Shown here one piece after another: positions 1 through 51,761 of a stretch of DNA of 51,761 nucleotides (the first letter of the stretch is position 1; the number at the start of each line of letters is the position of its first letter). This DNA comes from Candidatus Blautia excrementigallinarum. GTDB lineage: Bacteria; Bacillota; Clostridia; Lachnospirales; Lachnospiraceae. Below the pieces are notes generated by a model that saw only the letters and a program-made list of their open reading frames with translations, searched no databases and was not told the DNA's origin. Location: positions 1 through 51,761 of the forward strand of contig DWXL01000088.1 of NCBI GenBank assembly GCA_019119235.1, read 5' to 3'. Both the position numbers and the translations under genes were made by a program.

Positions 1-911
1 TCAGCGAAGTTCTCTTCCTTCTTCTGGATTCCTTCGCCTGTCTCGTAACGGGTAAAGCCTTTGATGGTGATGTTCGCATCGTTAGCCTTTGCAACCTGAG
101 CCACATAAGCGCCAACGGACTGCTTGCCGTCCTCAGCCTTTACATATACCTGGTCAAGCAGGCAGATCTCTTTCAGCTCTTTTTTGATACGTCCGGTAAC
201 GATACCCTGGATAACCTTCTCCGGCTTCTGGGATTCTTTCGGATCGTTCATGATCTGAGCCATAAGGATTTCTTTCTCATGTGCGATGTAGTTCTCGTCA
301 ACTTCGCTGTCGCTTGTGTACTGCGGTTTCAGAGCTGCTACCTGCATGGCAACGTTCTTAGCCATCTCTTTGATCTCGTCGTTTACAACGTCTGTCTCAA
401 CGTCAACAAGAACGCCGATCTTTCCACCCATATGTGTGTAGGAAGCGATAAATCCGTTCTCTTCCTTCATCTGAGCGAATCTTCTGATGTTCATGTTCTC
501 GCCGATAACAGCGATCTGAGCTGCAAGTGCTTCTTTCACACTCTTGGTGGTATCCAGCGCCCACGGCTCAGCCAGGAACGCGTCGATATCAGCTGCTGTG
601 GTTGTCAGCGCCTGTGCCGCAACGTCAGCCACATAGCTCTGGAATTTCTCATTCTTGGCAACGAAGTCTGTCTCTGCGTTAACTTCAACAACAACCGCGC
701 TCTTAGCGTCGTCCGCAACAAGAGTCTTGCAAAGACCCTCGGCTGCAACACGGCTGGCTTTCTTCTGAGCTGTTGCCAGACCTTTTTCACGAAGGAACTC
801 TACTGCCTTGTCCATATCGCCTTCTGTGGCTGTAAGAGCTTTCTTGCAGTCCATCATTCCGGCGCCGGTCATTTCTCTTAATTCTTTTACCTGTGCTGCT
901 GTAATAGCCAT
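1..911 (-). CDS. tsf: Elongation factor Ts (3' end runs off the window)
   Basis: Manual translation: MAITAAQVKELREMTGAGMMDCKKAL...VEVNAETDFVAKN; GGAGG RBS at 921-925; downstream of rpsB; missing from the ORF track because it is truncated. Confidence 0.97.
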   Translation of the reverse strand, partial: MAITAAQVKELREMTGAGMMDCKKALTATEGDMDKAVEFLREKGLATAQKKASRVAAEGLCKTLVADDAKSAVVVEVNAETDFVAKNEKFQSYVADVAAQALTTTAADIDAFLAEPWALDTTKSVKEALAAQIAVIGENMNIRRFAQMKEENGFIASYTHMGGKIGVLVDVETDVVNDEIKEMAKNVAMQVAALKPQYTSDSEVDENYIAHEKEILMAQIMNDPKESQKPEKVIQGIVTGRIKKELKEICLLDQVYVKAEDGKQSVGAYVAQVAKANDANITIKGFTRYETGEGIQKKEENFA

Positions 912-941
912 TTTCATTTTCCTCCTGAATAATCGAAATAA

Positions 942-1697
942 TTACTCTTCCTCAGCTGCTGCTTCCTCAGCAAACTCTTCGGATTCTGCTTCGATCTCGC
1001 CGTCAGCGTCTGCCGCGCCCTGGTTTGCCTCGATAACAGCGTCTGCCATCTTGGAAACGATCAGCTTAACGGCACGGATAGCGTCGTCGTTGCCCGGGAT
1101 CACATAATCCAGTTCTTCCGGATCGCAGTTGGTATCGCAGATACCGATCAGCGGGATTCCCAGTGTATGAGCTTCCTGTACGCAGATTCTTTCTTTCTTC
1201 GGGTCAACTACAAAGATCGCATCCGGAAGACGCTTCATCTCTTTGATACCGCCAAGGTTCTTCTGCAGCTTGGACAGCTCTTTTCTTAACTCAATAACTT
1301 CTTTCTTCGGAAGCACATCAAATGTTCCGTCAGCTTCCATAGCCTCGATCTCTTTCAGTCTTGCGATACGGCTCTGGATTGTCTTGAAGTTGGTAAGCAT
1401 ACCGCCCAGCCATCTCTCGTTTACGTAGAACTGTCCGCAGCGCTCTGCCTCAGTCTTGATAGCGTCCTGAGCCTGTTTCTTGGTTCCTACGAAAAGGATG
1501 TTTCCGCCGTTGGCGATGATGTCTGCAACTGCGTTGTATGCGTCGTCAACCATTCCTACAGACTGCTGAAGATCGATGATATAGATACCATTTCTCTCTG
1601 TGTAGATGTAGGGAGCCATTTTGGGGTTCCATCTTCTTGTCTGATGTCCGAAATGAACACCTGCTTCCAAAAGCTGTTTCATTGAAATTACACTCAT
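942..1697 (-). CDS. rpsB: 30S ribosomal protein S2
   Basis: [27 protein letters not shown]; start moved to ATG 1697 behind an AAGGAG RBS. Confidence 0.99.
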
Positions 1698-1723
1698 GTT
1701 TCTGTCTCCTTTTTGGTTAAATT

Positions 1724-1800
1724 CTTCCGCGCAGATCATGTTCTATCCGGACCCGGCCTGTTCTGTCCGGGCACCTTCCATAAGAATCTCTGCGCGTGTT
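1724..1800 (-). ncRNA. rpsB 5' leader structure (probable S2 autoregulatory RNA)
   Basis: ACACGCGCAGA...TCTGCGCGGAAG closing stem plus inner CCCGG/CCGGG hairpin in the rpsB 5' UTR, where S2 leaders are known to sit. Confidence 0.6.
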
Positions 1801-1839
1801 TATTATTCCGGAAAGTTCTCTCCGGCCTGCAACTTCTGA

Positions 1840-1869
1840 ATTATAGCATAGAAAAACCCTCCGTGTAAA
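1840..1869 (-). promoter_or_regulatory. sigmaA promoter of rpsB-tsf
   Basis: TTTACA ... TGCTATAAT (extended -10). Confidence 0.65.
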
Positions 1870-1879
1870 GAGGGTTTTC
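1851..1879 (-). terminator. Intrinsic terminator after rsuA, overlapping the rpsB -35
   Basis: AAAACCCTC-loop-GAGGGTTTT hairpin with U tract. Confidence 0.6.
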
Positions 1880-1922
1880 ACATTTTATCGGCAATCTTTA
1901 CCTGTATTTTACGGTTCCGCGC

Positions 1923-2678
1923 TTATTTCTTCCCCGCCTGCTTCAGTTCCGTCACTTCCTGTTCCGTCAGAGGACGGCATTCGCCTTTTTTCAGATCCTC
2001 CGGAAGTGTGAGCGGCCCCATGGAAACACGCTTCAGATAGATGACCGGTTTCCCCACAGCCTCCATCATACGCTTTACCTGGTGAAATTTCCCCTCGCAG
2101 ATGGAAAGCAGAAGTTCTGTACAGCCCGGCCCGGGGTCTCCACCGTCTCCGCCGGTCCGTTTCAGGATCTCAGCCCTGGCTGGAAGCGTCGGCTTCTCTT
2201 CACCGATATCCACGCCCTGTTCCAGCCGGATCCTGTCATCTTCGGTTACGATCCCCTCCGCGCGCAGGAAATAGGTCTTCTCCACGTGGCGGGCGGGAGC
2301 AAGAAGCTCGTGCGCCAGCATCCCGTCATTCGTGATCAGAAGCAGGCCTTCTGTATCCTTATCCAGTCTCCCCACTGGAAAAAGGCCTCTGCGGCCGGAA
2401 GGGACATAGTCCATAACGGTCCTGTCATTCCTGTCTTCTGTGGCGCTGACGCATCCCGCCGGTTTATGAAGAAGGTAATAGACAAATTCCGGTTCCGCCT
2501 CAACCCGCTCTCCTTTGAGAAGAACAGAATCCCTCTCCGGATCGATCTTCTGTTCCGGCTTTTTTACTGTCATGTCATTGACCTGTACCAGGCCTTTCTG
2601 AATATATTTCTTTACTTCGCTTCTGGTCCCTCTGCCGCTGTCTGCCAGAAACTTATCAAGCCGCACTGCTTTACTCAT
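1923..2678 (-). CDS. rsuA: RsuA/RluB-family pseudouridine synthase with S4 domain
   Basis: RLDKFLA S4 domain, GRLDKDTEGLLL catalytic motif, EGKFHQVKRM. Confidence 0.9.
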   Translation of the reverse strand: MSKAVRLDKFLADSGRGTRSEVKKYIQKGLVQVNDMTVKKPEQKIDPERDSVLLKGERVEAEPEFVYYLLHKPAGCVSATEDRNDRTVMDYVPSGRRGLFPVGRLDKDTEGLLLITNDGMLAHELLAPARHVEKTYFLRAEGIVTEDDRIRLEQGVDIGEEKPTLPARAEILKRTGGDGGDPGPGCTELLLSICEGKFHQVKRMMEAVGKPVIYLKRVSMGPLTLPEDLKKGECRPLTEQEVTELKQAGKK

Positions 2679-2696
2679 GTTCTCCCCCTGTCCTTT

Positions 2697-3488
2697 TCAG
2701 GTTCTCATTTCCTGCTTCCGCTGGAAATATGCGGTTCCCGCGATCATGATACACAAAAGCGTCACATAGATCAGCAGTATCCAGGAAAGATTTCTCTCCA
2801 GAAGCCATGGCGCCGCCTCCGTAAATACCAGCGACCAGATATTGGCAGCCATATGAAGCAGGGCGCTGGCCCAGATGCTTCCTGTGATCTCCAGAAAATA
2901 CGCGAACACAGCGCCCAGAATGCCCGCATATACCGCCTGTATGAGATTCATATGGTAAATTCCGAAAAAAGCGGCGGATATCAGGATCGCCGCGCCTGTT
3001 CTCACATAATCCCGAAGCCGCAGGTAGATCAGCCACCGGAATACCGCTTCCTCTGCAATGGGAGCGACGATTCCCATCCAGAAAATCATGGTCAGGATAT
3101 TTTTCCCAAAGGTGATCTGATCCATGGTTTGCTGATACTGCTGATAGTTGAGGACATTCTGGAACAGCCCTACCAGGATATTGGCGAACTGTGAGAATCC
3201 AAGTCCCATCAGAAAGAGCAGGAGCCCCTCTCCCGGAGAAAGACGCCTGACTTTCTTCACCGGCAGCAATCCGCCGAAAACGCGGGCGCGTCTGTCCCTG
3301 CTGTACAGATACGCGCAGGGGATCAGCACAAGAAGCCCCGTAAGTCCGGTAAGCATGAGCACCTGGCTCTGATAATCCTCATAAGTTCCTCCCGACGCCA
3401 GCAGATAGTTCACGGCCGAATACGCCACAATCTGACTGATCAGGAAATGTATCCCGCAGGGATATATCACCCTCCACACCCTGTACAA
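2697..3488 (-). CDS. CPBP (CAAX/Abi) family intramembrane metalloprotease
   Basis: APIAEEAVFR, FGIYH and LHMAAN motifs; multiple TM segments; start uncertain. Confidence 0.85.
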   Translation of the reverse strand: MYRVWRVIYPCGIHFLISQIVAYSAVNYLLASGGTYEDYQSQVLMLTGLTGLLVLIPCAYLYSRDRRARVFGGLLPVKKVRRLSPGEGLLLFLMGLGFSQFANILVGLFQNVLNYQQYQQTMDQITFGKNILTMIFWMGIVAPIAEEAVFRWLIYLRLRDYVRTGAAILISAAFFGIYHMNLIQAVYAGILGAVFAYFLEITGSIWASALLHMAANIWSLVFTEAAPWLLERNLSWILLIYVTLLCIMIAGTAYFQRKQEMRT

Positions 3489-3511
3489 AAGAGATTGTCT
3501 GCGCAGAGGGG

Positions 3512-4159
3512 TCAGGCGAAAAAATCAAGGACTCCGTCAGCGGAATCCGCGGTCTTTAAAGCGCCGGCCGTTGTCAGTTCCTCTTCTGATCCGTAGCCGT
3601 AGGTCACTCCCACGCATTTCATCCCGCAGGCTGCCGCTCCCAGTACGTCGTGCTCTCTGTCGCCGATCATTACTGCTTCTCCTGCATGTCCTGACAGGCC
3701 CAGCCTCCGGAGCGTCTCTTCGATAACTTCGGCCTTGCCTGTGCGGGCGCCGTTCATCTCGCTCCCTACGATCACTTCAAAATAATCTGTGAGATGAAAA
3801 TGATCCAGCACCTTCTTCACGAAATATTCCGGTTTGGAAGAAGCTACGGCAAGACGGTAGCCTTTGTTTTTCAGTACATTCAGCATGTTTTCCACGCCGG
3901 GATACACCTGATTCTCAAAAATCCCCGTATCCGCATACCGTTCCCGATAATATTCCACAGCCTTTCTTGCTGTTTCTTCATCAAGATCCGCGTATTTCAT
4001 AAACTGATCCAGAAGAGGCGGACCTACGAACACTTTAAGCTTCTCCAGGTCGCTCTCCGGTTTCCCGATCTTCTCCAGCGCGTACTGCACGGATTTCGTG
4101 ATACCCTCGCCGGATTCTGTGAGGGTTCCGTCCAGATCAAATAAGATTGCTTTATACAT
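3512..4159 (-). CDS. HAD-family hydrolase (phosphoglycolate phosphatase/5'-nucleotidase-like)
   Basis: FDLDGTL, SSK and IGDREHD motifs. Confidence 0.9.
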   Translation of the reverse strand: MYKAILFDLDGTLTESGEGITKSVQYALEKIGKPESDLEKLKVFVGPPLLDQFMKYADLDEETARKAVEYYRERYADTGIFENQVYPGVENMLNVLKNKGYRLAVASSKPEYFVKKVLDHFHLTDYFEVIVGSEMNGARTGKAEVIEETLRRLGLSGHAGEAVMIGDREHDVLGAAACGMKCVGVTYGYGSEEELTTAGALKTADSADGVLDFFA

Positions 4160-4221
4160 AAATCCCTCCGGTTTATCTATAAATTTCCCCTTCGCGGCAG
4201 ACTCTCCGTTCCCTTCCGGAT

Positions 4222-5154
4222 TCAGTTATTCTCCGCCGCCGGGCTGTTACCGGTTAGTATAACACGGTTCCCTCCTTCCGTCCATGGATATTCCGTGAAC
4301 ACTGCCAGTTCCACATGATTTCTGTTTTCCCGGGAACAGGTCCGTATCACGATCCTGCCGTTCTTCCTCTCCCAGTCTGCTTCCAGACCGTTTACCCGGA
4401 GAGATAATATCTCCGGTTCTTTTATGAAACGAAAAACCAGATAAAGTTCTTCGGCAGCCTCTGTTTCGCCTTTCCAGTACATCAGTCTCCCGGGCCGGAC
4501 GGCGGATCGCGAAAGATCCGAAGATTCATTCACATCTGCTGCAGGGGAAGGCTCAGGAGACGGAGAGCTGGACGATTCGGGCGTCAGTGTCGGCGTTGGA
4601 TCCGGCTCCGGCGTCGGTGACGAAGCCGGTTCAGGGGACAGTGTCAGGATGGAAGATGGTTCAGGTACTGACGTCAGAGAAGCGTCAGATGGTTCCGCCG
4701 CAGTTGGGAACGCGGAATTCCACGATTCCTGATTATCCTGTTGTCCCGCGCCGCCTCCGTCTCCCGGCGGGGACTGAATGTTCCCGTTTCCATCTGATCC
4801 TGTCTGACTGCTCCAGCCTCCTTCCACTCCGGACTGAATGTTCCCGTTTCCTCCTGATCCTGCCTGGCTGCTCCAGGCTCCTCCTGATCCTGTCTGGCTG
4901 CCCTGGCTTCCTTCCGGCCCGGTCCATCCGGACAGTTTCCCTTCTGGTTCCGCTGTGTCTCCTCCCGATCCCGGCGTGTCGTCTCCCGATTCCGGCGTGT
5001 TTCCTCCCGCCGTCTCCCCGGAGAGAAGTTCCTGGTCCCATCCGGGAGGCGTCTCTGTATATCCGCCCGTACCTATTTCCACATCAAATCCTCCCAGTTC
5101 CACAGCCAGCAGCATACAGACAGAAAGGATTATTTCTGCAAATCTTCCGCTCAT
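4222..5154 (-). CDS. Hypothetical exported protein with a Gly/Ser/Pro low-complexity region
   Basis: Hydrophobic N-terminus, low-complexity middle, globular C-terminal ~90 aa; ATGA overlap with the kinase stop. Confidence 0.65.
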   Translation of the reverse strand: MSGRFAEIILSVCMLLAVELGGFDVEIGTGGYTETPPGWDQELLSGETAGGNTPESGDDTPGSGGDTAEPEGKLSGWTGPEGSQGSQTGSGGAWSSQAGSGGNGNIQSGVEGGWSSQTGSDGNGNIQSPPGDGGGAGQQDNQESWNSAFPTAAEPSDASLTSVPEPSSILTLSPEPASSPTPEPDPTPTLTPESSSSPSPEPSPAADVNESSDLSRSAVRPGRLMYWKGETEAAEELYLVFRFIKEPEILSLRVNGLEADWERKNGRIVIRTCSRENRNHVELAVFTEYPWTEGGNRVILTGNSPAAENN

Positions 5155-6239
5155 CTTTCCTGCCCCTTCCTTTCCTCTGTATTCAACCGGCAGACTCCGG
5201 CCTCTGCAAACACTATGTTCTCTTCCGCCAGCCGGTTTCTTGCTATCATAAGCCTGATCCGTTCCTGGGACTGTCTGTCTTTATATTCTTTTTCCAGTCT
5301 CGCAAGGGAATCCTCGATAATACGGATCATCTCTTCTCTCACTCCGACGCCTCCGCTCCGGAAAGGCATGGAATAATACCAGGCAGTCACCGGAGACAGC
5401 GCCTGATCAAGCTCTGGCAGAGGGACCGGATTTCCCGGCCGTTCCTGAAATTTCATGGAAACAGCGATAAAAAGCAGAAGAGCCCCCATGGCCGGGATCA
5501 GAATATTCCAGAGTTTTACGGTCAGAGGCCGGAGAGCGTTCAGCGCCTGTTCCGCCTCCGAAGCGTTTTTCCAGCGTTTCTCCGGCTGTCTTCTGCAGCA
5601 CTTTCCGATAAATCTTCTCAGTCCGGGATACTGGATAAAATACCGGAATTTCTTTTTGCCGCACAGCGCTTCCAGCGTTCTTCCCAGTGTGTAAATATCG
5701 CTGGCGGAGCCGATCTGTCCCTGATACTGCTCCGGCGAAGCGTACCCCTTCGTACCCGAACAGTCCTGATACTGCCTTTCATATCCCAGAACCGCGCTGC
5801 CGAAATCTACCAGATACAGTTCCCCCTCTTCCGTCATCATCAGATTGTCCGGTTTCAGATCTCCGTAATAGACCGCCGGTTTCCTGGAATGTAGATAACC
5901 GAAGATCTGAAGCACTTTACGGCCGGTCTCTATGATCTCTTCCGCCGTAAATATCCTCCCATCCTCCAGATACTGCCTGAGCGATTTCCCACGGATATAT
6001 TCCATCACCAGATAGCAGTGATCTCCCTGCTCCGTGTAATCTGTCATTGCAGGCAGAAACGGATGATCCAGAAGACGGAGAAGTTTCGCTTCTCTTTTTC
6101 TGTTCAGCGGAAGTTCCTTTACCGCCCGGTAAACGCCCAGTTCCAGATCTCTGCCAAGATACATGGAACCTTCTCCGCCTTTTCCGATCCGGCTGACGAT
6201 ACAGTAACGGCCTTTTAAAATTATTCCTGTCAGACTGAT
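5151..6239 (-). CDS. Hanks-type Ser/Thr protein kinase with C-terminal TM; probable non-canonical start (ATC 6239 or CTG 6233)
   Basis: In-frame upstream extension supplies IGKGGEGS Gly loop; AVKE, GDLKPDN, DFG, GTKGYASPEQ; GGAGG 7 nt before the ATC. Confidence 0.8.
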   Translation of the reverse strand: MSLTGIILKGRYCIVSRIGKGGEGSMYLGRDLELGVYRAVKELPLNRKREAKLLRLLDHPFLPAMTDYTEQGDHCYLVMEYIRGKSLRQYLEDGRIFTAEEIIETGRKVLQIFGYLHSRKPAVYYGDLKPDNLMMTEEGELYLVDFGSAVLGYERQYQDCSGTKGYASPEQYQGQIGSASDIYTLGRTLEALCGKKKFRYFIQYPGLRRFIGKCCRRQPEKRWKNASEAEQALNALRPLTVKLWNILIPAMGALLLFIAVSMKFQERPGNPVPLPELDQALSPVTAWYYSMPFRSGGVGVREEMIRIIEDSLARLEKEYKDRQSQERIRLMIARNRLAEENIVFAEAGVCRLNTEERKGQER

Positions 6240-6412
6240 AAAACCGCCTCCCTGTGAAATTTGATTTTATAAATGGGATTAATGCCGGAAGAATCCCGGC
6301 TGAAGAATTAACTGATAAGATAAAAAGATTATATCACACTGTGAGCCGTCTGTTTCTGAAATTTTTATAAACTGTTTTTCATACGCCGGATCTCCGTTCC
6401 TCCATAGATAAA

Positions 6413-6441
6413 GGGCAGCCTGTCCTCTGACAGAACTGCCC
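6413..6441 (-). terminator. Terminator-like hairpin after argS
   Basis: GGGCAG...CTGCCC stem with inner CTGTC/GACAG, followed by TTTAT. Confidence 0.55.
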
Positions 6442-6450
6442 CGTTTTCTC

Positions 6451-8217
6451 TTACATCCTCTCCGGTGCGGAGAATCCCAGAAGATCGATGGCCGTCTCCA
6501 GAATATTCCTTGTCAGTTCCAGAAGACTGAGGAAGGATTTCTTCTGTGCGGCGTTCTCCTCGCCAAGGATCCTGGTCTCGTGATAAAAACTGTTAAAGGC
6601 GTTGGACACCTCATAGATATAAGCGCAGATCTTATGAGGCGCTTTCTCTTCGTAAGCGTTCTCCACAGTGCTTCCGAACTTCGTAAGCTCCAGCATGAGA
6701 TTCTTCTCGCTGTCGTTCATCGGCGCCAGAAGCTGCGCGTTCTCCATTGTTCCGCCCTCTTCTCTGTAACGGTTCAGGATGGATTTGATCCTGACAATAG
6801 TATAGAGAATATACGGACCTGTATTTCCCTCGAAAGAAGTAAAGCGGTCGATATCAAAAACATAATCCTTGGTGGCCTGATTGGACAGGTCTCCGTACTT
6901 GATGGCGGAAAGACCCACGATCTTAGCCGTCTCTTCCGCATCCTTATCTCTTACGCTTCTGTTCTCCACGATCTTGCGGTACATTTCTTCGTTGATGTCC
7001 GCGATCAGTGTTTCCAGACGCATAACGCCGCCCTCTCTCGTCTTGAAAGGCTTGCCGTCTTTGCCGTTCATGGTTCCGAATCCCAGGAAGGAAAGCTTCG
7101 TGTCCTTTTCCACCAGACCGGTCTTCCGCGCGCAGCGGAATACCTGGATGAAATGGAGTTCCTGGCGCTTATCCACCACATAGAGGATCTCGTCAGGATG
7201 ATAAAGCTTCATCCGCTCTACAATAGTAGCGAGGTCCGTAGTCGTGTACAGGGAAGCCCCGTCTGATTTAAGAAGCATACAGGGCGGGATCTCCTTGGTG
7301 TCCGTCTCTTCTTTTACATCCACCACCAGAGCGCCCTGATCCTCATAGGCGTATCCCTGATCCTTCATAGCCTGCACCATGTCCGGGATATAAGGCTGGG
7401 CGTCGGATTCTTTTTTCCACAGGTCAAAGGAAACTTTCAGATTGTCATAATTCCGCTTCAGGTCGGTAACGGAAACCTGCATGATGTGATTCCAGAGCGC
7501 CGTATAACCCGGTTTCCCCTGCTGAAGAAGGTGAGTCGCCTCCAGAGCCTCGTTGCGGTACTCCTCATCCTCTTTGGATTTCGCGCTGGCGCAGGGATAG
7601 ATTTCCTCCAGTTCGCCGATGGTAAACGGAGCCTCGGAAGGATATTCGCCCTGATAGCTGTCGTCAAAATATACAAGCTCCGGTTTCCTGTGTTTCAGTT
7701 CTGTGATGATCAGACCCATCTGAAGGCCCCAGTCGCCCAGATGCACGTCACCGATCACTTTGTCTCCCACATATCTTCCGATACGTTTGATGCTCTCGCC
7801 GATAATAGCGGAGCGCAGATGACCTACGTGAAGAGGCTTCGCCACATTCGGACCGCCGTAATCGATGATCACCGTTTTGGGATTCTCCGCCTCATTCACG
7901 GAAAACTTCGGATCCTCTCCCATCTCTTTCAGGTAGGAGGCCAGAAATTCCCCTTTCACATTGAGATTGATAAAACCGGGTTTCACCACTTCCACTTTGG
8001 AAAACACGGAACTCTCGCCCAGATTCGCCACAACATCCTCAGCGATCATGAACGGGGCTTTTTTATATGCTTTCGCTCCCGCCATGGCCCCGTTGCACTG
8101 AAACTCGCAGAGGTCCGGACGGTTTGATACTGTCACGCGGCCGTACTCGGGCGCGTATCCGGCCTTTTCAAAGGCAGAGGACAATTCCTCTGCCATAATT
8201 TCCATAAACTTTTTCAT
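6451..8217 (-). CDS. argS: Arginine--tRNA ligase
   Basis: PNVAKPLHVGHLRS, GDWGLQMG, KPFKTR, FEGNTGPYILY. Confidence 0.97.
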   Translation of the reverse strand: MKKFMEIMAEELSSAFEKAGYAPEYGRVTVSNRPDLCEFQCNGAMAGAKAYKKAPFMIAEDVVANLGESSVFSKVEVVKPGFINLNVKGEFLASYLKEMGEDPKFSVNEAENPKTVIIDYGGPNVAKPLHVGHLRSAIIGESIKRIGRYVGDKVIGDVHLGDWGLQMGLIITELKHRKPELVYFDDSYQGEYPSEAPFTIGELEEIYPCASAKSKEDEEYRNEALEATHLLQQGKPGYTALWNHIMQVSVTDLKRNYDNLKVSFDLWKKESDAQPYIPDMVQAMKDQGYAYEDQGALVVDVKEETDTKEIPPCMLLKSDGASLYTTTDLATIVERMKLYHPDEILYVVDKRQELHFIQVFRCARKTGLVEKDTKLSFLGFGTMNGKDGKPFKTREGGVMRLETLIADINEEMYRKIVENRSVRDKDAEETAKIVGLSAIKYGDLSNQATKDYVFDIDRFTSFEGNTGPYILYTIVRIKSILNRYREEGGTMENAQLLAPMNDSEKNLMLELTKFGSTVENAYEEKAPHKICAYIYEVSNAFNSFYHETRILGEENAAQKKSFLSLLELTRNILETAIDLLGFSAPERM

Positions 8218-8254
8218 GTTCTGTCACACCTCGTATCTATATTCTTGTCCATTT

Positions 8255-9124
8255 TCAGACTGTAACTTTCTTCGCGCAGGTAACCGCCAGCGCTCCGTGC
8301 CCGATATGGCAGGCCACGCTTAAGGAAAGAGGATCCATGTGGATATCGAAGCCCGGAAAAGCCGCTTCCACTTCTTTCTTAAATTCTTCCGCCTCTTCCA
8401 GATTTCCGGTATACGCCATATCCAGGCGCATCTCCCCGGACTGCACGTACTTCGCGAAACGGTTCTCAAGATCCTCCTGCACCGCTTTGATGATCACACG
8501 TTTCGCCTGTTTCTTGCCTCTGACCTTGGCATAGGCGTCCAGCTTGCCTCCCTGGATCTGGAGTACCGGCTTTAAGTTGAGCACTGTGCCGATCGCCGCC
8601 GCGGCAGGGGTGATCCTTCCGCCTCTTTTCAGATATTTCAGAGTTTCCAGTGTGATATAAATACTGGATTCCAGTTTTTCTTTTTCCAGGATCTCCTTGA
8701 TCTCCGCCGCGCTGCGTCCTGCCTTCACAAGCTCAATAGCGTCCAGGACAGAACGTCTCTGCGTCACGGAAATCCTCTGGTTATCCACCACCTGAACTTT
8801 CCCGTCGTAGTCTCTCGCAAGACTCATCGCCGTTTCACAGGAAGCGCTCAGTCCGCTGGACATGGGGATATGCACAACTTCGTCATATTCTTTCAGAAGA
8901 TTATCCCACAGCCCGCACACCTCGCCCGGGCTGGGCTGAGAAGTGGAAATCTTTTCATCCTGCATCAGGCGTTTGTAGAATTCCTCCTGGCTGAGTGTGA
9001 TTCCTTCCAGATACATTACATCGTTAATATAAAAGGGCATGGGAACAACGTATACTCCCAGTTCCCGGCCCTGATCCTGCGTGATACCGCTGTTGCTGTC
9101 CGTCACAATCGCAATTTTTCCCAT
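8255..9124 (-). CDS. DegV-family fatty-acid-binding protein
   Basis: IVTDS, STSQPS, SSGLS, GGRI, KPVL, HIG motifs. Confidence 0.92.
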   Translation of the reverse strand: MGKIAIVTDSNSGITQDQGRELGVYVVPMPFYINDVMYLEGITLSQEEFYKRLMQDEKISTSQPSPGEVCGLWDNLLKEYDEVVHIPMSSGLSASCETAMSLARDYDGKVQVVDNQRISVTQRRSVLDAIELVKAGRSAAEIKEILEKEKLESSIYITLETLKYLKRGGRITPAAAAIGTVLNLKPVLQIQGGKLDAYAKVRGKKQAKRVIIKAVQEDLENRFAKYVQSGEMRLDMAYTGNLEEAEEFKKEVEAAFPGFDIHMDPLSLSVACHIGHGALAVTCAKKVTV

Positions 9125-9221
9125 ACATATTCTCCTTAGAATTCAAGACTCACTGCCTGTAGTGTAACACATTTTTGCCAGTATCACAATTGTGAAAATC
9201 AAACATTCTTAAATAATAATT

Positions 9222-10226
9222 TCAGGTTTTCTTCCACAAAAAAGAAAGAACAAATGCTGTTATGGAATAAAAAACAGATATGAGTCCGGACATGATATTT
9301 TCGGTCTGCAGAACTGATTTTGGAAACATCAGGTACAGCTTCATCCTTTCGGCTTCTGTCTTAAGTTTCTCCTGCCAGAAAGCAAAATCCGACCACTTCC
9401 CGGGGATCCAATCACCCGGAATCCTCACGTTCCTCCACAAAAACACCACCACAGTCCCCGCCAGCAGAAATCCGGCCGCCGTCCACAGCCAGTACGAGGA
9501 GTTTTTGAACCCATACTTTTTTCGTTCTGACGCCATCGCCTTAAAAAGACAGACGAAGATCATGCCGGGCAGAAGCATCAGCGCCGCGGATACCGGCGCT
9601 TTCAGAAAACCGCCGTCCGTCAGGACCCCTGTAAGTCCATATTTTATCATAAACTGCCGGGCGCTGTTCTCTCTGCTGTTTCCCGTAACCTCCAGGAAAA
9701 CTCTGGTACATGTGTTTTCTCTCTCCTCCGGGTGAAAAAGTATCATCTGCTGTTTCCAGGGAATGACTTTCCTGACCGTATATTCCCTGCCGTCGAAACT
9801 GAGCGGTCTGTCTTCCCCTTCCGTTGTCCCGAAAAGATCCAGAGCCGTTTTTTCATCGATCACACATCCCGTCCTGTCTTCTTCAGAAAAACCGTTCAGC
9901 CGGCTGTCATAAAGCGCCGCGTTTCCATACAGCCCGCCTGCGGGAGCCTGCGACGTTCTTCCGTACTGTGTATCGCTCAGCTCTTTCAGGCCGGCGTCCT
10001 GATAGAAACATATCCCGGATGGATTTTCCGACCCAGCTTCCGTTTCCAGGATTTCCTCCGCTTTCCGGCCGTCCGGACAGACGCCTGACAGAAATATGGA
10101 GACCGAAGGCTCCTCTCTGATATCTGTCCAGGCCAGTATGCTGTTCCAGTATAAAAAAATTATAACAAATCCGAGAACCGGACGTTTCCACCCGCCCCGC
10201 GCAAACATCCGCATCCTCCCGGTCAT
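9222..10226 (-). CDS. Membrane protein with a MacB-like extracytoplasmic domain
   Basis: N-terminal TM, CVIDEKTALDLFGT segment resembling MacB periplasmic core, three C-terminal TMs, IPGKWSDFAFW. Confidence 0.6.
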   Translation of the reverse strand: MTGRMRMFARGGWKRPVLGFVIIFLYWNSILAWTDIREEPSVSIFLSGVCPDGRKAEEILETEAGSENPSGICFYQDAGLKELSDTQYGRTSQAPAGGLYGNAALYDSRLNGFSEEDRTGCVIDEKTALDLFGTTEGEDRPLSFDGREYTVRKVIPWKQQMILFHPEERENTCTRVFLEVTGNSRENSARQFMIKYGLTGVLTDGGFLKAPVSAALMLLPGMIFVCLFKAMASERKKYGFKNSSYWLWTAAGFLLAGTVVVFLWRNVRIPGDWIPGKWSDFAFWQEKLKTEAERMKLYLMFPKSVLQTENIMSGLISVFYSITAFVLSFLWKKT

Positions 10227-11674
10227 GAGTCCCTCAGCCTTACACGGCTGCCGTCTTCAATCTCCCTGTCTGAACCTGTGATCACTTTCTGATCCGCCGA
10301 CAACGTCCCTTCTTGAAGGGCCGCCCTGGTTTCGTTCTGTTCCTTTACAGTCACATCCACCTTCCGGGCTGTCTGCACTTCCCCCAGCGCCGTATCTTCC
10401 GTATCAAGGACAAACACGTACTGCTGCCCCGGATTCCCGTAAAGAGCAGAAAGAGGCACACAGCATGTATAGGGGCCGTTTTCTTTCTTTACCGTGAAGT
10501 CCACATTCTCTCCCACCGCAAAGTCCCCCTCCGGTACGGATACCGTAATAATGAAACTCCCCGGGGCGGAAGCGTCTTCCTGAACAGAAAGCACCCGGGC
10601 GTTTTCCTCTGTCAGACCCCTGCTGTTTTTCAGCGTAACCTCCGTTCCGGCGTCAACATATTCCAGATCATCCTTTTGGATAATACCCGTCATTCTCATT
10701 TCTCCTGTAAGTTTATAGAGGACTGCCGCCGCTTCCCCTGTTGTCTGCCCGCCTGTGCTGACAGAGAGAGATTTCACGACGCCGTCCGCAGGCGCTTTTA
10801 CTTCTCCCCTGTTTTGCAGAAGGGTCTGAAGCTGTCCCAGTTCTTCTTTCAGATTCTCCAGTTCTCTTTCCAGGTTGCTGCCCGTACTGTCCTGAGGCGT
10901 CGGAAGAGCGGCGTCCTGACGGGCGCGGTCCGCCGCGGTTACCTCCTGGTTCCTGCTCATGATGATCTGATTCAGCGCGTCCTGCTTTGCCCGGACGTCG
11001 TCTGCCAGGGCCTGTTCTGTTGTGCTGTCCAGATAAGGATTTTCCGTGCTTTCTCCTGTTCCATCCTTAAGATCCGAACCGTCCGTGAAATCCGCCGAAT
11101 CGGAAAACTCATCTTCGTTCTGCTGTTTTTTTCTCTGCTCTTCCGCTTTCTTCGCCGCTGCTTTTGCCGCTCTGTAATCCGCAAGCCGCTGCCGGGCGAT
11201 ATTCAGTTCATTCCGGGCATTCGCTATATTGATGTCACCGTTTCCCACGGCGGTATCGAGATCCTGCTGCGCGCGGAGCGCCTCATTTGCTTTTTTCTGT
11301 TCTTCAACGGCCTTCTGGCTTTCCAAATCACTGACAGCCAGTTCTTTTTCCTCAATTTCATCCTGCTTCGCGTCAATAGATTCCTGAATGGAGGAATCCA
11401 GCACGGTAAGAAGCACCTGGCCTTCTTCTACCGCCTCCCCTTCCTGAACCAGAACCTGTTCCACCTTCTGACCCTCCAGGGTAAAAACCGCCTGTTCCTC
11501 CGTTCCTTCGATCGTCCCGTTTCCGGAAACCTCGTGGACGATCAGCTGATTCTGTACTCCCGATGCCTGCACCTGCGCCACGGTAACGGAATCGGCCGCC
11601 CGTGAAAGGAAAGTAAAAAGCAGCATGGCTGCAAAAAACATCACGATCCATTTTATCAGTTTCTCTCTTCTCAT
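10223..11674 (-). CDS. Membrane-fusion (HlyD/RND adaptor) protein
   Basis: Start moved to MRREKLIK (AAGGAG RBS); TM anchor, VQEGEAVEEGQVL lipoyl half, coiled coil, APADGVV, VPLSAL. Confidence 0.85.
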   Translation of the reverse strand: MRREKLIKWIVMFFAAMLLFTFLSRAADSVTVAQVQASGVQNQLIVHEVSGNGTIEGTEEQAVFTLEGQKVEQVLVQEGEAVEEGQVLLTVLDSSIQESIDAKQDEIEEKELAVSDLESQKAVEEQKKANEALRAQQDLDTAVGNGDINIANARNELNIARQRLADYRAAKAAAKKAEEQRKKQQNEDEFSDSADFTDGSDLKDGTGESTENPYLDSTTEQALADDVRAKQDALNQIIMSRNQEVTAADRARQDAALPTPQDSTGSNLERELENLKEELGQLQTLLQNRGEVKAPADGVVKSLSVSTGGQTTGEAAAVLYKLTGEMRMTGIIQKDDLEYVDAGTEVTLKNSRGLTEENARVLSVQEDASAPGSFIITVSVPEGDFAVGENVDFTVKKENGPYTCCVPLSALYGNPGQQYVFVLDTEDTALGEVQTARKVDVTVKEQNETRAALQEGTLSADQKVITGSDREIEDGSRVRLRDS

Positions 11675-11679
11675 GTTGT

Positions 11680-12531
11680 CTACTCCTTTACCGCAGCGGA
11701 CACAATCCCCTGTTCCAGATAGTCCTGCCCGGCCAGAAACACCAGTACGGCCGGAAGCAGCGCCAGCACGGAAGCGGCAAACGCGGCTCCCGCCTGATCC
11801 ATGGTAATATTGGGAAGGTACAGCGACAGCGGCCATTTTTCTTTCGTTTTCAGAAACGCCATGGGCTGTTCCAGAAGATTCCAGTTTTCCAGAAATCCCA
11901 GTACCAGAGCGGATATGATCCCCGGCGAACCCAATGGGATTCCGATCTCAAAAAATATTCTCAATTCCCCCGCCCCGTCCAGACGCGCGGATTCTATAAG
12001 CGCCTCCGGCAGCCCGGTGAAAAAGCGGTACATCAAAAATACCGGAAAAGTGGAAAACACTGACGGCAGAACGATCCCTGTCAGTGTATCCAGAAGTTTC
12101 AGTCTGTTCAGTACCAGATAATTACTCAGCATCATCACCTGGAACGGCATCATCATTAAGGCGATATAAACCGTGAACAGCAGTTTTTTTGCGGGAAAAG
12201 AGAATCTGGCGAATCCCCAGGCGGCCGGAGTACCCACCAAGATCTGCCCTGCCAGCACTGCGGCCGTGATCTTCACAGAATTCCAGAACATGACAAAAAA
12301 TTCCGGTGAATCCAGAAGCATTCTGATATAGGACCGTAAAGTGGGATATTCCGGCAGGAACTTCCACGAGGCAAAGCCCTCCGCATTTCCCATTACAGGC
12401 GCCAGCAGCCCCGCAAGCTCGCCGTTTCCCATCAGGGATCCGCATATCAGGAACCATATGGGAAATACTGCCGCCGCTGCCGCCAGGATCAGAGATCCGT
12501 TTATAATTTTTCTCATAAGATGTATCTGCAT
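11680..12531 (-). CDS. Carbohydrate (CUT1) ABC permease, MalG-like
   Basis: ESARLDGAG EAA loop, WN motif, six TMs. Confidence 0.9.
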   Translation of the reverse strand: MQIHLMRKIINGSLILAAAAAVFPIWFLICGSLMGNGELAGLLAPVMGNAEGFASWKFLPEYPTLRSYIRMLLDSPEFFVMFWNSVKITAAVLAGQILVGTPAAWGFARFSFPAKKLLFTVYIALMMMPFQVMMLSNYLVLNRLKLLDTLTGIVLPSVFSTFPVFLMYRFFTGLPEALIESARLDGAGELRIFFEIGIPLGSPGIISALVLGFLENWNLLEQPMAFLKTKEKWPLSLYLPNITMDQAGAAFAASVLALLPAVLVFLAGQDYLEQGIVSAAVKE

Positions 12532-12591
12532 TTTCCGTCACACTTCCCCGCCGGCATCCTGGCGTTTACTTACCGGGAACTCCCGCTTCTC

Positions 12592-13434
12592 TCAGTTTCT
12601 GTCCCACAGCTTCTGCAGAATCAGAATCAGTCCCAGGATGAGGACCGCCGTCATCACCGCCGCCGCTGCCATTTTATCCAGCGCAAGATCCCTGTACCAG
12701 TTATTAAAAAGATGCTGCAGAAGATACATGCTGTTCTGCGGATAATCCCCGGCGACCAGATATGCCTCCCGAAACACCTTGAAGCCGTTCAGAAGAGAAA
12801 GCACCACGATTGTAAACATGGCGGGAAGGAGATTGGGAAGCGTAATGCAGAAAAAGCATTTCCACTCTCCCGCGCCGTCTACCCTGGCCGCGTCATACAG
12901 CGCGCCGGGAATGGCGCCCAGCCCGGCCGCCCAGAGCACGATATCGTACCCCAGATTCCTCCAGATATAGCTGAACACCAGCACTCCGAAAGAAGCGTCT
13001 GTATTCATCCAGTCCGTACCGCGAATAGAAATAAACGAAAGCAGATGATTCAGAAGTCCCTGGTCATGAAACAGTACCTTCCAGAGAATCACCACAGAGG
13101 CAACAGGAATTGCCATGGGAAGAAGGAACATGCTTTTCAGAAGCTGCATTCCTTTTTTTCTTTTTGTCAGAAGAACGGCGATCAGAAGGGATAAAACCAC
13201 CAGAATGGGAATACATACGGCAAAAAAGCGCAGCGTATTTCCGGCGGCCAGACGAAAAGCCTGGTTTTCTATTACCGTGGCATAATTTTTCCATCCGGTA
13301 AAAGTCCCGCTCACTGCACTGAAAAAAGATCTCCTCACCACATCGCCGAAAGGGATCATCCAGAATATCCCCGCCCCGATCAGGCTGGGGAGGAGAAACA
13401 ATAATCCTTTTAATTCACGTTTTCTGCTTTTCAA
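12592..13434 (-). CDS. Carbohydrate (CUT1) ABC permease, MalF-like
   Basis: YDAARVDGAG EAA loop, ITLPNL, GWKNY. Confidence 0.9.
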   Translation of the reverse strand: MKSRKRELKGLLFLLPSLIGAGIFWMIPFGDVVRRSFFSAVSGTFTGWKNYATVIENQAFRLAAGNTLRFFAVCIPILVVLSLLIAVLLTKRKKGMQLLKSMFLLPMAIPVASVVILWKVLFHDQGLLNHLLSFISIRGTDWMNTDASFGVLVFSYIWRNLGYDIVLWAAGLGAIPGALYDAARVDGAGEWKCFFCITLPNLLPAMFTIVVLSLLNGFKVFREAYLVAGDYPQNSMYLLQHLFNNWYRDLALDKMAAAAVMTAVLILGLILILQKLWDRN

Positions 13435-13530
13435 GTCAGACGCACTTCCTTATCTGTTCCGGAAAGCTCCCTCTCTGCACACATCCGCACAGCAGGAGTC
13501 ATCCCACATCTGATATAAGGATAACAGGGG

Positions 13531-13550
13531 AATCTCTAGGAAATCTCTAA
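13531..13550 (-). promoter_or_regulatory. Tandem OmpR-type operator box upstream of the permease operon
   Basis: TTAGAGATT-N2-CTAGAGATT, 11-bp period. Confidence 0.65.
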
Positions 13551-13653
13551 ATACCGAAAACGCCGGGAAGCAGATCATGGAAGAAATTTAGCTGAAGTTT
13601 ACAATTTACGGGATTGACGCAGAAGAAGAAATAGAGGTAATATACAGAATATT

Positions 13654-13673
13654 TTAGAGACATTTTAAAGATT
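13654..13673 (+). promoter_or_regulatory. Tandem OmpR-type operator box upstream of the response regulator
   Basis: TTAGAGACA-N2-TTAAAGATT, followed by a TGnTATATT -10. Confidence 0.6.
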
Positions 13674-13765
13674 TTTTTACTAATATGATATATTGTAATA
13701 TCAGGATCGGCGATTTGACACGGCAATGTGTTTACATTAAAACTGCCGATCCGGAAAGGGACGAT

Positions 13766-14434
13766 ATGAATATTTTAATGATAGAAGATGATAAAGACCT
13801 CTGTGAAACCGTATCTTTCAGTCTGAGACAGGAAGGTTTTTCTGTCGACGTCTGTCACGACGGAGAGGAAGGACTGTACTACATGGAAGACGGTATCCAT
13901 GATCTGGTAATCCTCGACCGGATGCTTCCTCACATGGATGGGATCACGCTTCTGAAAGAAGCAAGGAAACGCGGGATCCGAACTCCTGTGATCTTTCTGA
14001 CCGCTCTGGGAGAATTGAATGACAAGCTGACCGGACTGAACTGCGGCGCGGATGATTATATGGTGAAACCCTTTGCTTTCGAAGAACTTCTCGCCCGCAT
14101 CCACTGCCTTCTCCGCCGGCCTGGAACCTATGATTCCTCTCCTGTCCTGAAACTGGAGGATATCACCTATGACCCCGCCACCCGCCGCCTGTCCGGAAAC
14201 GGCACGGAATGTACGCTGTCCAACCGGGAGGGAAATCTTCTGGAAATATTTCTCAGGAATCCCGGACAGACACTGCCGAGAACACTGCTTCTGAACCGCG
14301 TATGGGGACCGGACAGCGATGTGGAAGAGGGAAATCTGGACAACTATATCCATTTCCTCCGCCGGAGACTGAAGACCGTAAAAAGTGGTTTGAGTGTTCG
14401 CACTGTAAGAGGGGTTGGTTATCAGATCGGGTGA
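13766..14434 (+). CDS. OmpR/PhoB-family response regulator
   Basis: MNILMIEDD, DLVILDRMLP, GADDYMVKPF, TVRGVGY; start moved to 13766. Confidence 0.95.
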   Translation: MNILMIEDDKDLCETVSFSLRQEGFSVDVCHDGEEGLYYMEDGIHDLVILDRMLPHMDGITLLKEARKRGIRTPVIFLTALGELNDKLTGLNCGADDYMVKPFAFEELLARIHCLLRRPGTYDSSPVLKLEDITYDPATRRLSGNGTECTLSNREGNLLEIFLRNPGQTLPRTLLLNRVWGPDSDVEEGNLDNYIHFLRRRLKTVKSGLSVRTVRGVGYQIG

Positions 14435-14448
14435 TGGTACCAGATATC

Positions 14449-14669
14449 TGTTTCGTATGTATTACGGATGCAGGATAAAATGCTGCGCTGCAGATATGTC
14501 TCGCTCCATGATTTTACTCCGCCGCCGATTGCAGCCCGCAGACCATAAACTCGCTCCGCTCACACAGATGGTCTGCGGACTGCGCTATACTCGTAAAATC
14601 CATGTCGCTCTGACAACTATCTGCAGCGCAGCATTTTTACTCTGCATCCTGTTTATTCATAACAAAACA
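14449..14669 (+). repeat. Long imperfect palindromic element (copy 1)
   Basis: Nested stems AAAATGCTGCGCTGCAGATA/TATCTGCAGCGCAGCATTTT and CCGCAGACCAT/ATGGTCTGCGG around loop AAACTCGCTCCGCTCACACAG. Confidence 0.8.
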
Positions 14670-14839
14670 TCCTCTTCAAAAATCACAGCAGCATCTCAAT
14701 CCTCTGCCCGCATTTTCTAGACATTTACTGAAAATTCCCCGCACACAGTGCGGTTTACTTTTTCTGATCGGTTCAACAGATATCTGTAATAGAAATGGAA
14801 CCGTTTGCCAAAAAAAGAGTTGCGGCATCGGATATCAGG

Positions 14840-15047
14840 ACAGTTTTTGCTACAGGCAGCGGCAAGAAAAATGTTATGTCGCAAACGATAGCCCGAGGTT
14901 CATAGATTTTGTGAGCATAGCGTATGGCAAAAATCATTGTCTGAACGCAGTGAGTTTTGATTTTTGACATACAACAGGCGGCGGAACAAAATCATGAACC
15001 GGAGCGTGTTTGCGACAGACATTTTTCTCTGCGCATAGCAAAACTGT
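14840..15047 (-). repeat. Long imperfect palindromic element (copy 2, opposite orientation)
   Basis: Nested stems TGTCGCAAAC/GTTTGCGACA, GGTTCAT/ATGAACC and CAAAAATCA/TGATTTTTG around loop AAACTCACTGCGTTCAGACAA. Confidence 0.8.
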
Positions 15048-15072
15048 GAAAATAACAGATATCTGTCCCCGA

Positions 15073-17472
15073 CTACTCGGCCAGATAGAGATTAACCTCC
15101 TGCAGCGCTGCCCGCACGGCTTCTTCCAGTCCGGTCTCTCCGTCCAGATATTTCCCTCCTGCCTCTGCCACTGCATTTAATATGATCTCATTCGTCTCCG
15201 AAGGCGTCACCAACGACTTTCCGAGGGCTTTGATCTCTTCTGTTTTCTCGTCATCCGCGCGGCGGATACTGATTTCTACAGTTTCTCCTGTCTGATTGTT
15301 GCTGGAACTCATTACTCCCAGAAGTCCGTCGGAATCACCCACCGCCCAGTATTCCTCGCTGTCGTAGACGGTTTCATTCACAGGGAATCCCGCTGAGGAT
15401 CCTGCTATCTGCCCCTCCTGGCTGAACAGGAATTCCACCAGTTTCTCCGCAGCCTCCGGCTCTCCGGCTTTGGCGCTGATCCCCACAGTCTGGACAGGGA
15501 TAAAGCAGTTCTCTGCCTGACCGTTCCACAGCGCGTCCTGATAACGGCTGTCTGTCTTTTCCACACTGGAGACAAGCGCCAGCGCATCCGGAGATGTAAG
15601 TCTTCCGGCGGACAGTTTGTAGGCGCCGCTGAGAAGAGATATAGCGCTGCCGCTGAGTTCTTTCAGTAAATCCATATCGGTGTCGCTCAGATAGGATACC
15701 GACATTCCGGCCTCCTCCATCATCCTGCTCAGCGCGTCCACGCCTTCTTTTCCCGCCTGATAGATCCTGTTTGCCTGTGTCAGATATTCTGTCACCGCGC
15801 TCTCATCCAATGTCCCGTCGTTTTTCAGCCATGCCGGTCCGTTTACATCCGCCAGTGCCTTAAGGAAAGCTTCCGATCCGTATGTCATCATTGTCATGGG
15901 CAGACAGTTTTCGCTGTACTCGGACCGGTATTTTTCTGCCGCGTCCGCCAGGGTCTCAAGATCCACTATATTTTCCACATCTTCGGCGGTTCCCTGGATC
16001 ATAGGAATGGCGAAGCGTACCGGCATGACATACTGGCTGCCGTCCTCCTCAACATAGGCGTTTCGGATATTCTGAAGCAATCCGTCTGCCTCTTCTGTTT
16101 TATCAAGAATACCGCTGATATCCGCCAGCATACCTTTTTCTGTATAAGTATCTGTCGGAATCCCGTCCAGAATCAGCACGTCCGGCCCGTTTCCCGCCAT
16201 GATCTCCGTATTCAGGTTTTTTAGAGCGTCGGTGCTGGTCACCGCGTCCTCTTCGCTCATGCCTGTTTCCAGATTCAGATAAATCTCAGGATATTTTTTC
16301 TGAAACAGAGCCGCGATCTGGCTCATATAGGAATTTTCTCTCAGGGAATACACCGTCAGCTCCGTTTCCGGCACGGCGGGCGTATCCGGAGAATATACAT
16401 ACTTCAGGAGTCTCCCCTTCCCTGTAGCGCTGTCCATGGAAGCAAGATAAAAATTCCCCTCTTCATCCCGCGCCAGGCTCACAAGCGCCGTATCGGGAGA
16501 ACCAATACTGTTCAGGCTTCCGTCTATCACCTGTTCCACGATACTGCCGCCAAAAGAATAGCGGTAAAGTCCGTCTCTTTCCGCGAAAAACAGGCTGTCC
16601 TCCTCATCTCCTTCCACAAATACCACGGGAAAAGAGGTCGTACTGGAAAGCTGCAGGTTATTTTCATCCGCAGTGATCTTCTCCGTCAGTGCCGCGGCGT
16701 CTTCCACAGGTTCTCCGGTTTCCAGATCATAATAGTGAACCGTATCCGTCACAGTGATCAGACGGTTCCTGTCTACTGTAAAATAATTCACGAAGGTTCC
16801 TTTTTCATATTCTGCTTTCACACTGCCGTCCGCGAGATTCACTTCCGCCAGACCTCTGCCCATCAGGTTCAGGATAATGGTGCCCTGATCCGTAAACTTC
16901 GCTTCTGTCACATAACCGTCTCCGACAAGCTCTGACGACCCCGGAAGTTCTCCGGCTTTTCCCTCAGGATCGATATAGTAAAGATGAAGTCCATATTCAC
17001 CGCTCTCCAGATCCTGTTCTTCGCTGTTTGTCACTGTAAGAAAAATTCCTCCGTCTCCGGAAAGCTGGGGATAACTCACACTGAAAACATCGCCGTCAAG
17101 CCCGGTCTGCGCAAGCAGGGAAATCCCTTCACTCCAGGATGCGCCGCCGTCCCGGGAATCCGCATAATAAAACATATAGTTTTCATCAGTGTAGCAGACT
17201 CTGAGCGCGCCGTCTTCCAGAAAACGCATGGCCAGAAGCTGCGCACAGTTTTCCGGGACAGAAACATCTTCCTCAAGATACCGCCCCATAGCGGCGTTTT
17301 CGGAATTTTCTTCTGAACCGGCGTTTGCTGATCCTGAACTGCGCTCCGAATCGCCGCTTCCGTTTTCCGTATTCTCCACACTGCATCCGGTCATCCCCAG
17401 AATACCGGCAAAAGCCAGCGTTACTGCCATTACAGCGGCCGGTCCTTGTTTCCATATATGACGTCTTATCAT
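15073..17472 (-). CDS. Large extracellular solute-binding lipoprotein (N-terminal beta-rich domain plus CUT1 SBP domain)
   Basis: Lipobox MTGC; SRDGGASW Asp-box; FQKKYPEI...AGNGPDVL and AEKLVEFL SBP motifs; start moved to 17472 (AGGAGG RBS). Confidence 0.85.
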   Translation of the reverse strand: MIRRHIWKQGPAAVMAVTLAFAGILGMTGCSVENTENGSGDSERSSGSANAGSEENSENAAMGRYLEEDVSVPENCAQLLAMRFLEDGALRVCYTDENYMFYYADSRDGGASWSEGISLLAQTGLDGDVFSVSYPQLSGDGGIFLTVTNSEEQDLESGEYGLHLYYIDPEGKAGELPGSSELVGDGYVTEAKFTDQGTIILNLMGRGLAEVNLADGSVKAEYEKGTFVNYFTVDRNRLITVTDTVHYYDLETGEPVEDAAALTEKITADENNLQLSSTTSFPVVFVEGDEEDSLFFAERDGLYRYSFGGSIVEQVIDGSLNSIGSPDTALVSLARDEEGNFYLASMDSATGKGRLLKYVYSPDTPAVPETELTVYSLRENSYMSQIAALFQKKYPEIYLNLETGMSEEDAVTSTDALKNLNTEIMAGNGPDVLILDGIPTDTYTEKGMLADISGILDKTEEADGLLQNIRNAYVEEDGSQYVMPVRFAIPMIQGTAEDVENIVDLETLADAAEKYRSEYSENCLPMTMMTYGSEAFLKALADVNGPAWLKNDGTLDESAVTEYLTQANRIYQAGKEGVDALSRMMEEAGMSVSYLSDTDMDLLKELSGSAISLLSGAYKLSAGRLTSPDALALVSSVEKTDSRYQDALWNGQAENCFIPVQTVGISAKAGEPEAAEKLVEFLFSQEGQIAGSSAGFPVNETVYDSEEYWAVGDSDGLLGVMSSSNNQTGETVEISIRRADDEKTEEIKALGKSLVTPSETNEIILNAVAEAGGKYLDGETGLEEAVRAALQEVNLYLAE

Positions 17473-17562
17473 TCTGTTTCCTCCTGCTGTTGATATAGTT
17501 CTCAGGCAGCCTGTCAGAAAAACAGTCTGCCTTTCCATCTGGTTTTCCCATCATAACAGCTT

Positions 17563-17582
17563 AATCTTTAAACAATCTCTAA
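17563..17582 (-). promoter_or_regulatory. Tandem OmpR-type operator box upstream of the SBP gene
   Basis: TTAGAGATT-N2-TTAAAGATT, followed by TGTTATGAT extended -10. Confidence 0.7.
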
Positions 17583-17588
17583 TCCTTT

Positions 17589-17632
17589 TTAAAGATTCTT
17601 TAGAGATTCCGTAGAGAAATCCGTGCTATAAT
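17589..17632 (+). promoter_or_regulatory. Triple operator box and extended -10 upstream of the histidine kinase
   Basis: TTAAAGATT, TTAGAGATT and GTAGAGAAA at 11-bp period, then TGCTATAAT. Confidence 0.7.
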
Positions 17633-17665
17633 ATGTAAAATACAAAAAAACTGGAGGGCTCTGCC

Positions 17666-18943
17666 ATGTTCCGAAAACTCCATATCCAGATGACTGTTTT
17701 TTCCGCTCTGATCACCAGCGCCATTCTTATCGGAATGGCTTTTGCCTGTCTCATGATCGCGGAATCTTCCGCCAAAAGAAACAGCTACGTCTCTTTTCTC
17801 AATAACGCGCAGTCCTGCATTACCCATCTGGAAGAACAGAACGCGATCTCCCACCGATGGCTGCAGACTGTGATGGATACAAACAGAATCCGCATACAGA
17901 TCCGGGACAACGGAGAACCCCTCTATTTTTATAAACTCACCGGCCATACCGGAGATTCCAAAGCTTTCCATCAGGCGGCAGCTCTTTCCCGGGACACCTG
18001 CGGTCTTGATCTGGAGAACTTCAGTCCGGATCAGAAACTCACCAGAAGCGCCGACTTCCGGTTTGCCGGCTACTACGCCTGCACCGCCCTGATCCCTCAC
18101 GGAAACGGCGTACTGAGTATGATCATTCTCCACCCGTTGTCCGGGCTTCATGCACAGTTAAATATGCAGCGGCTCGCCTTCGGCGCTGCCGTCCTTGCCG
18201 GTATTGCCGCTGTCATTGTATTTTCCTGGTTTTTCACCGGCAGAATGATCCGCCCTCTGGAAAAAAGCCGAAGAGAACAGACCGCCTTTATCGCCGCCGC
18301 ATCTCATGAGCTCCGTTCCCCTCTGGCCGTGATCCGCTCCGGGCTTTCCGCGGTTCCGGAGGCTTCCCCGGCGCAGGCTGAAGAATTTATCCATATGTCG
18401 CTGAAAGAATGCGACAGGATGGCGCGGCTGATCCAGGATATGCTGTCTCTCTCCGGAGCCGACAATCATACATGGAAACTGGATCTGAAGCCATGTGAAC
18501 CTGATACCCTCCTCCTGGAGACGTATGAGAAATATGAACCGCTGATGCGGGAAAAAGGGATGAAATCTGACATTTCCCTCCCGGATGAACCCTTCGCCCC
18601 CATAATGCTGGACGCCGACAAAATCGCTCAGCTGCTGTCTATCCTTCTGGATAACGCGCTGAGTTACGTGCCCGCGGGCGGGAAAATCTCCCTTTCCCTG
18701 AAAAAAGAACCGGGAGCCGCTGCCATCTCTGTAACTGACAACGGTCCCGGTATCCCGGATTCCGAAAAAGAATCTGTATTTCAACGGTTTTACCGTTCCG
18801 ATAATTCCCGCAACGATAAGCAGCATTTCGGGCTGGGACTTTGTATCGCCCGGGAAATCGCCCTTCTCCACAGAGGAAGCCTTACCGTGTCCGACGCTCC
18901 CGAAGGAGGAGCTGTGTTTACACTGCGGCTGCCTCTGAAGTAA
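17666..18943 (+). CDS. Sensor histidine kinase (HisKA/HATPase)
   Basis: Two TMs; ASHELRSPL H-box; LDNA, DNGPGI, FYRSD and GLGL boxes. Confidence 0.95.
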   Translation: MFRKLHIQMTVFSALITSAILIGMAFACLMIAESSAKRNSYVSFLNNAQSCITHLEEQNAISHRWLQTVMDTNRIRIQIRDNGEPLYFYKLTGHTGDSKAFHQAAALSRDTCGLDLENFSPDQKLTRSADFRFAGYYACTALIPHGNGVLSMIILHPLSGLHAQLNMQRLAFGAAVLAGIAAVIVFSWFFTGRMIRPLEKSRREQTAFIAAASHELRSPLAVIRSGLSAVPEASPAQAEEFIHMSLKECDRMARLIQDMLSLSGADNHTWKLDLKPCEPDTLLLETYEKYEPLMREKGMKSDISLPDEPFAPIMLDADKIAQLLSILLDNALSYVPAGGKISLSLKKEPGAAAISVTDNGPGIPDSEKESVFQRFYRSDNSRNDKQHFGLGLCIAREIALLHRGSLTVSDAPEGGAVFTLRLPLK

Positions 18944-18946
18944 TCA

Positions 18947-20197
18947 TTACTCGCTGCGCAGAGCATCGATCGGATTCAGGTTTGCCGCTTTTACTGAGGG
19001 CAGCAGACCGAAAACAACGCCGATCAGCATGGAAAACAACACCGATCCTATGATAGCCGGAACGCTGATCGCCGTAGGCGCTCCGGAAACCTGGGCGACC
19101 ACCCGGGAAAGGGCGATTCCCGAGATCACGCCGATAATGCCTCCAATACTGGTAAGCATGGACGCTTCCGTAAGGAACTGGAACAGGATCACTTTTTTCC
19201 TGGCTCCGATCGCTTTCTTCAGACCGATCTCACTGGTCCTCTCTGTTACGGAGACGAGCATAATGTTCATTACGCCGATACCGCCTACCAGAAGAGAAAT
19301 ACTGGCGATCCACAGAAGCTGCTGATTCGTGCTTTCACTGAGCTGCTGAAGGCTTCTCACACGTTCCATTACATCATCCGCCCTGTATTTAAAGCTGGAT
19401 TCCTCCCCAATCCCCTGGTTCAGAATACTGGCCGCGTCATTTCCCGCCTTGCTCATGTTATCGGTGGAATCCGCACGGATCACCGCGTTCTCAGGCTCAT
19501 CAAACTTAAATGCAATCGGCCAGCAGTCGTTGGGGATCATCACTGTTCCGATAACCGTCTGATAATATTCATAAAATTCATTGATATCTTCAATGTTGGG
19601 CTGATAACTGTCGTTCAGACGTACAACGCCTACCACCACAAACGGTTCTCCGCCAATCTCTATGGTTTTGCCCACCGGGTCCTCTCCTGCGAAGAGATTC
19701 TCCGCCGCATTAGAGTCTACCAGGGCAACTTTTCTCAGATCGTCGTAATCTTTCCGGATAAATCCACGTCCCGACTGGACCATGTACCCGCAGGTATCCA
19801 GATAGTTCATATCGATCCCGTAAATAGTCCCTCCTTGAAAAGCAGAATTCTGATAATATATACTGCTGGAATAGGTCCTGGTGTAAAAGAATGTGGCATT
19901 TTCCACATGTTCCATATCCATAACTTCTTCCTTCTGCTCCGTTGTCAGAATCGGAGGCGAACTGCTGCTCATTCCATATTCCGCGTCATACGTGGTATCG
20001 CCGTCATACAGACTAATCGTCACCGTATTATTTCCCGCTCCGATCAGATCCTCTTTGATCTGTTCACTTGTGCCTTTGATCGTAGAGACAATGGCAATAA
20101 TGGAAGCGATTCCGATAATGATACCCAGCATGGTCAGAAAAGAACGCATTTTATGCGACCAGATTCCCTGAATGGATATCCTTAAATTTTCAAGCAT
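18947..20197 (-). CDS. MacB/FtsX-family ABC permease
   Basis: RSFLTMLGIIIG, GGIGVMNIMLVSVTERTSEIGLKKAIGA, PIDALR. Confidence 0.93.
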   Translation of the reverse strand: MLENLRISIQGIWSHKMRSFLTMLGIIIGIASIIAIVSTIKGTSEQIKEDLIGAGNNTVTISLYDGDTTYDAEYGMSSSSPPILTTEQKEEVMDMEHVENATFFYTRTYSSSIYYQNSAFQGGTIYGIDMNYLDTCGYMVQSGRGFIRKDYDDLRKVALVDSNAAENLFAGEDPVGKTIEIGGEPFVVVGVVRLNDSYQPNIEDINEFYEYYQTVIGTVMIPNDCWPIAFKFDEPENAVIRADSTDNMSKAGNDAASILNQGIGEESSFKYRADDVMERVRSLQQLSESTNQQLLWIASISLLVGGIGVMNIMLVSVTERTSEIGLKKAIGARKKVILFQFLTEASMLTSIGGIIGVISGIALSRVVAQVSGAPTAISVPAIIGSVLFSMLIGVVFGLLPSVKAANLNPIDALRSE

Positions 20198-20215
20198 AAA
20201 ATTTCCGCCTTTCTT

Positions 20216-22267
20216 CTAGTATCCGTACAGTTCTTCCAGTGTACTGTCTTTTGTTTTTATGCCTTCTCTGGCAGTATCCCCATATGGGAAGGCAATTTTA
20301 TCCTCCCTGGAAAGTCCGCCCGTGATCAGTACACTGTATCCGCCGTTCACATTGCCGCCGGTAGTAAGTTCCTGTCTTGCAAGCACGCCGTTTACATCTT
20401 TGTATACATAATACACACCGTTGTCTGACCGTACAAACGCCCGGTCCAGAACAATGGCGCCGGAGGCGCTTTCCTGATTCTGAAGCGTTACTGAAAGCCA
20501 GTCGTCCTCTGAGACTTCGGCATTGCCAAGAATCGTCGCGCTGTATGTATAGTAAGATGCATTCGGATTACCCGTTCCCATATAGCTGCTGGAATTTACC
20601 GGATATTCAGAAACATCCACAACCTCGGCCTCGAAACTACCGCTGCTTCCTGAACAGTTCAGAATCGTTCCCTCCGTCACCTGATCCAGCATGAGTTCAC
20701 TGACTGTTCCACGCACATAGTAGCCTTCTTTACTTTTAATGCTCATAAAGGAACTGCCGTCAGATGTTCCGGTGTCCGGATCCCCTATATTCGCAACTGT
20801 TCCGTCCAGTCTGCTGTAGATCACTTCATTCTGAACTTTTTTCTCCAGTTTACCGATTGAGATCTCGCTTTCACGGATGTCAAGTTTCAGGCTCTCTATT
20901 CTTGTTTCCTGTATTTTGATCGCCTCTTCTCTTGACATGGAAGGCGTCAGTTCTTCTCCGCTTCCTCCCGGATCATAACCTCCGTCCAGATAAGGAAGAT
21001 CCTCTTCATACTGCGATGCGCCGTCAAGAGTAAACTCCACTTCCGAGAATTCGTCGGCCATGCTTTCAAGCAGACTGCCGTCTATAAGATAATATCCTGT
21101 GCAGGATTCTTTTCTGTCCTGAAAATTCGTAACAGTATCATTTAAATGGAATTCCAGCTGATACCAATAGCCGTTAAAACCGAATTCCTTCGTCCCGTCT
21201 TCCAAAAATCCGGCCATTTTGTTGAGAAAAGCGCCGGTGACAACGACTTTGCCTTTCGCCGAACTGCAGAGAAAAACAAAAGGATCTTCTTCTGTTCCCG
21301 TTCCGGTAAAAGGTTCTGTGTCCGCGTCTATCTTCTGATAAAACTCCGGTTCTCCATCGGTGAGGTCGTCTGTTTTTTCCTGCGGATTCGTATCTATGAT
21401 CTCCACGTTGTCCACAGGATCGCCGGAAGGCGCGGGACTGGGCGTCGGAGTAGGTTCCATACTCGGATCATTTTCGCCAGAGTCCGGTTCTTCTTCGCCC
21501 GGATCAGCTGTGATATCTCCTTTTCCGCCTGTACTCTCGCCGGATTCCTCCTGATCCGTAAAACCGGAATCCGGAGTTTCCGTGATTTCCGGAAATTCTG
21601 TCTGCTGTGTTCCCTGCTGTCCGGCAAAATCCGTACCTGCATTCTCATCGCCGGCAGCTTGTGCACCTCCGGAAAAATCATTTCCTGTTCCGTCGCCAAA
21701 AAGTCCGGCAGCTGCCAGGATCGGGCGCATGACCGCCGCCAGATAACTCCCCTGGACATTCCCGCCCGCATAGGCAAGATCGTCGTCTATCTCCTCCATA
21801 TCATCTGATGTGGAGACACCTACTCCGGAAGTCTTCAGGAGTGAGGAATCATTCAGTATCTCATCTATCGGACCGCCGTTTTTCAGGCTGGTAAGACGTT
21901 TCTGCGCCTTGCTGAGATCCTGCTCCAGCTGCTGCTGCTTAAGCCGCGCTATATTCAGTTCCATCTGTACAAGTGTCATGTCAAAGGAGATCAGGGGATC
22001 CCCTTCCTTTACGGAATCTCCCTCAGACACATACAGTTCATCAATGATCATATCTTTATCTACATTGATGTTCTGAGTTACATTGGTAACAATGTTGCCT
22101 TCCAGCATCATTTCATCTGTATAATAATCTGTAGCAATACTGTCAACACTCACCACCGGGACTGTATCCTGTCTGGAGTTCCTGTAGTACAGTATTCCGC
22201 CGGCAGCTCCGCCTACAACCAGCGCCGTAATCAGGACGCCAATGACAGCAATCTTTATCTTACTCAT
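20216..22267 (-). CDS. Membrane-fusion protein with a large insertion in the helical hairpin
   Basis: TM anchor, VSEGDSVKEGDPL, coiled coil, ~310-aa acidic insert, second helix, SRLDGTV. Confidence 0.75.
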   Translation of the reverse strand: MSKIKIAVIGVLITALVVGGAAGGILYYRNSRQDTVPVVSVDSIATDYYTDEMMLEGNIVTNVTQNINVDKDMIIDELYVSEGDSVKEGDPLISFDMTLVQMELNIARLKQQQLEQDLSKAQKRLTSLKNGGPIDEILNDSSLLKTSGVGVSTSDDMEEIDDDLAYAGGNVQGSYLAAVMRPILAAAGLFGDGTGNDFSGGAQAAGDENAGTDFAGQQGTQQTEFPEITETPDSGFTDQEESGESTGGKGDITADPGEEEPDSGENDPSMEPTPTPSPAPSGDPVDNVEIIDTNPQEKTDDLTDGEPEFYQKIDADTEPFTGTGTEEDPFVFLCSSAKGKVVVTGAFLNKMAGFLEDGTKEFGFNGYWYQLEFHLNDTVTNFQDRKESCTGYYLIDGSLLESMADEFSEVEFTLDGASQYEEDLPYLDGGYDPGGSGEELTPSMSREEAIKIQETRIESLKLDIRESEISIGKLEKKVQNEVIYSRLDGTVANIGDPDTGTSDGSSFMSIKSKEGYYVRGTVSELMLDQVTEGTILNCSGSSGSFEAEVVDVSEYPVNSSSYMGTGNPNASYYTYSATILGNAEVSEDDWLSVTLQNQESASGAIVLDRAFVRSDNGVYYVYKDVNGVLARQELTTGGNVNGGYSVLITGGLSREDKIAFPYGDTAREGIKTKDSTLEELYGY

Positions 22268-22944
22268 TTATTCACCCCTTTTTCTGTCAGCTCACCGTCA
22301 CGGATCAGCACCACGCGTTTGGCGTGAGCTGCGATGTCCGGATCATGGGTGATCATCAGAACGGTAACTCCCTCATCATTCAGCTTCTGGAAAAGTTCCA
22401 TCACCTGTGCCCCTGATTTACTGTCCAGCGCACCTGTGGGTTCATCCGCCAGAAGGATCTTCGGATTATTCACGATCGCTCTGGCAATGGCAACTCTCTG
22501 CATCTGCCCGCCGGAAAGCTGATTCGGCCGGAAATTCACTCTGTCGGAAAGTCCCACTCTGTCAAGCGCCTTCAGCGCCCTCTCTCTCCTTTCTTTCCGG
22601 GGCACCTTTGCATAATTCAGCGGCATCTCCACATTTGCCAGGGCAGACTGCCTGGAAAGGAGATGAAAGCTCTGAAATACAAAGCCGATTTTATTCAGGC
22701 GTATGTCCGACATCGTATTCTCTGAACAGGAACGGATATCCTGCCCGTCCAGGATAAAGCTCCCCTCCGTTGCCTGATCGAGACAGCCGATAATATTCAT
22801 AAGTGTGGTCTTGCCGGAGCCGGAAGGCCCCATAATGGCCACATATTCCCCTTCTTCCATGGAGAAATCCACATTTTTCAGCACAGGTACCTTCAGTTTG
22901 CCCTGCTGATATTCTTTATATATCCCCTTCAGTTCAAGAATCAT
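22264..22944 (-). CDS. MacB/LolD-type ABC ATP-binding protein
   Basis: GPSGSGKT, LSGGQMQRVAIARA, DEPTGALD. Confidence 0.95.
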   Translation of the reverse strand: MILELKGIYKEYQQGKLKVPVLKNVDFSMEEGEYVAIMGPSGSGKTTLMNIIGCLDQATEGSFILDGQDIRSCSENTMSDIRLNKIGFVFQSFHLLSRQSALANVEMPLNYAKVPRKERRERALKALDRVGLSDRVNFRPNQLSGGQMQRVAIARAIVNNPKILLADEPTGALDSKSGAQVMELFQKLNDEGVTVLMITHDPDIAAHAKRVVLIRDGELTEKGVNK

Positions 22945-22998
22945 TTCTGCCTCCGTGTTCTGTTATACTGTCCGATAGTGCATCTGTTCCGTACTCCC

Positions 22999-24567
22999 CT
23001 ATTCCAGAGGCACCAGCTCATCGTCAAGAATTGTCCCGTCCGACATCTGGGAATCGTCAAACATTTCGTCTCCGCCGGCTGCCATGGATGCGTCAGCGTC
23101 CGTCATTCCTGTATCGTCAGCCACGTCGTCCCAGCCGGAAGCCGTATCGTCTACGATCATCCCGTCCTCCGGCATTCCCGTGTCATCCAGAAGCATATCA
23201 TCTTCCATCATCATGCCGTCGTCCGTCGTCATTCCGTCGTCCATCGTCATTCCGTCATCCATCATCATTCCGTCATCCATGACAGCGTCTCCAGAACTCA
23301 TACCGTCGTCAACAGGAACCATCTCCACACTTTCTGTCTGAGCTGCGCTGCTGACAGTCGTCGCCATTCCCTCCGTCAGTGTATCAGACGGAAATGCAAT
23401 ATAATCATTCTTGGTCAGACCGTCGGCAATCTCGTATTCTCCCAGTGTTTCATCATACTGACCCAGGATGACCGGACGCTTCTCCAGCTTTTTGTCTTCA
23501 TCTGCAGCCCATACGTAAGGACTGTCGGTAGCTGCATCCACAATATAAAATTCACTGAGCCACAGACCCTCTTTTTTGTCCTCCTGGCCCTCATCCATCT
23601 CAATATATACATGCTGCCCCAGCATCAGACCGTCTGAAGAGTCCAGATGCACATAAAACGGATATGTACTGGATGACGTCTGCGATCCGCTGGTGTCTAC
23701 CATACCGTAATACATGGAACTGCTGTCTTCCGTATTGGCGCTGTCTCTGTCCACAGTACCCATAGTTCCCCGCCAGATCTCATCTTCATCCACACGGGAC
23801 CGGATGATCACAGGAGAACCTTCGATAATATTGCCCACATTCATCTCATTTACCGTACCTTTGATCCTGTATGCGCCGGTACTTAGGATCGTTATGAACG
23901 CATGACTGGAATCATCCCCGGAAAGCGTGGAATAATCCACAGCGGAATCCAGGCTGTCTCCGTCGTCTGTAGTCAGCTGGGAAGTATCTATCTTCTGGAT
24001 CACGCCGTCAATAGAGCTTCTGACCTCCGTGTTTCCTGTGGCGTTCTGAAGTTTCGTGATTTCTGCCTGCTTGCTTTTCTGATCGTATTCATTTTTTTTC
24101 AGATTCATCCGGTTTGTTTCAATTTCTATTGTATAGGAAAGCTGGGAGTCCTGGGACGCTTTCTTTTTTTCTTTCTCCAGGGTGGCTATCTGTTCTGTCA
24201 GACTGGCCGCTTCGTTTTTCAGTCTGTCCAGTTCCAGCTGGCTTTCTGCCAGATCTTCCTGGATACTGCTCAGGTCATACTCAAAAAGGAGCTGACCCTG
24301 CTTTACCTCTTCCCCGGTTTCCACCTGGACTTCTTTTACGGTTCTTCCGCTCTCAAGCTCTACCTCCACCGTCTCCTGAGGCTCCACGACTCCTGCATAT
24401 CTGTTTGACACGCCGGCAACGTCGCCGGTGATCTCACTCACCTGAGATACATAAGCTGCAGGTCCGCTGTCGCTGCCGCCGCCGAACACTCCCAGTTTCC
24501 AGCATACGCCTGCCGCAGCCCCCGCGATTATAATTATTCCCAAAAGGATTAAGATACGTTTTTTCAT
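22999..24567 (-). CDS. Membrane-fusion protein with an Asp/Met-rich C-terminal tail
   Basis: TM anchor, VETGEEVKQGQLL, coiled coil, SSIDGVI; DDGMxx repeats. Confidence 0.85.
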   Translation of the reverse strand: MKKRILILLGIIIIAGAAAGVCWKLGVFGGGSDSGPAAYVSQVSEITGDVAGVSNRYAGVVEPQETVEVELESGRTVKEVQVETGEEVKQGQLLFEYDLSSIQEDLAESQLELDRLKNEAASLTEQIATLEKEKKKASQDSQLSYTIEIETNRMNLKKNEYDQKSKQAEITKLQNATGNTEVRSSIDGVIQKIDTSQLTTDDGDSLDSAVDYSTLSGDDSSHAFITILSTGAYRIKGTVNEMNVGNIIEGSPVIIRSRVDEDEIWRGTMGTVDRDSANTEDSSSMYYGMVDTSGSQTSSSTYPFYVHLDSSDGLMLGQHVYIEMDEGQEDKKEGLWLSEFYIVDAATDSPYVWAADEDKKLEKRPVILGQYDETLGEYEIADGLTKNDYIAFPSDTLTEGMATTVSSAAQTESVEMVPVDDGMSSGDAVMDDGMMMDDGMTMDDGMTTDDGMMMEDDMLLDDTGMPEDGMIVDDTASGWDDVADDTGMTDADASMAAGGDEMFDDSQMSDGTILDDELVPLE

Positions 24568-24833
24568 AATATTTTACAACCTCCTGCACAGGCGGACATA
24601 TCCGCGCCGCTTCCTCACCTCTCCCGAGCATAAGGTCTTATCTGTTCCTTGTTTCTGATCTTATTATCATATCAGATTATAACGTAAAAGAAAAGTCCCG
24701 GCCAGAAGCAGCTGTTATTTTCACATTTTTTTCACGTTTTATTTAGAAAAAAGCCGTGAAATTTCCGTTTTTTTGACTTTTCAGGCATTATCTGGTAGAA
24801 TAGAAAAGAATATTTTGGAAAGGAAAGAAACTT

Positions 24834-26024
24834 ATGAAGATGGCAAAAGCATGGATTTCCTTCCTTCTGCTCATCCTCGCCGTTACTGTCTGTATCGGCT
24901 GTTCCCACGTGGATAAGACAGATGTGGAAGGAGTCATCACAAATGAGCTGAACCTTTTAAAAAATCTCGATTCTGACACCGTTCATAAGTATGTTGCCTA
25001 CGAAGAACTGTTTCCGGACGTCAAAGGAAAAGCTGAACTTTCTAATGAAGTAGAAGAAGTCTTTTCTTTATTTTTCAAGGATTTTGATTACAAGATCCTC
25101 GAAATCGACGTCGGTCAAGATAAAATGTCGGCAACTGCCAGATTAAAGCTCTCTACGCTTGATACGAAGGCTCTGGCGAAAGATTACGACACCGCGCATC
25201 TGGAAGATGCTATCCTGAGTGCTGCTTCCGGTTCCGATGAGAATCCTGATTCTCTGGAATCCCGGTACCTGATCTTAAATGAGCTTCTTAAGAACAGACA
25301 ATACGATACTGTGGAAACAGACTGCAGTATGGAACTTAAGAACACAGGCACAGACACCGAGGAATGGGAAATCGTCCGGACATACGATCTGGAAAATAAT
25401 CTTGTCGGCGGTCTTATGACATATCTGTCTGACAGTGACCTTCTTACACCGGAGGAAACACTGACCGTCTATTTAAACACCCTGAAAACCATGGATCTGA
25501 ATCAGATGAGCAACTATCTGGGCATCGAAAGCCTTCTCAATACTTCCGATGAAGCCAAGAGTTCCATTGCCGCCGCTCTGGTAGAACAGGTCCACAATAA
25601 TTTTGATTTTAAAATCTCCGGTTCTGATATTCAGAGTTACAAAGCCACTGTAAATACAGAGCTTACAACTTTTGACAGCAGTACGATCCTGGAGACATAT
25701 CAGAATGAACTGACCGAATACCTGAATTCACCGGATGCCGTAATTGACGGTTCCCAGAAGCGGTATGAACATTCTCTGGAACTTCTTCTGAAGAACATTG
25801 AAGAAAACACGGCCACTGTAACCTCTCCGGTATCTTTTTATCTTATCAACGACGGGGTATCCTGGAAACTGACAGACGAAAGCCAGTCATTAAGTTCCGG
25901 AATTTTCGGCAATCTTGTCAGCACTCCTGTCGCGGAAGATATGGACGGATATGAGGACGGTTCAGAAGAAGAATACAGCGAAGACGATTCTTATGAAGAA
26001 GATGATTCTTCCTATGAGGAGTGA
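24834..26024 (+). CDS. Lipoprotein of unknown function with two repeated domains
   Basis: Lipobox CIGC; repeated FDYKI...ATA / FDFKI...ATV pattern; acidic tail. Confidence 0.75.
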   Translation: MKMAKAWISFLLLILAVTVCIGCSHVDKTDVEGVITNELNLLKNLDSDTVHKYVAYEELFPDVKGKAELSNEVEEVFSLFFKDFDYKILEIDVGQDKMSATARLKLSTLDTKALAKDYDTAHLEDAILSAASGSDENPDSLESRYLILNELLKNRQYDTVETDCSMELKNTGTDTEEWEIVRTYDLENNLVGGLMTYLSDSDLLTPEETLTVYLNTLKTMDLNQMSNYLGIESLLNTSDEAKSSIAAALVEQVHNNFDFKISGSDIQSYKATVNTELTTFDSSTILETYQNELTEYLNSPDAVIDGSQKRYEHSLELLLKNIEENTATVTSPVSFYLINDGVSWKLTDESQSLSSGIFGNLVSTPVAEDMDGYEDGSEEEYSEDDSYEEDDSSYEE

Positions 26025-26042
26025 TCTCCTGGATTTACAGTA

Positions 26043-26092
26043 AAACAAAGAGCACAGCCGCGAAACAGTTCCGGCTGTGCTCTTTTTGTTTT
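26043..26092. terminator. Bidirectional intrinsic terminator
   Basis: AAAGAGCACAGCCG/CGGCTGTGCTCTTT between convergent genes. Confidence 0.85.
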
Positions 26093-26105
26093 GTGTTATG
26101 CTTTG

Positions 26106-27899
26106 TTATTCCTCCACTTCTGCGGCTGTCTCCAGTCCGAGTTCTTCCAGCTGCGCCTGGCTTACCCTGCTGGGAGATTCTGTCATCAGACAGGAAGCGT
26201 CTTTTACCTTGGGGAACGCGATCACGTCACGGATGCTGTCCACTTTGGCCATGAGCATCACCAGACGGTCAAGTCCGTAGGCAAGTCCCGCGTGAGGGGG
26301 AACGCCGTATTTGAATGCGTTCAGAAGGAAACCGAACTGTTCGTAGGCGGCTTCTTTTGTGAAGCCCAGCATCTCGAACATCTTCTCCTGGATATCGTTC
26401 TGATGGATCCTGACGCTTCCGCCTCCGATCTCATTTCCGTTCAGCACGATATCGTAAGCTTTCGCCCGCACTTTGCCGGGATCTGTATCCAGAAGAGGGA
26501 TATCCTCGTCCATCATCATGGTGAAGGGATGATGCATGGCTGTAAATCTGTTCTCTTCTTCATTCCACTCCAGCAGCGGGAATTCTGTCACCCATACGAA
26601 ACGGTATTCGTTCTTGTCCAGGAGCTCCATCTGTTTTGCCAGCTCCACACGGAGCGCGCCGAGAACATCATAAACAACTTTGTTGCGGTCAGCGGCAAAG
26701 AGAAGCAGGTCTCCCGGCTTTCCGTCCATGGCGCTTACAAGTCCGTCCATTTCTTCATCGGTCATGAATTTCGCGAAAGAGGATTTCCTGGTCCCGTCTT
26801 CCGCAATGGCGATATAGGCGAGACCTTTCGCACCATATCCTTTCGCAAATTCCACCAGCTTGTCGATCTTCTTGCGGGGCATGGAACCCTGTCCCTCGGC
26901 GTTGATGCCGCGGACGCTTCCGCCTGCCTCAAGGGCGCCTTTAAATACCGCGAATCCGCAGTCCTTCACAACTTCGCTTACATCATGAAGCTCCATACCG
27001 AAACGCATATCCGGTTTGTCTGATCCGAAACGGTCCATGGCTTCCTGCCATGTGATCCTCTGGATCGGAAGCTTCACGTCCACATCCAGCACTTCTTTGA
27101 AAAGATATGCCAGAAATCTTTCATTCACATCAATAACGTCGTCCACATCCACGAAAGAAAGCTCCATATCGATCTGGGTGAACTCCGGCTGACGGTCCGC
27201 GCGAAGGTCTTCATCCCGGAAACAACGGGCGATCTGGATATAGCGGTCATAACCGGAACACATCAGAAGCTGCTTATACAGCTGGGGAGACTGGGGCAGT
27301 CCGTAGAAACATCCGGGATGAATTCTGGAGGGCACCAGATAATCCCGTGCTCCTTCCGGAGTACTCTTGCCCAGCATGGGAGTCTCGATCTCCAGGAATC
27401 CTTCGTCCGCGAAGAATTTTCTGGTAAGCATTGCCACTTTGCTCTTCAGCATGATATTTCTCTGAAGGTCCGGCCTTCTCAGATCCAGATAACGGTATTT
27501 CAGACGGATCTCGTCTTTTGTCTTGCTGTTCTCCTCAATGGGGAAGGGCGGCACTTCTGATTCAGAAAGCACCCGCAGAGAATTTACGCGCAGCTCCAGC
27601 TCGCCTGTGGCAAGATGTTCGTTCACCGCTCCGCCTCGTTTCTCTACCACGCCGGTTACAGCGATCACAAATTCACTTCTCAGCTTTCCAGCTTTTTCAA
27701 ATCCGGCTTCATCGATGCTGCCGTTCTCGAAGATCAGCTGCATGATCCCTGAGCGGTCTCTCAGGTCAACAAATACGATACCGCCTTTATTGCGGGCTTT
27801 CTGCACCCATCCCATCAGCGTGATACTGCTGCCGGTCATTTCCTTTGTCACTTCCGCACAGCGGCAGGTTCTGTGCAGTCCCTTCATACTTTCAGCCAT
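26106..27899 (-). CDS. aspS: Aspartate--tRNA ligase
   Basis: STPEGARDYLVPSR, FRDEDLRADRQPEFTQ, PPHAGLAYGLDR. Confidence 0.98.
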   Translation of the reverse strand: MAESMKGLHRTCRCAEVTKEMTGSSITLMGWVQKARNKGGIVFVDLRDRSGIMQLIFENGSIDEAGFEKAGKLRSEFVIAVTGVVEKRGGAVNEHLATGELELRVNSLRVLSESEVPPFPIEENSKTKDEIRLKYRYLDLRRPDLQRNIMLKSKVAMLTRKFFADEGFLEIETPMLGKSTPEGARDYLVPSRIHPGCFYGLPQSPQLYKQLLMCSGYDRYIQIARCFRDEDLRADRQPEFTQIDMELSFVDVDDVIDVNERFLAYLFKEVLDVDVKLPIQRITWQEAMDRFGSDKPDMRFGMELHDVSEVVKDCGFAVFKGALEAGGSVRGINAEGQGSMPRKKIDKLVEFAKGYGAKGLAYIAIAEDGTRKSSFAKFMTDEEMDGLVSAMDGKPGDLLLFAADRNKVVYDVLGALRVELAKQMELLDKNEYRFVWVTEFPLLEWNEEENRFTAMHHPFTMMMDEDIPLLDTDPGKVRAKAYDIVLNGNEIGGGSVRIHQNDIQEKMFEMLGFTKEAAYEQFGFLLNAFKYGVPPHAGLAYGLDRLVMLMAKVDSIRDVIAFPKVKDASCLMTESPSRVSQAQLEELGLETAAEVEE

Positions 27900-27930
27900 T
27901 GCTTGTGTCTCCTTTTTCGTTATATACCTG

Positions 27931-29187
27931 TTATACTCTGTCGCGGAAAAATTCTACAAATTCCGTATAGCCTTCCGCGGCCAGCTGTTCTTTCTGGAAT
28001 TTCTTATTCTTCTTCATAATGGAAAGGTTCACCTGTACGCCGCGGCTTCTCTCCTCTTCAGCCTGTTTCAGAATCGTGAGAAGTTTGTCCGCCGGCATGT
28101 TTTTCTCTATGAGGAAGGCTTTCTTCTCCGCGGTTCCCGGAACCTCGTATCCTCTTTCCAGAAGAAGCATGACGATCCTTTCAAAACCAATGGAAAAACC
28201 GCAGGCAGAAGTGTTCTGGCCGGTAAATTTGCCGATCATCTCATCGTACCGTCCGCCGCCTCCCACAGAACCGCCGAACTCGTCCATCGCGATCTCGAAA
28301 ATCGGTCCTGTATAATAGGACATTCCCCGCACAAGGGTGGGATCAAAGGCGATCCGGAAATCAGCCGTCTTTACAGCGTCCACGGAAGTGATGATGGTTT
28401 CCAGGTCCTCCGCCACCTCCGGAGCAAGAACGTCTTTCAGTTTTTCTTTCAGATAGCGTACGCCCTGGATATCCCCTGTAACCTCGCGGAAAAGTCCAAG
28501 ATAGGTGTCGATGCTTTCCTTTGAAAATCCTTCTTTTTCAAGTTCCGCCGCAACTCCCTCCAGGCCGATCTTGTCCATTTTGTCCAGAATGATAAATACA
28601 GTATCGAAACTTTCTTCCGGAAAACCGCTGTACTGGGCCATGGCCTTCAGGATCTTCCGGTCGTTGATGCGGATCGTGAAATTATGAAAATCCAGTTTTC
28701 CAAGGAGCGTCGTGGTGGCCAGCACCAGTTCGATCTCCGCAAGGTAAGTCGGCTCGCCCAGGATATCGATATCGCACTGCATAAACTGACGGAAACGTCC
28801 TCTCTGGGGACGGTCCGCTCTCCACACGTTACCCATCTGCAATGCCTTGAAAGGAGTCGGAAGCTCGTTGGCATTGTTGGAATAATATCGGGAAAGAGGC
28901 ACTGTCAGGTCGTAACGCAGGCCGGAGTCCACAAGGTCTCCTTCCTCTTTCGCGGTATCAAGTTTCAGTTTTTCTCCTCTTTTCAGGATCTTGAAGATCA
29001 GTTTCTCGTTTTCTCCGCCCTGCTTGCTGGAAAGATTCTCAATGTGTTCCACACAGGGTGTTTCGATTGAGGAAAAGCCGAATTTCCCGTATGTCTCACG
29101 GATCATGTTCATCACATAATTACGGATTTCCATCTCCTTTGGTAAAATGTCCTTCATACCGGTTACCGGTTTTTTCTTTAACGCCAT
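27931..29187 (-). CDS. hisS: Histidine--tRNA ligase
   Basis: LRYDLTVP, RPQRGRFRQF, RGMSYYTG, GGGRYD. Confidence 0.97.
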   Translation of the reverse strand: MALKKKPVTGMKDILPKEMEIRNYVMNMIRETYGKFGFSSIETPCVEHIENLSSKQGGENEKLIFKILKRGEKLKLDTAKEEGDLVDSGLRYDLTVPLSRYYSNNANELPTPFKALQMGNVWRADRPQRGRFRQFMQCDIDILGEPTYLAEIELVLATTTLLGKLDFHNFTIRINDRKILKAMAQYSGFPEESFDTVFIILDKMDKIGLEGVAAELEKEGFSKESIDTYLGLFREVTGDIQGVRYLKEKLKDVLAPEVAEDLETIITSVDAVKTADFRIAFDPTLVRGMSYYTGPIFEIAMDEFGGSVGGGGRYDEMIGKFTGQNTSACGFSIGFERIVMLLLERGYEVPGTAEKKAFLIEKNMPADKLLTILKQAEEERSRGVQVNLSIMKKNKKFQKEQLAAEGYTEFVEFFRDRV

Positions 29188-29767
29188 TTGGACCTCCTGC
29201 TATTCTTGTATTATGTATCACCCGCTGAAAAGCGAGGAAAATTTCCATATCAAAATTCTTGATCTCGTCGATCATCAGCTCCATGACCGTATGTATGTCA
29301 AAAGCGCTCCTGTAAGGCCGGTCGGAGCTGAGCGCCGCAAACACATCGCACACCCTCAGTATCCTCGCTCCCAGAGGTATCTCCTCTCCGGCAAGATTCG
29401 AGGGATAGCCGCTTCCGTCATAATTCTCATGGTGATAAAGGATACTTTCCAGGACAAAATCAGAATACCCCTGTCCTTTCAGCTCCTCGTATCCCAGAGT
29501 GGAATGCATACGCACATATTTCAGTTCCTCGATCAGAAGAGGATCCTGCTCTCTCCCGTCAATATATCCGGTAAGCTTCAGCTTCCCGATATCATGAAGC
29601 ATTCCGGCGATTGCCAGCTCATAACAGACACTTTCTTCCAGTCCCATCTCTGAAGCCACTGCATACGCCAGGTTGCTCACAACAATTCCGTGATTCAGTT
29701 CAACAGAAAGGTCAAATTCCAGGATCCTCTCCGTCGCTCTTACCGCATCTATGCGTGCCGCTCCCAA
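29120..29767 (-). CDS. Stand-alone HD-GYP domain protein
   Basis: LHDIGK, HHENYDGSGYP, RPYR; probable TTG start at 29767 behind GGAGG. Confidence 0.85.
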   Translation of the reverse strand: MGAARIDAVRATERILEFDLSVELNHGIVVSNLAYAVASEMGLEESVCYELAIAGMLHDIGKLKLTGYIDGREQDPLLIEELKYVRMHSTLGYEELKGQGYSDFVLESILYHHENYDGSGYPSNLAGEEIPLGARILRVCDVFAALSSDRPYRSAFDIHTVMELMIDEIKNFDMEIFLAFQRVIHNTRIAGGPNGVKEKTGNRYEGHFTKGDGNP

Positions 29768-29787
29768 GGTGTACACCTCCCCATCTC

Positions 29788-31299
29788 TTACAGCCAGGCT
29801 TCTATACCTGCTCTCTTTCGTTCGATCATCTCGTCAATACGGGTAATGTAGTTCCATACGTCTTTTACGTTTTCCACACGCTCTATCCGTTTTCCCCGGT
29901 CATGGACCAGCTTGGAGGAACCGCCGGCGCCCACCGCGATGATGGGCTGCTTTTCCTCCATAATTAGTATATTGTAAATGCCGGCTTTGTCAACCTTTGC
30001 ATAGCCTACATTTTCAAAATTTCCCTTCATGTTTTTCTGGCGGTACAGATAATAGGGTCCCATTCCCATTTCGTATGCAGTTTTCATGGTGAGATCCATG
30101 ATCTGCTGGTTGTTTTCAAAAGTCATCTCCTGATACCGGTCTTTAAAAATATTCAGCCTGGCTGCGCGCTTCACCGCGAGGGAATGAACTGTCATGCTGT
30201 CCGGCGCGAGCTCCCGGATCTCTCTCAGAGTGTTTTCCACCATGGAGATATCTTCTCCCGGAAGGCCGACGATCAGGTCCATATTAATATTGTCAAATCC
30301 ACGCTCTCTCGCCAGAAGGAAGGCCTGTCTGGTCTCCTGGACAGTATGCCGTCTGCCGATGATATCCAAAGTCTCCTGGTTCATGGTCTGGGGATTCACA
30401 GATATCCTGGTCACGGGATAGTTCCGGATCATCGCAAGTTTTTCTGCCGTAATGCTGTCCGGACGCCCCGCCTCCACTGTAAACTCCGCAAGTCCGTCAA
30501 AACCGAAAGAATTCTCCAGCGCGTCAAAAAGGCGTTTCAGCTGATCCGGTTCCAGTGTGGTTGGCGTTCCTCCGCCGATATAGATGGTATCAAGGACGCA
30601 GCCCTTTGCTTTCATCATCCGGGAAACCGCCTGAATTTCCTTTACAAGGGCGTCCAGATACAGATCCACACGGTCTTGCCACTGCTTCAGGGGATAAGAA
30701 CTGAAGGAACAGTACAGGCAGATACTGGGACAAAAAGGAATCCCCACATAAAGGCTGTACCCGTTTTCATAATCGATATCTTTCAGGATCTCCCTCTCCC
30801 TGTTGGCTATGGTAATGGCAAGGGCGGTCTTCTGCGGACTTACCAGATATCGTTCCCGCATTTCTTTCGCCGCTTCAGTATTCTTCATTCCCGATTCGAT
30901 CATACCCATCGCCAGCTTGGCCGGCCGGATCCCGGTAAGGTTTCCCCAGGGAAGCGTTCTTCCTGTGAGTTTCACCAGAAGCTGATAGAGGGCATACTTT
31001 ATCTTGTCTTTATTTTCTTTTCGTATCTCATGGGGATCCTTACAGCAAAGAAGGGCATCCGAAGACTGCCCCTGTATGAATTCCGCGCTGATCACACCTC
31101 TGCGCTCTTCACTGTCGTAATGGATCAGACAGTTCTGATCCTGTTTTTCTACCCGGAAGCGAAGATCTGTGCCGGCAGCATCCTGTTCTTCGTTCTCATA
31201 AGAGACGTTGATCTCGCTTTCCGGATAAAAAGCACGGATCAGTTCATAAATATCATGTTCAAATTCTCTGTCCAGAAATAAAATACTGATTTTAAACAA
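29788..31299 (-). CDS. hemZ: HemZ-type radical SAM protein
   Basis: WGNLTGIRP, CPSICLYC, GGGTPT, PYYLYRQKN; probable TTG start overlapping the upstream stop. Confidence 0.9.
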   Translation of the reverse strand: MFKISILFLDREFEHDIYELIRAFYPESEINVSYENEEQDAAGTDLRFRVEKQDQNCLIHYDSEERRGVISAEFIQGQSSDALLCCKDPHEIRKENKDKIKYALYQLLVKLTGRTLPWGNLTGIRPAKLAMGMIESGMKNTEAAKEMRERYLVSPQKTALAITIANREREILKDIDYENGYSLYVGIPFCPSICLYCSFSSYPLKQWQDRVDLYLDALVKEIQAVSRMMKAKGCVLDTIYIGGGTPTTLEPDQLKRLFDALENSFGFDGLAEFTVEAGRPDSITAEKLAMIRNYPVTRISVNPQTMNQETLDIIGRRHTVQETRQAFLLARERGFDNINMDLIVGLPGEDISMVENTLREIRELAPDSMTVHSLAVKRAARLNIFKDRYQEMTFENNQQIMDLTMKTAYEMGMGPYYLYRQKNMKGNFENVGYAKVDKAGIYNILIMEEKQPIIAVGAGGSSKLVHDRGKRIERVENVKDVWNYITRIDEMIERKRAGIEAWL

Positions 31300-31921
31300 A
31301 GGGATTATACCTCTTTTCATATCCGATGGTAGTGGAACTGTCATGCCCCGGATAAACCTCTGTCTCCTCGGGAAGCATATCCAGAAGCCTGTGAAGGCTC
31401 CGCACGATCTCCGCGGTGCTTCCGCCCGGAAAATCCGTCCGTCCCACCGAACCGTAAAACAGTGTATCTCCGCTGAAAAGCACGCCCTCATCCTTCAGAT
31501 AATAGCAGCAGCTCCCCTCCGTATGTCCCGGCGTCCCGATCATTTTAACAGTGAATCCGGCCGCTTCGAACTCCTGGAGATCCGAAAGCTCCACATCCGC
31601 CTTCAGAGAACAGACTCTGCCCTGATATGCGGAAAGGTTCGCCATGGGTTTTTCTAGGGTGGAAGCTTCTTTTTCCCACGCATAGACGGAAATACCGAAT
31701 TCTTTCTTCACTTCTTCTACGGCAAGTATATGGTCAAAATGTCCGTGGGTCAGAAGAATGCCCACAGGCTTCCCCTGCATCTCCCGCACTTTGGCGATGA
31801 CAGTTTCCGGACTGTCGCCGGGATCCACGATCAGCATCTCGCCTGTCTCCCTGTTCTTCAGGAAATAGCAGTTGGTCATCACCGGACCAAGGGTGCATTT
31901 CTGTAATTCCAGATTATTCAT
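31292..31921 (-). CDS. MBL-fold metallo-hydrolase (glyoxalase II-like)
   Basis: THGHFDH, TPGHT, SGDTLF, PGHD. Confidence 0.92.
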   Translation of the reverse strand: MNNLELQKCTLGPVMTNCYFLKNRETGEMLIVDPGDSPETVIAKVREMQGKPVGILLTHGHFDHILAVEEVKKEFGISVYAWEKEASTLEKPMANLSAYQGRVCSLKADVELSDLQEFEAAGFTVKMIGTPGHTEGSCCYYLKDEGVLFSGDTLFYGSVGRTDFPGGSTAEIVRSLHRLLDMLPEETEVYPGHDSSTTIGYEKRYNPFV

Positions 31922-31943
31922 ATCCGTTCCTTTCTGTACCGAA

Positions 31944-34274
31944 TCAGCCGGTAGTACGCTCTACATCCTGAACGCTTTCCACCTGGCGGATCTTCTCTAC
32001 AAGGGAAGCAAGTTCCTCTTTGCTGCCCACCTCAAAGCTTACGGAAATCGTCGCCTTATCCTGCTTGCTGATACGGCTGTTGATATTCTTAAGATCAATC
32101 TTCCGTTCCGTGAATATTTTCGCAAGATCAACAAGAAGTCCTGTACGGTTATTCGCGTAGATCTGAAGTTCTGCCGTATATTTCTCCGCGGCGCGGCTGT
32201 CAGTCTCCTGCCATTCCGCTTCGATCAGCCTGATCCTGTCCGCTTCGGACATATTCAGGACGTTGACGCAGTCGGTACGGTGGATGGTGATCCCCCGTCC
32301 TCTGGTAACGAAGCCCACGATCTCGTCGCCCGGGATCGGACTGCAGCACTTGGAAAAGCGCACCGCCACATCATGGATACCTCTGACGATAATACCACCC
32401 TTGGATTTGGCGATATGGAGCTTCTCCTGAGCCTCCGCCGCAGCCTCCAGTACTTCCTCGTCAGTGATCTTCTTTTTGTTTTCCTTCTCATAGGCTTCCA
32501 GCAGTTTATTGAAAACCTGGCCTTCCTTAAGGCCGCCGTGTCCGATGGCCGCCAGGACGGAATCCCAGTCGCGGAAGCCGTATTTATGCATTACTGCCTC
32601 CAGATACTGGTTCTTCAGATAATTCCCGATCTTGTATCCTTTGGTTTTCGCATACTGGGCAAGCATCTCCTTGCCTTTGAGAATATTGTCTTCTTTCAGT
32701 TCCTTTTTGAACCACTGATTGATCTTGTTTTTCGCCTGAGTACTCTTCACCAGCTTCAGCCAGTCGCGGCTGGGACCCTGGGAATTCTGGGACGTAATGA
32801 TCTCAATACGGTCTCCGTTCTGGATCTCGTATTCAATAGGCACCAGTTTTCCGTTTACACGGGCGCCAACCATTCTGTTTCCCACCGCGCTGTGTACCGA
32901 ATAGGCAAAATCTATGGGGGTGGAACCTGTGGGAAGAGTTTTCACATCGCCCTGAGGCGTAAAACAGTATACATTGTCCGCAAACAGATTCAGGTCATTT
33001 TTCAGAAGGCTCATAAACTCTCTGTTGTCAGACATGTCTCTCTGCCACTCCAGGATCTGGCGCAGCCAGTTAAGCTTCTCTTCCTCCTGTTTTCCCACCG
33101 GCACCTTGCCGTCGGAAGACTCCTTATATTTCCAGTGGGCGGCGATACCGTATTCCGCCGTCTTGTGCATCTCGTAAGTACGGATCTGAATCTCAAAAGG
33201 CTGTCCATTGGGCCCGATCAGTGTCGTATGAAGAGACTGATACATATTGGGCTTCGGCATGGCGATATAATCCTTGAACCTGCCCGGGATGGGCTTGTAC
33301 ATCTCGTGGATAACGCCCAGGGCGCCGTAGCAGTCTTTCACCGTGTCCACAAGGATACGCACGGCAAAAAGATCGTAGATCTGATCGATGGTCTTGTCCT
33401 GATTGACCATCTTTTTGTATATGCTGAAAAAATGCTTGATCCTTCCGTCCACCTGGGATTTGATCCCGGCGTCGTCCATGTGCTGCTTTACCTGACGGAC
33501 AATACTGTTGACGAATTCTTCTCTTTCACTTTTGCGGAGGGCGATCTTGTCAACCAGATCATAGTACACTTCCGGTTTCAGATATTTCAGAGACAGATCG
33601 TCCAGCTCCACCTTGATCTTTGAAATACCGAGACGCATGGCGATCGGGGCATAGATATCCATGGTCTCCCTTGCCTTCTCCAGCTGTTTTTCCGGCTTCA
33701 TATACTGGAGCGTTCTCATGTTGTGCAGCCGGTCCGCCAGCTTGATCAGGATCACGCGGATGTCCTTCGCCATGGCGAGGAACATCTTCCGCAGATTCTC
33801 CGCCTGCAGCTCCACCTTGTCCTTGGAATAGTTCAGCTGTCCCAGTTTGGTTACCCCGTCCACAAGAAGGGCTACCTCGGAACCGAATTCCTTCTCCACT
33901 TCCTCATAGGTCATCCAGGTGTCCTCCACAGCGTCATGGAGAAGCCCTGCAACAATGGTCTCTTTGTCAAGTTCCAGATCCGCCAGGATGATAGCGACGC
34001 AAAGGGGATGAATGATATAGGGTTCTCCCGATTTTCTCTTCTGATCCTTATGCGCTTCCCTGGCCACCTCATAGGCCTTCTGTATCATGGAAATGTCTGC
34101 GGATGGATGATATTTTCTCACACTGGAGATCAGTTCCTGATACAGATCTTCCGGACTGGTGAAATCGCTCATGGATTTCACCGCTGCGTCCGCCCGCTGT
34201 ACAGATTTCAGCTTTTCCTGCTCCTCCTGTACGGGGCTGCTTTCCACTTGTACATCTTTCCTCGTCTCTTCCAT
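31944..34274 (-). CDS. relA: Bifunctional (p)ppGpp synthetase/hydrolase
   Basis: RKSGEPYIIHP, LLHD, KLADRLHNMRT, YQSLHT, TGS and ACT domains. Confidence 0.97.
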   Translation of the reverse strand: MEETRKDVQVESSPVQEEQEKLKSVQRADAAVKSMSDFTSPEDLYQELISSVRKYHPSADISMIQKAYEVAREAHKDQKRKSGEPYIIHPLCVAIILADLELDKETIVAGLLHDAVEDTWMTYEEVEKEFGSEVALLVDGVTKLGQLNYSKDKVELQAENLRKMFLAMAKDIRVILIKLADRLHNMRTLQYMKPEKQLEKARETMDIYAPIAMRLGISKIKVELDDLSLKYLKPEVYYDLVDKIALRKSEREEFVNSIVRQVKQHMDDAGIKSQVDGRIKHFFSIYKKMVNQDKTIDQIYDLFAVRILVDTVKDCYGALGVIHEMYKPIPGRFKDYIAMPKPNMYQSLHTTLIGPNGQPFEIQIRTYEMHKTAEYGIAAHWKYKESSDGKVPVGKQEEEKLNWLRQILEWQRDMSDNREFMSLLKNDLNLFADNVYCFTPQGDVKTLPTGSTPIDFAYSVHSAVGNRMVGARVNGKLVPIEYEIQNGDRIEIITSQNSQGPSRDWLKLVKSTQAKNKINQWFKKELKEDNILKGKEMLAQYAKTKGYKIGNYLKNQYLEAVMHKYGFRDWDSVLAAIGHGGLKEGQVFNKLLEAYEKENKKKITDEEVLEAAAEAQEKLHIAKSKGGIIVRGIHDVAVRFSKCCSPIPGDEIVGFVTRGRGITIHRTDCVNVLNMSEADRIRLIEAEWQETDSRAAEKYTAELQIYANNRTGLLVDLAKIFTERKIDLKNINSRISKQDKATISVSFEVGSKEELASLVEKIRQVESVQDVERTTG

Positions 34275-34313
34275 TATCTCCCACCTGCCTGATATCACAT
34301 CATCTGGTCACAG

Positions 34314-34838
34314 TTATTTTCCCTCATAACGGATTACAGAATCCACATTATATCCCTTGAGCTTCTCACGTCCCTTCAGGCCCTCAAGTTCCATAAGAAA
34401 AACGATCTTCACAACCTCTCCGCCCAGTCTCTCGATCAGCTTCACCGCCGCCTCGACTGTGCCGCCTGTAGCGATCAGGTCGTCCACAACCGCAACTTTC
34501 TGGCCCGGTTTGATCGCGTCCTTATGGATTTCGATCTCCTCACTTCCATATTCCAGATCATATGTCTGAGAGATCGTCTCACAGGGAAGCTTTCCTTTCT
34601 TGCGCACAGGCACGAAAGCCTTGTGAAGATTATAGGCAATGGGAACTCCAAACATAAATCCTCTGGATTCCAGTCCCACGATGACGTCCAGATCCATATC
34701 ATTCAGATACGACTGCATGGAATCTATGGCAAGATTCAGTCCGTCGGCGTCCTGAAGAATGCTGGTAACGTCGCGGAAAATCACTCCCGGTTCCGGAAAA
34801 TCCGGAATACTCCTCACATATTCTTCTAGTTTCTTCAT
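34314..34838 (-). CDS. apt: Adenine phosphoribosyltransferase
   Basis: IPDFPEPG, ESRGF, VDDLIATGGT; start moved to MKKLEEY. Confidence 0.97.
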   Translation of the reverse strand: MKKLEEYVRSIPDFPEPGVIFRDVTSILQDADGLNLAIDSMQSYLNDMDLDVIVGLESRGFMFGVPIAYNLHKAFVPVRKKGKLPCETISQTYDLEYGSEEIEIHKDAIKPGQKVAVVDDLIATGGTVEAAVKLIERLGGEVVKIVFLMELEGLKGREKLKGYNVDSVIRYEGK

Positions 34839-34983
34839 TGTTCCGTACCTCCGCATTGATATAATCCAAGGCCCGCTGACACGGGCTCCAATATACATGA
34901 AATCTTAATAAGTATAGCACTTTTCAGTTCCGGAATCAATGCAAAACCCGTCAGGGTATGCTAAAAACCGCCCTTTTTCACGG

Positions 34984-36696
34984 TCAGCAGTAATTCCTGA
35001 TCACAATCTGAAGAGTTTCTCTTCCCTGATATACGTTGATCTCCGGATAGTATGTAACAGAAACTGTCTCATGTCCGGAGACATAGCCGGCAAATTCTTC
35101 CGCCTGTCCAAAATACACAGCTTCTACAGCGGTCCCTTCCGGATCCATGAGTGTCATTTTCGCCACATTATGATTCTTGCCAAGAATTCTGAGATTTAAA
35201 ACTCTTAGTCCTTTCTGAGCGAAAAGCGGTTTCGTATTGCCTTTTCCGAAAGGTTCAAGAAGAGACAGTTCTTCGATCAGTTTTCTGGAAATATAGGATA
35301 CCGGCATGGGAACGTCTATGGTGACTTTCGGGGTAAGCATTTCTTCTGTCAGAGTGCAGCATTCGTTGATCCGGCGCCGGAATACTTCCACATTTTCCTC
35401 TTTCAGGGAAAGTCCCGCCGCCATGGGATGGCCTCCGAACTGTTCCAGAAGATCGCCGCATTTTACAAGCTCGTCATACATGGAATATGTCTCGATGGAG
35501 CGGCCGCTGCCCTTGACTCCCCCGCTGCCCCTTGTAAGCACAAATGCCGGCTTATAATACTTTTCCCGGATCCTTCCCGCAATGATCCCGGCGAGACTTT
35601 CGTGACAGTCCGGAAGAAATATAACCAGTACCCTGTCGTTTTTGAGATCTGTACCTTCCACCAGTCGTTCCGCCTCTTCTTTTCCCTGCTCCGTCAGGGC
35701 TTTGCGGCTCTGGTTGAGGGCGAGAAGATCTCCCGCATTTTTCGCCGCGCTGTCACTGTCCGTCTCGCAGAGCAGCTTCAGGGAACGGGCCGCCGTATCC
35801 AGGCGTCCGCTGGCGTTGATACAGGGGCCCAGGACAAACCCTACATGATAGGCGGTTATCCTGCTCCCTTCCAGCCCGTTTGCCGCGATAAGGGCTCTGA
35901 GCCCTTTGTTGGCAGTATGGGGAAGTCTCTTTAGGCCTTCTTTTACGATGATCCTGTTTTCTCCCTGAAGATCCATCACATCCCCCACAGTGGCGATGGC
36001 TGCGATCTCGGCAAATTCCAGGATTTCTTCCTCCGGGATCCCGTTCTTTTCGTACAGCGCCCAGATCAGTTTCCAGGCGACCGCCGCGCCGCAGAGCTTT
36101 TTATTTGGATATAAACAGACAGGCAGCCTGGGATCGATCACCGCGTCCGCGGGAGGTATTACCCACTCTCGTCCGCTTTCCGTATCCCTGTACGGAACCT
36201 CATGGTGATCTGTAACGATCACAGTCATCCCGTACTTTTTTGCCTCCGCGATTTCATCGGCGGCGGATATCCCGTTATCACAGGTCACGATGGTATCAAT
36301 ATGATCCTCTTTCGCCTGTTCGATCAGCTGACGGTGGATCCCGTAACCGTCCTTCACCCGATCCGGAATATAGGTATCCACATCCGCCCCCAGACGTTTC
36401 AGCCCTTTCAGCAGGATATATGTGGCCGATACGCCGTCTATATCATAATCGCCGATGATCCTGATCCTGGCTCTGCGGGCGGTTTTCTCTGAAAGGATAT
36501 CCACCGCCGTGTCCATATCCCTCAGAAGCCAGGGCGACGGCAGATCTTTCAGTGTACCGTACAGATAGGTACGGATATCTTCCATCTCCACAACATCTCT
36601 GTTCCTGATCAGTCTGGCAATCACAGGATCGATCCCGAACTTCCCGGCAATTTCCTGAAAATCTGCCCTTTTGGCCGTCACAACCCACTTTTCCAT
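34984..36696 (-). CDS. recJ: ssDNA exonuclease RecJ
   Basis: GDYDIDG, TCDNGI, TDHH, GSGRS, GGHPMAAG. Confidence 0.96.
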   Translation of the reverse strand: MEKWVVTAKRADFQEIAGKFGIDPVIARLIRNRDVVEMEDIRTYLYGTLKDLPSPWLLRDMDTAVDILSEKTARRARIRIIGDYDIDGVSATYILLKGLKRLGADVDTYIPDRVKDGYGIHRQLIEQAKEDHIDTIVTCDNGISAADEIAEAKKYGMTVIVTDHHEVPYRDTESGREWVIPPADAVIDPRLPVCLYPNKKLCGAAVAWKLIWALYEKNGIPEEEILEFAEIAAIATVGDVMDLQGENRIIVKEGLKRLPHTANKGLRALIAANGLEGSRITAYHVGFVLGPCINASGRLDTAARSLKLLCETDSDSAAKNAGDLLALNQSRKALTEQGKEEAERLVEGTDLKNDRVLVIFLPDCHESLAGIIAGRIREKYYKPAFVLTRGSGGVKGSGRSIETYSMYDELVKCGDLLEQFGGHPMAAGLSLKEENVEVFRRRINECCTLTEEMLTPKVTIDVPMPVSYISRKLIEELSLLEPFGKGNTKPLFAQKGLRVLNLRILGKNHNVAKMTLMDPEGTAVEAVYFGQAEEFAGYVSGHETVSVTYYPEINVYQGRETLQIVIRNYC

Positions 36697-36757
36697 AATT
36701 CCTCCTGATAAACAGTAATCCCGGGACAAAATCCGTGCCCCGGGATGCTGGTTCATA

Positions 36758-39184
36758 TTATTCAGACTTTTCTTCCTGAGAAGGGTCTTTCGCAGCCGCT
36801 TCCCGCGCCAGCCGCTCCGCAACTCTCTTACGTTTTTTCTTTTTGGGCTGGTTCTTACTGTTTTTTCTTCCCTGAGTGCTGCCGCTCTTATCTTCTGAGG
36901 CAGCCGTATTCCCGCCTGTCAGCGCGCCTGCCGGTGCTCCGGCCAGTGCGGCCGTCTGAGTACCCGCTTTTGTGAAGTGGCGTTTCATTACCAGCCACAG
37001 CGGACCGGTAATACATACAGATGAATATGCTCCGCATACGATACCTACCATAAGAGGTGCCGCGAATTCCTTAATGGAGGATACTCCCATCACATAGAGA
37101 ACCGCCACCATGATAAAGGTTGTCAGCGATGTATAAATACTTCTTGTAAGCGTCTGGGTGATACTGTTGTTCACGATCTCAGCCAGATCCGTCCTGCTCT
37201 GTCCTTCGTGAAGGTTCTCACGGATACGGTCAAAGATAACGATCGTGGCGTTGATGGAATATCCAAGGATCGTCAGCATAACGGCGATAAAGGTATTTCC
37301 CACAGATGTTCTGGAAATCGCGTAGAACGCGAATACTACCAGCACGTCGTGGAGAAGCGCCAGAACCGCGCTGCTGGCAAAACGGATATCCTTGAACCGG
37401 AACCAGATATAGATCAGCATACATACCGCAGCTATCGCAACCGCCACAAGAGCGTCTCTTCTCATCTCAGCGCTTACAGTTCCGGAGATACTTTCTGTGG
37501 AAATCAGAGTCTCATCTACGTCAAAATTCTCCACCATGGCCTGATTCAGAGCCTCGCGCTCCTCCTGGGAAAGGGTACGGGTCTTGATCACGACCTGATT
37601 GGTCCCCACCACCTTGGTGGGCTGCACGTTCTTGTCCCCTGTTACTTTCCCCACTACAGGCGTCACTTCTGAGTCGATCTGTTTGATGTCCATATCCTCG
37701 TTAAAGGTAACCGTTGTCGCCGTACCGCCGGAGAACTCCAGGCTGTAATTCAGCACGCTGCCTTTGGATACATTGTTGATCAGCATCGCCGCCGGTCCGG
37801 AAAGGATCAGGAGGATGGAGATCAGGAAGAACAGTTTCCTTTTTCCCGCAAAGTTAAACGCCTTGCGCTCTTTGGCTCTTCCATAAAATTTTTCATCCTG
37901 AACGCCCACCGCATACAGCGCGTTTACCACGAATCTGGAGATCACAAGGGCCGTAAACATGGATACCACGATACCGATGGCCAGAGTGTATGCAAATCCT
38001 TTTACTGTTCCGGATCCCAGCCACATCAGTACGAAAGCGGCGATCAGCGTAGTGATATTTCCGTCAAAGATCGCGGAAAAAGCCTTGGAAAATCCGGCTT
38101 TGATCGCTCCCCTCACAGAAATCCCCGCCGCGATCTCCTCTTTGATGCGGGCGTATATGATCACGTTGGCGTCCACCGCCATACCGATACCCAGAATGAT
38201 ACCCGCGATACCGGGCAGTGTCAGTGTAATGTCAAAGGCGTTGAGTACGATCAGCACAATGGCTGTATAGAGGATCAGGGCAATACCTGCCACAACGCCG
38301 GGAACGCGGTATACGATGATCATCAGCAGGATCACCAGCACAAGACCGATCCCGCCCGCGATCACACTGGTGGTGATAGCTTCCTCGCCAAGCTGGGCCG
38401 CTACCACACTGGAACGCAGTTCCTCCAGTTCCAGGCTCAGTGAACCGATACGGATATAGGAAGCAAGGTTCTGCGCTTCCTCCACATCAGCCATTCCGTT
38501 GATCTGCGCCTGTCCGCCGGTAATCGCTTCCTGAACGGTAGGCGCGCTCAAGATCTCGTCGTCATAGACAATGGCGATCTGGCTTCCCACATTATTCTCT
38601 GTCGCTTCCGCGAATTTCTCTGATCCCTCGTCTGTAAGGATCAGATTTACCGCGTATTCTCTGCTGCTGCCGTCCTGATTCTGGTAGGCGCCGCCTTCCG
38701 CGTCCGCCACGTCCGTTCCTTCCAGCACAACAGAACCGGCTTCCCGGATCTCGTCCAGACTTCTGGAAAGCACATATGTTGTTCCGTCATACTCAAAGTT
38801 CGTATTGCCATCCGCGTCTGTCTGCTCAATAAAGCACAGTGATCCCGGTTTTCCGAGATCATTCAGGATCTGGTCCGCGTCTGTCACTCCGGGAATCTCT
38901 ACCGTGATACGGTTGCTTCCCTCCTGATACGCCTGAGCTTCCGTGCTGTACTGTTCTACACGCTTTTGCATCTTATAGACAGTATCTTTCATATCCTCGC
39001 TGTCAGGATTTTCTTCTTTCGCCTGATATGTAATGCTGACGCCGCCCGCCAGATCAAGACCTGTTTTGATATTCTTTGCAGATCCTGTTCCGGTAGATCC
39101 GATGCCAAATCCCGCCGTATAACACAGGAAGGCTGTGATGATCACAGTCAGCACCAGTACCGCGATTCCTCTGTTTTTCTTCAT
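36758..39184 (-). CDS. secDF: Fused protein translocase subunit SecDF
   Basis: GLDLAGG, GMAVDANVII, EFSGG, GYSINATIVIFDRIRE. Confidence 0.95.
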   Translation of the reverse strand: MKKNRGIAVLVLTVIITAFLCYTAGFGIGSTGTGSAKNIKTGLDLAGGVSITYQAKEENPDSEDMKDTVYKMQKRVEQYSTEAQAYQEGSNRITVEIPGVTDADQILNDLGKPGSLCFIEQTDADGNTNFEYDGTTYVLSRSLDEIREAGSVVLEGTDVADAEGGAYQNQDGSSREYAVNLILTDEGSEKFAEATENNVGSQIAIVYDDEILSAPTVQEAITGGQAQINGMADVEEAQNLASYIRIGSLSLELEELRSSVVAAQLGEEAITTSVIAGGIGLVLVILLMIIVYRVPGVVAGIALILYTAIVLIVLNAFDITLTLPGIAGIILGIGMAVDANVIIYARIKEEIAAGISVRGAIKAGFSKAFSAIFDGNITTLIAAFVLMWLGSGTVKGFAYTLAIGIVVSMFTALVISRFVVNALYAVGVQDEKFYGRAKERKAFNFAGKRKLFFLISILLILSGPAAMLINNVSKGSVLNYSLEFSGGTATTVTFNEDMDIKQIDSEVTPVVGKVTGDKNVQPTKVVGTNQVVIKTRTLSQEEREALNQAMVENFDVDETLISTESISGTVSAEMRRDALVAVAIAAVCMLIYIWFRFKDIRFASSAVLALLHDVLVVFAFYAISRTSVGNTFIAVMLTILGYSINATIVIFDRIRENLHEGQSRTDLAEIVNNSITQTLTRSIYTSLTTFIMVAVLYVMGVSSIKEFAAPLMVGIVCGAYSSVCITGPLWLVMKRHFTKAGTQTAALAGAPAGALTGGNTAASEDKSGSTQGRKNSKNQPKKKKRKRVAERLAREAAAKDPSQEEKSE

Positions 39185-39206
39185 GGTCTATCCCTTCTTA
39201 CTTTCA

Positions 39207-40571
39207 TTATTCAGCCAAAGCGGCTTTTATCATGATCGCGCACTCCACTCGTTTCCGCTGAAGTTCGCATCCGATCTCATAACTGCCTTTAATATCGTTC
39301 TGGAAATGCCATGCGTTCGCCGCGCATCCGCCGCTGCAGTAAAATCTCGCGAAGCACTCCCGGCAGTCCTTCTTGGTATAAACGTTGCAGTCCTTAAATT
39401 CATCCTTCACTGCGGGACGGGTAATTCCTTCGTCCACATTTCCCATAAGGAACTTTTCTTCTCCCACGAACTGATGGCAGGGATAAAGATCGCCCCATGG
39501 GGTCACCGCAAGATATTCCGTGCCGGATCCGCATCCGGAAAGCCGTTTGTACACACACGGGCCTCCGGTAAGATCGATCATGAAATGGAAGAAATTAAAT
39601 CCCTTTCCCTCTTTTTCTCTTCTGATCATCTCTCTGGCAAGAATATCGTATTCCTCCAGGATCTTCGGAATATCTTCTTTCCGGATGGCATACTCTTCCG
39701 TATCCGCCGCCACCACAGGCTCTACAGAAATCTGTTTGAATCCCAGATCCGCAAGATGGAGCACATCCTTCGAGAAATCAAGATTATGGCGGGTAAAGGT
39801 ACCTCTCACATAATAATTCTCCTGATTTCTGGATTCCGCGAATTTAATGAACTTCGGCATAATGAGATCGTAGCTTCCCGCGCCTTTGCGGAACGGCCTC
39901 ATATAATCGTGAACTTCTTTCCGCCCGTCAACGCTGAGCACCACGTTGGACATTTCCCTGTTACAGAATTCCATCACTTCGTCGTTAAGGAGCACGCCGT
40001 TGGTAGTCAGTGTAAAACGGAATTTTTTATTATGAGCTTTCTCCTGCTCTCTTCCGTAACGTACAAGTTCTTTTACAACATCCCAGTTCATCAGAGGCTC
40101 GCCGCCGAAGAAATCCACTTCCAGGTTTCTTCTGGAACCGGAATTGGCGATCAGAAAATCAAGAGCTTTCTTCCCCGTCTCAAAAGACATCAGCGCGCGC
40201 CTTCCGTGATATTCTCCCTCCTCGGCGAAACAGTAACGGCAGGCAAGGTTACAGTCATGCGCAATGTGAAGACAAAGGGCTTTCACCACCGTCTGGCGGT
40301 TTTTGGTAAACTCATCAATGGCATTTTCATAAATGTCCTTTGTAAAGAGCATCCCCTCTTCTTTCAGTTTCTCACATTCTGCGGCAGAAGTCCGGATCTC
40401 CTCCGGGCGGAATCTGCCGCCGAGCTTCTCCACGATTTCATCAGCAGAAAGTCCCTCTTCAATATACGGAAGCGCTTCATAGGTGACCGTATCCACCAGA
40501 TGAATACATCCGCTGTTAATGTCCAGAACAATGTTATACCCATTGCTCTGATATCTGTGAATCAGACTCAT
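39207..40571 (-). CDS. scfB: SCIFF ranthipeptide radical SAM/SPASM maturase
   Basis: CNLACRYC, SPASM cysteines (GCGSG...PCHQF...CRECFARFYCSGGC); adjacent to the SCIFF peptide. Confidence 0.95.
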   Translation of the reverse strand: MSLIHRYQSNGYNIVLDINSGCIHLVDTVTYEALPYIEEGLSADEIVEKLGGRFRPEEIRTSAAECEKLKEEGMLFTKDIYENAIDEFTKNRQTVVKALCLHIAHDCNLACRYCFAEEGEYHGRRALMSFETGKKALDFLIANSGSRRNLEVDFFGGEPLMNWDVVKELVRYGREQEKAHNKKFRFTLTTNGVLLNDEVMEFCNREMSNVVLSVDGRKEVHDYMRPFRKGAGSYDLIMPKFIKFAESRNQENYYVRGTFTRHNLDFSKDVLHLADLGFKQISVEPVVAADTEEYAIRKEDIPKILEEYDILAREMIRREKEGKGFNFFHFMIDLTGGPCVYKRLSGCGSGTEYLAVTPWGDLYPCHQFVGEEKFLMGNVDEGITRPAVKDEFKDCNVYTKKDCRECFARFYCSGGCAANAWHFQNDIKGSYEIGCELQRKRVECAIMIKAALAE

Positions 40572-40648
40572 GTCTTCAAAATCCTTTCATTTGTCAGTTT
40601 TGGCTTTTAAACTGCGTACAGGATATCCTGATCTGTACAGCATAAGAA

Positions 40649-40676
40649 TAAGCAGCGGATTTCACCCCGCTGCTTA
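40649..40676 (-). terminator. Hairpin between scfA and scfB
   Basis: TAAGCAGCGG/CCGCTGCTTA stem with a short U tract. Confidence 0.6.
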
Positions 40677-40696
40677 ACTGTTCTTCTGTCCTGCGC

Positions 40697-40837
40697 TTAT
40701 TTATGCTCGCAGCTCTGATTTCCTACTGTACAGGAAGTCTTACATGCTGACTGGCAGGAAGTCTGGCACTCGCCGCATCCGCCTTTCTTAACAGTGTTCT
40801 GTAAGTTCTTTGTATTTAAGGTTTTGATATGTTCCAT
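40697..40837 (-). CDS. scfA: Six-cysteine ranthipeptide precursor SCIFF
   Basis: GGCGECQTSCQSACKTSCTVGNQSCE; AGGAGG RBS. Confidence 0.97.
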   Translation of the reverse strand: MEHIKTLNTKNLQNTVKKGGCGECQTSCQSACKTSCTVGNQSCEHK

Positions 40838-40931
40838 GCTATAGTCCTCCTTATGTATCGTTATCTCCGGATAGTATAGCATATTTTTCCGGTAAATAAA
40901 AGAGTTTTTTTACTGCCGGGCTTCCACATTT

Positions 40932-41282
40932 TCACGCAAGCATACCGCCCAGCGCGCCGCCTCCCAGACACATACAGAATGTGGTGATAAGATGCTGAAA
41001 AGACATATCCCATTTTCCCTGCACTACAAATGATGCCGCTGCAAGCAGGATAAAATAAGTCAGCCCTGTCAGGATCCCCCAGAAATATTTATCCCGGCGC
41101 ATCAGCTTTCCTGCCATAAAACCGCCGGCGAAACAGGAGGCCACGTATATCGCCACTATACCGGCGGCTGCCGGAGCCCTGCCAAGATCCAGCTGGAATA
41201 CCAGAAAAGCCAGAAGGAAAAGGAATGCTCCTGTAATCGCGTAAGCCAGAAACAGGGATTTTAAAATCGTTTTTAATTTCAT
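40932..41282 (-). CDS. TIGR04086/YrzE-like four-TM membrane protein
   Basis: Four TMs, GGFMAGK and GGALGGML; usual neighbour of scfA. Confidence 0.75.
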   Translation of the reverse strand: MKLKTILKSLFLAYAITGAFLFLLAFLVFQLDLGRAPAAAGIVAIYVASCFAGGFMAGKLMRRDKYFWGILTGLTYFILLAAASFVVQGKWDMSFQHLITTFCMCLGGGALGGMLA

Positions 41283-41330
41283 AAAACACCCCTCCCGTTA
41301 AAATATATGGGAGGGGTGTTTTTCATATTA
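41283..41330 (-). promoter_or_regulatory. Terminator/RBS-sequestering hairpin with an embedded sigmaE-like promoter
   Basis: Perfect 14-bp IR AAAACACCCCTCCC/GGGAGGGGTGTTTT abutting the ATG; TAATATG-N14-CATATATT. Confidence 0.6.
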
Positions 41331-41338
41331 CATCTGAT

Positions 41339-43141
41339 TTATTTTTTTCTTTTTCTGAGATATATGATCACAACAATAATCACAACCGCCGCCACAGCAA
41401 GAACTACAAACGGTGCGATCGGTGTGGTATCGCCGGTATTCACGGCATCTGTGGATTCGCCGCTGCTGTCCGTGTTCTCATTAGCGCTGTCCTGACTGCT
41501 TCCATCAGTATTTCTGCTGTCCGTACTTCCAGCGCTGTTTCCAGAAGATGCGGACGGGGTAACAGTACCAGAAGATGCACTGTTTCCATTATCTCCATCA
41601 GAAGATGACGGGGCAGGCGTCGCTGTTGCAGCCGGCGTTGTTTCATATCCGTCCGTTGCGATTTCTTCACCTACCAACGGTTTGCTTCCCGCAATGCCGA
41701 AAGGACTGAAAGAATGTGTGCTGAATACCATCGTGCTTCCGTTCACGCTGGGTACAATAGTCTCCATTGCACCGTTGTCCAGAAGATGCTCAATCGTATA
41801 TTCATATCCCTCTTTCACAGGAACCGTCACACTGATATATTCGCCGTCTGGAATCTCATATTCTGTGTTATTCTTCAGATCCCACAGTTCAAATTCGTAG
41901 GATTTGAAAATATTTGCTTCATTTTCGTTGGTAAATTCATAATCCTCGCCGCTGGTGGCACGGAACTGTACATACCAGGGAAGATTGATGCCTGACACAT
42001 AAATGCCGTTGCAGCTATGGTTGGCTTCCGCCATTGCGGCCGTCTCTTCTTCTGTAAATTCTTCTTCCTCTTCCACCTGGACAGGACGGTCATCCGTCTC
42101 TTCTTCCTCACGGTCGAAGATATCTTCCGGTGTTACAGTAGGTGTCGGCGTCGCTGTCACGGTGGCTTCCGGTGTTACGGTAACCCCGGGAACTTCCTCT
42201 GTATCGGATTCTTCTGTTTCAGCAGGCGTTACTGTCGGTTCAGGTGCTTCCTCTCCGCCGGGTGTTACCTCTGCGTCAGCTTCTTCTGTCTCCTCACCTG
42301 TCTCTGTTTCCGCCTTATCTTCTTCTGTTCCTTCTTCCTCTGTCCCGGCAGGCGTTACTGTCGGTTCAGGCTTTTCCTCTGCACCAGGTGTTGCCTCTGC
42401 GTCAGGCTCTTCTGTCTCCTCACCTGTCTCTGTTTCCGCCTTGTCTTCTTCTGTTCCGTCTTCTTCCGTTTCAGCAGGCGTTACTGTCGGTTCAGGTTTT
42501 TCCTCTGCACCAGGTGTTGTCTCTGTTTCAGGCTCTTCTGTCTCCTCACCTGTCTCTGTTTCCGCCTTGTCTTCTTCTGTCACGTCTTCTTCCGTTTCAG
42601 CAGGCGTTACTGTCGGTTCAGGCGTTTCCTCTGCACCAGATGTTGCCTCTGCGTCAGGCTCTTCTGTCTCCTCATCCGTCTCTGTTTCCATCCACTCTCC
42701 ATTGCTTCCGGAATCATCCTGAGATTCCTCTTCGGACCACTCCTCTTCATTCTCCTGGGATTCATTGTCCAGTCCGTTGACAACAACCGTCACTGTACCG
42801 TAAATGGCGTCAGAAACGCCGTCCCAGCCTGAGATCTTCGCAAGATCCGCTGAATTATAGGGACGGAACACGACATCATAGGACTGTACTCTCTCAGAGG
42901 GAACACTGGAACTGTTCACCCATGACAGCGTTCCATAATCGCTGCCCGGAAGGGATATCTCAGAAAGGGGAACCGGCTGGTCAATCGTTACATTATCCGG
43001 AATCAGGCTGCTGACCTGGATCTGTGTACTGTCGCCATGTACAGAAGCCGGCTGTATCTGCCCGGCCAGCAGGGCCGCGCTCAGTGCTGCAGCGGCAAAA
43101 AACTGTACATTCCTCTTTCTGTTGTTTCTTTTCCTCATCAT
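41339..43141 (-). CDS. Sortase-anchored surface protein with acidic tandem repeats
   Basis: Signal peptide; 40-aa E/T/P repeats; FSTHSFSPF; C-terminal VNTGD + TM + RKRKK. Confidence 0.85.
   Translation of the reverse strand: MMRKRNNRKRNVQFFAAAALSAALLAGQIQPASVHGDSTQIQVSSLIPDNVTIDQPVPLSEISLPGSDYGTLSWVNSSSVPSERVQSYDVVFRPYNSADLAKISGWDGVSDAIYGTVTVVVNGLDNESQENEEEWSEEESQDDSGSNGEWMETETDEETEEPDAEATSGAEETPEPTVTPAETEEDVTEEDKAETETGEETEEPETETTPGAEEKPEPTVTPAETEEDGTEEDKAETETGEETEEPDAEATPGAEEKPEPTVTPAGTEEEGTEEDKAETETGEETEEADAEVTPGGEEAPEPTVTPAETEESDTEEVPGVTVTPEATVTATPTPTVTPEDIFDREEEETDDRPVQVEEEEEFTEEETAAMAEANHSCNGIYVSGINLPWYVQFRATSGEDYEFTNENEANIFKSYEFELWDLKNNTEYEIPDGEYISVTVPVKEGYEYTIEHLLDNGAMETIVPSVNGSTMVFSTHSFSPFGIAGSKPLVGEEIATDGYETTPAATATPAPSSSDGDNGNSASSGTVTPSASSGNSAGSTDSRNTDGSSQDSANENTDSSGESTDAVNTGDTTPIAPFVVLAVAAVVIIVVIIYLRKRKK
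42205..42688 (-). repeat. About four 120-bp coding tandem repeats
   Basis: CAGGCGTTACTGTCGGTTCAGG recurs with ~120-bp period. Confidence 0.9.
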
Positions 43142-43334
43142 ATCCACACCTCTGTTTATATTCAAACAATCTGATTATCTATCATTCGACTTTTAATATA
43201 TCAAAGCTTTATCGTTTTGTAAATATTTTGTAACATTTTATTTCTTTTTACGACGCCCATATTATAACACAGTTCCCTTTTTTTCGACACCCCTAAAATA
43301 ATATTTCTTCGATAATACATCTCTTTATTGATTA

Positions 43335-43931
43335 TCATTTTTTATCCATCATAAGCGAGAATTGTCTGATAATTCTTGTCGCTTCACCGGTAACAGCGTC
43401 AACTCCCAGTTCCGTCTGATTCCAGTTGCTTTTCGTGATCCCATCGGGAAAAGAAGGGCAGACAAGGAATTCTGTCTCCGGATAGACATACTGAAAATAC
43501 ATCAGGACGCGCCGCGCGTGATGGGATTTGCAGCAGAGAATGGCCTTTTTTACGGATAACCCGGCCTTTTCGGTAACCTCCCTGGAAAAAAGAGCGTTTT
43601 CATACGTATAGGTCGCCCTGTCTTCCCTTAAGATATCTTCCGGCTTTACCCCGTTTTTTACCAGAACATCCCGGAGAAATTCCCATTCTGTCTCATAAGA
43701 TCCATGATATTTCTCCTTTTCGGAAAGTACCCCGCTGAAACGGCCCGTGGTGATACTGTATTTCCCGCTTGGCAGGACGGCAGGCGCATAACCTTCTCTG
43801 TAAAGTTCAGCCGCTTTTTCCGCCATATGGGGGTAACCGTTGCCCGGAACAAATATGATATCCGCCTTTTCCGGTCTGTTTTCAACAAAAATAAATTCCT
43901 CTGTTTTTTTCAAAAAATCATTATAATCCAT
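43335..43931 (-). CDS. YdcF/DUF218-family protein
   Basis: ADIIFVPG, SG, EDRATYTYENA, HARR. Confidence 0.85.
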   Translation of the reverse strand: MDYNDFLKKTEEFIFVENRPEKADIIFVPGNGYPHMAEKAAELYREGYAPAVLPSGKYSITTGRFSGVLSEKEKYHGSYETEWEFLRDVLVKNGVKPEDILREDRATYTYENALFSREVTEKAGLSVKKAILCCKSHHARRVLMYFQYVYPETEFLVCPSFPDGITKSNWNQTELGVDAVTGEATRIIRQFSLMMDKK

Positions 43932-43948
43932 TGTACACTCCTGCTCCC

Positions 43949-44683
43949 CTACTTTGTAACTATTACTGTACTGTATCCCTCGTCTCTCAGACGCTGTTCC
44001 ATATTTACGGCATTCCCCAGCTGCTGAAACGCTCCTGCCTGCACTTTGTACAGATCATTCTGATGGAGAAGATACGCCGGATATCCCTGATCCATCAGCT
44101 GATACAGCATACGGTCCGCGTTTTCCCTGTTTTGGAAAGCTCCGGTCTGCACGCGGTAATAAACCGGCGCCTCTATGGTTTCCTCCGTCAACGTGCCGAG
44201 GATCGCTCCGGCGATACTCTGTGCGGTTTCTTTTAAGTTTTCGTCATACAGATCATTATCACCGTCAGAATTTATAAATCCGGTTTCCACAAGAAGCGCC
44301 GGCATTTTGGTTCTGCGAAGGACCACAAGCCCGGGCCGTTCCTTCACTCCCAGCTCCCTGAAACCAAGTTCGCCCAGAGCGCCTACGATATTTTCCGCCA
44401 TGTCGAATTTGATCCCGTTCTTATCGTAGACCAGAACTTCCACTCCTTCATACTGATTATCGGACGGACTGCTGTTCCTGTGAAAAGAAATAAAATAATC
44501 GGCTCCCGACTCGTTTGCAAGCCTTGCCTTTTCAAAAGGCGTCTGATAAACGTCGGTGGTCCTTGTATAGACCACATCGATTCCGTTCTCTTCCAGGATC
44601 TTCCCTACTTCCAGGGTAAGCTCCAGATTATCGTCTTTTTCCTGCCGTCCCTTGTAGACGGCCCCCGGATCTGTTCCTCCATG
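43949..44683 (-). CDS. 3' portion of a split CwlC-like N-acetylmuramoyl-L-alanine amidase (Amidase_3 + SPOR)
   Basis: HGGTDPGA...EKDDNL, SFHRN, LVETGFI, two YRVQTGAF/YKVQAGAF SPOR repeats; lacks its first beta strand and has no RBS. Confidence 0.92.
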   Translation of the reverse strand, partial: HGGTDPGAVYKGRQEKDDNLELTLEVGKILEENGIDVVYTRTTDVYQTPFEKARLANESGADYFISFHRNSSPSDNQYEGVEVLVYDKNGIKFDMAENIVGALGELGFRELGVKERPGLVVLRRTKMPALLVETGFINSDGDNDLYDENLKETAQSIAGAILGTLTEETIEAPVYYRVQTGAFQNRENADRMLYQLMDQGYPAYLLHQNDLYKVQAGAFQQLGNAVNMEQRLRDEGYSTVIVTK

Positions 44684-44703
44684 TGCAGGAAGCAGTCTGC
44701 GCA
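44674..44703 (-). repeat. att site at the 3' amidase fragment (core plus arm)
   Basis: Minus strand TGCGCAGACTGCTTCCTGC-ACATGGAGGAA. Confidence 0.85.
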
Positions 44704-44722
44704 AAACGCACAGACTGCTTCC
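44688..44722 (-). terminator. Hairpin after the pit/DUF47 operon overlapping the att arm
   Basis: GGAAGCAGTCTG...CAGACTGCTTCC; no clear U tract. Confidence 0.45.
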
Positions 44723-44765
44723 CTGTTCCGGGTATGATATTCTGAGCAAATCCCATACTCCGGCG

Positions 44766-45389
44766 TTATGAATTTTTCATTACTACGTTCTGCACAGTGT
44801 CGGCCACATGCTCGCAGGCATCCGCGCAGTTTTCCATGTAATTATAAATCTCTCTCCAGGCGATGATCTTAAGCGGATCCGGCTCTGTTTCATGAAGCTT
44901 TCTCATGCTGGAGACAAAGAGACGGTCTGCTTCCTCCTCAAGTTCATTGATGCGGATGATCCTCGACTTAAGGGTTTTGGAATGACGGAAATCAGCGAAA
45001 TCTTTCATCATATTCTTCATTTCCTCACAGCATCTGGACACCACGTCCATCAGTTCCACCGCGTCCTCATGGATTTCCTGAACATTATTGATATAAAGGC
45101 GGAGCAGGACGTCCTCCAGCTTATCAACCACCTCGTCGATATTGTCTCCCAGAGAAGCGATATCTTCTCTCTCAATGGGAACGATAAACGCTCTCGCCAG
45201 ATTGTCCATGATCTGATGTCTTTTTTGATCCGCCGTATGTTCAACCTTATGAATCTCATCCATACACTTACTGATATCTTCCGGTCTGAAGTTTTCCAGG
45301 GAACGCTTCAGCAGCTGGGCAGCCTCGCAGGAAGCCTCCGCGCTTTCGATAAATTTCTCAAAATAGAACATATCCTGTTTCTTTGACAT
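44766..45389 (-). CDS. DUF47 (PhoU-like) phosphate transport regulator
   Basis: EHTAD, FIVPIEREDI, LEEEAD; downstream of pit. Confidence 0.9.
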   Translation of the reverse strand: MSKKQDMFYFEKFIESAEASCEAAQLLKRSLENFRPEDISKCMDEIHKVEHTADQKRHQIMDNLARAFIVPIEREDIASLGDNIDEVVDKLEDVLLRLYINNVQEIHEDAVELMDVVSRCCEEMKNMMKDFADFRHSKTLKSRIIRINELEEEADRLFVSSMRKLHETEPDPLKIIAWREIYNYMENCADACEHVADTVQNVVMKNS

Positions 45390-45407
45390 TGTTTAATCCT
45401 CCGTAAT

Positions 45408-46460
45408 TTAAAAGATGTACATAAAAAGCTTGGCCATTACAAAACTGATCAGTCCGCATCCCGGGAAGGTAAAGATCCATGTGAGCATCATATCCTTGAC
45501 AACCGAAAAGTTAATTGCCGAAAGACGTCTCACCGCGCCCACACCCATAATAGAACTTGTCTTCGTATGTGTGGTGGATACCGGGATACCAAATACGCTG
45601 GAAAGCAGAAGGCAGAAAGCTCCCGCAAGGTCTGCGGCAAATCCTTGATATTTCTCAAGTTTAACCATATCCATACCTACGGATTTAATAATCTTCTCTC
45701 CGCCGACGCTGGTTCCCAGAGCCATGACAACACTGCAGAGCAGCATCAGCCAGACCGGGATCTGCATGCCTGAAACTTCATTCTGTCCGTTGGAAAAAGC
45801 GATCCCCAGAAACAGAACGCCGATAAATTTCTGGCCGTCCTGCGCACCGTGCATGAAACTCATAGCCGCCGCACCGACAATCTGCGCATAGTTAAAGAAC
45901 CCGTTGGCTTTCCGGCGGTCAAGATTCTGACATAAAACAGTAAGCAGTTTACAGATCACCCAGCCGCTGGCAAAACCGAGAGCAAGGCTGAGAACAAGAC
46001 CGTAAAGGACCTTGACCCACTCGCCCATATTAACGCCGCCGATTCCCTGCTGGATAGCGATCGCCGCTCCCGTAAGACCTGCGATCAGGCTGTGGCTCTC
46101 ACTGGTGGGAATACCGAAAACAGAAGCACCCACACTGTATACCACAATAGAAAACAGGGCCGCGCACAAGGCGATCATCGCGTCGTTGGTGCTGGTCCCG
46201 AAATCCACCATGTTGCTTATGGTGGACGCAACGGCACTGTTGATATTGGTCATTACAAATACTCCGAGAAAATTGAAGGCCGCGCTCATCCAGATAGCGC
46301 TGCGTACCCCCATACATCTGGTAGTCACACAGGTGGCAATGGCATTGGGCGCATCTGTCCATCCGTTTACAAAAATAACTCCCAGAGTCAGAAGCGTTGT
46401 GATACAGAGCGCAGGATTAGACGTAATCTGCTGCCAGAAATATGAAAATGATATGTCCAT
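45408..46460 (-). CDS. PiT-family inorganic phosphate transporter
   Basis: NGWTDAPNAIAT, PTSESH, HGAQDGQK, PVSTTH. Confidence 0.92.
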   Translation of the reverse strand: MDISFSYFWQQITSNPALCITTLLTLGVIFVNGWTDAPNAIATCVTTRCMGVRSAIWMSAAFNFLGVFVMTNINSAVASTISNMVDFGTSTNDAMIALCAALFSIVVYSVGASVFGIPTSESHSLIAGLTGAAIAIQQGIGGVNMGEWVKVLYGLVLSLALGFASGWVICKLLTVLCQNLDRRKANGFFNYAQIVGAAAMSFMHGAQDGQKFIGVLFLGIAFSNGQNEVSGMQIPVWLMLLCSVVMALGTSVGGEKIIKSVGMDMVKLEKYQGFAADLAGAFCLLLSSVFGIPVSTTHTKTSSIMGVGAVRRLSAINFSVVKDMMLTWIFTFPGCGLISFVMAKLFMYIF

Positions 46461-46485
46461 TAAATTTTATCTCCCTGTATTTTAA

Positions 46486-47151
46486 TTATAGTGATTCCTC
46501 AAACCTGTCAATATTGTTTACCTTTCCGATCACTACCATGATATCATCCGGCTGCAGGCGGTAGGACGGCGAGATTTCAATATTTGTAGTCCTGTCATTC
46601 TCAATCGCAATAATGTTCAGGTTGTATTTCGGACGGATTCCCAGTTCCTCAATACTGTGGCCGATAATCTTATCCGAAATCCTGATCTGACGTATCTCCA
46701 CACTGTTGTCCAGAGATACATAATCGAGGAAGTTCCTGGAAACCAGCCTTTTGCCGAGGCGAAGAGCCATATCTCTTTCGGGATAGACAACTTCCGCGCC
46801 GATCTTCTTCAGCACAGCTCCCTGCTCTTCGCTGATGGCTTTCGCGATTACTTTGGGAACGCCCAGCTCCACCACTCTCATGGTCGTGAGGATGGAAATA
46901 TCCACCTTCTCGCCAATGCAGACGATCACCACATCGCAGTTCTGTAACCCGATCTCTCTCAGGGTTTCCAGACTCAGATCATCTGATACAAAAGCATACT
47001 CCGTATACTGGCGCACCTCTTTGACCTTGCTCTCGCTCCGGTCCACGACGATTACCTCCTTGCCGGCCTCGGCCAGAGAAATCGCAAGCGCCGTACCGAA
47101 ACGGCCCAGTCCGATGATTCCAAAAGAAGTGGCTTCATTATTCTTTTTCAT
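46486..47151 (-). CDS. ktrA: KtrA/TrkA-family K+ uptake regulatory subunit
   Basis: IIGLGRFG RCK_N, PERDMA, RCK_C. Confidence 0.88.
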   Translation of the reverse strand: MKKNNEATSFGIIGLGRFGTALAISLAEAGKEVIVVDRSESKVKEVRQYTEYAFVSDDLSLETLREIGLQNCDVVIVCIGEKVDISILTTMRVVELGVPKVIAKAISEEQGAVLKKIGAEVVYPERDMALRLGKRLVSRNFLDYVSLDNSVEIRQIRISDKIIGHSIEELGIRPKYNLNIIAIENDRTTNIEISPSYRLQPDDIMVVIGKVNNIDRFEESL

Positions 47152-47210
47152 TTTATTTACCTGTATGTGTCCTGCACATATTTCCTTTCTGAATAAATAT
47201 TCTTATCTTA

Positions 47211-48527
47211 TCAGCCGATAGATACTGTTTCCTCCGTGAAATGAGCACGGGGTTCCGGATGATCGATCCACATGGACAGAAGCGTAACCGCGCCAAGTCT
47301 TCCGATAAACATGATCAGGATAATCACCAGCTTGCTTCCGTCGCACAGATCCGGCGTGATTCCGGTGGAAAGTCCCACGGTACCAAACGCGGAGACCACC
47401 TCAAACAGAACCTGCATAAAACTGTACTGCGGATCCATGACGCAAAGCAGGAAACTTCCCACACACACCACCGACATGGATAAAAGTGTGATGATGGAAG
47501 CGCTGGCTACCGTTCCCCTGGAAATCGCCCTGCGGAACGCGCCTACCTGTTTCTTATTGAACATGGCTCTCGCTTCCTGGAGCAGGACGAAAAATGTAGT
47601 CGTCTTGATACCTCCACCGGTAGATCCCGGGGACGCGCCGATAAACATAAGCACGCAGAGCACAAACAGTCCGGCATTGGTAAAGCTTCCAATGGGATAT
47701 GTGGAAAATCCCGCCGTTCTGGCTGATACGCTGTGGAAAAAGGCGCCCAGCCAGGTAACGTCCTCCGTCGCTTTCAGAAGAAGCGTTCCGACAACCAGAA
47801 GCACTGCCGTTGTGGTAATGACGATCTTGGAATGCAGCATCAGTTTTTTGAATCTTCTGTTGCTGATAATGTCGCGGATTACCAGGAATCCCAGACCGCC
47901 GAAAATGATCAGGATACAGGTGATCATATTCAGAAGCACATTGTCCCTGTACGGGATCAGGTTCTGAAGTCCTCCCAGAATATCGAAGCCCGAGTTGTTA
48001 AAGGCTGCGATAGAATGGAAGATACTGATACCCAGTGCATGTACAGGCGGATAATCCTGTACAAATACAATAAAACTCAGTACTGCGCCGGCGCCCTCGA
48101 AACACAGTGTCGTGAGAAGCACCGCCTTGATCAGTTTAACGATACCCTTATAACTGTTGACGTTCAGCGCCTCGCTGACCATGACTCTGGTCTTTATGCT
48201 GACACGTTTCTTGATCGCAAGCATGAATCCCACGCCCACAGAAGTCACTCCCAGACCTCCGATCTGGATCAGCGCCGCAACGACGCCCTGCCCGAAGGGG
48301 GTGAAATGATCCGCTGTATCAATCGCGATCAGACCTGTCACACAGACCGCGCTGGTAGATGTAAACAGCGCGTCAATGGGTCTTACCGTTACGCCGTCCC
48401 TTACAGATACCGGCAGGAGCAGGATCAGAGCTCCCAGAATAATCACTGTGGCGAAACCCAGAGTGATCAGACGTCCGGGCGGCTGTTTCTTAAGTCCGTT
48501 TATGAAATTTTCGAATATTGTTTTCAT
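47211..48527 (-). CDS. ktrB: KtrB/TrkH-family K+ uptake membrane subunit
   Basis: SAVCVTGL, FNNSGF, RTAGF, SPGSTGGGIK, FGTVGLSTG. Confidence 0.9.
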   Translation of the reverse strand: MKTIFENFINGLKKQPPGRLITLGFATVIILGALILLLPVSVRDGVTVRPIDALFTSTSAVCVTGLIAIDTADHFTPFGQGVVAALIQIGGLGVTSVGVGFMLAIKKRVSIKTRVMVSEALNVNSYKGIVKLIKAVLLTTLCFEGAGAVLSFIVFVQDYPPVHALGISIFHSIAAFNNSGFDILGGLQNLIPYRDNVLLNMITCILIIFGGLGFLVIRDIISNRRFKKLMLHSKIVITTTAVLLVVGTLLLKATEDVTWLGAFFHSVSARTAGFSTYPIGSFTNAGLFVLCVLMFIGASPGSTGGGIKTTTFFVLLQEARAMFNKKQVGAFRRAISRGTVASASIITLLSMSVVCVGSFLLCVMDPQYSFMQVLFEVVSAFGTVGLSTGITPDLCDGSKLVIILIMFIGRLGAVTLLSMWIDHPEPRAHFTEETVSIG

Positions 48528-48570
48528 TTTTTTATGTCCTTGCTGTCTTACTAATCACTTTTTATTATGT

Positions 48571-49005
48571 TCACGCAAAAACAGCATATCCATTTTTGCC
48601 GTCCTTTTTGAACAGGATCAGTAATTCCCGCAAAAAACGGGCGCAAAGAAATATAGCAGGCTGAAAGCAGGCAAAAAAACGCTCCTCTCTGGGAACATTA
48701 AGCAGCCGCCTCCTGCTCACAAGAACTGTCAGAACAGCAAAACCCAAAAGTCCGTTGGAAAACGGACGCTTCGCCAGCCTGGCAGGTCCCACATACAGTA
48801 TCAGTGGAAAATTCGCCACCGCCTCAGTCTCTGATATATAACAGAGCGAAAGGTCATCATCTTCTCCGCCGTCAGATCCCGGCAACGCGGTGTCTTCTGT
48901 CATTACAGCTTCTTTCGGACAGAACACGGCATTGTCCGTTATCAGTAAACAGAGCACAGCCAGCATGCAGACAAGTATCAGGCTGTGATGAAATTTCCCG
49001 TTCAC
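48571..49005 (-). CDS. Hypothetical small membrane-associated protein
   Basis: Strong AAAGGAG RBS before GTG; hydrophobic N-terminus; first gene after a sigmaA promoter. Confidence 0.55.
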   Translation of the reverse strand: MNGKFHHSLILVCMLAVLCLLITDNAVFCPKEAVMTEDTALPGSDGGEDDDLSLCYISETEAVANFPLILYVGPARLAKRPFSNGLLGFAVLTVLVSRRRLLNVPREERFFACFQPAIFLCARFLRELLILFKKDGKNGYAVFA

Positions 49006-49035
49006 AGTATTTTCTCCTTTCCGTCAATTATCTAA

Positions 49036-49064
49036 AAAATAACATCACCTCACCTATTTGTCAA
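49036..49064 (-). promoter_or_regulatory. sigmaA promoter for the element's cargo genes
   Basis: TTGACA-N17-TATTTT with TG extension. Confidence 0.55.
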
Positions 49065-50712
49065 TACTGGTTCTTTCGCCTTCCGTAAACCCACAGTTTC
49101 CTTCGTCCGCCGCAAACCGGTAATAAATTTTCAACTGTCTCTTATCCTGTACTTCAATTCTGCTGATCATTTTCAACACAATATCTCTTTTCAGGGCGCC
49201 CGTCCGGATACGGGTCTTCAGATCCTCCGCAGCAGAACCTGAGGCCGCGTATTCTGCCGCGCACGGAACGGTTCTGTCTCCTCTTTCTTTTTGAAGACTT
49301 TGCAGCCTGAATGTGTATAATTCCGTTTTTTTCTCATAATCAGCGCGGCAGGACAGAAATTCCTCCCTGGTAAGCAGGCCCTCCCTGTAGTCTTCGTATA
49401 CATGGCGGCCGAGTCTCCTTACTTTTTCAAGGTCTTTTCTGAGCCGGTTCTCCTCCATGCCGTCACGCCCTGCGTCTTCATTCATCATACGTCGGATCTC
49501 ATCTCTGTACGATCCCGCGCAGTCCAGCAGAGTGCAGAGGTCGGCCTTCACCGCCTCCTCCAGGATCCTGAAATCCGTCCTGTGAGGACTGCAGAAAACC
49601 CGCCCGTTCCGTTTGTATGTTCCACAGTACAGCACGGCCGCACTGCTTCCGTCCGCTCTGCGCCAGCTGTTCCGTATCATGGAACTTCCGCAGGTTCCGC
49701 ATCTGGCCAGCCCGGCAAAAACATTTCGCACAGACACAGCGCTATAACTTCTCCGGTTCACTGTCATCTGCTCCTGGACAGTCTTCCAAAGTTCTCTGTC
49801 TATAAGAGGCTCATGAGTGTTCTCCACACGGATCCAGTCGCAACGGGGCACGGCCCTCTGACACCCCCGCATCTTCTGGGTCTTTTTCCCCTGCACCATG
49901 GTTCCGGTATACATCTCATTGCGCAGAATCTGATGGACCGCTGAATACGTCCAGCCCCGTCCCGGAATTTCTCCGGGATTACAGTAATTCTCGCCCTTCA
50001 GCCTTTTGTATGCGGAAGGCGAGGGAACCGACTCCCTGTTAAGCGTTTTTGCGATCTCCGACTTGGACATTCCGTCTGCGTAAAGTAAAAAAATCCGCCT
50101 TACTATCCCCGCAGCATAAGGATCCGGCGCCAGCCTGTTCCCTGCTCCGGGACATTTCCTGTAACCGTAGCAGGCAAATGCTCCCACAAATTCGCCGGCT
50201 TCCTGTTTTGCCTTTACTGCGGCATGTATTTTTACAGAAATGTCCCGGGCGTACTGCTCGTTAAAAATATTTTTCAGCGGAAGGAGTAGATCATAGGACT
50301 TTTCCCTGCTGTCAATGTCATCGATAAGAGAAATAAAACGAACACCTTTTCCGGGAAAATATTTTTCCAGATATCTTCCTGTCTCAATATAATCTCTTCC
50401 GAACCTTGAAAGGTCCTTAACGATCACACAGTTTACTTTTTTATCTTCAATGTCCCGGATCATACGCCTGAATCCGGGTCTTTCAAAGCTCGTTCCCGAA
50501 TAACCGTCGTCCACGTAAACGTCCCGGACCGTTATTTCAGCGTTTCTTTCAACAAATCCAAAAAGCAGCTTCTTCTGATTCCCTACGCTGTCGCTCTCTT
50601 CTTTATCCCCGTCCTCCCTGGAGAGACGGATATAGAGCGCCGCCCGGTAGAGAGCCGATGAAAAAGCCTCTTCTGTTCCGCCGCCGTATCGAAATGCCGA
50701 AGCGCCGCTCAT
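49054..50712 (-). CDS. Large serine recombinase (resolvase + recombinase + Zn ribbon)
   Basis: YIRLSRED, DDGYSG, KDLSRFGR, CGTCG...CGTY...C Zn ribbon, coiled coil; ATGA overlap with the upstream ORF. Confidence 0.95.
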   Translation of the reverse strand: MSGASAFRYGGGTEEAFSSALYRAALYIRLSREDGDKEESDSVGNQKKLLFGFVERNAEITVRDVYVDDGYSGTSFERPGFRRMIRDIEDKKVNCVIVKDLSRFGRDYIETGRYLEKYFPGKGVRFISLIDDIDSREKSYDLLLPLKNIFNEQYARDISVKIHAAVKAKQEAGEFVGAFACYGYRKCPGAGNRLAPDPYAAGIVRRIFLLYADGMSKSEIAKTLNRESVPSPSAYKRLKGENYCNPGEIPGRGWTYSAVHQILRNEMYTGTMVQGKKTQKMRGCQRAVPRCDWIRVENTHEPLIDRELWKTVQEQMTVNRRSYSAVSVRNVFAGLARCGTCGSSMIRNSWRRADGSSAAVLYCGTYKRNGRVFCSPHRTDFRILEEAVKADLCTLLDCAGSYRDEIRRMMNEDAGRDGMEENRLRKDLEKVRRLGRHVYEDYREGLLTREEFLSCRADYEKKTELYTFRLQSLQKERGDRTVPCAAEYAASGSAAEDLKTRIRTGALKRDIVLKMISRIEVQDKRQLKIYYRFAADEGNCGFTEGERTSIDK

Positions 50713-50912
50713 CTTCCCGCCCCGGTTTCCGCTTCTGTGAAATGCTTCTCCCGATCCCCACATCCGTCTGCCGGATCCATTCCGCCGTTTTCTCCGGCAG
50801 AAGCAGACAATCCGCCATAACTTCTATATATATAGGAAATCATTTCTCCGGCTGTGATCTCTCCGAGAAAAATCCTCTCGATTCTGTATGGTTCCTGCGG
50901 TCTTTCCTTCAT
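50709..50912 (-). CDS. Small protein translationally coupled to the recombinase (candidate directionality factor)
   Basis: MKERPQEPYRIERIFLGEIT..., 67 aa; AAAGGGG RBS; stop overlaps the recombinase ATG. Confidence 0.55.
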   Translation of the reverse strand: MKERPQEPYRIERIFLGEITAGEMISYIYRSYGGLSASAGENGGMDPADGCGDREKHFTEAETGAGR

Positions 50913-50980
50913 ATTCTGTCCCCTTTCTTTCCTGATACAGTAGAAACAATACCCGGTCATTCAGGATGTTTTCTGATGAC

Positions 50981-51010
50981 AGAATATGCCGCAATTCCTG
51001 TCCATTATGC
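50981..51010 (-). promoter_or_regulatory. Sporulation-sigma-like promoter for the small ORF and recombinase
   Basis: GCATAAT-N15-CATATTCT, resembling the B. subtilis sigmaE consensus. Confidence 0.5.
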
Positions 51011-51079
51011 TGATTCAGAGAAAAATCTGCGCAGACTGTTTCCTCCATGTCCCGCGTCAAGCATAATTTTGTACGCCAT
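51005..51079 (-). CDS. 5' portion of the split amidase (MAYKIMLDAGHGG, then 11 element-derived codons and a stop)
   Basis: GGGAGG RBS; textbook Amidase_3 N-terminus xIMLDAGHGG; too short for the ORF track. Confidence 0.9.
   Translation of the reverse strand: MAYKIMLDAGHGGNSLRRFFSESA
51028..51050 (-). repeat. att site at the 5' amidase fragment (core plus arm)
   Basis: Minus strand ACATGGAGGAA-ACAGTCTGCGCA. Confidence 0.85.
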
Positions 51080-51118
51080 CGCCAATTCCTCCCTGCATTA
51101 CTTTTATAGGTTATTTAT

Positions 51119-51126
51119 AATATATG
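51119..51126 (-). promoter_or_regulatory. Mother-cell sigma (sigmaK/sigmaE)-like -10 for the amidase
   Basis: CATATATT about 40 nt upstream of the ATG; -35 not clear. Confidence 0.45.
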
Positions 51127-51165
51127 CCGCTTCCCTGATTACGCGCAGTATCAAAATCCCGCGGT

Positions 51166-51761
51166 TCATTCTTCCGGATACGTACCCTGATGTTCACCGG
51201 AAAGCGCGCACATGGCAAAGGTTCCGCTCTCCCTGTCGTAGCGGTAAATATTAAGAGTCAGAAAATCTTCCGGCGGCGTGGTCTCCCTCACAGTATCCGC
51301 CAGAACCAGTCTGAGATCTTCCGGATCAACGCATGACGCACGGTGTATCATAACTTCATGAATACTGGTAAACACCATGTAGAAACTGTCTTCCAGAAGA
51401 GCCGCGATCCTCTCCGCCACGCCGGGAAGGAAGACCGCCGCGGCGCCGTTCGTCCTCTTTGTAGTACTCAGGCAGTTCCCCATAACGCCTTTCCGGAGCG
51501 GATAATCGGACAACAGATTCATAAAGTTGTCGCCTTCATAGCTTTCGGAAAAAAGCATCTTCTCCCACTGGTAGATCCTGGGCGGAGAAAGAAAATAGGT
51601 GTTCACCAGCGCTTCGTCAAATACTTCGTCCCTGTCCTTCCCCCATCTTTCGAGCAGCGGCTCCCGTATCTTCATACTTGCCATACAGCCGGATACTTCT
51701 CCCATGCGGGCATAGAGCACCAGCGCAATATCACCCAGCCTCCTGTAAACCGCATTCTCCA
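51166..51761 (-). CDS. DUF5688-like hypothetical protein (5' end outside the window)
   Basis: TNGAAAVF, SIHEVMIH and FLTLNIYRYDRE patterns; frame stays open to the window end. Confidence 0.65.
   Translation of the reverse strand, partial: ENAVYRRLGDIALVLYARMGEVSGCMASMKIREPLLERWGKDRDEVFDEALVNTYFLSPPRIYQWEKMLFSESYEGDNFMNLLSDYPLRKGVMGNCLSTTKRTNGAAAVFLPGVAERIAALLEDSFYMVFTSIHEVMIHRASCVDPEDLRLVLADTVRETTPPEDFLTLNIYRYDRESGTFAMCALSGEHQGTYPEE

Follow-up and report, generated by a model that had tools for sequence, protein, structure and literature searches.

Several bacterial sporulation genes are interrupted by mobile DNA that is removed by a serine recombinase. In Bacillus subtilis the sigK gene is split by skin, a 48-kb defective prophage, and is rebuilt without a scar in the mother cell by SpoIVCA together with Skr, whose small and sigma-E-controlled reading frame lies upstream of spoIVCA and overlaps it (PMC6957869, PMC517825). 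The element gin in gerE of Bacillus cereus ATCC 10987 is of non-phage type, has a size of 28.6 kb with three recombinases and is described as using the recombinase GirC and the tiny (42-aa) directionality factor GirX, with an imperfect inverted repeat around a central dinucleotide and an asymmetric host site (PMC5595907). In skinCd of Clostridioides difficile (CD1231 and CD1234) the recombinase is constitutive, and the directionality factor, located apart from it, is controlled by sigma-E and SpoIIID (PMC5025042). Further cases, namely SPbeta (spsM), phi3T (kamA), vfbin (spoVFB), vrin (spoVR) and yin (yabG), are phages or phage-like, and an amidase is not among the targets named in these sources. 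Lysis of the B. subtilis mother cell is attributed to CwlC and CwlH (PMC517825).

Here, we describe an element of 6.4 kb in the window, i.e. the whole analyzed stretch of 51,761 nucleotides from Candidatus Blautia excrementigallinarum, that splits an amidase gene; all features given below lie on the minus strand. By analogy it would work like skin and gin, and its amidase target is undescribed in the literature searched, in agreement with the original prediction that had known of no characterised case. With good confidence the 6,366-bp element is predicted to leave the chromosome of the mother cell during sporulation, whereby an amidase of 254 aa would be rebuilt. It shares with skin the serine recombinase, a small overlapping upstream ORF and a sigma-E-type promoter (here predicted), and with gin the non-phage nature, the symmetric ends around a dinucleotide and the asymmetric host site; its small ORF is a candidate counterpart of GirX. 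The recombinase domains are those of skinCd, but here recombinase and small ORF appear to share one promoter. Unlike gin, the family to which the element belongs uses one recombinase type for several paralogous targets and ranges from conjugative to 1.8-kb forms. The split amidase has the Amidase_3 and SPOR domains of CwlC and is called CwlC-like because of the order of these domains and the form of its promoter.

The 5′ fragment of the gene (51050..51079) comprises ten codons (MAYKIMLDAG) from the ATG at 51079 and shows only synonymous differences among the window and the loci L032 and L047. It is preceded by the ribosome binding site GGGAGG (51088..51093) and by the box CATATATT (51119..51126). 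The 3′ part (43949..44683) contains 244 codons from a histidine onwards; profile and structure matches assign to it Amidase_3, entered only from profile position 7 at HGGTDPGA (E 1e-38), and SPOR (E 3e-13), the latter matching the sporulation-specific amidase of PDB 1x60. In solved Amidase_3 domains 9–12 residues are found N-terminal to the equivalent of this histidine. Both halves carry ACATGGAGGAA (44674-44684 and 51040-51050), with in-register identity of exactly 11 bp and an offset of 6,366 bp. If joined they give a 765-nt frame for 254 aa with the N-terminus MAYKIMLDAG-HGGTDPGA, so that the frame is exactly restored on removal of the element (44684..51049) and matches the intact orthologues of 26 among 33 congeners. 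On both sides host genes with DUF5688 (51166..51761) and DUF218 (43335..43931) follow, according to domain matches, and intact relatives have the same neighbors. Repeat offset and restored frame thus confirm the original prediction of a gene split by a 6,366-bp element, and its reading of the domain start, the ATG, the ribosome binding site and the promoter box proved right as well. An assembly artefact was rejected since contigs from separate runs span both junctions, and chance was rejected as explanation of the shared 11-mer.

Taken alone the 11-mer is weak evidence, with 6 copies in the 2.18-Mb genome. Stronger signs of an element, which the original prediction had missed, are the symmetry of the element ends and four relatives (L002, L005, L009, L019) in which the site is empty between identical neighboring genes. 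Joined as predicted circle junction, these ends are symmetric at 19 of 22 positions about the CA in the His codon. The inner left arm (51028..51047) and the inner right arm (44684..44703), each one half of the predicted attP, form an inverted repeat with 90% complementarity. The best symmetry centre is the His-codon CA in all 31 complete elements of the family, and symmetry about it has a mean of 13.7/20 in the elements versus 5.3/20 in the rebuilt host site. Symmetric arms around a central dinucleotide, as they characterize the att sites of the skin/gin class, are thus present here. In 4 of the 31 elements both ends have only this CA in common. The 11-bp repeat was rejected as specificity determinant. 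Most likely the crossover occurs at the CA (51049-51048 in the attL core, 51040..51050; 44683-44682 in the attR core, 44674..44684) rather than over the whole repeat; of the recombination between shared repeats proposed before, the repeat itself is real.

The element encodes an intact large serine recombinase, as do skin and gin, with Resolvase, Recombinase and Zn-ribbon domains (PF00239, PF07508, PF13408), and a YxRxS motif and four cysteines are invariant among 26 aligned sequences. Its presence had been recognized correctly, but instead of the 569-aa ORF a protein of 552 aa (49054..50712) is likelier, starting at the ATG at 50712 that overlaps the stop codon of a small ORF (50709..50912, 67 aa). 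A homologue of this small ORF is found 5′ of the recombinase in all 83 loci (L102, without recombinase start, is excluded from the count). The small protein matches no family in Pfam or the protein atlas and is, judged by its position, a likely candidate for the recombination directionality factor. Close relatives of the recombinase were found neither in the phage (best 38%) nor in the plasmid collection (best 37%), the left element end had no DNA match in the latter, and in 80 loci on viral contigs neither the small ORF nor half of an amidase gene was present.

Downstream of the recombinase the cargo consists of an ORF of 144 aa (48571..49005) with homologues in L032, L047, L102 and L111 and no match in Pfam or NCBIfam, a TrkH/KtrB-type potassium uptake protein (47211..48527; PF02386, TIGR00933), a TrkA/KtrA-type subunit (46486..47151; PF02254, PF02080), a PiT-family phosphate transporter (45408..46460; PF01384) and a DUF47/PhoU-like protein (44766..45389; PF01865). 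A housekeeping promoter is predicted for it at 49036..49064 (TTGACA-17-TATTTT, 10/12 consensus matches), of a type whose overall count does not exceed that in shuffles. RNA contigs of three runs extend over the cargo and become sparse near 48900-49150; such contigs cannot rank genes. A prophage was rejected, as all ORFs of the element are accounted for and none is phage-like by Pfam/NCBIfam.

The amidase-splitting element is a member of a widespread family and not a singular case. A split amidase half lies beside the recombinase in 75 of 80 retrieved loci (74 by pattern and L042 by tblastn; one false 3′ half, L108 at 13330, was excluded) and was not found in the remaining five, L052, L059, L080, L084 and L094. 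Intact and interrupted alleles, for which a TBLASTN comparison had been suggested, both occur: among the 33 congeners with the gene it is split in 7 and intact in 26. Related elements at the same codon are present in dozens of other genomes of gut bacteria, and near-identical recombinases target different amidase paralogues. Family members also occur in named cultured strains, according to the records for Blautia producta DSM 2950, Blautia faecis, Fusicatenibacter saccharivorans and Thomasclavelia saccharogumia DSM 17460. The size range extends from Tn916-type conjugative elements down to 1.8-kb units with the recombinase only. Large relatives (L055, L058, L062, L063, L068) carry Tn916-type transfer genes; genes for TcpE, a VirB4-like ATPase, TcpC, NlpC/P60, FtsK, DUF961 and Rep_trans occur in large members, and a sigma70-region-4 regulator is located 5′ of the small ORF. 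They have these transfer genes in common with Tn916/ICEBs1-type elements but differ from them by inserting into an amidase codon, with a large serine recombinase of site-specific type. The element of the window contains no relaxase, coupling protein, transfer or regulator genes. Decay is seen in L074 and L078 with shortened recombinases and in L115, which has kept both ends but no recombinase, while a related recombinase in its genome is without N-terminus.

Synonymous divergence is alike in cargo (pS 0.51–0.77) and amidase (0.67–0.72; 9 distant pairs), and the split is therefore probably old. Between sister hosts the recombinases have diverged much further (about 52%) than the cargo or the amidase (80–94%), and this excess may reflect recombinase replacement or repeated insertion. 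Purifying selection (0.13–0.19) acts on the recombinases of 2-kb elements that carry no cargo.

Alternatively, excision might not be tied to sporulation and the element might be a conjugative remnant popping out rarely or under stress, with the few cells that lose it supplying the amidase. The large members with their transfer genes and regulator need vegetative excision, and yin of C. botulinum is reported as excised at all time points (PMC10747680). We nevertheless regard this explanation as unlikely. The window's element has kept a sigma-E-type motif although it contains no transfer or regulator genes, and frequent vegetative loss of a non-replicating circle would eliminate the element, yet cargo and amidase have co-diverged to synonymous saturation. 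Moreover, the circle junction had 0 matches in bulk metagenome contigs, in which 118 right ends were observed in the integrated state and about 380 are estimated to exist. By inspection, the junction motif fits the widespread conjugative clade and the window, though some family members deviate from it; one match in viral contigs was an unrelated phage.

The predicted sigma-E-type promoter in front of small ORF and recombinase (50981..51008) is bipartite, with ATA (51008-51006), a 17-nt spacer that includes a conserved GGACAG box, and CATATTCT (50988-50981). In the sigma-E consensus ATA forms the −35 and CATA the −10 region (PMC3789822, PMC3416734), and the assignment is a match to this consensus. 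Among 38 non-redundant loci, 29 contain the motif GGA(T/C/A)A(A/G)-N8-10-(C/T)(A/G)TA, compared with a mean of 1.1 and a maximum of 5 in shuffles, and the other 9 were not matched by the pattern. ATA, which was absent from the search pattern, lies 16–17 nt from the −10 box in 28 of the 29 motif loci. A promoter-matrix scan of the host genome gave 5 matches, the element's own being the best and the sole convincing one. ATA-N16-18-(C/T)(A/G)TA is also found 5′ of yqfC (4/5) and spoIIID (7/8), and in 16 of 22 cases for four genes together. The amidase gene itself has with CATATATT a putative −10 box of the mother-cell sigma (E/K) type; CATAnnnT precedes the amidase start in 37 of 38 orthologues, compared with a mean of 5.0 and a maximum of 12 in shuffles.

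Since the −10 box is common to sigma-E and sigma-K (PMC3789822), excision could be developmental with the promoter misread, i.e. triggered by sigma-K or another late factor, or with the box as repressor site, and its timing would then be unlike that of skin. The element's box variant GGAAAAGC indeed occurs also before sigK genes of the host genus (GGAAAAGCAC-N14-18-CATA in 20 of 25 loci), where it is placed 5′ of the −35 region and not, as in the element, between −35 and −10. The position of ATA fits sigma-E and not the AC of sigma-K, and we consider such a misreading very improbable.

Selection has acted on the split alleles as on intact ones: dN/dS of 20 split-split amidase pairs is 0.02–0.09 and the median of intact pairs 0.047 (n=10), although many dS values are saturated, which makes the ratios rough, and the loci are related, so that counts are not independent. 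Within the clade of the window the ten 5′ codons show 10 synonymous and 0 nonsynonymous changes over 3 pairs. That excision never happens, with an amidase that is inactive or translated from the 3′ part alone via a start inside the element end, is hardly credible, even though the window offers an in-frame TTG at 44749 (266 aa), the 3′ part in the recombinase-less L115 is still unbroken and neither a rejoined form in run contigs nor a circle in metagenome contigs appeared. Against it, 15 split 3′ parts share no in-frame upstream start and 3 of them have none at all before the histidine, the 5′ fragment has been conserved at a distance of 6.4 kb along with its ribosome binding site and promoter box, solved domains extend N-terminally beyond the histidine and dN/dS is the same as in intact genes.

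The purifying selection on the two halves and their co-divergence with the cargo argue instead for regular rebuilding. This selection, the attP-type symmetry, the candidate directionality factor, the sigma-E-type promoter and the sporulation genes of the host support skin-like excision in the mother cell. By gene content, i.e. as genetic potential only, the host is an endospore former, with spo0A and spoIIIAA above the cut-off, an unbroken sigK-like gene and a spoIVA-like gene; spoIIID was not found in its 78%-complete genome. Thus, the originally suggested mother-cell excision is backed by several indirect lines, and neither rejoined gene nor circle was found in the contigs searched. Its junction check, performed on the contigs of 8 out of 24 listed runs (4 DNA-type and 4 RNA), gave no joint between 44684 and 51050, and contigs drop rare variants. 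One RNA contig ends at 44673, adjoining the core, an end that strain variants explain equally well.

In the proposed course of events an ancestor, probably a Tn916-type conjugative element, would have integrated at the CA of DxG-HGG. Growing cells and the spore chromosome would retain the element and express its K+/phosphate uptake cargo from the housekeeping promoter. Once the cell has divided asymmetrically, small ORF and recombinase would be transcribed by sigma-E, perhaps with modulation by SpoIIID, the small protein would switch the recombinase to excision, and recombination of attL and attR at CA would release a 6,366-bp circle. The rebuilt gene would then be read from its own mother-cell promoter and its product would probably help to lyse the mother cell. 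In this way the element could occupy a site of little host cost and be inherited through the spore. The further suggestion that spore release is gated by the rearrangement went too far: with the gene intact in most congeners (26/33) the lineage can do without the split, which is thus not an obligatory gate.

If true, programmed gene rebuilding in sporulation would also include the cell-wall amidases of bacteria that are common commensals of the gut, and a full series from a transferable conjugative element to a cargo-free 1.8-kb unit would exist at one codon. Split genes would be annotated as pseudogenes, and the sporulation gene content of gut bacteria may therefore be undercounted. The family also supplies matched recombinases, candidate directionality factors and att sites, and its near-identical recombinases accept very different host sites. 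Rather speculatively, there may be an ordered chain of mother-cell excisions in gut Lachnospiraceae, in which DxG-HGG-targeting recombinases split several amidase paralogues, the promoter box is shared with host sigK (possibly for SpoIIID) and one excision precedes the next where spoIIID is also split. In genomes such as G023 spoIIID itself is split by a different recombinase element. Directly 3′ of the cargo operon the right arm pairs with its own inverted copy to give a 16-pair hairpin (44687..44723); the 101-nt region with two hairpins to which it belongs reaches z −6.4, and a similar stem is present in all 5 clade members examined.

The amidase gene of this contig is interrupted, as the original prediction held. 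On the minus strand MAYKIMLDAG is read from the ATG at 51079 into an 11-bp core (51040-51050), and the identical core at 44674-44684 begins the remainder of the gene; joining both cores removes 6,366 bp and yields a frame of 254 amino acids. The 3' part comprises Amidase_3 and SPOR domains, the C-terminus resembling the solved structure of a sporulation-specific amidase (1x60). Its residue 1 aligns with His10 of CwlV (1jwq) and with residues 12-13 of two further solved amidases, and we take this first histidine to be a zinc-binding residue. Since the 11-mer occurs six times in the host genome, it is little proof on its own. The inner ends of the element together form a site with 19/22 symmetry centred on the CA in the His codon. 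At E 1e-10 neither the cargo genes nor the split amidase recur elsewhere in the 78%-complete host genome, whose two other Amidase_3 genes are both unbroken.

Near the left end of the element a promoter-like motif (50981-51008, minus strand) precedes a small ORF of 67 amino acids whose stop overlaps the ATG of the large serine recombinase (552 amino acids). Next come a TTGACA-17-TATTTT site and a 144-aa ORF without Pfam or NCBIfam match, which is followed by TrkH, TrkA, a PiT transporter and DUF47 in that order and finally by a 16-pair hairpin (44687-44723) made of the right arm and its inverted copy. Neither phage nor transfer genes were found in this element.

At E 1e-30 the amidase was matched in 32 of 36 genomes of the same genus and in none of 24 genomes from other families. 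The proposed survey of homologues gave 26 intact and seven split alleles in the 33 genomes that carry the gene, counting the host's own, and all seven are broken at the same codon. In intact relatives DUF5688, amidase and DUF218 adjoin and the cargo is absent. The nearest named record, L102 from an uncultured Blautia, has an amidase of 98% identity, and the public runs best matching the locus are mostly chicken gut metagenomes. Beside the locus, and kept there in relatives, lies a gene (41339-43165) for a predicted surface protein of 608 amino acids, acidic and rich in repeats, that has no Pfam match. At 39207-40882 an ORF for a 61-aa Cys-rich peptide precedes a radical-SAM-type ORF, presumably the SCIFF pair common in Clostridia.

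The window's amidase clusters with four further split alleles of the same cargo order (loci L004 and L032 counted once). Between distant clade members synonymous divergence is alike in cargo (pS 0.51-0.77) and amidase (0.67-0.72), so the element has probably been inherited along with its host gene. Amidase pN is only 0.05-0.09 in these comparisons, and the ten 5' codons show solely synonymous differences (two conservative changes in a second clade). Subject to synonymous saturation and related samples, dN/dS is 0.02-0.09 over 20 split pairs from two clades versus a median of 0.047 for ten intact pairs. Recombinases of cargo-free elements are conserved as well (0.13-0.19); the C-terminal part of the recombinase in the window's closest pair gives 0.33. 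From such low amidase values and the conserved 5' codons a permanently broken gene is not expected. A further caveat is that recombinases are far more diverged (~52%) than neighbouring genes. Because no start for the 3' part is common to 15 split alleles, three of which have none whatever, its separate translation is unlikely. A right-arm hairpin of 15-19 pairs occurs in all five clade members examined (the window, L032, L047, L102 and L111), differing in sequence and devoid of a U-tail; it may be a terminator, an additional recombinase site or both.

Recombinase relatives number 241 in genome contigs, and among the best 80 of them a split amidase half lies beside the recombinase in 75. Closed at both ends are 31 elements of 1,776-9,200 bp, four congeners and the window included; the 10-kb flank was too short for larger ones. 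All 31 have their symmetry centre at the His CA, with a mean of 13.7/20 versus 5.3/20 for the rebuilt host site. In four of the 31 nothing but CA is common to both ends, so that the crossover most likely lies at this dinucleotide; of the predicted repeat recombination the shared 11-bp core stands, and a crossover across the whole repeat is unlikely. By our motif labels the targets in the 80 loci are CwlC-like (34), CwlD-like (19), a third paralogue (9), other (2) or unassigned (16). One clade of 21 loci combines recombinases of at least 97% identity with four or more kinds of amidase target, in hosts recorded as Blautia, Dorea, Eubacterium, Thomasclavelia and Erysipelotrichaceae. Large family members possess Tn916-type transfer genes, the smallest consist of small ORF and recombinase only, and L074, L078 and L115 are decayed. 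In L115 (6804-8936, genome G015) the amidase is split by an element of 2,132 bp that has both ends but, instead of a recombinase, only a chemotaxis-receptor gene; a related recombinase elsewhere in G015 misses its N-terminus, so the element may be excised in trans or the gene may be dead. Where the recombinase frame crosses the right junction (L041:11598-11608; L108:11560-11584) its last codons would change upon excision. A 2.8-kb amidase element carries a RelB/ParE toxin-antitoxin pair (L071:9017-9651).

The small ORF, a candidate directionality factor with the signature YxVERxFLxKxSxEELLxRII, lies directly upstream of the recombinase in 83/83 loci (76 detected by pattern, the remainder by a profile made from those); no Pfam family was found for it. 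Across the host family it occurs in 15 of 250 genomes (~1 genome per genus), where 16/16 matches adjoin recombinase-like sequence, two of it broken. The gin directionality factor has 42 amino acids (PMC5595907), and in B. subtilis skin, as in the window, the corresponding gene overlaps that of the recombinase (skr and spoIVCA, under sigma-E, according to part of PMC6957869). Of the 38 loci left after deduplication at 80%, 29 have a bipartite motif before the small ORF (shuffles at most 5), and in 28 of these 29 ATA stands 16-18 nt 5' of the CATA box, though absent from the search pattern. PMC3789822 and PMC3416734 describe the pair of ATA and CATA as the signature of sigma-E. As a loose pattern without shuffle control this form occurs before 16 of 22 host-genus orthologues of sigma-E genes, chiefly yqfC and spoIIID. 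Between ATA and CATA lies a box resembling that before sigK genes of the genus (20/25 loci), by its consensus possibly a SpoIIID site. In B. subtilis both sigK and spoIVCA are activated by SpoIIID (PMC517825), and in C. difficile so is CD1234 (PMC5025042). The assembly of the host (78% complete) yielded no spoIIID. Upstream of the amidase itself CATAnnnT is found in 37/38 alleles (shuffles maximally 12), and a clear -35 is absent. Before sigK, GGAAAAGCAC-N14-18-CATA is conserved in 20/25 genus loci (L123, L131-L154); none of the 25 matched sigK genes has a skin-like break.

The element would work like skin and gin, with excision as the step we infer. We consider it likely that sigma-E triggers excision in the mother cell, which would rebuild a late amidase, and that the spore would retain the element. 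Spore release gated by the rearrangement, as first suggested, is not favoured as a required timing gate: most congeners carry the intact gene, which argues for a mobile element in a site allowing self-removal in a doomed cell. Excision unconnected with sporulation is improbable. The rejoined gene, for which a junction search had been proposed, was not found in assembled contigs of eight runs, and circle junctions were absent from viral contigs and from metagenome contigs, against 118 integrated right ends in the latter. These negatives argue against abundant constitutive excision only. A developmental trigger other than sigma-E is more doubtful still, the sigma-E-like motif standing before the small ORF. 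Since assembly drops rare forms, the same negatives fit rare terminal excision and no excision equally; the latter, which would leave the amidase dead or made from its 3' part alone, has the slightest chance.

Abe et al. 2013 reportedly list further interrupted sporulation genes. In agreement with the original prediction, full-text literature searches gave no paper on an amidase-intervening element, though the tables of Abe et al. or subscription papers could include one. The word "amidase" is absent from the main text of PMC5595907, PMC10747680, PMC4191935, PMC10083194 and PMC6957869. Durrant et al. list five amidase-annotated targets, without enrichment, in a supplementary GO table, so that amidase sites exist in their database but go undiscussed. 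New here are the amidase target, the probable origin in conjugative elements and the use of several paralogues by one recombinase.

In relatives spoIIID is split after KSTVH or KSTIH by 5-14 kb elements (L165-L168, i.e., G017:C19, G023:C11, G010:C54 and G024:C20) with a different large serine recombinase, ~25% identical to that of the window, and without small-ORF homologue. One of them has a Wadjet-like operon as cargo (L166:4229-10808), and in G023 spoIIID and amidase are both split. In G015, G019 and G030 the two spoIIID halves are found on different contigs. In G000 two near-equal partial spoIVA matches, each at a contig start (C218, C15), perhaps reflect strain mixing in the assembly. Finally, L169 (G029:C44:43093-43677) shows a spoIIID 5' half, a short ORF and a complete spoIIID ~350 bp on, possibly an element remnant or a duplication.
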